Shown: positions 1 to 5,506 of the stretch, piece by piece | Numbering within the stretch: the stretch's first letter is position 1 | How the letters are laid out: each line of letters opens with the position of its first letter | Virus record (IMG/VR): IMGVR_UViG_2571042056_000001 | Location: 1 to 5,506 of that record | Length of the DNA: 5,506 bases | Strand: one strand, 5' to 3' | Source: a virus | Taxonomy: Monodnaviria > Loebvirae > Hofneiviricota > Faserviricetes > Tubulavirales > Inoviridae | Program-made: the position numbers and the translations under genes | Notes under the pieces: model-generated | Seen by the model: the letters and a program-made list of their open reading frames with translations, nothing else | The model's database searches: none | What the model was told of the DNA's origin: nothing

Positions 1-168
1 CAGAACTGCCAGATAATAACATTAAATTCCTCTGAGTTGCCATATCAGCAGCTCCCTCCGGCAGAAGATATTGCACTGGTATGGGGAACTGCTTTTACCT
101 CTGTAATCGTCCTTTATTTAGTATCACACTGTATTGGACTCGTTTTAAATATGATAAAGAGAGCCTAA
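1..168 (+). CDS. 3' end of a small hydrophobic ORF truncated by the window start; possible minor coat protein (pVII/pIX-like)
   Basis: Frame 1 is open from position 1 to the TAA at 166-168, giving ...PAEDIALVWGTAFTSVIVLYLVSHCIGLVLNMIKRA*. That is a hydrophobic helix with a basic C-terminus, ending 2 nt before the coat gene ATG, where gVII/gIX sit in Ff-type phages. No in-window ATG start; not on the ORF track. Confidence 0.3.
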   Translation, partial: QNCQIITLNSSELPYQQLPPAEDIALVWGTAFTSVIVLYLVSHCIGLVLNMIKRA

Positions 169-170
169 TT

Positions 171-392
171 ATGAAAAAGACCTTTTTGAAATCAGCTGTT
201 GTTATTGCTTCCGTAGTACCTTTTCTGGCTAATGCAGCAGAGTCTGCCGGAGTGGATTTTACTGCATTGACTAATGCAGTGTCATTCGACAGTGTAATTG
301 TGGCAATTATGTCCGTAGCCGGCATTTTGGTTGGTCTTTATGCCTCCATTGCCGGGGCAAAAACAGTTCTGCGTATGATCCGTGGGGCCTGA
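171..392 (+). CDS. Major coat protein, inovirus pVIII-like (73-aa precursor)
   Basis: The ATG at 171 lies in frame inside track ORF 81..392 and is preceded by AAAGAGAG. Product MKKTFLKSAVVIASVVPFLANA/AESAGVDF... has a signal peptide with an ANA-A cleavage motif, an acidic N-terminus, a hydrophobic core (VIVAIMSVAGILVGLYASIAG) and a basic C-terminus (KTVLRMIRGA), the classic pVIII architecture. The N-terminal extension from ATG 81 is not coat-like. Confidence 0.8.
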   Translation: MKKTFLKSAVVIASVVPFLANAAESAGVDFTALTNAVSFDSVIVAIMSVAGILVGLYASIAGAKTVLRMIRGA

Positions 393-397
393 TAATA

Positions 398-430
398 CGG
401 GCAGGGGAAACCCTGCCTTCAGGAGTTTCT
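398..430 (+). terminator. Terminator-like hairpin downstream of the coat gene
   Basis: GGCAGGG (400-406) pairs with CCCTGCC (411-417) around a GAAA tetraloop, followed by TTCAGGAGTTTCT. Ff-type phages have a terminator after gVIII. The T-tract here is weak, so read-through into gIII is likely. Confidence 0.45.
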
Positions 431-514
431 GTGATATTACATTTCTGGCTAATTACCTGTTTTCTCTGGGGTCTTCTTTGTGCCTGGGCAGTTATAAAAG
501 GATTAGGAGGGTAA

Positions 515-1780
515 ATGAAAACTCTTTTAATTGCATTGTTGTTATCTATCATTAGCTTTTATTCATACAGTGCAGAGAACGCAGCTGTTATTAATCAGAC
601 CATTTCAGGAACCATTAAAAACAAAATTACACAGCGTGGTTTCTCAGCGAATGATCCTCGATACTACGGAACATTAAAAGGTATTTCAGGTTATCTAAAT
701 TCTACCGCTTCAGGTTCGAAAGCTTATACCGTTGCAGGTGTCTCTGGTCGTTCGTGGTTATCAGTTGGACTCAGAGGGGCTTTGTTAAGCCGCGGTACGC
801 TTATAGCTCTTGCCGCTTCCGGTGCGGTGGCATGGCTAATTGAAACTGAGGACTCCGTACAAATCAAAGTAAAAGAAATAACGGGAGAGCAGGGTGTTAA
901 AGGGTTTTACTGGAATATTGGCGCAGAAAGCTATGTTACAGCAACTGAGGGAGCTCAGTCGATATGCCAGCATAATCCGACGTTCTGTCAGACATACATA
1001 GTTGAGCAATATAATGCAGACCCGACAAGGTCTGATTTAAGAACCATCAAATTTTATATTGATTCATCTAAAACACAGCTTTGGGCATCACGAACTGCAA
1101 ACCTTGTTTCCTGCGGTACAAATAAGGTTATGCCTACATGTCAGCCTGATTATGTGCCGGGTAGTAATGAAGTAATTAAAACCGTTAGCGTACAGGATGC
1201 TATTAATAGCATTTCAGATACGGAAATGCAGACAGATCTTTCGCCAGAAGTTATTTCTGATGTTGTGAATAATGCATGGCAAAAAGCAGCCTCCGAAGCA
1301 GGGTATTCTGGTTTTGCATACGACCACACCAGACCAGTGACAGCGCGTGATGTAACTGCTTCAACTGGTGCTGCAAAGCCCGCTGTATCTGACTTTCTCA
1401 AACCGTCAGACAAACCCGATTTTACACTACCTGCTGACACAACAGGGACAACACCAACCAATCCATCGACAGGAGAACAGGTTAATCTTGGTGATGATCC
1501 TGGTATTGGGCCGCCTGAACTGGAAAATATACCTGCAGGTACTGAAATTTTATCTCCATTATTATCATTCAACCCCTTTGAAGATTCAGCCGGTGCACTT
1601 AATGCAGAAAGCGAAAGAATTAAATATGCGGAGTGTCCAAAACCTGTACTGGAGGTTTTTAACGGACAATATAAGTTAGAAACACATTGTACATTACTAA
1701 ATAATAACGCTGCGATGATTGGTGTTATTTTTCTGTTCATTTACTCAATAGCAGCGTTCAGAATTATCCTTTCTGCATAA
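515..1780 (+). CDS. Minor coat / adsorption protein, pIII-like (421 aa)
   Basis: Strong SD (AGGAGGG at 505-511) before ATG 515. N-terminal signal peptide (MKTLLIALLLSIISFYSYSA), cysteine pairs in the N-terminal half (SICQHNPTFCQ; CGTNKVMPTCQ) as in pIII N-domains, a Pro/Thr/Gly-rich linker (TTGTTPTNPSTGEQ...DPGIGPPE) and a C-terminal hydrophobic anchor (AAMIGVIFLFIYSIAAFRIIL). Position between the coat gene and the pVI-like gene matches gIII. Confidence 0.75.
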   Translation: MKTLLIALLLSIISFYSYSAENAAVINQTISGTIKNKITQRGFSANDPRYYGTLKGISGYLNSTASGSKAYTVAGVSGRSWLSVGLRGALLSRGTLIALAASGAVAWLIETEDSVQIKVKEITGEQGVKGFYWNIGAESYVTATEGAQSICQHNPTFCQTYIVEQYNADPTRSDLRTIKFYIDSSKTQLWASRTANLVSCGTNKVMPTCQPDYVPGSNEVIKTVSVQDAINSISDTEMQTDLSPEVISDVVNNAWQKAASEAGYSGFAYDHTRPVTARDVTASTGAAKPAVSDFLKPSDKPDFTLPADTTGTTPTNPSTGEQVNLGDDPGIGPPELENIPAGTEILSPLLSFNPFEDSAGALNAESERIKYAECPKPVLEVFNGQYKLETHCTLLNNNAAMIGVIFLFIYSIAAFRIILSA

Positions 1781-1789
1781 AGGTGATTT

Positions 1790-2077
1790 ATGTTTGGCAT
1801 CATGACCTCTGTTTTATATGGCGTTCTTGGGTTTTTATTGCGCTCAGTTATTGTGAAGTTTACGGTGTTTTTTGCATTGTATTTTATTGTGCAGGAATTC
1901 GTGCCGCTTATTCTCGATATGGTTAATCGCCAACTCCCACTTCTTGCGTTAATTTCAAGTATTCCAGATAGCCTGAAATATTTCTTCTCTGTTTTTAAAG
2001 TTATAGATGGGATTAACATAATACTTTCAGCTTTTGTGACTCGCTTTATTATTCGTCGAATTCCGGTAATAGGATAA
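1790..2077 (+). CDS. Small hydrophobic membrane protein, pVI-like minor coat protein (95 aa)
   Basis: RBS AAGGTGA before ATG 1790. Product is strongly hydrophobic with multiple predicted TM segments and sits between the pIII-like and pI-like genes, 10 nt after the gIII stop. Confidence 0.6.
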   Translation: MFGIMTSVLYGVLGFLLRSVIVKFTVFFALYFIVQEFVPLILDMVNRQLPLLALISSIPDSLKYFFSVFKVIDGINIILSAFVTRFIIRRIPVIG

Positions 2078-2081
2078 TTTT

Positions 2082-3107
2082 ATGGCTGTATCATTGTATA
2101 TGGGTGTGATGGGGAGCGGTAAAACATACGAGGTTGTTTACAGTGTTATTATCCCTGCGGTTTCAGCAGGCCGCCGTGTAATCACCAATATCAAAGGGAT
2201 AAATGAAGAGAAAATACATGAGTATTGTCGTTCTAAATTCAAGACTAAGCAGCCTGGTCGTGTTGTTTTCGCATCGACGGATGAAATATTAAAGGATGAT
2301 TTCTTCCCTTTTTACTCTGATGATGAATCTTCAGAACAAAAAGCAGCATTTTGTGAATATGGTGATCTGATTTGTCTTGATGAATTATGGTCAATATGGC
2401 CATCGGACTCAAAACTATCTGAGGCACATAAAAGATTTATTTCAATGCACCGTCATATGACACATGCTGTTAGTGGGGTATCATGTGATTTGGTCATCAT
2501 CAATCAGGGTGTAGATGGTGTACCCCGGTATCTTAAAGAGCGTATTGAATCGACATACCGGATGACCAAGCTAAAATCTCTGGGGCTATCAAAGTCATAT
2601 CGTGTCGATGTTTTTTCTGGTGCCAAGGTATTCAAAAATAATAAAGTCAGTACTCGTAACTATCAGTACAAAAAAGCCGTTTTTGAATTATACAAATCTT
2701 ATGAAACCACTAACGGAATGGAAGCGACAACAGACTCTAGACAAAACGTTTTTTCATCCGCCTTTCTTTGGGTAAAAATTGCATTTTTATTATTTATTGT
2801 ACTGGCTTCTATATATTCAATAAGAACGGTCTGGGTGGATATTAGAGGTGAGTCAGTACCAGAGCCGAAACATACCGAACCGGAAGTTGTACTGCCTTCA
2901 TCAGCAAAGATTGCGAAACCTGATGCCCCGTACTCAAAGCGCTGGCGTATTGCCGGGGAGTTAAAATCAGATTATGTCAGCAAGGTTGTTCTTACAGACA
3001 GCAATGGTCGGTTTAGAACGCTACCGGCAAATCAGTTCGACGGAGAAGGTTTTACTTTAAGTGGAATCATTGATGGTGAAATTGTCACCTATTTTACTGG
3101 GGGTTAA
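2082..3107 (+). CDS. zot: Zot-family (zonula occludens toxin-like) assembly NTPase, inovirus pI homolog (341 aa)
   Basis: N-terminal Walker A P-loop MGVMGSGKTYEV. GRRVITNIKGIN and ISMHRH closely resemble the GRHIITNVRGLN and FDMHRH segments of CTXphi Zot as I recall them. A Walker B-like hydrophobic-Asp-Glu run (LICLDELW), a single TM segment after the NTPase domain (FLWVKIAFLLFIVLASIYSI) and a C-terminal periplasmic-type tail complete the pI/Zot architecture. RBS AGGA 7 nt before the ATG. Confidence 0.9.
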   Translation: MAVSLYMGVMGSGKTYEVVYSVIIPAVSAGRRVITNIKGINEEKIHEYCRSKFKTKQPGRVVFASTDEILKDDFFPFYSDDESSEQKAAFCEYGDLICLDELWSIWPSDSKLSEAHKRFISMHRHMTHAVSGVSCDLVIINQGVDGVPRYLKERIESTYRMTKLKSLGLSKSYRVDVFSGAKVFKNNKVSTRNYQYKKAVFELYKSYETTNGMEATTDSRQNVFSSAFLWVKIAFLLFIVLASIYSIRTVWVDIRGESVPEPKHTEPEVVLPSSAKIAKPDAPYSKRWRIAGELKSDYVSKVVLTDSNGRFRTLPANQFDGEGFTLSGIIDGEIVTYFTGG

Positions 3108-3108
3108 T

Positions 3109-4320
3109 ATGAAATTATTTTATATCATAATAGTGGTATTTATGATTCCACCTGCATTATCAAAAGGCGTTATACTGAATCTCTCAGGATTAACGCTTAA
3201 TGATGCCATTACTTTGTTTTATACTGAAGTTATGAGAAAACCGTTCATGGTTTCTCCTGAACTTATCACGGACAAACGACAAGTTAATTTCAATATTACG
3301 CCAGATATGGATGAGTATACGTTTATTATGCGTTATCTCCAGAATGCCGGAGTCTCTGTAGCCAGAAAAAATGGTGTGGATTACTTTTATCTCCAGGAGA
3401 AAAAAGTATACGAAGCCCCGAAATATTCTTTTGTTTACACACCACAGTACCGTTCTGTTGCTTATCTGGCTGATATTCTTCAGTCACAAGTGAGCGGGTC
3501 ATTTTCAAATGGTGGGCAAATAGGGAATGGCGATGTTTCTCCTGCGATGATTAAAGACAATACCGCATCCGATTTTTTGAGCAGAAATGGGGATGTACTT
3601 GTTTTTTACGGTACGAAAAAAGACATTCAGCGGGTCGAAGATTTGCTTCCTCTTATCGACCGGGCCGCCGAAGAAGTTATTGTCGCCGGGTACGTGTTTG
3701 AGGTTCAGACGTCTGAGCGAAATGGTTCTGGCCTGGCACTGGCTGCCAAACTTATGTCGGGAAAATTCACAATAGAAACGGGTACTGCACAAGGACTCAG
3801 CAACTTTGTCCGTTTCAGTTCTGGATCGCTCGATGCACTTTATGAGTTGTTCAGAACAGACAGCCGTTTTCACGTCGTCAGTTCGCCACAATTGCGGGTC
3901 AGAAATGGCTCTAAAGCATCATTTTCTGTGGGATCTGACGTGCCGGTACTCGGTCAGGTCAGCTATGTTGATGGTCGTCCGGTTCAGTCCATTGATTATC
4001 GTTCAAGTGGCGTAATTTTTAACGTTCAGCCGCAAATCCGGGCTGCTACGATTGACCTTAATATTCATCAGCAACTGTCTAATTTTGCAAAAACAGAGAC
4101 TGGGGTGAATAACAGCCCGACGCTCATTAAACGGGAGGTGAACACCGATGTTTCGCTCAAGGATGGCGACATAATTTTACTTGGTGGTCTGGCTGAGAAT
4201 AAAGACAGTAATGCAGATACGGGCCTGTCATTTTTGCCGTCATGGTTCGGAACAACGGCAACTGAAAAAGCAAAAACAGACATCATTATTGTACTTCAGG
4301 CCAGAAAAATCAGGCGGTGA
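3109..4320 (+). CDS. Secretin, inovirus pIV-like outer-membrane export channel (403 aa)
   Basis: Start chosen at ATG 3109 (GGGGG RBS at 3099-3103, 1 nt after the pI stop) rather than track start 3061. Signal peptide MKLFYIIIVVFMIPPALS. C-terminal secretin-type region with the conserved-looking DGDIILLGGLAENKDSNADTGLSFLP segment followed by a short basic tail. Confidence 0.8.
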   Translation: MKLFYIIIVVFMIPPALSKGVILNLSGLTLNDAITLFYTEVMRKPFMVSPELITDKRQVNFNITPDMDEYTFIMRYLQNAGVSVARKNGVDYFYLQEKKVYEAPKYSFVYTPQYRSVAYLADILQSQVSGSFSNGGQIGNGDVSPAMIKDNTASDFLSRNGDVLVFYGTKKDIQRVEDLLPLIDRAAEEVIVAGYVFEVQTSERNGSGLALAAKLMSGKFTIETGTAQGLSNFVRFSSGSLDALYELFRTDSRFHVVSSPQLRVRNGSKASFSVGSDVPVLGQVSYVDGRPVQSIDYRSSGVIFNVQPQIRAATIDLNIHQQLSNFAKTETGVNNSPTLIKREVNTDVSLKDGDIILLGGLAENKDSNADTGLSFLPSWFGTTATEKAKTDIIIVLQARKIRR

Positions 4321-4329
4321 GAGCAGGGC

Positions 4330-4361
4330 GGCCAGCCCCGCAGCTCCGTGAGGAGCTGGCC
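4330..4361 (+). promoter_or_regulatory. GC-rich stem-loop just after the secretin gene (terminator, packaging-signal or origin-hairpin candidate)
   Basis: GGCCAGC (4330-4336) is complementary to GCTGGCC (4355-4361), and CAGCTCC (4341-4347) to GGAGCTG (4352-4358) with a GTGA loop; the arms overlap, so alternative foldings exist. Local GC richness contrasts with the AT-rich surroundings. No following T-tract, so not a classic intrinsic terminator. Confidence 0.3.
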
Positions 4362-4410
4362 GTACTGAGACACCGACTGTTGATTGATTGTGTAAATCAT
4401 GAACGGCGTG

Positions 4411-4428
4411 ATTTGCGCATGCGCAAAT
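4411..4428. promoter_or_regulatory. Palindromic operator-like repeat, copy 1 (ATTTGCGCATGCGCAAAT, perfect 18-bp palindrome)
   Basis: Perfect inverted repeat read directly from the sequence, preceded by GTGAT. Ends 27 nt upstream of ATG 4455. Confidence 0.6.
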
Positions 4429-4454
4429 TTCTCGTCAATTCTTATGGGGAATCT

Positions 4455-4769
4455 ATGGCTACAAAGTTGAAGTTTATCCGACTGAAAATTGAAGATGAGT
4501 TAATCCAGCCGGTTAATAATCTGGCAGGCATTCGCGATGAGTTAAAGGCCGACATAGCCAGTGAAATCGTTGAGTGGTATCTGAACCAACGAAAAGCAGG
4601 GCATGTACACATACGGTACTTCTCCAGTCCGAAAGGCTCAGATTATCAGGGGATCTGGTTCCATCCGGATACGATCAAACGAGCGAAACAGCAGGCCGAA
4701 GACGATCAACAACCGTTAAACCGACTGATTTATACGGCTCTGGCCCGTTACTTTGAACAATCGATCTAA
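4455..4769 (+). CDS. Hypothetical protein (104 aa); possible regulatory or partner protein of the downstream HTH gene
   Basis: In-frame ATG at 4455 with GGGGA 4 nt upstream. The longer track ORF (GTG at 4317) would run through the GC hairpin and palindrome copy 1, so the shorter start is preferred; ATG 4419 inside the palindrome is another alternative. Mixed charged, non-hydrophobic product (MATKLKFIRLKIEDEL...RLIYTALARYFEQSI) with no motif I can assign. Confidence 0.5.
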   Translation: MATKLKFIRLKIEDELIQPVNNLAGIRDELKADIASEIVEWYLNQRKAGHVHIRYFSSPKGSDYQGIWFHPDTIKRAKQQAEDDQQPLNRLIYTALARYFEQSI

Positions 4770-4785
4770 CATGCTCAAAGTGATA

Positions 4786-4803
4786 ATTTGTGCATGCGCA
4801 AAT
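4786..4803. promoter_or_regulatory. Palindromic operator-like repeat, copy 2 (ATTTGTGCATGCGCAAAT, one mismatch), abutting a -10-like TGATAAT
   Basis: Same motif as copy 1 with C to T at 4791. Preceded by AAGTGATA, giving a -10-like TGATAAT (4781-4787). Ends 24 nt upstream of ATG 4828. Confidence 0.6.
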
Positions 4804-4827
4804 CCGCATCTGACAGGATGATTAGTT

Positions 4828-5094
4828 ATGCAGCAATTTGATGTGTCTCATCCGGGCGAAATTATTGCCAGAGAGTTGGCTGAGATGGGCATTAGTGTTA
4901 ACCGATTTATCGAAGAAACTGGCATCCAGCCAGCTTTTTTAGAAGGGAAAATGGCGTTAACCGCTGAGCAGGCCGTTCCGATCGTAGCAATAATGGGAAG
5001 CACTCCTGATTTTTGGTTACGTCTTCAGTATGCATATGATCTGCGACAGCAGAAAAATAAAGCAGAAGCAGGCAAATATGACGATCACAGCTGA
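4828..5094 (+). CDS. higA: HigA/XRE-family helix-turn-helix DNA-binding protein (88 aa); antitoxin-like or phage repressor-like
   Basis: Product MQQFDVSHPGEIIARELAEMGISVNRFIEETGIQPAFLEGKMALTAEQAVPIVAIMGSTPDFWLRLQYAYDLRQ... carries the N-terminal HPGE motif, an HTH core and the GSTPxFWLxLQxxYDL signature typical of HigA/VapI-type proteins. RBS AGGA 9 nt upstream. The symbol is a family-level assignment, not proof of antitoxin function. Confidence 0.8.
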   Translation: MQQFDVSHPGEIIARELAEMGISVNRFIEETGIQPAFLEGKMALTAEQAVPIVAIMGSTPDFWLRLQYAYDLRQQKNKAEAGKYDDHS

Positions 5095-5257
5095 AAAAAT
5101 TGAAAAAAGTTTGAAGCAGGTCAGACGTGAACGGGATGCCTGGGAAAACAGCACATCCCGTACAGGCATAAATCAATATAGACTGATGTGTATTCTTGAG
5201 TCCTTACTGGAAGATCTTGGACCAGAAGGCATCGATATCCAGGATGAAATTAAGTAA
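5078..5257 (+). CDS. Small hypothetical protein (59 aa) overlapping the 3' end of the HTH gene
   Basis: ATG 5078 lies in frame inside track ORF 5030..5257 and overlaps the HTH gene by 17 nt, suggesting translational coupling. Charged, helical-looking product (MTITAEKIEKSLKQVRRERDAWEN...). Weak RBS; the track start at 5030 is an alternative. Confidence 0.35.
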   Translation: MTITAEKIEKSLKQVRRERDAWENSTSRTGINQYRLMCILESLLEDLGPEGIDIQDEIK

Positions 5258-5260
5258 GAG

Positions 5261-5276
5261 TTTGCGCATGCGCAAA
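5261..5276. promoter_or_regulatory. Palindromic operator-like repeat, copy 3 (TTTGCGCATGCGCAAA, perfect 16-bp core)
   Basis: Perfect 16-bp palindrome immediately after the 59-aa ORF stop. Ends 23 nt upstream of a GTG (5300) that follows a consensus AGGAGG (5289-5294). Confidence 0.6.
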
Positions 5277-5358
5277 TTGACGGTGCTTAGGAGGTATCGG
5301 TGAAAATATTCAAAATCGACGTCACGTAGGTTCTGCCACAAAATCGAGTTTAAGTGAT

Positions 5359-5374
5359 TTTGCGCATGCGCAAA
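5359..5374. promoter_or_regulatory. Palindromic operator-like repeat, copy 4 (TTTGCGCATGCGCAAA, perfect 16-bp core)
   Basis: Perfect 16-bp palindrome preceded by AAGTGAT, the same upstream flank as copy 2. Ends 32 nt upstream of ATG 5407, which opens a frame running to the window end. Confidence 0.6.
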
Positions 5375-5409
5375 TGTAGTGATAGATCATTTAAGAACGC
5401 GACGAAATG

Positions 5410-5432
5410 CCGGAAATTCTTTCCGGTGTTTT
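5410..5432 (+). terminator. Hairpin followed by a T-run (terminator-like, or a 5' regulatory structure)
   Basis: CCGGAAA (5410-5416) pairs with TTTCCGG (5420-5426) around a TTC loop, then TGTTTT (5427-5432). It overlaps the first codons of the open frame starting at 5407, so its role is ambiguous. Confidence 0.3.

Positions 5433-5506: not shown

What the first reader, a model, noticed from the sequence alone, without database searches (positions are those of the whole stretch)
515..1780. pIII-like adsorption protein with Cys-paired N-terminal domains and a Pro/Thr-rich rather than Gly-rich linker
pIII N-terminal domains determine the receptor (pilus type) and co-receptor (TolA). This protein has the expected signal peptide, disulfide-type cysteine pairs and C-terminal anchor, but its linker (TLPADTTGTTPTNPSTGEQVNLGDDPGIGPPELEN) differs from the Gly-rich repeats of Ff phages, so the receptor-binding domains may be divergent. 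That could point to the host receptor and host range.
Basis: partly seen in the sequence, partly recalled or inferred. Interest (0 to 1): 0.4.

Follow-up and report, generated by a model that had tools for sequence, protein, structure and literature searches.

The report
Uncharacterised pIII-type tip protein, filamentous prophage
This gene encodes the tip ("pIII-position") protein of a filamentous prophage sitting at the dif site of a few E. coli strains; it belongs to a large unstudied family that shows no detectable similarity to the M13-type receptor-binding domains, so it is an ordinary kind of gene whose receptor is still unknown.

Summary
The ORF at 515-1780 (+) is real. It encodes 421 aa and is identical to RefSeq WP_025693549.1, annotated "hypothetical protein". 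It lies between the major coat gene and a DUF2523 (pVI-like) gene, followed by Zot/pI and secretin/pIV genes. The element is an inovirus prophage present as tandem copies next to dif in 8 of 5,426 complete E. coli genomes.

The signal peptide, three cysteine pairs, C-terminal membrane anchor and absence of Gly-rich repeats are all confirmed.

Two corrections:
- The first ~130 mature residues contain no cysteine. Two Cys pairs lie in a middle domain (aa 121-220) and the third lies just before the anchor.
- Only aa 301-320 of the proposed linker is a variable spacer. Its second half (NLGDDPGIGPPELENIP) is the most conserved motif of the family.

The protein belongs to a large unannotated family (1,288 clusters at 50% identity). 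It has no Pfam match, and its PHROGs are of unknown function. No solved or viral predicted structure matches a pLDDT-83 model. Ff, IKe, If1 and Pf1 g3p are not detectable relatives; only a Cys-x17/18-Cys plus transmembrane motif lines up with them.

It is best read as a functional analogue of pIII with a swappable middle domain. The receptor is unknown. This is a new member of a known kind, of modest interest.

The parts
171..392 (+). Major coat protein gene (pVIII analogue), immediately upstream
   Evidence: phrog_2186 virion structural protein, E=6.6e-19. Weak Phage_Coat_B match.
388..423 (+). GC-rich hairpin overlapping the coat-gene stop codon (inner stem GGGCAGGG/CCCUGCCU). Terminator- or attenuator-like element ahead of the pIII-position gene.
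   Evidence: RNA fold -22.6 kcal/mol, z = -4.6, 0 of 200 shuffles fold as well. IKe and Pf1 records annotate a stem-loop or terminator at the same place. The U-tract is weak and the simple terminator scan did not report it.
505..510 (+). Shine-Dalgarno AGGAGG, 4 nt upstream of the ATG at 515
   Evidence: Read directly from the sequence.
515..1780 (+). pIII-position gene, 421 aa (WP_025693549.1, 'hypothetical protein')
   Evidence: PHROG 7187 (E=1.5e-46) and PHROG 3942 (E=2.9e-34), both of unknown function.
515..571 (+). Signal peptide, aa 1-19 (MKTLLIALLLSIISFYSYS). Cleavage before A20 is inferred.
   Evidence: Hydrophobic stretch aa 1-21. The leader aligns with the M13 g3p leader, FYSHS|AE versus FYSYS|AE. 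The cleavage site is inferred by analogy with M13 and was not predicted by a dedicated tool.
572..874 (+). Conserved N-terminal module, aa 20-120. Two long helices joined by the RGFxxNDPRY motif, then an Ala/Gly-rich hydrophobic beta region. No cysteines.
   Evidence: G42, D47, P48, R49, T53, W81 and W107 are at least 90% conserved in 110 sequences. pLDDT is 71-95. It matches as a separate block in 49 of 147 representatives.
875..1174 (+). Variable middle alpha/beta domain, aa 121-220, holding Cys pairs 151/158 and 200/209. Candidate host-specific receptor-binding cassette.
   Evidence: It has the lowest column information and the most indels. It is replaced by unrelated inserts of about 40-240 aa in 49 of 147 representatives. 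It is absent from the E. coli A37 episome homologue.
1175..1414 (+). Conserved helical domain, aa 221-300
   Evidence: pLDDT about 84-96. Column information 1.6-2.8. This is where the part shared with the A37 episome protein begins, at aa 233.
1415..1474 (+). Variable Pro/Thr-rich spacer, aa 301-320.
   Evidence: Low pLDDT of 55-78. Relatives carry insertions of up to 32 alignment columns here.
1475..1564 (+). Most conserved motif of the family, aa 321-350 (EQVNLGDDPGIGPPELENIPAGTEILSPLL)
   Evidence: P329, P334 and P348 are invariant. L325, G326, D328, L336, E337, P340 and I345 are at least 89% conserved.
1631..1777 (+). C-terminal module, aa 373-421: EC-P...HC beta hairpin (C374-C392), then a transmembrane anchor ending ...RIILSA
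   Evidence: C374 and C392 are invariant. It aligns in register with the Ff g3p C354-C371 region plus anchor, hhalign E=0.06. It matches the PMBT54 ORF8 C-terminus with probability 97.9%.
1790..2077 (+). DUF2523 protein (pVI analogue), the likely tip partner
   Evidence: PF10734, E=1.5e-13. phrog_974 minor head protein. A DUF2523 gene follows a family member in the window and in L008, L009, L010, L012, L013 and PMBT54 (annotated 'DUF2325' in that record), directly downstream; in L014 a 63-aa ORF intervenes.
2082..3107 (+). Zot/pI assembly ATPase gene
   Evidence: PF05707, E=1.7e-25.
3109..4320 (+). pIV secretin gene
   Evidence: PF00263. phrog_1012, E=1.3e-123. RefSeq CDS coordinates.

Best explanation
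The gene encodes the pIII-type minor coat protein of a dif-integrating filamentous (inovirus) prophage of Enterobacterales.

Inferred mechanism, by analogy with Ff pIII:
1. The precursor is exported by Sec. The leader is cut near S19|A20.
2. The protein waits in the inner membrane, held by its C-terminal helix (aa 399-421), while its ectodomain folds in the periplasm and forms three disulfides.
3. At the end of assembly, the conserved C-terminal half (aa ~221-421) joins the DUF2523 (pVI-like) protein to cap the filament and release it from the pI/pIV export machine.
4. On a new cell, the exposed N-terminal half mediates adsorption and entry.

Within that half, the family-wide conserved, cysteine-free module (aa 20-120) would contact a conserved envelope component. 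The variable, disulfide-stabilised middle domain (aa 121-220) would be the exchangeable, host-specific receptor binder. The Pro/Thr stretch at aa 301-320 is the flexible tether. The invariant Pro-rich motif at aa 321-350 belongs to the conserved virion/entry module.

Shown here: gene position, topology features, family membership, modular conservation, and the lack of similarity to known N1/N2 domains.

Inferred only: location at the virion tip, a role in assembly termination, receptor binding, and which domain binds what.
For: - **Synteny.** The order is coat gene, this gene, DUF2523, Zot, secretin in the window. The same order holds for homologues from a metagenome, Pectobacterium, three other E. 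coli elements and the cultured Pseudomonas inovirus PMBT54. It is the only large ORF between the coat gene and the pVI-like gene.
- **Topology.** It has a leader and a C-terminal anchor. Cysteine parity is even in 103 of 106 relatives.
- **C-terminal motif.** The Cys-x18-Cys hairpin plus transmembrane helix aligns in register with Ff g3p C354-C371 plus anchor and with the PMBT54 ORF8 C-terminus (probability 97.9%).
- **Modularity.** The N module and the C-terminal half are conserved, while the middle is variable or replaced in 49 of 147 representatives. A second E. coli inovirus (the A37 episome) shares only aa 233-421 (E=7e-23) and has an unrelated N-terminal half.
- **Upstream element.** A stable hairpin follows the coat gene, as in IKe and Pf1.
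- **Prophage context.** Tandem copies lie next to an exact dif site.
Against: - No experiment or characterised homologue exists. Every database name is 'hypothetical protein', and the authors of the PMBT54 paper call ORF8 'cryptic' (PMC10534721).
- Among close relatives (Kluyvera/Salmonella, Yersinia) the middle domain is not more divergent than the rest. Its 'specificity' role therefore rests only on deep-family comparisons.
- In Neisseria MDA phage the pIII-position protein ORF6 is not needed for pilus binding (PMC12819557). Position alone does not prove adsorption.
Confidence: 0.75

Rival explanations
1. The protein is a tip/cap protein needed for assembly termination and inner-membrane penetration, but it is not the primary receptor binder. 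Initial attachment would be made by another virion component, for example the major coat protein binding along a pilus or surface structure, as reported for Neisseria MDA phage.
For: - MDA phage ORF6, in the pIII position, is dispensable for pilus binding but required for transduction (PMC12819557).
- The best conserved parts of this family are the N module, the helical domain and the Pro-rich motif. That fits conserved entry or assembly partners rather than variable receptors.
- The PMBT54 host shows no pili (PMC10534721).
Against: - The middle domain is swapped like a cassette across the family and between E. coli inoviruses. This is the usual signature of a specificity determinant.
- The 73-aa major coat protein offers little room for specific binding.
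Confidence: 0.15
2. The protein is an accessory, host-interaction or virulence-type surface protein carried by the prophage (in the way PuvA of CUS-1 or TspB of Neisseria phages have been discussed), not an essential virion component.
For: One of the 110 family members gives a weak Pfam match to Neisseria_TspB (E=1.9e-5). CUS-1 puvA affects in vivo fitness (PMC4266046).
Against: - PuvA and TspB are themselves regarded as the adsorption proteins of their phages.
- The gene is core. It is present at the same position in every related element examined, and no other candidate pIII gene exists in the 9-kb unit.
Confidence: 0.05
3. The protein is an ordinary orthologue of a pIII with known receptor specificity (Ff, IKe/I2-2, If1, CTXphi, Pf1), merely diverged.
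For: The leader peptide resembles that of M13 g3p. The C-terminal Cys hairpin plus anchor lines up with Ff.
Against: - Pfam finds Phage_Coat_A in M13 and G3P_pilus-bind in IKe, but nothing in this protein.
- The family profile scores Ff, IKe, If1 and I2-2 g3p at E>0.4 and Pf1 orf437 at E=0.036, in a 12-sequence test.
- No PDB hit was found by sequence or profile or by fold.
- tblastn against 50,697 phage records hits only two metagenomic Dulem viruses, over the C-terminal part.
Confidence: 0.03

Closest known systems
Ff (M13/fd/f1) g3p and its relatives in IKe, I2-2 and If1
   Same: - Same gene position, between gVIII and gVI and upstream of gI and gIV.
- Similar size (421 versus 424 aa).
- Sec leader with a similar cleavage region.
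- Modular ectodomain with disulfides.
- Cys-x17/18-Cys hairpin directly before a C-terminal membrane anchor.
- Hairpin after the coat gene.
   Different: - No Phage_Coat_A or G3P_pilus-bind domains.
- No Gly-rich linkers.
- The N-terminal module has no cysteines.
- The predicted fold has no match to solved g3p structures.
- The partner is a DUF2523 protein rather than an Ff-type pVI.
- The protein ends at the membrane helix, with no charged cytoplasmic tail.
- A conserved Pro-rich motif sits where Ff has a Gly-rich linker.
Pseudomonas phage PMBT54 ORF8 ('coat protein'), from a cultured inovirus
   Same: - Same position, followed by the DUF2523-type protein (written 'DUF2325' in that record), then Zot and secretin genes.
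- The last 63 aa are homologous (hhalign probability 97.9%; family profile E=5e-21).
   Different: The remaining ~420 aa are unrelated at the sequence level. Its function and receptor are also unknown, and its host shows no pili (PMC10534721).
pIII-position proteins of other dif-associated E. coli inoviruses: the strain A37 7.4-kb episome (WP_097758692.1) and the strain 300709 prophage (WP_126125404.1)
   Same: They are members of the same family (profile E=1.8e-59 and 1.3e-44). They have the same gene neighbourhood, including a DUF2523 gene.
   Different: The A37 protein shares only aa 233-421 (27% identity) and has an unrelated N-terminal half. None of these proteins has been characterised.
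UPphi901, Ypfphi and CUS-1: described dif-integrating filamentous prophages of E. coli and Yersinia
   Same: They share the lifestyle: tandem prophage at dif and Enterobacterales hosts. The replication module is distantly related; other E. coli prophages match gene II/V at about 68% nucleotide identity.
   Different: UPphi901 has an IKe-like g3p with GGGES repeats (PMC7307601). No DNA similarity to the window gene was found outside the 8 genomes that carry it. Ypfphi/CUS-1 PuvA could not be compared directly here.

Membership tests
Ff-type g3p (M13/fd/f1, IKe, I2-2, If1) | N1 (TolA-binding) and N2 (pilus-binding) domain sequence signatures (Pfam Phage_Coat_A PF05357, G3P_pilus-bind PF21443) | tested here: not met
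   The window protein has no Pfam hit at E<=0.1. The controls do hit: M13 g3p matches PF05357 at 6e-66, and IKe matches PF21443 at 3e-65. BLASTP aligns only the leader.
Ff-type g3p (M13/fd/f1, IKe, I2-2, If1) | N1/N2 fold | tested here: not met
Ff-type g3p (M13/fd/f1, IKe, I2-2, If1) | Gly-rich (GGGS/EGGGS-type) linkers between domains | tested here: not met
   The sequence has no Gly-rich repeats. The spacer is Pro/Thr-rich.
Ff-type g3p (M13/fd/f1, IKe, I2-2, If1) | Homologous C-terminal domain (disulfide hairpin plus membrane anchor) | tested here: inconclusive
   hhalign aligns the last 52 columns in register, Cys to Cys and anchor to anchor, but with E=0.06 and probability 0.9%.
Ff-type g3p (M13/fd/f1, IKe, I2-2, If1) | Gene position between the major coat gene and gVI, upstream of gI and gIV | tested here: met
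   compared with the gene maps of M13, IKe and If1.
DUF2523-associated pIII-position family (PHROG 7187/3942; no Pfam or NCBIfam model) | Full-length profile match, including the RGFxxNDPRY motif, the NLGxDPxIGxPxLE motif and the C-x18-C plus anchor | tested here: met
   PHROG 7187 E=1.5e-46 and PHROG 3942 E=2.9e-34. The profile finds 1,288 representatives, most of them full-length. Motif conservation is shown.
DUF2523-associated pIII-position family (PHROG 7187/3942; no Pfam or NCBIfam model) | A DUF2523 gene downstream, then Zot and secretin genes | tested here: met
   Seen in the window and in L007-L010, L012 and L013; in L014 a 63-aa ORF lies between the two genes.
CTXphi pIII (OrfU) | N1 domain fold that binds TolA domain III | tested here: not met
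   PDB-wide fold and sequence searches gave no significant hit to any entry. CTXphi pIII-N1 structures exist (Ford et al. 2012, cited in PMC12819557). No direct pairwise comparison with OrfU was run.
Functional class: inovirus adsorption / assembly-termination protein | Located at one virion tip; needed for particle release and for infection; binds a host receptor | not testable with these tools
   This needs virion proteomics or immunogold labelling, a gene knockout and binding assays.

The most novel reading that the evidence does not exclude
This protein would represent a widespread class of inovirus tip proteins, distinct in structure from Ff and CTXphi pIII. The class spans Gamma- and Betaproteobacteria and is always paired with a DUF2523 pVI-like protein.

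In this reading, a cysteine-free N-terminal module and an invariant Pro-rich motif (DPxIGxPxLE) engage a conserved envelope component by a mechanism different from N1-TolA binding. A cassette-like middle domain sets the host range. Entry might not depend on a pilus: the PMBT54 host has no visible pili, and the near-identical protein occurs in both E. coli and Salmonella.
Probability: 0.2. Interest if true: 0.55.

Novelty: new member of a known kind. Interest (0 to 1): 0.3.

Why it matters
pIII-type proteins set the host range of filamentous phages. They are also the scaffold used to retarget M13 for display and antibacterial work (PMC12477597).

This family has no Pfam model, no solved structure and no known receptor, although it has more than a thousand 50%-identity clusters. 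It occurs in E. coli, Salmonella, Yersinia, Kluyvera, Pectobacterium, Pseudomonas and Betaproteobacteria.

The domain map given here shows where a receptor-binding cassette could be cut out for chimeras: conserved N module, swappable Cys-paired middle, conserved helical domain, short spacer, invariant Pro-rich motif, anchor. It also shows that the 'linker' should not be treated as a neutral spacer.

For biology at large this is an expected finding, because pIII proteins are known to be very diverse.

Tried and rejected
- **Nucleotide search of the window.** There was no match in 50,697 phage records or 72,556 plasmids.
- **tblastn of the protein against phages.** It hit only two metagenomic Dulem viruses, over the C-terminal part. 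A central family member (P0089) added Inovirus D_HF5_61, one more Dulem virus and the PMBT54 C-terminus.
- **PDB by sequence and profile.** Nothing relevant was found.
- **Second transmembrane segment at aa 88-109.** Rejected. Most relatives have a conserved Asp at position 102 and Lys/Asn at 106. The model predicts beta strands there. That topology would also put the disulfide domain in the cytoplasm.
- **Window as a UPphi901 or IKe-like prophage.** Rejected. UPphi g3p has GGGES repeats and is about 70% identical to IKe (PMC7307601), and the window protein has no IKe similarity.
- **UniRef name for the Pectobacterium homologue.** 'TcpQ C-terminal domain-containing protein' was not reproduced by Pfam scans of 110 members.
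- **Genome-collection scan with the broad alignment.** It failed because no conserved stretch was usable. The narrower alignment returned only 5 loci, so the host distribution is only sketched.
- **Ypfphi/CUS-1 PuvA.** It could not be fetched for a direct comparison.
- **Minus-strand ORF 1150-1740 (196 aa) inside the gene.** I treated it as spurious. It was not searched, and all homology and annotation evidence found here is for the plus-strand gene.
Full report
**What is in the window**

The 5.5-kb window is the structural and assembly module of a filamentous (inovirus) prophage. The genes, in order, are:
- a small ORF that runs in from upstream;
- a 73-aa major coat protein gene at 171-392 (phrog_2186, E=6.6e-19; weak Phage_Coat_B);
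- the target ORF at 515-1780;
- a DUF2523 protein gene at 1790-2077 (PF10734, E=1.5e-13; PHROG 'minor head protein');
- a Zot/pI ATPase gene at 2082-3107;
- a pIV secretin gene at 3109-4320;
- small regulator-like genes, including a HigA-family protein.

The whole window is 99.7-100% identical to the chromosomes of 8 of 5,426 complete E. coli genomes, with 1-4 copies per genome. It has no match in the phage or plasmid nucleotide collections.

In strain EC4 the element is a ~9.2-kb unit carrying an HTH repressor, a pII-like Rep protein, a pV-like ssDNA-binding protein, small ORFs, the coat gene, the target gene, DUF2523, Zot, the secretin and accessory genes. It is present as one full copy and one truncated tandem copy between hipA and ydeT. 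An exact 28-bp E. coli dif site lies at the distal end. This is the XerCD/dif lifestyle described for CTXphi, Ypfphi/CUS-1 and UPphi (PMC4266046, PMC7307601).

**Checking the observation**

The ORF is real. It has an AGGAGG ribosome-binding site 4 nt before the ATG. It is identical to RefSeq WP_025693549.1, annotated 'hypothetical protein'.

- The hydrophobic leader MKTLLIALLLSIISFYSYS resembles the M13 g3p leader (FYSHS|AE versus FYSYS|AE).
- The last 23 residues are strongly hydrophobic.
- The six cysteines fall in three close pairs: 151/158, 200/209 and 374/392.
- The quoted Pro/Thr-rich string is at aa 304-338.
- There are no Gly-rich repeats.

Disulfide pairing has indirect support. C374 and C392 are invariant in 110 relatives. 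In addition, 103 of 106 relatives have an even number of ectodomain cysteines (p = 5e-27).

Two details need correcting:
1. The first ~130 mature residues contain no cysteine.
2. Only aa ~301-320 of the 'linker' is a variable spacer. Residues 321-350 (EQVNLGDDPGIGPPELENIPAGTEILSPLL) form the most conserved block of the family, with P329, P334 and P348 invariant.

**The family**

A word-indexed search found only 14 relatives, from E. coli, Salmonella, Yersinia and Pectobacterium; cluster members add Kluyvera. All are annotated as hypothetical. One Pectobacterium entry carries an automatic UniRef 'TcpQ C-terminal domain' name, which Pfam scans do not reproduce.

A profile search of 1.84 billion cluster representatives found 1,288 proteins at E<=1e-3 and 385 at E<=1e-30. 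Most are 400-530 aa and match over their full length. A pattern scan of species genomes found members in Kluyvera, Pectobacterium, Pseudomonas, Uliginosibacterium and Undibacterium, so the family spans Gamma- and Betaproteobacteria.

There is no Pfam or NCBIfam model. The matching PHROGs, 7187 and 3942, are of unknown function.

Homologues from a metagenome, Pectobacterium, three other E. coli elements and the cultured Pseudomonas phage PMBT54 all sit between a small coat gene and a DUF2523 gene, followed by Zot and secretin genes. The PMBT54 authors call their ORF8 'cryptic' and saw no pili on its host (PMC10534721).

**Domain map**

This combines a 110-sequence alignment with an AlphaFold2 model of mean pLDDT 82.8. 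The modelled sequence is the cluster representative P0001, which differs from the window protein by P170S.

| Residues | Description |
|---|---|
| 1-19 | Leader peptide |
| 20-120 | Conserved, cysteine-free module: two long helices joined by the near-invariant RGFxxNDPRY turn, then an Ala/Gly-rich hydrophobic beta region with W81 and W107 conserved |
| 121-220 | Alpha/beta domain with the two Cys pairs; lowest conservation and most indels |
| 221-300 | Conserved helical domain, pLDDT about 84-96 |
| 301-320 | Low-confidence, indel-rich Pro/Thr spacer |
| 321-350 | The conserved Pro-rich motif |
| 351-360 | Block that is 59% gaps in the family alignment; the six residues EDSAGA are found only in the window protein and its 66%-identical Kluyvera/Salmonella relative |
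| 373-421 | EC-P...HC beta hairpin, then the membrane helix |

In 49 of 147 representatives the profile matches as two separate blocks, roughly positions 1-120 and 200/230-415. Between them lies an unrelated insert of about 40-240 aa. A second E. coli inovirus, a 7.4-kb circular episome in strain A37, shares only aa 233-421 (27% identity, E=7e-23) and has an unrelated N-terminal half. The N-terminal half, and above all the middle domain, is therefore exchangeable. The C-terminal half travels with the DUF2523 partner.

Among close relatives (Kluyvera/Salmonella at 66% overall identity, Yersinia at 44%), divergence is spread evenly across the domains. The cluster of sequences at least 90% identical contains both E. 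coli and many Salmonella serovars.

**Comparison with known pIII proteins**

- BLASTP against M13, IKe and If1 g3p aligns only the leader.
- Pfam finds Phage_Coat_A in M13 and G3P_pilus-bind in IKe, but nothing in this protein.
- The family profile scores Ff, IKe, If1 and I2-2 g3p at E>0.4 and Pf1 orf437 at E=0.036, in a 12-sequence test. It scores the IKe-like 'phage coat protein' of other E. coli dif prophages at E>1.
- Profile-profile comparison with an Ff-type g3p alignment finds only the last ~52 columns (E=0.06, probability 0.9%). There, the Cys-Cys hairpin and anchor line up in register.
- Pf1 orf437 gives probability 7.9%. The last 63 aa of PMBT54 ORF8 give 97.9%.
- PDB sequence and profile searches give nothing relevant.
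- Foldseek against all PDB chains and against BFVD gives nothing at E<=1e-3. The top BFVD hits are weak and include two Vibrio fs1-type inovirus proteins.

The protein is therefore not a detectable member of the Ff, IKe, If1, CTXphi or Pf1 g3p families. It does share their position, topology and C-terminal motif.

**Most likely mechanism**

These steps are inferred by analogy with Ff pIII and were not shown here. The precursor is exported by Sec and its leader is removed. The protein is held in the inner membrane by the C-terminal helix, and disulfides form in the periplasm. The conserved C-terminal half is incorporated with the DUF2523 protein to cap and release the filament. The N-terminal half is then used for adsorption and entry.

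The conservation pattern suggests a division of labour. The conserved N module would contact a conserved envelope component. The swappable Cys-paired middle domain would be the specificity determinant.

A stable hairpin overlapping the coat-gene stop codon (-22.6 kcal/mol, z = -4.6) sits where IKe and Pf1 have annotated stem-loops or terminators. This fits low expression of the tip protein relative to the coat protein.

The main rival is that the protein caps the virion and mediates membrane penetration but is not the primary receptor binder. This is what was reported for MDA phage ORF6 (PMC12819557).

I considered and rejected a second transmembrane segment at aa 88-109. Most relatives carry Asp and Lys/Asn inside that stretch, and the resulting topology would place the disulfide domain in the cytoplasm.

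**Relation to described E. coli filamentous prophages**

UPphi901 also forms tandem arrays at dif. However, it is about 70% identical to IKe and its g3p has GGGES repeats (PMC7307601), so it is a different phage.

The replication module of the window's prophage has ~68%-identical DNA relatives in 19 further E. coli genomes. These carry either IKe-like coat proteins (L011, L015) or other members of the present family (L012, L013, L014). This shows mosaic exchange between replication and structural modules.

The closest phage records by pI are metagenome-assembled gut inoviruses, at 36-41% identity. No cultured close relative exists.

**Verdict**

The gene is a pIII-position, pIII-topology protein whose receptor-binding part is not detectably related to any characterised one. 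No receptor can be named, and the 'linker' is half conserved motif.

This is a new member of a known kind. Inovirus adsorption proteins are known to be diverse, so the surprise is low. The practical value is the domain map of a large, unannotated family.

Noticed in passing
L001:8659-25023 (E. coli EC4 chromosome; the window is L001:12001-17506): The prophage is a tandem array next to dif, between hipA and ydeT. There is one full ~9.2-kb unit and a second copy that breaks off inside the secretin gene, where only a 288-nt CDS remains. An exact 28-bp dif site follows at L001:24996-25023.
   Followed up: partly
window 515-577: The leader peptide and first mature residues (…SFYSYS|AE) closely resemble those of M13 g3p (…PFYSHS|AE), although the rest of the two proteins is unrelated. 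Close homologues in other genera have different leaders. Whether this is convergence or leader exchange is unclear.
   Followed up: partly
window 388-423: A stable GC-rich hairpin overlaps the coat-gene stop codon (-22.6 kcal/mol, z = -4.6). It sits where IKe and Pf1 have annotated stem-loops or terminators. The U-tract is weak, and the simple terminator scan did not report it.
   Followed up: partly
L012:1-7439 (E. coli A37 'plasmid unnamed4', NZ_CP195780.1): This 7,439-bp circular 'plasmid' is a complete inovirus genome, probably a replicative form. A copy also lies in the chromosome of the same strain. Its pIII-position protein shares only the C-terminal half with the window protein.
   Followed up: partly
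L014:2387-4249 (E. coli NCTC9040): Here the pIII-position gene is a 529-aa ORF that ends in a Gly/Thr/Asp-rich tail without a membrane anchor. A separate 63-aa ORF follows it, before the DUF2523 gene. This could be a split or frameshifted gene, or a two-gene arrangement.
   Followed up: no
P0012 (Salmonella enterica, 387 aa, annotated GspD): This protein starts with the pIII-like leader and N-terminus (93% identical over 27% of the query) and ends with the secretin C-terminus. It looks like a deletion that fuses gene III to gene IV in a degraded prophage.
   Followed up: no
window 4828-5094, with neighbours 4455-4769 and 5030-5257: A HigA-family antitoxin gene (TIGR02607, E=1.2e-14) has no recognisable HigB toxin gene beside it. 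The upstream 104-aa ORF has only weak Arc-like or LexA-regulated-protein hits.
   Followed up: no
window 1150-1740, minus strand: A 196-aa ORF lies antisense inside the pIII-like gene. It was not searched, and all homology and annotation evidence found here is for the plus-strand gene. It is probably a chance ORF.
   Followed up: no
P0008 (Pectobacterium brasiliense homologue): UniRef names it 'Toxin co-regulated pilus biosynthesis protein Q C-terminal domain-containing protein'. No TcpQ match appeared in Pfam scans of 110 family members at E<=0.01. One member weakly matched Neisseria_TspB (E=1.9e-5).
   Followed up: partly
L011 and L015 compared with L012-L014 (E. coli dif region): E. coli dif-associated inoviruses combine related replication modules (~68% nucleotide identity) with two unrelated structural sets. 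One set has an IKe-like g3p followed by an unnamed ~119-aa protein at the pVI position. The other has the present family plus DUF2523. L015 also carries short satellite-like repeats holding only rep, a single-stranded-DNA-binding-protein gene and two ORFs.
   Followed up: no

Follow-up and report, generated by a model that had tools for sequence, protein, structure and literature searches.

A zot-like gene of a rare Escherichia coli inovirus: an assembly NTPase of the Zot/pI family and its predicted C-terminal beta domain

'Zot' annotations are routinely taken as evidence for an enterotoxin, and the main value of the present analysis lies in correcting that reading for one such gene. The gene runs on the plus strand from ATG to TAA (positions 2082-3107, 341 amino acids plus stop) within a window of 5,506 nucleotides, the whole stretch of inovirus DNA analysed here, and it is identical to a RefSeq coding sequence of E. 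coli EC4 (WP_025693551.1, 'zonular occludens toxin domain-containing protein'). Does its product drive the assembly of filamentous phage, does it act on the host, or does it do both?

The family assignment can be answered plainly. Pfam Zot (PF05707) covers residues 2-209 (E 1.7e-25, 90.1 bits at a cutoff of 20.3) and the PHROG profile phrog_197, 'Zot-like toxin', matches with E 1.2e-65, while a search of NCBIfam gave no matching model. CTXphi Zot belongs to the same two families, PF05707 and PHROG 197. BLASTP aligns it with residues 1-268 at 24% identity (E 2e-15), and the shared features include the P-loop, the segment GRRVITNIKGIN at residues 30-41 (CTXphi Zot equivalent GRHIITNVRGLN; cores GRRVITNIKG/GRHIITNVRG) and the position of the transmembrane (TM) helix. 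A first-pass annotation had proposed a Zot-family assembly NTPase with a P-loop, and had singled out that loop and GRRVITNIKGIN as aligning well with Zot; both statements are borne out. The assignment to the Zot/pI-family assembly NTPases is thus fully supported, and the gene is an ordinary addition to those already known.

Domain organization of the Zot-like protein

The full-length AF2 model has a mean pLDDT of 88.7. Along the gene, the following features were placed, with their basis in brackets:

2082-2711, plus strand: cytoplasmic P-loop NTPase domain, residues 1-210 (Pfam residues 2-209, AF2, Foldseek)
2103-2126, plus strand: Walker A, GVMGSGKT, residues 8-15 (read from the sequence; consensus GxxxxGK[ST])
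2367-2384, plus strand: Walker B, LICLDE, residues 96-101 (consensus hhhhDE)
2505-2507, plus strand: Gln142, equivalent to Q126, which M13 pI cannot do without (invariant in the alignment)
2760-2846, plus strand: single TM helix, residues 227-255 (hydropathy, AF2 helix)
2847-2930, plus strand: Pro/Glu-rich periplasmic linker, residues 256-283, predicted to be disordered (pLDDT, alignment)
2931-3104, plus strand: conserved C-terminal periplasmic beta domain, residues 284-341 (alignment, AF2, profile search)

Residues 1-210 are modelled with pLDDT mostly above 90, and the best Foldseek match in the PDB is the N-terminal domain of a Neisseria Zot protein (2r2a, E 4.5e-9), with viral packaging ATPases and RecA-like ATPases ranking next; phmmer also recovers 2r2a (E 0.0017). 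In an alignment of 45 relatives, G13, K14, D100, E101 and Q142 are invariant. According to a study of M13 pI and CTXphi Zot (bioRxiv 10.1101/2022.09.21.508815), assembly of M13 needs the Walker motifs of pI, which in pI/Zot proteins take the consensus forms GxxxxGK[ST] and hhhhDE, as well as Q126, whereas CTXphi Zot has a Tyr in its P-loop, Phe residues in Walker B and a Pro replacing the Gln, and lacks ATPase activity when assayed in vitro. At each of these positions the protein studied here is canonical and differs from CTXphi Zot, whose P-loop reads GAPGSYKT and whose Walker B Phe residues are bulky; Q142 (within NQG) faces the Pro of CTXphi Zot (within TPN) in the BLASTP alignment. With both Walker motifs and Q142 in canonical form and a modelled fold that matches 2r2a, the protein looks like a working assembly motor rather than the degenerate form found in CTXphi, and residues 1-210 would be expected to have ATPase activity.

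The predicted topology is that of an ATPase domain followed by a single TM helix and a periplasmic C-terminal domain. Hydropathy peaks over a core at residues ~223-247, and the AF2 helix spans 227-255. The first-pass annotation had placed the post-TM region from roughly residue 240 onwards; a C-terminal region after the TM helix is indeed present, but it begins at about residues 250-256. The linker that follows is unconserved and variable in length across the 45 relatives, and its pLDDT falls below 50 at residues 260-278. As a side observation, an in-frame ATG at codon 213 (2718-2720) sits 10-14 residues ahead of the TM helix, and a start there would yield a 129-residue product made of the TM helix and the periplasmic domain. 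Its placement resembles that of Met241, the start of pXI within M13 gene I. Unlike in Ff pI/pXI, however, a pXI-type internal start is not a conserved feature of this group: Met213 is not conserved in relatives, and no Shine-Dalgarno-like sequence precedes the codon.

What, then, is the domain that this linker carries? Structure prediction, which had been suggested as a check, was run on residues 287-341 alone (55 residues, with 35 homologous fragments) and gave a five-stranded beta domain with pLDDT of about 96. The alignment defines a motif of the form SxxWRIxG...R...F...G...DGE.VT..SG, in which S285, W288, G292, R312, F319, G323, G328, D331, G332 and G340 are near-invariant among the 45 relatives. 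Run against 1.84 billion representatives, a profile built on the domain retrieves 286 clusters (E<=1e-3); in each of the 150 matches listed it lies at the C-terminus, and of the 57 that are full-length proteins, 54 have an N-terminal Walker A. Among the matches listed, only Zot-family proteins carry the domain, at their C-terminal end. Neither Pfam nor PHROG has a family for it, and comparison with solved structures and with predicted viral ones gave no match. We regard it as possible, if somewhat doubtful, that the domain represents an undescribed class of pI periplasmic module specialised for docking one clade of phage secretins; with still lower probability, it could serve a second, host-directed activity unrelated to the FCIGRL motif of CTXphi Zot. 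A 1070-residue protein (P0431) with a signal-peptide-like N-terminus gives seven partial matches to the domain profile (positions 12-40, E 7.5e-11), which could mean that it consists of repeats of a similar beta hairpin, or else an artefact of composition.

Gene neighbourhood, relatives and the comparison with Ff pI

The window comprises the morphogenesis half of an Inoviridae prophage, with these genes:

171-392: major-coat-like gene
515-1780: g3-like gene, 421 amino acids
1790-2077, plus strand: g6-like minor coat gene, DUF2523 (PF10734 E 1.5e-13, phrog_974)
2082-3107, plus strand: gene I/zot-like coding sequence, inovirus assembly ATPase (open reading frame, RefSeq identity, PF05707, phrog_197)
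3109-4320, plus strand: pIV-type secretin gene, whose product is presumed to be the partner in the outer membrane (phrog_1012, 'protein IV of M13', E 1.3e-123; Pfam Secretin E 8e-25)

Running from coat through g3-like, g6-like and zot to secretin, the genes are arranged like the Ff morphogenesis module, and as in Ff the zot-like gene lies downstream of g3/g6-like genes and directly upstream of a pIV-type secretin gene. The RefSeq start of the secretin, ATG 3109, lies 1 nt past the zot stop. In the list of open reading frames the secretin instead starts at GTG 3061, with a 47-nt overlap with zot, and the ATG at 3109 is followed at once by the signal-peptide-like MKLFYIIIVVFMIPPALS. A GGGGG stretch near the end of zot could be the secretin ribosome-binding site, which would fit translational coupling of the two genes. 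The g3-like protein matches phrog_7187 (E 1.5e-46) and phrog_3942 over its C-terminal ~120-200 residues; it has no Pfam match, and its N-terminal part, which gave no match of any kind, is presumably receptor-binding. Small regulator-like genes lie downstream of the secretin gene: a HigA-family antitoxin-like HTH gene at 4828-5094 (phrog_1381, E 2.9e-11), with no recognisable HigB toxin alongside, and upstream of it a 105-residue open reading frame at 4455-4769 with a weak Arc/RHH-like C-terminus (E 0.002). Rfam, promoter and terminator scans of the window gave nothing above chance.

The architecture is likewise that of Ff pI, which also combines a Walker A/B ATPase bearing an essential Gln with a single TM helix and a small C-terminal domain in the periplasm. 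At the level of sequence the two proteins differ considerably: BLASTP aligns residues 1-37 only, and the protein described here matches neither phrog_1675 nor phrog_25505, the families of M13 pI and of its C-terminal part. Comparison of the C-terminal domain with the Ff pI C-terminus by hhalign gave a marginal P 0.02-0.025 over 25-31 columns, confined to the first hairpin (reversed control 0.35). Over the N3 and secretin (barrel) domains, the secretin and M13 pIV share 26% identity. With the M13 counterparts as partners, BLASTP aligns neither the N0 region of the secretin nor the C-terminal domain of the Zot-like protein, both being too diverged, and this parallel divergence would fit a pair of co-evolving partner surfaces.

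Proteins in phage records reach only 36-41% identity, the closest coming from uncultivated human and lemur inoviruses. Full-length homology at 36-69% identity extends to Inovirus D_HF5_61, Dulem virus 52 and prophages of Pectobacterium, Klebsiella, Yersinia and Pasteurellaceae. These gut and oral inovirus and prophage relatives share the C-terminal beta domain and the order DUF2523-Zot-Secretin; the likeness is one of sequence alone, and the nearest phage-database record is 41% identical. The gene order was found in every relative neighbourhood that was read, namely those of a Klebsiella prophage (42%), two metagenomic or other-host lineages (39% and 36%) and Inovirus D_HF5_61 (41%). Prophages of the plant-pathogenic Pectobacterium, of Pasteurellaceae and of Klebsiella all keep the C-terminal domain.

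The C-terminal region and CTXphi Zot

How much of the toxin of CTXphi might be retained in such a protein? The activity of Zot has been mapped to FCIGRL (residues 288-293), an agonist motif for PAR-2, and G298 is also important (PMC7541967). FCIGRL is absent from the 341-residue protein and was found in CTX Zot by the same motif search; neither the receptor-binding octapeptide GRLCVQDG, which includes G298, nor its relaxed form G.L.VQ.G is present. The tails differ in extent as well, with 154 residues after the TM helix, including FCIGRL, in CTXphi Zot and about 100 residues lacking the motif here. BLASTP against CTXphi Zot aligned nothing past residue 268, which bears out the first-pass annotation in seeing no obvious likeness between the C-terminal part and the active fragment of V. 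cholerae Zot. Residues 237-399 of CTX Zot match phrog_30486 (E 4.5e-113), the family of the CTX Zot C-terminus, which the protein here does not match. Profile comparison by hhalign of its C-terminal region with the CTX subfamily gave P 0.58-0.72.

Comparison with a broad Vibrio/Aeromonas set did give a weak similarity (P 0.0007-0.0015); for this and the similarity to Ff pI, reversed-sequence controls gave P 0.04-0.5. It covers, as does the similarity to Ff pI, the first beta hairpin only and in the same register, which corresponds to CTX Zot residues ~315-340, downstream of FCIGRL. These weak similarities are at most a hint of a shared pI periplasmic fold and constitute no evidence for a toxin motif. 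A resemblance by eye between WRIAGEL and FCIGRL, in which a loose regular expression pairs WRIAG (residue 288 here) with FCIGR (residue 288 of Zot), was considered and rejected as coincidence: comparison with the CTX subfamily gave this pairing P 0.58 over 9 columns, and with the broader Vibrio/Aeromonas set WRIAGEL aligned to CTX Zot ~315-340 and not to FCIGRL. Within the Zot proteins themselves, the FCIGRL region is partly kept only in the two closest CTX relatives (FCVRGICFQ and FCNGRVCFE), and Aeromonas Zot proteins have a C-terminus different from that of CTX Zot.

By profile-profile comparison, the Ff pI C-terminal domain itself aligns on CTX Zot ~314-380 (P 2.7e-4, probability 41%; reversed control 0.34), so that a pI-like periplasmic domain may persist in CTX Zot, C-terminal to FCIGRL. 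PDB sequence searches with M13 pI and CTX Zot returned no solved structure.

The suggestion of an enterotoxin-like C-terminal region is therefore not upheld, as neither FCIGRL nor GRLCVQDG nor any similarity to the CTX Zot C-terminus was found. The first-pass annotation had named two observations that would speak against it, the lack of a counterpart of the Zot active fragment and a grouping with non-toxigenic pI proteins; the former is what we see, whereas a close grouping with Ff pI is not, given that BLASTP joins the protein to Ff pI over its first 37 residues only, and in essence the outcome is the one described there. Nothing in the sequence speaks for a toxin, and judged by these motif and profile comparisons tight-junction activity would not be expected.

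A model for secretin docking and its alternatives

It is very probable, in our view, that an integrative E. coli filamentous phage has in this gene its pI-type morphogenesis ATPase, and that the periplasmic domain of this ATPase would dock the phage's own secretin. We envision that the N-terminal 210 residues, with catalytic motifs intact, would act as a cytoplasmic P-loop ATPase that is anchored in the inner membrane by the one TM helix, and that the flexible linker of ~28 residues would extend the five-stranded beta domain (284-341) into the periplasm. There, as the analogy of Ff pI/pXI with pIV suggests, this domain would contact the N-terminal (N0) region of the secretin from the adjoining gene, and the resulting trans-envelope channel would extrude ssDNA clad in coat protein, powered by ATP hydrolysis. 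The docking model is proposed because the order DUF2523-Zot-Secretin is constant, because the secretin ATG follows zot after 1 nt, and because N0 and the C-terminal domain are equally diverged. Less favourable to it are the marginal similarity of the C-terminal domain to the Ff pI C-terminus, the lack of a conserved pXI-like internal start and the truncated secretin gene in one of the two EC4 copies. We infer the contact between the C-terminal domain and the secretin; the prophage is probably productive.

Alternatively, the protein might be an assembly ATPase whose C-terminal domain binds a different partner, such as the emerging virion cap, peptidoglycan or a host protein. The strict adjacency of the secretin gene in all loci examined makes this unlikely, as does Ff genetics, which puts the pI/pXI periplasmic domain against the N0 region of pIV; the joint divergence of the C-terminal domain and N0 from their M13 counterparts, if it does reflect co-evolving surfaces, would point the same way. 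Far less probable, and in our judgement hardly to be expected, is a dual function as in CTXphi Zot, whereby a cleaved and released C-terminal fragment would act on tight junctions of the host epithelium through a sequence unrelated to FCIGRL. Such a fragment is conceivable inasmuch as the protein shares the Zot-like architecture of an ATPase, a TM helix and an exposed C-terminal domain, most carrier strains were isolated from humans, in one case from urine, and Zot homologues without FCIGRL have been reported to have barrier or cytoskeletal effects by a mechanism that is not known (PMC7541967). Against it stand the lack of both Zot peptides and of the CTX Zot C-terminus, the narrow distribution of the FCIGRL region among CTX relatives, and ATPase motifs that are not degenerate, unlike those of CTX Zot. 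Moreover, the C-terminal domain is kept in Pectobacterium and Pasteurellaceae prophages and always adjoins a secretin gene in the neighbourhoods read, which points to an assembly constraint. The CTXphi record, for its part, has ctxAB after zot and no secretin gene there, whereas the phage described here encodes its own secretin.

A further alternative is a prophage in decay and no longer productive, in which the gene would survive as an inactive remnant with no present function. The window is 100% identical to the EC4 chromosome (L003 12001-17506), where genes for Rep and an ssDNA-binding protein lie upstream of it, and the element forms a tandem array between hipBA and ydeT (L003 8659-25023). 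A perfect 28-bp dif site follows the second copy (L003 24996-25023), and a tandem array ending at dif is usual for integrative inoviruses; neither the left end nor the junction of the copies showed another dif-like site (<=3 mismatches). Decay is suggested by the second, dif-proximal copy, which is cut off inside the secretin gene to leave a 95-residue product, by the rarity of the element (8 of 5426 complete E. coli genomes), and by the lack of any DNA-level relative in a megablast search of the phage genome collection. Nevertheless, the first copy has a complete replication and morphogenesis module, both copies encode the same Zot-like protein accession, the open reading frame is intact with at least 99.7% DNA identity across the eight carrier genomes, and all catalytic and family-invariant residues are retained. 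Tandem arrays are, in addition, typical of active dif-integrating inoviruses, as is established for CTXphi, whose prophage also integrates at dif in such arrays. We thus hold a remnant to be improbable, and the element is apparently an undescribed, rare, dif-integrated E. coli inovirus with its own secretin; in being integrative at dif, it differs from the episomal Ff phages.

Since the sequence is that of a standard inovirus assembly motor and contains nothing equivalent to the toxic peptide, E. coli strains that carry this prophage should not be scored as positive for a tight-junction toxin on this basis. The compact C-terminal domain, with its confident model, could also serve for the study of pI-secretin coupling, for which PDB searches found no experimental structure. 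Lastly, a DUF2971 gene and a gene for an MltR-family regulator lie on the opposite strand between the two EC4 copies (L003 17661-18993), a short way past the right end of the window, and may be cargo of the element.

Follow-up and report, generated by a model that had tools for sequence, protein, structure and literature searches.

What lies behind the secretin gene of this filamentous phage: the beginning of a further protein, or a structured element that acts as DNA or RNA? The window analysed here, meaning the whole stretch of 5,506 nucleotides, belongs to a dif-integrated filamentous prophage of E. coli with a unit of 9,204 bp, whose gene order ends gVIII-gIII-gVI-gI-gIV, as in the Ff phages. 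The last of these genes, at 3109–4320 on the + strand, encodes a gene IV-type secretin (Pfam Secretin, E 7e-25; PHROG 1012 'assembly (protein IV of M13)', E 1e-123; labelled GspD by PGAP) and closes with a TGA at 4318–4320. This stop is overlapped by a GTG at 4317–4319, from which an ORF extends to 4769 and reads MRAGRPAPQLREELAVLRHRLL... The original prediction regarded the first 46 codons of this ORF, which cover a stem-loop and a copy of a palindrome, as a non-coding control region.

Our analyses revealed that 4317–4454 is an intergenic non-coding spacer. It contains the 3' part of a hairpin and one palindrome copy, and the next gene, orf104, truly starts only after it. The segment is confined to the window prophage, which was found in 8 of 5,426 E. 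coli genomes, and it was not found in plasmids; a REP-like dispersed chromosomal repeat was rejected on these grounds. Clinical isolates of E. coli carry the prophage, and the lysogen E. coli EC4 (NZ_CP060974) has it in tandem. Megablast against deposited phage genomes returned no near matches to the window phage, and the closest secretins there are only ~49% identical. The sources of the related sequences used below are Salmonella, Kluyvera, saliva viromes of humans and lemurs, and metagenomes.

Coding status of the segment behind the secretin gene

If the ORF 4317–4769 were real, translation from GTG 4317 would be coupled to the secretin stop, and the product would have 150 aa and begin with an Arg/Ala/Pro-rich portion. 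In favour of this, start and stop overlap as GTGA, a classic layout for translational coupling, both the window and the L007 lineage keep the frame open, and gene callers give 150-aa models (P0001, P0002). However, the frame is broken by indels in three of four related lineages. The Salmonella/Kluyvera lineage has lost 1 nt, and its shifted frame is closed after 20 codons; in L021 the frame ends ahead of the ATG of orf104 and out of frame with it. L007, the sole lineage that keeps the frame, differs from the window in this portion by 14 substitutions, distributed 6/5/3 over the three codon positions, with 3 synonymous and 11 non-synonymous changes. In the same comparison, orf104 proper has 2/2/11 and the secretin gene 15/3/52, and the extension departs from both (Fisher p = 0.009 and p = 0.0003, respectively). 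Moreover, the more distant homologues are 99–104 aa long, and PGAP places the gene start at the ATG. The 150-aa reading has therefore a negligible probability and is in effect already refuted. The comparison of the spacer across related phages, which had been proposed as a check, came out for structure, which is kept, and against codons, which are not. On the evidence of these alignments, the 46-codon 'extension' (4317–4454, + strand) is non-coding and is open by chance in the window lineage. A conserved leader peptide starting from a GTG or ATG at the secretin stop was also considered and rejected, as the Salmonella lineage uses a different frame.

The downstream gene itself is well defined. 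orf104 occupies 4455–4769 on the + strand (PGAP CDS L001 12456–12770) and encodes a protein of 104 aa; its ATG at 4455–4457, which is codon 47 of the longer ORF, is also the start in the RefSeq PGAP annotation. A Shine-Dalgarno-like GGGGA at 4446–4450 precedes this ATG, and the whole element (4446–4457, + strand) is conserved in homologues: all of them start at the position of ATG 4455 with M(A/T)(T/S)(K/N)(L/F)KFIRL, after a GGAA or GGGGA Shine-Dalgarno-like sequence. The automatic 150-aa models thus join orf104, whose correct product has 104 aa, to a spacer that is structured but non-coding. Profile and metagenome searches yielded no more distant relatives of this protein. Weak Arc-like and CopG signals were obtained, and the AlphaFold model, whose secondary structure has low confidence (pLDDT 57), may be read as beta-alpha-alpha repeated twice, possibly a tandem ribbon-helix-helix. 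A structure search with this model gave nothing significant; the best matches were a single-chain Arc and chains of the F-relaxosome (E 0.4–0.6).

A conserved, strand-biased hairpin at the secretin stop codon

The GC-rich stem-loop that had been predicted at 4330–4361 is real, and lies inside a paired core at 4328–4363 (+ strand) which is in turn the center of a longer, imperfect hairpin of 69 nt. This hairpin spans 4311–4379 and straddles the secretin stop codon; it lies on the + strand, the one that is packaged in the window phage and that also carries the coding sense. Its outer stem pairs 4311–4319 with 4371–4379, its middle stem 4324–4326 with 4365–4367, and its inner stem 4328–4341 with 4348–4363. 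The 5' end falls within the last three codons of gene IV, and the 5' base thus consists of the final 10 nt of the secretin gene (4311–4320, TGA included). The GC content is 75% in 4324–4367, as compared with 42% window-wide.

The hairpin is stable in both nucleic acids. Folding of 4320–4370, another check that had been proposed, gave -29.1 kcal/mol as RNA (z -3.48; 1 of 200 shuffles equally good) and -14.7 kcal/mol as DNA (z -2.62), while a 91-nt DNA fold over the full hairpin reached -22.6 kcal/mol (z -4.03), matched by none of 200 shuffles. DNA folds of the full hairpin range from -20.4 to -22.6 kcal/mol (z -4 to -5). As RNA over 70 nt, it attains -37.7 kcal/mol, and in a 70-nt sliding fold over the 9,204-bp unit it is the second most stable hairpin of the phage (z -5.1). 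The same scan returns the known packaging signal as the top match in M13 and in IKe, and places the window-type hairpin in the top two of three related phages, namely the window phage and two relatives; in these three, the remaining top places go to the folded attP or a double hairpin. The idea that a secretin gene is generally followed by the strongest hairpin of its phage was rejected, since it fails across the ~49%-identity phages, with only L018 fitting. A fold of the tip capped by a GNRA loop (CAGCTCC-GTGA-GGAGCTG) was likewise rejected, as it is disrupted in L021 by a T-to-C change at 4345 that leaves the minimum-free-energy model unaffected. The segment has no match in Rfam at E up to 1 and is neither a tRNA nor a tmRNA, so a known RNA family was discarded as well.

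Comparison of the lineages indicates that the structure is under selection. In an alignment of seven sequences, 90% of the cells are paired, as against 23–45% when the partners are slid, and RNAalifold predicts the same stems independently. Three pairs show compensatory changes: 4317/4373 (G-C to A-T), 4331/4360 (G-C to C-G) and 4332/4359 (C-G to T-A); in addition, the mismatch 4314/4376 becomes an A-T pair among relatives. These counts come from a small family, with seven distinct close sequences from three clearly distinct lineages and few independent events; a covariance-model alignment (A8) with mixed strands and spurious matches was left out of them. Substitutions in the 5' arm are synonymous in the secretin codons and are matched by changes in the 3' arm. 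The core stem-loop is identical to that of L007 at 40 of 40 positions and to that of the Salmonella relative at 35 of 40, where the genome baselines are ~93% and ~72%, and its conservation exceeds that of the adjacent coding DNA.

The hairpin is also biased in strand. All seven sequences pair more on the + strand than on the - strand (25 vs 23 or 21 vs 18 of 26, for example), because one to four pairs in each sequence are G.T wobbles. A covariance model built from the seven close sequences scores the gene-sense strand far above the opposite strand in every lineage (101.9 vs 28.1, 38.5 vs 17.4 and 33.8 vs 18.3 bits).

The hairpin tip and the palindrome in other inoviruses

The hairpin has a conserved tip, CC-CGC-AGCTCC-GTG-A-GG-A at 4337–4354 (+ strand). 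It consists of two C-G pairs with bulged A's flanking them on the 3' side (4351 and 4354), and forms a Shine-Dalgarno-like GAGGAG in the 3' arm. The general pattern is 5'-CC-[3 bp]-loop-[3 bp]-A-GG-A-3'. The same tip sits atop otherwise unrelated stems in L017, L113, L095, L019 and L020, and in a variant form in L034; the motif has six matches, compared with 1.3 in shuffles. In a scan of viral contigs the pattern gave mostly chance matches, with a hairpin context in 2 of 120. The inoviruses matched by the covariance model have secretins 48–56% identical to that of the window.

In three of these distant inoviruses, the hairpin lies on or just past the gene IV stop. It follows the stop directly in L113 (41.2 bits, E 1e-9), and it spans the stop in L095 (33.8 bits, E 2e-7) and in L034 (E 0.26). 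Directly after the L034 hairpin, sequences are collinear with the annotated minus-strand and viral-strand origins of IKe, and therefore this hairpin sits exactly in the slot of the IKe morphogenetic signal. The remaining members are found elsewhere: the L017 hairpin (38.5 bits, E 8e-9) comes after an accessory gene and carries A- and T-tracts, and those of L019 (E 0.005) and L020 come after the major coat gene (gene VIII) with a U-tract. The intergenic regions of M13 and IKe gave no match to the covariance model.

The other constrained element of the spacer is the palindrome. Copy 1, TTTGCGCATGCGCAAA, is located at 4412–4427 on the + strand within the 18-mer ATTTGCGCATGCGCAAAT at 4411–4428, which ends 27 nt upstream of the orf104 ATG (4428 to 4455). 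Copy 2, TTTGTGCATGCGCAAA, at 4787–4802 (+), is 25 nt upstream of a HigA-like HTH gene (4828–5094), and copies 3 and 4 are at 5261–5276 and 5359–5374, also on the + strand. The window thus holds four copies at no more than two mismatches, whereas 0.01 would be expected by chance. Copy 1 is a perfect 16-bp dyad that is invariant across five lineages though its flanks diverge, and with this combination of dyad symmetry, repetition and conservation it has the traits of an operator, as far as sequence can tell; we consider it a putative operator. Accordingly, the description of the spacer as a control region stands as regards the constraint on the palindrome, but not as regards a promoter: the scan found no sigma-70-like promoter in 4300–4460, and none was seen around the palindrome by hand. 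By direct reading, a GATAAT -10-like hexamer occurs just upstream of copy 2 only. As to a cognate DNA-binding protein, orf104 looks RHH-like and co-occurs with the palindrome in each of the five close lineages; however, the same palindrome is found in unrelated inoviruses, some of them without orf104. Its central ATG could plausibly serve as a start codon in L036, L038 and L045 alone, as there the ATG is preceded by a GGGAG Shine-Dalgarno and followed by a signal peptide; the window copies lack a Shine-Dalgarno, and this role was rejected for them. The block 4391–4404 of the spacer is also conserved.

Possible roles: packaging signal, transcript barrier and others

The position of the hairpin invites comparison with the packaging signals of Ff phages and IKe, an analogy that had been drawn for Ff and that holds, as the M13 and IKe hairpins also begin in the last ~10 nt of gene IV. 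The Ff packaging signal is orientation-dependent and is recognised by pVII/pIX/pI. In M13/f1/fd, hairpin [A] starts at the gene IV stop on the packaged strand and is the most stable single-stranded DNA hairpin of its region, as in the window; however, it is longer, with a near-perfect stem of different sequence. In IKe, the annotated 'morphogenetic signal' (NC_002014, 6141–6196) is an imperfect + strand hairpin whose first ~10 nt are the last of gene IV (ending at 6151), stop included, and its DNA fold is almost as stable as that of the window hairpin (-21.7 vs -22.6 kcal/mol; both z -4.03). In the relative L034, this very slot is filled by a window-type hairpin upstream of IKe-like origins. 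On the other hand, the IKe signal lacks the CC/A-GG-A tip, and alignment of the window hairpin to the f1 and IKe signals revealed no meaningful similarity. The settings differ as well: the origins come directly after the signal in the episomal IKe, while in the window phage, integrated at dif, the hairpin is followed by ~1 kb of accessory genes and palindromes. We found no Ff-type origin motif there, and a double hairpin at 5392–5461 is only a candidate origin.

For integrative filamentous phages, a 2023 preprint states that little is known about packaging signals (bioRxiv 10.1101/2023.12.30.573655). In the integrative Xanthomonas inoviruses (phiLf-UK etc.), which lack gene IV, they were mapped experimentally to hairpins of 20–26 nt in or near gene II, beside the origin or inside the gene, and they function in either orientation; the position of the packaging signal is therefore not universal. 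Like the window hairpin, they are GC-rich DNA hairpins of integrative filamentous phages with conserved stem and loop nucleotides (bioRxiv 10.1101/2023.12.30.573655). The window hairpin differs in its 69 nt, its strand bias and its location abutting gene IV.

The window hairpin is imperfect, is formed by the + strand and has 69 nt, within the range of about 55–80 nt of a packaging signal. It opens the intergenic region where gene IV ends, as do its counterparts in L034, L095 and L113, and so is equivalent in position to Ff and IKe hairpin [A]. We infer that the hairpin 4311–4379 is the functional equivalent of hairpin [A], a packaging signal that may double as a transcript barrier, and judge the chances for and against this reading to be evenly balanced. 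According to this model, the hairpin would stay double-stranded in the single-stranded genome coated with gene V protein, and the assembly machinery would recognise it and start extrusion. The likely recognition feature is the asymmetric tip, with its CC/GG pairs flanked by two bulged A's. In the transcript, the corresponding RNA hairpin (-37.7 kcal/mol) is probably in addition a barrier or a 3'-end stabiliser that closes the assembly operon. The invariant palindrome and the Shine-Dalgarno element come next, ahead of the real start of orf104 at ATG 4455.

Another possibility, which we consider doubtful but by no means negligible, would be that the hairpin acts purely at the RNA level, as a weak or factor-dependent terminator, an attenuator or a 3'-end stabiliser that closes the assembly operon, with no role in packaging. 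It lies where the last morphogenesis gene ends and would insulate the accessory genes (orf104 and the HigA-like gene), and the IKe record also labels its hairpin 'pot. transcription termination'. Ff phages terminate their gene IV transcripts in the intergenic region. Like intrinsic terminators, for example that after gene VIII in Ff, the window hairpin is a GC-rich stem-loop ending a transcription unit. The family could be an RNA-level element, given that the L017, L019 and L020 copies, with their A- or U-tracts at operon ends (gene VIII or an accessory gene), look like terminators. However, in the window, Salmonella, L034 and L021 lineages neither the inner nor the outer stem is followed by the U-tract of an intrinsic terminator, and the terminator scan makes no call at the hairpin. 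In the window, the inner stem is flanked on its 3' side by ACUGAGAC and the outer stem by UUGAUUGAUU, and relatives do not conserve these flanks. The list of functions in the original prediction (terminator, packaging or origin hairpin, RNA processing site) was appropriate; a canonical intrinsic terminator is unsupported for lack of a U-tract. A hairpin that does resemble a terminator, T-run included, is located ~1 kb downstream, at 5411–5435. Furthermore, a terminator does not explain an asymmetric tip that is conserved on unrelated stems, beyond what termination needs, and since no separate promoter could be recognised for orf104, its expression may need read-through.

The hairpin might instead belong to orf104, as a 5' regulatory structure of a mobile hairpin-palindrome-orf104 unit in which it serves as an mRNA 5' stabiliser or a cassette boundary. 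orf104 always accompanies hairpin and palindrome in the window phage group, the three being adjacent in five of five close lineages, and the 1.35-kb contig L021 is homologous from ~4307, the hairpin base, through palindrome and orf104 with no secretin gene upstream. The hairpin of L021 is weak as DNA (z 0.1), and this contig also speaks against the packaging reading. We regard the cassette role as improbable: tblastn and BLASTP revealed no orf104 homologue in L113, L095, L034 and L017, which do have the hairpin, no promoter is predicted inside gene IV upstream of the hairpin, and the last four secretin codons persist in L021, which therefore looks like a deletion remnant. Still a different role would be that of a minus-strand origin, a single-strand initiation signal where RNA polymerase or primase reads the folded + strand and primes the complementary strand after infection. 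A strong, conserved, + strand-biased hairpin in single-stranded DNA would suit this role, and as the window phage has no recognisable Ff-type minus-origin sequence, some other hairpin must serve. Nevertheless, in L034 a complete IKe-like minus origin lies just behind the homologous hairpin, which is thus not needed as an origin there, and the conserved double hairpin 5392–5461, which resembles Ff hairpins B and C, is a better candidate in the window; such a role is very improbable.

A packaging role for the hairpin, if correct, would provide a concrete, covariation-backed candidate signal for integrative filamentous phages, with a conserved tip that can be mutated. It would allow direct tests of how integrative phages select their DNA, and could be exploitable for phagemid and transducing-particle tools for this phage group. 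More tentatively, we suggest a new family of packaging signals across a clade of secretin-encoding inoviruses, a wider proposal that we hold to be rather doubtful as it stands. Under it, the family would be recognised through the asymmetric tip, which displays GAGGAG, and the hairpin could move among three sites: the stop of gene IV, the terminator of gene VIII and the ends of accessory genes. In parallel, the palindrome would be a cis element of several unrelated inovirus lineages that acts through a host factor or as an RNA or DNA hairpin rather than through a phage-specific repressor. Several inoviruses of the hairpin clade carry dif-like Xer attachment sites.

Structure and conservation of the hairpin at the secretin stop

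The window covers 5.5 kb of a filamentous (Inovirus) prophage of 9,204 bp. Of the 5,426 complete E. coli genomes searched, 8 carry this prophage, which is chromosomal every time and present as one to four tandem copies adjoining hipBA. Its gene order is Ff-like: a major coat-like gene (171-392), a gIII-like gene (515-1780), gVI (DUF2523; 1790-2077), gI/Zot (2082-3107) and the gIV secretin (3109-4320), with orf104 (4455-4769), a HigA-like HTH gene (4828-5094) and a 59-codon ORF downstream of gIV.

The original prediction placed a GC-rich stem-loop inside the GTG-started frame that follows the secretin gene, and our re-examination found all of its sequence facts for 4317-4454 correct. Folding revealed pairing of 4328-4341 with 4348-4363, stable both as RNA (-29.1 kcal/mol, z -3.5) and as DNA (-14.7 kcal/mol, z -2.6). 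This stem-loop forms the core of an imperfect hairpin extending over 4311-4379, whose outer stem uses the final codons of the secretin gene together with its stop; folded as 91 nt of DNA, the region reaches -22.6 kcal/mol (z -4.0). The core is 75% GC, as compared with 42% for the window, and in a sliding 70-nt fold the hairpin ranks second in the whole phage (z -5.1).

In an alignment of the seven distinct hairpin sequences, standard pairs occupy 90% of the pair cells; displacing the 3' partners by 1-3 columns lowers this to 23-45%. Both partners have changed in three pairs, 4317/4373, 4331/4360 and 4332/4359. At 4314/4376 the Salmonella type has A-T in place of a mismatch, and RNAalifold recovered the inner and outer stems independently. 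Two 5'-arm changes are synonymous in the last secretin Arg codons and have matching counterparts in the non-coding 3' arm. The core is identical to that of the L007 relative at 40/40 positions (genome baseline about 93%) and to that of the Salmonella phage at 35/40 (baseline about 72%), while conservation is lowest in the 30 nt separating the hairpin from the downstream palindrome. As judged from these sequences, the hairpin structure is under selection. In all seven, the + strand forms more pairs than the - strand, owing to the 1-4 G.T wobbles that each sequence contains. In L025, a natural variant from a human gut metagenome, a single G-to-A change at the 3'-arm equivalent of 4359 is left uncompensated and turns pair 4332/4359 into a C.A mismatch.

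The hairpin matched no known RNA family in Rfam, a search of E. coli genomes ruled out a dispersed E. coli repeat, and the segment was not found in the plasmids searched. The original prediction had offered a terminator, a packaging or origin hairpin, or an RNA processing site as its function. A canonical intrinsic terminator is rejected: neither stem is followed by a U-tract on the + strand, the flank is unconserved, and a terminator scan makes no call at the hairpin. The position after gene IV, as in the Ff packaging hairpin, stood. Further downstream, a terminator-like hairpin with a T-run (5411-5435) lies within a conserved compound double hairpin (5392-5461; CCGGAAA..TTTCCGG then TGTTTT), which is third by stability among the structures of the phage and recurs in the P0002-type and Salmonella relatives. 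This double hairpin may be the real operon terminator, the minus-strand origin, or both.

The extension upstream of orf104

The 46 codons between GTG 4317 and ATG 4455 had been suspected to be a non-coding control region. The orf104 protein family is small, with four types found by our searches: the window type, the P0002 type (loci L007-L012; 91-95% identical), the Salmonella/Kluyvera type (L003-L006; about 63% identical) and a single metagenomic contig, L021. A 1-nt deletion directly past the secretin stop puts the Salmonella/Kluyvera extension into a different frame that closes after 20 codons, and the L021 frame ends ahead of the ATG and out of frame with it. Outside the window type, only the L007 lineage keeps the frame open.

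The pattern of synonymous substitution, named beforehand as a possible refutation, was not of the coding type. The 14 substitutions that separate window and L007 in 4317-4454 are distributed 6/5/3 over the codon positions (3 synonymous, 11 non-synonymous), as compared with 2/2/11 in orf104 (Fisher p = 0.009) and 15/3/52 in the secretin gene (p = 0.0003). The distant homologues are all 99-104 aa and start where ATG 4455 stands, preceded by a conserved purine-rich Shine-Dalgarno-like element, and RefSeq annotates the ATG as the start. The frame breaks, substitution pattern, homologue lengths and RefSeq start therefore indicate that the extension is non-coding, which corrects a recurrent gene-model error.

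L021 (1-1351) is a 1.35-kb contig in which hairpin, palindrome and orf104 homologue are followed by a DUF7661 gene of a type otherwise found on enterobacterial plasmids. Its homology to the window begins at about 4307, and the upstream secretin gene is absent. The contig may represent what is left of a prophage, or it may show that the cassette moves.

A packaging-signal candidate

The hairpin is an element of a known kind, the gene IV-capping hairpin of filamentous phages, and the original finding on this region is real, its interpretation being supported. The M13 packaging hairpin begins at the gene IV stop codon, and in the IKe record, where gene IV ends at 6151, positions 6141-6196 carry the label 'stem loop structure pot. 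transcription termination, morphogenetic signal'. The IKe signal resembles the window hairpin in size, energy and z-score; the window sequence does not align to the known M13/IKe signals. The 70-nt stability scan, applied to M13 and IKe, returned the known packaging signals as top hits, and in the Salmonella and P0002-type relatives it placed the post-secretin hairpin within the top two.

A covariance model trained on the seven close sequences matched more distant inoviruses, always on the gene-sense strand. The matches lie directly past the gene IV stop in L113 (secretin 48% identical; 41.2 bits, E 1e-9), across it in L095 (56%; 33.8 bits, E 2e-7), past an accessory gene downstream of gene IV in L017, Dulem virus 52 (38.5 bits, E 8e-9), past the major coat gene in L019 (19.4 bits, E 0.005) and across the gene IV stop in L034 (13.9 bits, E 0.26, the best match in that contig). 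Folds and a structural pattern search, rather than the model, yielded a similar hairpin past the major coat gene of L020. The stems of these hairpins are unrelated in sequence, some being AT-rich, and share the tip 5'-CC-[3 bp]-loop-[3 bp]-A-GG-A-3'. In 115 kb of phage DNA the pattern search yielded this tip six times, against 1.3 in shuffled sequence, each time in the top hairpin of its genome. The L034 hairpin is followed by sequences collinear with the IKe origins annotated for the minus and viral strands, and it therefore takes the place of the morphogenetic signal in an IKe-like intergenic region.

The best-supported reading, to which we give roughly even chances, is that 4311-4379 is the window phage's equivalent of hairpin [A], the + strand packaging signal of M13/f1/fd and IKe. 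The conserved asymmetric tip would then be the recognition feature, and the hairpin might also serve as an RNA barrier where the assembly operon ends. The main rival reading, a terminator or stabiliser that acts purely at the RNA level, appears rather unlikely to us; it is favoured by the L017, L019 and L020 copies, which stand at operon ends with A- or U-tracts, and sequence alone does not separate it from packaging, since both act on the + strand. A minus-strand origin is a minor possibility, disfavoured because L034 carries its own origin. Also minor is a 5' structure specific to the orf104 cassette: L021 has hairpin, palindrome and orf104 without a secretin gene, but this explanation is disfavoured by L113, L095, L034 and L017, which have no orf104. 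The packaging signals of integrative inoviruses are largely unmapped (bioRxiv 10.1101/2023.12.30.573655), and the hairpin provides a testable candidate for a group of them.

The palindrome and other prophage elements

The 16-mer palindrome TTTGCGCATGCGCAAA occurs four times in the window (4412-4427, 4787-4802, 5261-5276 and 5359-5374; 0.01 expected by chance), bracketing the accessory-gene block, and copy 1 lies within the GTG-started frame, as predicted. Copy 1 is invariant across all close lineages, while its flanks diverge. Copies 1 and 2 end 27 and 25 nt upstream of the next start codon; a scan detected no sigma-70 promoter beside copy 1. A segment at 4389-4401, TGTGTAAATCATG, resembles the right half-site and pairs with the left half in the RNA fold, and a partly conserved block there, ATG.AAA.C.CA..AAC, is found in all lineages.

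Among close lineages, orf104 is the sole protein always adjoining the palindrome, the HigA-like gene being absent from the Salmonella type. Arc-like PHROG matches (E 0.002 and 0.011), a CopG match in PDB (E 0.22), a low-confidence prediction of beta-alpha-alpha twice, and best fold matches to single-chain Arc, which are non-significant, weakly suggest that orf104 is possibly a single-chain tandem ribbon-helix-helix protein. Its homologues are very few among 5.8 billion proteins. The exact 16-mer also occurs at gene junctions of unrelated inoviruses that have no orf104 homologue: between gII and gV in L034 (281-296), and over the gIII start codon in L036 (7759), L045 (5579) and L038. L038 has three copies in all (3891, 6886, 6921); the other two lie behind its post-gI hairpin and are absent from its sister L045. 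Of the 20 exact matches in the viral collection, six belong to inoviruses, and four of these six are independent of the window phage, against about a dozen matches expected overall by a rough estimate assuming a collection of about 50 Gb; this looks like inovirus enrichment.

The most stable hairpin of the phage, a forked structure in the 70-nt scan, lies about 80 nt past the window end, at phage unit 5586-5645 (13587-13646 of L001, the E. coli EC4 prophage region, whose positions are window positions + 8001). Two inverted dif-like arms (TTATGTTGAAA ... TTTAGCATAACGTCATTGTGCGCAT) surround a GGCCGCTGCG/CGCAGCGGCC stem, with a counterpart in L004 (3316-3385), and the whole resembles a folded single-strand attP of the CTX type. 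At the left junction of the tandem prophage copies, which stand beside hipBA, attL is a dif-like hybrid site (L001 4568-4601). In the leftmost EC4 copy, a different leftward gene (L001 4660-5736) takes the place of the DUF2971/MltR pair; in the right-hand copy (L001 20314-21440) the secretin gene is truncated after 288 nt and followed by a frameshifted HTH pseudogene. Beyond the window, at phage unit 7018-7087 (L001 15019-15088) and adjoining repressor/replication genes, GTTCGGGG(G)TTCTGT(G/T)ACACCCGAAC precedes a second GC hairpin. This motif, a candidate origin or terminator element, is common to the window phage and oral inoviruses of 49% identity (L019 4714-4783; L020 3460-3529).

Follow-up and report, generated by a model that had tools for sequence, protein, structure and literature searches.

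The window, by which we mean the whole 5,506-nt stretch of DNA analysed here, encodes inovirus genes (g3-like, DUF2523, Zot, and secretin genes) and corresponds to the end of an E. coli inovirus prophage with dif as its integration site. Among 5,426 complete E. coli genomes, 9 carry this DNA in the chromosome, and tandem copies are frequent. The element of strain EC4 adjoins hipBA, and its borders are an exact dif site and dif-like hybrid sites. The gene order in EC4 runs from minus-strand cargo genes and a minus-strand 177-aa HTH repressor through Rep (Phage_CRI/G2P_X_C), the ssDNA-binding protein, the coat and assembly genes, and the secretin to p104, a HigA-like gene, p59, two more palindromes, and attP. 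The accessory module begins past a hairpin (4330-4361) downstream of the secretin gene g4, and the palindromes that concern us flank accessory genes at this attP end of the phage. The attP/dif-like site itself lies about 160 bp past the end of the window (L001:15269). The features of the window are as follows:

3109-4320, plus strand: g4, secretin, the last core inovirus gene (gene annotation)
4411-4428, no strand: copy 1, an 18-bp palindrome ATTTGCGCATGCGCAAAT, with the start codon of p104 27 nt downstream
4455-4769, plus strand: p104, a 104-aa TraY-like tandem ribbon-helix-helix (RHH) protein, the best phage-encoded candidate binder (AF2 and Foldseek)
4786-4803, no strand: copy 2, an 18-bp palindrome ATTTGTGCATGCGCAAAT with one mismatch, with the HigA-like start 25 nt downstream
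4828-5094, plus strand: HigA-like 88-aa protein whose recognition helix lacks four residues (alignment and model)
5078-5257, plus strand: p59, a small helical protein whose gene overlaps the end of the HigA-like gene, a paralog of the p64/p91 that adjoin dif in relatives
5261-5276, no strand: copy 3, with GTG 5300 23 nt downstream
5300-5358, plus strand: decayed remnant of the p60/p62 ORF, a 9-codon stub and a conserved 3' end (comparison with relatives)
5359-5374, no strand: copy 4, kept together with its upstream flank in Buttiauxella locus L038
5375-5506, plus strand: internally deleted remnant of a p64/p91-type gene, extending to the attP/dif-like site
4412-4427, 5261-5276, and 5359-5374, no strand: exact 16-mers TTTGCGCATGCGCAAA (motif match)
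4787-4802, no strand: the 16-mer with one mismatch, TTTGTGCATGCGCAAA (motif match)

The region from 4411 to 5374 thus holds four copies of one 16-bp palindrome, three of them exact. The first-pass annotation, which had the letters of the window and their open reading frames only, had called this recurrence genuine and far above chance. Both statements hold: 0.03 matches are expected by chance, and four were reached in none of 200 dinucleotide-preserving shuffles of the window. The gaps it gave to ATG 4455, ATG 4828, GTG 5300, and ATG 5407 are correct, but the notion that each copy precedes a start codon stands for the first two of these codons only. GTG 5300 opens the 9-codon stub of an ORF that is whole (60-62 aa) in relatives L148 and L151, and ATG 5407 is not the homologous start, as intact homologs of the last ORF (p64 in L151, p91 in L038) start 13-14 nt past the palindrome. 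The last two accessory ORFs of the window have decayed through deletions, and the stop codon of the p60/p62 remnant forms the GTGAT flank of copy 4. A GTGAT flank is confirmed at copies 1, 2, and 4, and it fits the consensus T-G-A-(A/T) that flanks 46 exact copies of the palindrome on the plasmids described below, which suggests that phage and plasmids share the same extended site.

Relatives of the prophage in Salmonella and in metagenome assemblies were reached via homologs of p104 and of the HigA-like protein, and the Buttiauxella locus was reached via the motif itself. Identity of the 16-mer across the E. coli, Salmonella, and metagenome relatives is 96-100%, compared with 44-76% in most of the 30-nt flanks; the exception is the upstream flank of copy 4 (98%), which encodes the end of the p62 ORF. 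Apart from a T variant of copy 2, the 16-mers of the relatives are exact. The position of the palindromes is conserved as well, with a distance to the start codon of about 14-27 nt in the phage relatives. An exact copy occupies the position of copy 1 in L148, L151, L145, and L147, in all phage relatives 26-27 nt separate copy 1 from the p104 gene behind it, and p104 follows it in all eight related phage loci, L145-L147 included. The layout is intact in L151, where copy 1 precedes p104, copy 2 the HigA-like gene and p59, copy 3 a 62-aa ORF, and copy 4 a p59 paralog of 64 aa with dif behind it; in the Buttiauxella locus the counterpart of copy 4 precedes a 91-aa ORF that ends at dif. A search of IMG/VR for relatives of p104, HigA, and p59 returned the same phage only, and among annotated phage and plasmid records none was related to the accessory region, save for a short yddM-like match. 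To judge from this pattern of conservation, the palindromes are selected sites of the protein-binding type. Since a repeated, selected palindrome of this type is found just upstream of several small transcription units, the proposal that one protein gates several promoters is still the best general reading.

The protein encoded directly behind copy 1 belongs to a family that comprises, in a search of all protein representatives, a small set of proteins of roughly 100 aa. The AF2 model of p104, computed from the family alignment, has a pLDDT of 95.5 and the order β-α-α-linker-β-α-α. Its top PDB matches in Foldseek are chains of 104-120 residues from the F relaxosome (TM 0.70-0.74), followed by single-chain Arc and AvtR, and the profile of the family gives weak RHH sequence matches (ORF56, omega, CopG, Arc, and ParG) that are consistent with this fold. 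On the strength of the model we confidently predict that p104 is a TraY-like, single-chain, tandem RHH protein. F TraY is a monomer with the full fold of an RHH dimer; its monomers bind as a train in direct and inverted orientations, contacting the major groove via β1 and β2, and its sites at oriT are imperfect direct and inverted subsites (PMC12117103). The p104 protein has the same single-chain double-RHH fold, and its plasmid homologs are encoded at a traY-like position before an F-type transfer operon. However, its sequence is not recognisably similar to that of F TraY (7-11% identity over aligned columns), its gene is part of a phage accessory module, and its candidate site is a perfect 16-bp palindrome present in many copies. 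Arc, MetJ, CopG, and omega of pSM19035 form RHH repressor/operator systems with repeated short sites. As in these systems, a small RHH protein is encoded directly behind a putative operator located between promoter and ribosome-binding site, with several promoters per protein; p104 differs from them in being a single-chain pseudo-dimer, and its putative operator in being common to a phage and to plasmids.

The connection to plasmids is illustrated by the Yersinia ruckeri plasmid pWKY, which encodes a 38%-identical p104 homolog before its F-type transfer operon and carries 11 exact and 2 near-exact copies of TTTGTGCATGCACAAA, that is, of the window motif with one symmetric change per half. The altered half-site of copy 2 in the window is identical to the half-site of this Yersinia variant. 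On the six Enterobacteriaceae plasmids examined, the exact 16-mer of the window is the commonest perfect palindrome, with 5-8 exact copies per 25-41 kb examined and 10 on a complete 54.7-kb Enterobacter plasmid. The hosts are E. coli, Enterobacter, Citrobacter, Salmonella, and Buttiauxella, and the KorB proteins are 43-100% identical to the KorB of the E. coli plasmid. In PLSDB the family comprises 41 conjugative MOBF/MPF_F plasmids of Enterobacterales, including a Yersinia branch with the symmetric variant. A p104 homolog is present in 41 out of 41, including that most divergent branch, where it is 34-37% identical, and p104 is the only DNA-binding family common to the plasmids and the E. coli/Salmonella phage clade. 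The first-pass annotation had asked whether the motif is confined to the phage or a repeat of the host. It is not a genome-wide host repeat, but neither is it private to the phage, being a signature repeat of this conjugative plasmid family.

The exact site is also found in other filamentous phages. Of the 20 IMG/VR contigs that match the motif, a number close to chance expectation, six are inoviruses from three lineages; the Yersinia variant, used as a matched control, returned 16 contigs and no inovirus. The three lineages are the dif-integrating E. coli/Salmonella clade, an episomal Ff-like phage of Cronobacter, Salmonella, and Citrobacter (L006), and Aeromonas prophages (L008, L010, and L017). 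In the Ff-like phage the exact site is located between genes II and V, and in the Aeromonas prophages it overlaps the start codon of g3. Two additional copies in L010 are contained in an insertion of about 55 bp between a packaging-signal-like hairpin and the plus-origin nick motif. Homologs of p104, HigA, and p59 were not found in these four phages.

It is possible, at what we judge to be somewhat less than an even chance, that the palindromes are operators of a regulatory system shared with MOBF/F-type plasmids, and that p104 binds them and represses four accessory units. The units would be p104 itself, the HigA-like gene with p59, p62, and p64, the latter two being decayed in this window. 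Each site would be located between a weak -10-like element (GTGAT/GATAAT) and the ribosome-binding site of its unit. Scans with the sigma-70 consensus returned no promoter upstream of the phage genes or of the plasmid parA, and the promoters are for this reason to be regarded as putative. Each 16-bp palindrome would accommodate two p104 monomers in inverted orientation, with one on each half-site TTTGCGCA, and the paired β-strands of the monomers would read the major groove, which would block the initiation of transcription. In this way the protein would be both an autorepressor and the repressor of three downstream units. Since the same site recurs on plasmids with genes for a p104 and a KorB homolog, the regulators of phage and plasmid would be expected to cross-talk when both elements are in one cell.

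The choice of p104 as binder is tentative, and its main rival is the plasmid-encoded KorB acting in trans. The plasmids encode a protein with the KorB DNA-binding domain (PF08535) together with a ParA partner, and one or two palindromes precede parA-korB in six out of seven plasmids. Two plasmids have a copy inside korB; pWKY has two copies upstream of parA and the KorB-domain gene and one inside korB. This arrangement recalls the KorB operator (OB) network of IncP-1 plasmids such as RK2, whose OB site is the 13-bp sequence TTTAGCSGCTAAA. In both cases a perfect palindrome occurs about ten or more times around the plasmid, upstream of parA(incC)-korB and of other operons, with some copies inside genes, and the plasmid encodes a KorB-domain protein and a ParA partner. 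The two networks differ in the site itself (16-bp TTTGCGCATGCGCAAA versus 13 bp), in the MOBF/MPF_F backbone, in that KorB is here only a candidate binder, and in that the same site is also found in filamentous phages that encode no KorB. If the palindromes were KorB/ParB-type sites comparable to OB, then those in the phages would matter only with a plasmid in the same cell, where they might bring about the plasmid-dependent silencing of accessory genes or the ParA/KorB-driven partition of the replicative form, and p104 would itself be one of the regulated genes. We regard this explanation as rather doubtful, but several observations speak for it or against p104. The plasmid copies are dispersed (7-13 per plasmid, some intragenic), which is more typical of KorB/ParB, whereas the phages have only 2-4 clustered copies; no palindrome was found upstream of the p104-like gene itself on the plasmids; and a perfect 16-bp palindrome suits an HTH dimer. 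The Ff-like and Aeromonas phages carry the exact site but encode neither p104 nor another candidate binder, and a KorB reading in trans explains their sites. The 41 PLSDB plasmids with the KorB lineage are also those with the p104 homolog, so that presence and absence among plasmids cannot separate the two; KorB co-occurs with the palindrome equally perfectly. Divergence leads to the same impasse, as the variant palindrome accompanies both the most divergent p104 homolog and the most divergent KorB (32% identity), with the whole backbone diverging in parallel, and the putative DNA-facing β-strand residues of p104 show no clean co-variation with the C-to-T change in the operator. What argues against KorB is that no phage encodes it. 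Neither a KorB nor a ParB gene was found in the prophage or its relatives, the E. coli plasmid lineages are rare (in one and three of the 5,426 genomes), and neither of them occurs in any of the nine E. coli genomes that bear the prophage, even though conservation of the prophage sites is perfect. Continuous selection of this kind is best explained if the phage supplies its own binder. In addition, plasmid pKL53-S has no copy upstream of parA, where other inverted repeats could serve as KorB/ParA operators, and a search of PLSDB found no Aeromonas plasmid of this family.

Two further explanations are less probable. The first-pass annotation had assigned the array to the immunity or lysogeny circuit of the phage, with the 88-aa HigA/XRE-like protein as a dimeric HTH repressor of all four palindromes. 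Copy 2 does lie just upstream of the HigA-like gene, and the protein is a clear homolog of a DNA-binding protein, the HigA of Proteus vulgaris (E about 1e-22 to 4mcx/6chv). However, the residues that align to T37-V38-S39-R40 of Proteus HigA are missing. In that protein Arg40 makes the sole base-specific contact, while T34, T37, and S39 contact the backbone (PMC12266136). The third helix in the AF2 model of the phage protein is only four residues long, and the deletion is fixed in the phage clade and absent from a 57%-identical relative. L145-L147 lack the HigA-like gene but keep two exact palindromes, one before the p104 homolog and one near attP, and a profile search found no HigA-like homolog on the plasmids. 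The HigA-like protein is an unlikely binder because of its recognition-helix deletion, its short third helix, and the relatives that keep the palindrome without the gene. The assignment to an immunity circuit fails on position: in 29 kb of L001 no match with up to three mismatches was found in the intergenic region between the divergent 177-aa repressor gene and rep, nor anywhere else outside the accessory module, and 13 kb of E. coli flank contained no copy. We consider a HigA-controlled immunity circuit highly improbable; the sites are neither part of the lysogeny switch nor, in all likelihood, operators of the HigA-like protein, and are predicted to control accessory genes instead. This corrects the guess, natural from annotation, that a "HigA antitoxin" is the regulator. 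The comparison with the O1/O2 operators of the Proteus vulgaris hig locus points the same way. The 88-aa protein is a homolog of HigA and its gene follows a palindrome, but here the recognition residues that include Arg40 are deleted, relatives have the operator without the gene, and no gene for a HigB/RelE-like toxin is adjacent (p104 and p59 have no toxin-family match in Pfam or PHROGs).

The palindrome could also act as a nucleic-acid structure, either a hairpin in the entering ssDNA that serves as promoter or priming signal, or a hairpin at the 5' end of an mRNA. Frpo and ssi are ssDNA promoter and priming signals of plasmid leading regions, and such a role is relevant here because plasmid T-strands and inovirus genomes both enter cells single-stranded. 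In the plasmid leading regions the copies are part of a repeated cassette of about 200 nt with a strong ssDNA fold (-52 kcal/mol, z -5.4), the extra copies in L010 are found between packaging-signal-like hairpin and nick motif, pairing between copies 3 and 4 is possible in ssDNA, and RNA would accommodate the copy 2 mismatch as a G-U pair. Against these observations, the hairpin is weak (about -5.5 kcal/mol), the phage contexts have z values of +1.6 to -2.7, copies 2 and 4 are not in hairpin form in the MFE fold, and many plasmid copies are located outside any cassette and inside genes. Sequence-specific recognition by a protein predicts what is found, namely that all 16 positions are conserved, including those of the loop, and that the variant is changed symmetrically at two positions. 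A structural role therefore strikes us as improbable, though less so than the HigA circuit.

Other candidates were rejected. An intrinsic terminator or stable RNA hairpin is not indicated at the window copies, where the fold is about -5.5 kcal/mol with a z near zero and no T-run follows. A host repeat of the REP/BIME type would be expected to recur within genomes, and among the matches listed from 185,579 species genomes we see single copies at about chance frequency in unrelated phyla. The halves of the palindrome contain TGCGCAT, like the XerC arm of dif, but a XerCD-related site is not supported, as a central region is lacking and the distance to attP varies from 170 to 390 bp. A cassette-recombination site is likewise not supported, as the endpoints of the deletion in the second of the tandem prophage copies do not coincide with palindromes. 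As for a host factor, YddM is a chromosomal HigA relative to which the phage protein is 37% identical, and the region upstream of yddM has no such palindrome.

The palindrome appears to be an operator-type site previously undescribed in the searchable literature, where the only matches concern the eukaryotic NRF1 motif; a search for these plasmids, or for KorB sites in filamentous phages, found nothing relevant. Multi-copy palindromic operators are a familiar kind of element, and here one site links two kinds of mobile elements: a 16-bp sequence that organises 41 plasmids of clinical Enterobacterales is also placed in three lineages of filamentous phages, before accessory genes or within core regions. 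With a shared binder, plasmid carriage and phage behaviour would be coupled through transcription or partition. Going further, one could imagine that at least three filamentous-phage lineages each acquired the exact operator- or centromere-like site of F-type plasmids, by which they sense, are silenced by, or hitch-hike on KorB-ParA, and that p104 could conversely reprogramme the plasmid regulon, for example the pilus or transfer genes. We consider this scenario unlikely as a whole; if it were true, there would be a regulatory link, unrecognised so far, between pilus-encoding plasmids and ssDNA phages that possibly depend on them. The sites also define a ready-made regulon, open to testing, in a plasmid family that is still uncharacterised, and would give an equally uncharacterised TraY-like protein family a function.

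A coupling of this kind would bear on conflict and cooperation between phages and plasmids, on superinfection control, and on the acquisition and regulation of cargo genes by inoviruses. With regard to acquisition, the plasmids have a VapB-like gene behind a palindrome cassette, and part of the phage p82/p91 family is similar to the tail of this gene. This likeness suggests that the accessory module, together with its operators, may have been acquired from such plasmids.

In the Aeromonas prophages the palindrome lies over the likely start of g3 at the following positions:

L010, 3891-3906: palindrome over the g3 start
L017, 5579-5594: palindrome over the g3 start
L008, 7759-7774: palindrome over the g3 start

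The ATG at the centre of the palindrome is likely the g3 start codon in these phages; the predicted product begins MRKF..., a signal peptide, and a GGGAG ribosome-binding site is located 8-9 nt upstream of this ATG. Given this likely start, any protein bound at the palindrome would cover the translation start of g3. Comparison of L010 (6880-6940) with L008 (10740-10790) and L017 also reveals, in L010, an insertion or replacement of ~55 bp that introduces two palindromes, flanked on one side by a hairpin resembling a packaging signal and on the other by the plus-origin nick motif ctttaatagtggactcttg. This segment is absent from relatives whose Zot proteins are ~97% identical.

In the window, copies 3 and 4 (5261-5374) are both perfect palindromes, so that when the phage genome is single-stranded one copy can base-pair with the other; the minimum free energy fold forms a 16-bp stem around 82 nt (z -2.05). 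Copy 2 (4787-4802) carries a single mismatch, C to T at position 5, which makes this half-site identical to that of the Yersinia plasmid variant. The mismatch is kept in the Salmonella relatives and is absent from the related phage locus L151.

The chromosome of E. coli EC4 (L001) harbors a tandem array of the prophage at dif (6268-22724). The cargo of prophage copy A is a phrog_17621 gene, and that of copy B is a DUF2971 gene together with an MltR-family regulator. Copy B has suffered a deletion spanning from about codon 89 of the secretin to about codon 25 of p59; palindromes 3 and 4 are retained. The attP/hybrid sites of the array (15269-15301 and 6268-6300) read GGTGCGCATAA-(11 nt)-TTATGTTGAAA, with XerC-like and XerD-like arms; the central region of ~11 nt, compared to 6 nt in dif, is unusual among Xer substrates.

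One member of a small helical protein family, for which databases give no annotation, always directly adjoins the dif/attP site, and this adjacency gives a hint that the family may take part in integrating or excising the phage by the Xer pathway. The members of this p59/p64/p91 family are encoded at:

window, 5078-5257
L151, 2991-3185
L147, 9382-9576 (related phage locus)
L038, 7533-7808 (Buttiauxella locus)

The last of these genes is also among the antitoxin-like accessory genes of the phages:

window, 4828-5094: HigA homolog
L145, 2901-3149 (related phage locus)
L038, 7533-7808

The HigA homolog is without a recognition helix, and the likeness of the p82/p91 proteins to plasmid VapB is confined to its toxin-binding C-terminal tail. 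These genes look like antitoxin fragments minus the DNA-binding parts, and their products may act as decoy antitoxins against TA-based defence.

The conjugative plasmids that carry the palindrome have further conserved features:

L159, 18791-19146, with equivalents in L161, L162, L164, L165 and L157: parA upstream region with extra inverted repeats
L159, 34160-34460, 36310-36540 and 40430-40730: three repeats of a GC-rich cassette in the leading region

The two additional conserved inverted repeats upstream of parA (GTAACA-N6-TGTTAC-like and ATGATA...TATCAT) are probably operators for other plasmid regulators. The cassette, of ~200 nt with the palindrome at its centre, has a very stable single-stranded fold (z -5.4) and recalls the single-strand promoters found in leading regions. 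The plasmids also have a second, more divergent p104-like paralog of the tandem RHH type (L157:36475-36828; L159:11717-12157), which is located directly upstream of the first p104-like gene and heads the transfer operon. The eight near-copies of the palindrome in an unrelated Bacteroidales MAG contig (L100:122-284), arranged in tandem with a 21-bp period, are probably a tandem repeat unrelated to the phage site.

What the first reader, a model, noticed from the sequence alone, without database searches (positions are those of the whole stretch)
4455..5257. HigA-like HTH gene flanked by two unknown small genes: phage repressor module or atypical toxin-antitoxin/immunity system
The 88-aa protein carries HigA/VapI antitoxin-type features, but the 104-aa upstream product does not resemble RelE/HigB-type toxins as far as I can tell by eye. 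The two genes are separated by a 58-bp gap holding its own operator copy rather than being operon-coupled, and a third 59-aa gene overlaps the 3' end of the HTH gene by 17 nt. This is neither a canonical higBA pair nor a described CTXphi-type rstR arrangement. It may be a repressor with novel partners, for example an antirepressor, a superinfection-exclusion factor or a new toxin.
Basis: partly seen in the sequence, partly recalled or inferred. Interest (0 to 1): 0.7.

Follow-up and report, generated by a model that had tools for sequence, protein, structure and literature searches.

The report
Phage TraY-like regulator, orphan HigA cassette
The three small genes at the end of this E. coli filamentous prophage are real, but they are not a toxin-antitoxin pair: the first encodes a DNA-binding protein shaped like the plasmid transfer factor TraY, the second is an antitoxin relative that has lost both its toxin and its DNA-reading residues, and the third has no known relative.

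Summary
Observation confirmed. ORFs of 104 aa (4455-4769), 88 aa (4828-5094) and 59 aa (5078-5257), the 58-bp gap, the 17-nt overlap and four copies of an 18-bp palindrome are all present, and all three ORFs are under purifying selection. The window is the right half of a CTXphi-style, dif-integrated inovirus found in 9 of 5,426 complete E. coli genomes.

Interpretation partly supported.
- The 88-aa protein is a true HigA relative (E 1.5e-22 to Rts1 HigA). It lacks four recognition-helix residues, including Arg40, the only base-specific contact, and has no HigB neighbour.
- The palindrome also occurs in sister phages that lack HigA, so the TraY-like protein is its likeliest binder. This is inferred, not shown.
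- The classical repressor is a separate 177-aa XRE protein beside rep.
- The 59-aa protein has no detectable homologue. It has a stand-alone paralogue and is frameshifted in the three Salmonella prophages compared.

A toxin-antitoxin function is unsupported.

The parts
3109..4320 (+). Gene IV secretin. This is the last morphogenesis gene, and the module starts right after it.
   Evidence: Pfam Secretin 7.3e-25. PHROG 1012, M13 protein IV assembly, 1.2e-123.
4411..4428 (.). Palindrome O1, ATTTGCGCATGCGCAAAT, ending 26 nt before the 104-aa start codon.
   Evidence: Kept at the same place in every clade member that has the 104-aa gene.
4455..4769 (+). 104-aa TraY-like protein with two ribbon-helix-helix repeats in one chain (strand 6-11, helices 14-26 and 31-47; strand 64-69, helices 71-83 and 88-103).
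4786..4803 (.). Palindrome O2, ATTTGTGCATGCGCAAAT (one mismatch), ending 24 nt before the HigA-like start codon.
   Evidence: The copy is perfect in L007, L008, L011 and L014.
4828..5094 (+). 88-aa HigA-family protein with no toxin partner and a 4-residue deletion in the recognition helix; pI 4.8.
   Evidence: TIGR02607 53.9 bits against a 47.7 cut-off. 4mcx HigA 1.5e-22 with the gap at T37-R40. Role of Arg40 from PMC12266136. dN/dS 0.14-0.28.
5078..5257 (+). 59-aa acidic protein with no homologue; overlaps the HigA-like gene by 17 nt.
   Evidence: Eight database hits, all from this or closely related prophages. Only sub-threshold coiled-coil-type hits in Pfam and PDB, none in PHROGs, NCBIfam or PADLOC. 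Paralogue p64. dN/dS 0.24 against L011.
5260..5277 (.). Palindrome O3, GTTTGCGCATGCGCAAAT, starting 2 nt after the 59-aa stop and 22 nt before the truncated next ORF.
5300..5329 (+). Nine-codon remnant of a 62-aa gene that is intact in relatives (L007 10223-10411, L014 2771-2959).
   Evidence: Sequence comparison. The O3-O4 spacing is 98 bp here and 229 bp in L007, L008, L014 and L017.
5358..5375 (.). Palindrome O4, TTTTGCGCATGCGCAAAT.
5399..5463 (.). Conserved non-coding element containing the hairpin CCGGAAATTCTTTCCGG (5410-5426). In every clade member compared (window/L001, L003, L004, L007, L008, L017) it lies next to a palindrome.
   Evidence: It forms a stem in the ssDNA fold.
5463..5506 (+). 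Start of a degenerate remnant of the p64 paralogue (…VCSLLVSALVKELSG…). It runs past the window end towards attP.
   Evidence: ORF L001 17354-17638, compared by eye with p64 of L011. tblastn gave no p64 hit at this position in L001; it did hit the equivalent segments of L007 and L008.

Best explanation
The interval is the accessory and regulatory end of a temperate filamentous phage that integrates at dif in the manner of CTXphi. It is not a toxin-antitoxin locus.

The 104-aa gene is a backbone gene of the phage. It encodes a monomeric tandem ribbon-helix-helix DNA-binding protein with the architecture of F-plasmid TraY. I infer that this protein recognises the 18-bp palindrome (A/T)TTTGCGCATGCGCAAA(T/A). 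A copy of that palindrome ends 8-26 nt upstream of its own start codon and of each intact downstream small gene or operon. The protein would then regulate itself and a variable string of small cassettes that lie between gene IV and attP.

The HigA-like gene and the 59-aa gene form one such optional, translationally coupled cassette. The HigA-like protein descends from a genuine Rts1-type HigA antitoxin. It has lost its HigB partner and the turn of the recognition helix that carries the only base-specific contact. It therefore most likely acts through protein-protein contacts, with the 59-aa protein or with a HigB-type toxin encoded elsewhere, and not as the operator-binding repressor.

Shown:
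- the gene anatomy;
- the fold and family of the 104-aa protein;
- HigA ancestry and the deletion;
- the distribution of genes and palindromes across relatives.

Inferred:
- which protein binds the palindrome;
- that binding controls transcription;
- what the HigA-like and 59-aa proteins do.
For: Phage context:
- Coat, g3, g6, Zot and secretin genes lie upstream.
- The prophage is a tandem array next to hipBA, ending at a perfect dif site.
- attP consists of two inverted dif-like sites that fold as a forked hairpin.
- A separate 177-aa XRE HTH gene lies divergent from rep.

104-aa protein:
- AlphaFold2 gives pLDDT 94.7.
- The profile matches the RHH proteins SvtR and ORF56.
- F TraY is described as a monomer carrying the whole RHH-dimer fold, binding DNA through its two beta-strands (PMC12117103).
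- Homologues occur in 41 Enterobacterales plasmids, 30 of them typed conjugative. In the two records inspected (both MOBF/MPF_F) and the Rahnella contig, they sit directly ahead of DsbC-TraE-TraK-TraB-TraV-TraC.
- The gene is present directly after gene IV in every clade member in which that junction was sequenced and intact.

Palindrome:
- Four copies against 0.04 expected.
- It always lies upstream of the 104-aa gene, including in L002-L004, which lack HigA. It also lies before HigA, before the 62-aa gene and before p64.
- It is absent from the rep/repressor promoter region.

HigA-like protein:
- E 1.5e-22 to 4mcx, with T37-V38-S39-R40 deleted in all phage copies but not in a 57%-identical non-phage relative.
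- Arg40 is the only sequence-specific contact, and T37 and S39 contact phosphates (PMC12266136).

Cassette behaviour:
- HigA and p59 occur together in L001, L007, L008 and L011-L015, and are absent from L002-L004.
Against: - No binding experiment exists, so assigning the palindrome to the 104-aa protein is inference by co-occurrence.
- The same 16-mer also occurs in four more distant inoviruses with no detectable 104-aa homologue. In L033 it lies between gII and gV. In L035 and L044 it overlaps the g3 start codon. L037 has three copies. This argues for a host factor, another phage protein or a structural role.
- No sigma-70 consensus promoter was found around any copy, so an operator-in-promoter geometry is not demonstrated.
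- The plasmid homologues do not have this palindrome nearby.
- A shortened recognition helix does not prove loss of DNA binding. S23, A36 and the K45 equivalent are retained.
- The short contigs L011-L013 show the HigA-p59-p64 string, with palindromes, behind unrelated upstream DNA. The 104-aa gene is therefore not always immediately adjacent.
Confidence: 0.5

Rival explanations
1. The TraY-like protein works mainly as TraY does in a relaxosome. It would bind sites near the phage plus-strand origin or attP and help the HUH-type Rep protein nick or terminate, or help package or recombine the DNA. On this view the palindromes are architectural sites and not transcriptional operators.
For: - The fold and the plasmid synteny are those of a relaxosome accessory factor.
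- Rep belongs to the Phage_CRI/G2P family.
- O4 abuts a conserved hairpin element and lies about 190 bp from attP.
- In Ff-type phages the region after gene IV holds the origins. This rests on established knowledge and was not tested here.
Against: - Copy number (2-4) and positions track the small genes. Each copy ends 8-26 nt before the start codon of an intact gene or operon, including cassette-specific ones.
- No Ff-type nick sequence was found, and the origin is unmapped.
- F TraY also acts as a transcriptional activator (own knowledge, not checked here), so the two roles are not exclusive.
Confidence: 0.2
2. The palindrome is bound by something other than the 104-aa protein: a host protein common to enterobacterial hosts, the 177-aa XRE repressor, or it acts as a hairpin in ssDNA or RNA. 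The 104-aa protein would then have different targets.
For: - The identical 16-mer is found in inoviruses that lack the 104-aa family (L033, L035, L037, L044).
- Six of the 20 IMG/VR contigs holding the 16-mer are inoviruses. The total of 20 is close to a rough chance estimate that rests on an assumed collection size (own reasoning, not computed).
Against: - No known E. coli regulator site that I can recall matches it. This is memory, not a test.
- L033 and L037 each encode a small single-domain RHH-like protein (judged by eye from the sequence), so the link to RHH binders may still hold.
- The palindrome is absent from the rep/repressor control region, where the 177-aa repressor should act.
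Confidence: 0.2
3. First reader's reading A. The HigA-like protein is the operator-binding repressor of this module, auto-repressing through the palindrome in its own 58-bp leader.
For: - HigA antitoxins bind inverted repeats in their own promoters as dimers (PMC12266136).
- A palindrome ends 24 nt upstream of its start codon.
- L011-L013 show palindromes with HigA but no adjacent 104-aa gene.
Against: - T37-R40 are deleted, including the only base-reading residue.
- The protein is acidic, pI 4.8.
- The palindrome is kept in L002-L004, which have no HigA.
- The Rts1 HigA half-site (TGTA) is unlike TTTGCGCA.
Confidence: 0.1
4. First reader's reading B. HigA-like plus the 59-aa protein is a new antitoxin-then-toxin addiction pair that stabilises the prophage.
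For: - The gene order, the 17-nt overlap and the small sizes fit a type II pair.
- The two genes co-occur in eight loci.
- Loss of the 59-aa gene with retention of HigA in Salmonella is a known decay route for such pairs.
Against: - The 59-aa protein has no toxin homology, is acidic and soluble-looking, and is shorter than almost all type II toxins.
- Its paralogue p64 is kept under purifying selection alone in L004 with no HigA.
- PADLOC and NCBIfam give nothing.
Confidence: 0.12

Closest known systems
F-plasmid TraY (relaxosome accessory protein and tra regulator; PDB 9f0x chain E)
   Same: - Plasmid members of the same sequence family occupy the traY position at the head of F-type transfer operons.
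   Different: - Only about 10% sequence identity to F TraY, and no hit to any Pfam TraY model.
- The phage copy sits after gene IV of an inovirus with no relaxase or transfer genes.
- Its presumed site is a perfect 18-bp palindrome. TraY instead binds the imperfect repeats of oriT (PMC12117103).
Proteus vulgaris Rts1 HigA antitoxin (PDB 4mcx, 6cf1, 6w6u)
   Same: 56% identical over residues 1-80. The N-terminal segment and helices 4-5 are conserved. It passes TIGR02607.
   Different: - No HigB gene upstream or anywhere in the phage.
- T37-V38-S39-R40 are deleted from the recognition helix.
- The C-terminus is about 16 residues shorter.
- It is followed by an overlapping 59-aa gene.
- The nearby palindrome is unlike the hig operators.
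CTXphi RS2 region (rstR repressor divergent from rstA; RstC antirepressor on the RS1 satellite)
   Same: - dif integration through a forked-hairpin attP made of two inverted dif-like sites.
- Tandem prophage arrays.
- An XRE-type repressor divergent from rep.
- Variable accessory genes next to attP.
   Different: - The finding's three genes are not at the rstR position. They sit at the other end of the genome, after gene IV.
- There is no sequence relation to RstR, RstB or RstC (not tested directly; none of the family libraries reports one).
- The phage encodes its own secretin.
UPphi, Ypfphi and CUS-1 dif-integrating enterobacterial inoviruses (PMC7307601)
   Same: - The same hosts, dif integration and tandem arrays.
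- Unknown small genes (h1, h2) occupy the region that is intergenic in IKe and M13, with reverse-strand cargo next to dif.
   Different: - UPphi morphogenesis genes are described as about 70% identical to IKe and I2-2. Here the best secretin hits in the phage collection are gut metagenomic inoviruses at about 49% identity, and no IKe hit was returned.
- Whether h1 or h2 equals any of the three genes could not be checked.
AvtR and other tandem-RHH regulators of archaeal filamentous and rod-shaped viruses
   Different: No detectable sequence relation. The hosts are archaeal. Operator architectures were not compared.

Membership tests
HigBA type II toxin-antitoxin system | Antitoxin belongs to the HigA (VapI/XRE) sequence family | tested here: met
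   TIGR02607 53.9 bits against a 47.7 cut-off. E 1.5e-22 to HigA 4mcx.
HigBA type II toxin-antitoxin system | Adjacent, co-oriented HigB/RelE-fold toxin gene (normally upstream of higA) | tested here: not met
   The upstream gene is a tandem RHH protein. No toxin family hit for either neighbour in Pfam, NCBIfam, PHROGs or PADLOC.
HigBA type II toxin-antitoxin system | Intact HTH recognition helix with the base-reading arginine (Arg40 in Rts1 HigA) | tested here: not met
   The four residues T37-R40 are missing in all phage copies. Their role is taken from PMC12266136.
HigBA type II toxin-antitoxin system | Antitoxin auto-represses by binding inverted repeats in its own promoter | tested here: inconclusive
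   A palindrome lies in the leader. The same palindrome serves genes in phages without HigA. No promoter was mapped.
HigBA type II toxin-antitoxin system | Partner protein is toxic and is neutralised by the antitoxin | not testable with these tools
   This needs expression assays.
TraY-type tandem ribbon-helix-helix proteins | Two RHH repeats in one chain forming a pseudo-dimer | tested here: met
   [not shown]
TraY-type tandem ribbon-helix-helix proteins | Sequence membership in a curated TraY model | tested here: not met
   No Pfam or NCBIfam TraY hit. Only sub-threshold Arc, CopG and DUF6364 hits.
TraY-type tandem ribbon-helix-helix proteins | Encoded at the head of a conjugative transfer operon near oriT | tested here: not met
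   Met for the three plasmid or plasmid-like records inspected, which carry homologues of the Rahnella copy (itself 47% identical to the phage protein). Not met for the phage copy, which follows gene IV.
TraY-type tandem ribbon-helix-helix proteins | Binds specific DNA sites and assists an HUH nickase and/or regulates promoters | not testable with these tools
   Only co-occurrence with the palindromes is available.
Arc/Mnt/CopG-type phage or plasmid RHH repressors | RHH fold together with a symmetric operator overlapping its own promoter | tested here: inconclusive
   The fold is met. A palindrome ends 26 nt upstream of the start codon. No promoter was identified.
CTXphi-type rstR repressor module | HTH repressor transcribed divergently from the rep gene | tested here: not met
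   That position is held by a different, 177-aa HTH_3 protein. The finding's HTH gene is about 6 kb away on the rep strand.

The most novel reading that the evidence does not exclude
A filamentous phage has captured two plasmid-world parts and rewired them.
- The first is a TraY-family tandem-RHH protein. It would serve as master regulator, through one 18-bp palindrome, of a shuffling array of small operator-plus-gene cassettes next to attP.
- The second is a HigA antitoxin stripped of its DNA-reading residues. It would work as a free-standing decoy that neutralises HigB-type toxins of host or plasmid abortive-infection systems, with the 59-aa protein as its modulator.

A further possibility is that the phage TraY-like protein cross-talks with pYE854-type conjugative plasmids, whose pili might be the phage receptor.
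Probability: 0.12. Interest if true: 0.75.

Novelty: new variant of a known kind. Interest (0 to 1): 0.5.

Why it matters
- It gives a fold and a testable role to an unannotated protein family of about 60 clusters. Every record listed or inspected here annotates its members as hypothetical protein. The family sits at the traY position of the enterobacterial conjugative plasmids inspected and, unexpectedly, in a temperate inovirus.
- It shows a natural HigA derivative that kept its antitoxin body but lost the base-reading turn of its HTH and its toxin. That makes it a candidate orphan antitoxin or decoy in a phage.
- It defines a simple operator-plus-small-gene cassette architecture next to a CTXphi-type attP. 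In other inoviruses, virulence or host-modifying genes sit in this region.
- It corrects the automatic label "HigA family addiction module antitoxin", which would otherwise suggest a toxin-antitoxin system in these clinical E. coli and Salmonella genomes.

Tried and rejected
- DNA searches of the window and of 4300-5506 against the phage collection found no match.
- tblastn of the 104-aa protein against phages found no match.
- PADLOC gave no hit for any of the three proteins.
- Pfam, NCBIfam and PHROGs gave only sub-threshold hits for the 104-aa and 59-aa proteins.
- The genes after gene IV in the nearest catalogued inoviruses, Dulem virus 52 and D_HF2_82, are unrelated.
- The search for related loci with the 55-sequence alignment failed because no stretch was conserved enough.
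- Contexts of distant family members were on short, uninformative contigs.
- The 358-aa cargo protein is not related to the 358-aa Rahnella protein.
- The palindrome is not present beside the plasmid homologues.
- No Ff-type origin nick sequence was found.
- The sigma-70 scan found no promoter.
- Rfam found no RNA family.
- The afdb50 fold library was unavailable.
- I considered and rejected the 150-aa form of the first ORF (GTG 4317). Its 46-residue extension overlaps gene IV and the palindrome, is not conserved in L003 and L004, and lies outside the family alignment.
Full report
**1. What the window is**

The ORFs upstream of the finding are a standard inovirus morphogenesis block:
- major coat protein, 171-392;
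- g3-like protein, 515-1780;
- g6 (DUF2523), 1790-2077;
- Zot/g1, 2082-3107;
- secretin g4, 3109-4320.

The whole window is 99.7-100% identical to the chromosomes of 9 of 5,426 complete E. coli genomes. It is never on a plasmid and usually occurs in 2-4 places per genome.

In strain EC4 (L001) it is part of a tandem prophage array beside hipBA. The array ends at a perfect dif site. Just beyond the window end lie two inverted dif-like sites around a GC hairpin. They fold as a forked ssDNA hairpin (z = -6.6). This is the CTXphi type of attP.

A 177-aa XRE-family protein (HTH_3, 29.9 bits) is encoded divergently from rep, in the classical repressor position. Its control region has TGACAC repeats and no copy of the palindrome discussed below.

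**2. The observation**

Every stated coordinate holds (sequence). The 104-aa ORF is 4455-4769, the 88-aa ORF 4828-5094 and the 59-aa ORF 5078-5257. The gap is 58 bp and the overlap 17 nt.

The palindrome core TTGCGCATGCGCAA occurs at 4413, 4788 (one mismatch), 5262 and 5360. The expectation is 0.04 copies. As 18-mers the sites are O1 4411-4428, O2 4786-4803, O3 5260-5277 and O4 5358-5375.

Comparison with diverged copies gives dN/dS of 0.06-0.13 for the 104-aa gene, 0.14-0.28 for the HigA-like gene and 0.24 for the 59-aa gene. All three are therefore real coding genes.

**3. The 104-aa protein**

- Word-indexed search found only 10 close relatives among 5.8 billion proteins. In the relatives whose contigs were fetched (L002-L004), and in L007, L008, L014 and L017-L019, the gene lies directly after g4 of sister prophages of E. 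coli and Salmonella.
- An exhaustive profile search found about 60 cluster representatives of 95-130 aa that align over the full length.
- The family profile matches solved RHH proteins: SvtR at 1.4e-4, ORF56 at 5e-4, then CopG and omega. Single members give sub-threshold Arc, CopG and DUF6364 hits in both halves.
- With the 55-sequence alignment, AlphaFold2 gives pLDDT 94.7 and pTM 0.87. The topology is strand-helix-helix twice.
- The relaxosome paper states that F TraY is a monomer containing the whole RHH-dimer fold, and that it reads the major groove with its two strands (PMC12117103).
- A Rahnella homologue, 47% identical, lies ahead of DsbC-TraE-TraK-TraB. Relatives of that Rahnella copy (43-63% identical to it) occur in 41 Enterobacterales plasmids, 30 of them typed conjugative. 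In the two records inspected, both MOBF/MPF_F and including pYE854, they occupy the same pre-tra position as traY.

The protein is thus a TraY-like tandem-RHH DNA binder. It is a backbone gene of this phage clade and not a toxin.

**4. The HigA-like protein**

It passes TIGR02607. It is 56% identical to Rts1 HigA over 80 residues (E 1.5e-22).

The alignment has one gap, at T37-V38-S39-R40 of the recognition helix. The gap is present in every phage copy, including the 70-72%-identical variants. It is absent from a 57%-identical non-phage relative.

[quoted passage not shown] The protein is acidic, with pI 4.8.

There is no HigB-type gene anywhere in the phage. In the phage collection, its relatives are only 31% identical HigA genes of Stx phages. 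The one annotated record among those listed, GER2, labels the matched region "plasmid maintenance system killer".

**5. The 59-aa protein**

It has eight database relatives, all from this or closely related prophages. Nothing turns up in PDB, Pfam, PHROGs, NCBIfam or PADLOC beyond coiled-coil noise.

It has a paralogue of 64 aa, about 49% identical. Both share the motif RRERD(A/V)W.
- In L011 and L014 the paralogue follows the next palindrome.
- In L004 it stands alone in a phage with no HigA.
- In this window it survives only as a degenerate remnant.

HigA and p59 always travel together (L001, L007, L008, L011-L015). They are absent from L002-L004. In the three Salmonella prophages compared (L017-L019), p59 carries a 22-nt frameshift deletion while HigA remains intact with dN/dS about 0.2. 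Their HigA variant, P0077, is recorded on 171 contigs.

Deletion variants also exist. One fuses the 104-aa N-terminus to the p59 C-terminus (P0017). One frameshifts the 104-aa gene (P0009). The second EC4 copy has lost the stretch from g4 to the middle of p59.

**6. The palindrome**

Across all clade members it ends 8-26 nt upstream of the start codon of the 104-aa gene, of the HigA-p59 operon, of a 62-aa gene and of p64 wherever these are intact. The 62-aa gene is reduced to nine codons here. In L004 it lies about 170 nt upstream of p64. The region therefore reads as a string of operator-plus-small-gene units between g4 and attP.

The 104-aa protein is the only module-encoded DNA-binding protein that accompanies the palindrome in all complete clade genomes, including those without HigA. 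I therefore assign the palindrome to it. This is an inference.

The main caveat is that the same 16-mer occurs in four more distant inoviruses with no detectable 104-aa homologue.
- In L033 it lies between gII and gV.
- In L035 and L044 it overlaps the g3 start codon.
- L037 has three copies.

By eye, L033 and L037 each encode a small single-RHH protein. The binder could still be a host factor or another protein. No sigma-70 consensus promoter was detected, and Rfam finds nothing.

**7. Comparison with known systems, and verdict**

| Compared with | Same | Different |
|---|---|---|
| HigBA | Sequence family of the antitoxin | No toxin neighbour; no intact reading head |
| TraY | Architecture; plasmid relatives in the traY position | No match to curated TraY models; no tra context in the phage |
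| CTXphi | Lifestyle (dif integration, tandem arrays, divergent repressor) | These genes are not at the rstR position |
| UPphi phages (PMC7307601) | Unknown genes h1 and h2 in the equivalent region | Morphogenesis genes of this phage are not IKe-like; h1 and h2 could not be compared |

I rate this as a new variant of known kinds, of moderate interest. It comprises an unannotated TraY-like family shared by conjugative plasmids and an inovirus, a HigA derivative that has lost its toxin and its DNA-reading residues, and a cassette-like operator array. None of the functions has been shown.

Noticed in passing
L001 17530-17660 (window coordinates about 5530-5660, just past the window end); also L001 8530-8660 and 24996-25023: CTXphi-type attP. 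Two inverted dif-like sites (GGTGCGCATAATGTCATACGCGTTATGTTGAAA and its imperfect inverse) flank a GC hairpin and fold as a forked ssDNA hairpin (z -6.6). The array ends at a perfect E. coli dif site and begins with a hybrid site next to hipA.
   Followed up: partly
L001 24313-24690 compared with 15109-17260: The second tandem prophage copy has a deletion of about 1.8 kb running from early in gene IV to the middle of the 59-aa gene. It removes the 104-aa and HigA-like genes. That copy cannot make its own secretin or these regulators.
   Followed up: partly
L001 8659-9735 compared with 17661-18993; L003 3398-4753; L004 132-1470: The cargo next to attP differs between the two tandem copies and among relatives, on the reverse strand in L001 and L003 and on the forward strand in L004. 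One EC4 copy has a 358-aa protein of unknown function. The other has a DUF2971 protein plus an MtlR-like protein. Other relatives carry other genes. This is a hot spot for gene exchange.
   Followed up: no
window 5300-5329 and 5463-5506 (continuing in L001 to 17638): Remnants of two further small genes that are intact in relatives: a 62-aa gene cut to nine codons, and the C-terminal half of the 64-aa paralogue of the 59-aa gene, fused to a conserved hairpin element.
   Followed up: partly
L033 281-296; L035 7759-7774; L044 5579-5594; L037 3891-3906, about 6886-6901 and 6921-6936: The identical palindrome TTTGCGCATGCGCAAA occurs in four more distant inoviruses that lack the 104-aa family. In L035, L037 and L044 its central ATG appears to be the start codon of gene III (MRKF… signal peptide), right after a terminator-like hairpin.
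   Followed up: partly
L017-L019 10283-10322; proteins P0017 and P0009: Recurrent decay of the module. There is a 22-nt frameshift deletion in the 59-aa gene of the three Salmonella prophages compared, a deletion fusing the 104-aa N-terminus to the 59-aa C-terminus, and a frameshifted 104-aa gene in E. coli LD39-1.
   Followed up: partly
L027 6995-7318 (pC16EC0292-3); L028 7007-7327 (pYE854); L021 5965-6303 (Rahnella): Homologues of the 104-aa protein are annotated only as hypothetical protein in the plasmid records listed (30 of 41 shown). In the conjugative plasmids inspected they sit where traY sits in F. These plasmids probably have an unrecognised TraY.
   Followed up: partly
L001 9827-9896 (repeated at 19031-19100): A 70-nt GC-rich double-hairpin element immediately downstream of the 177-aa repressor gene marks the left edge of the repeated phage unit. 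It is a candidate packaging signal or minus-strand origin.
   Followed up: no
L001 10422-10525: The rep/repressor intergenic region has a near-consensus promoter (TTGACA … TATAAC) and TGACAC direct repeats. These are probably the operators of the 177-aa repressor and are distinct from the palindrome circuit.
   Followed up: no
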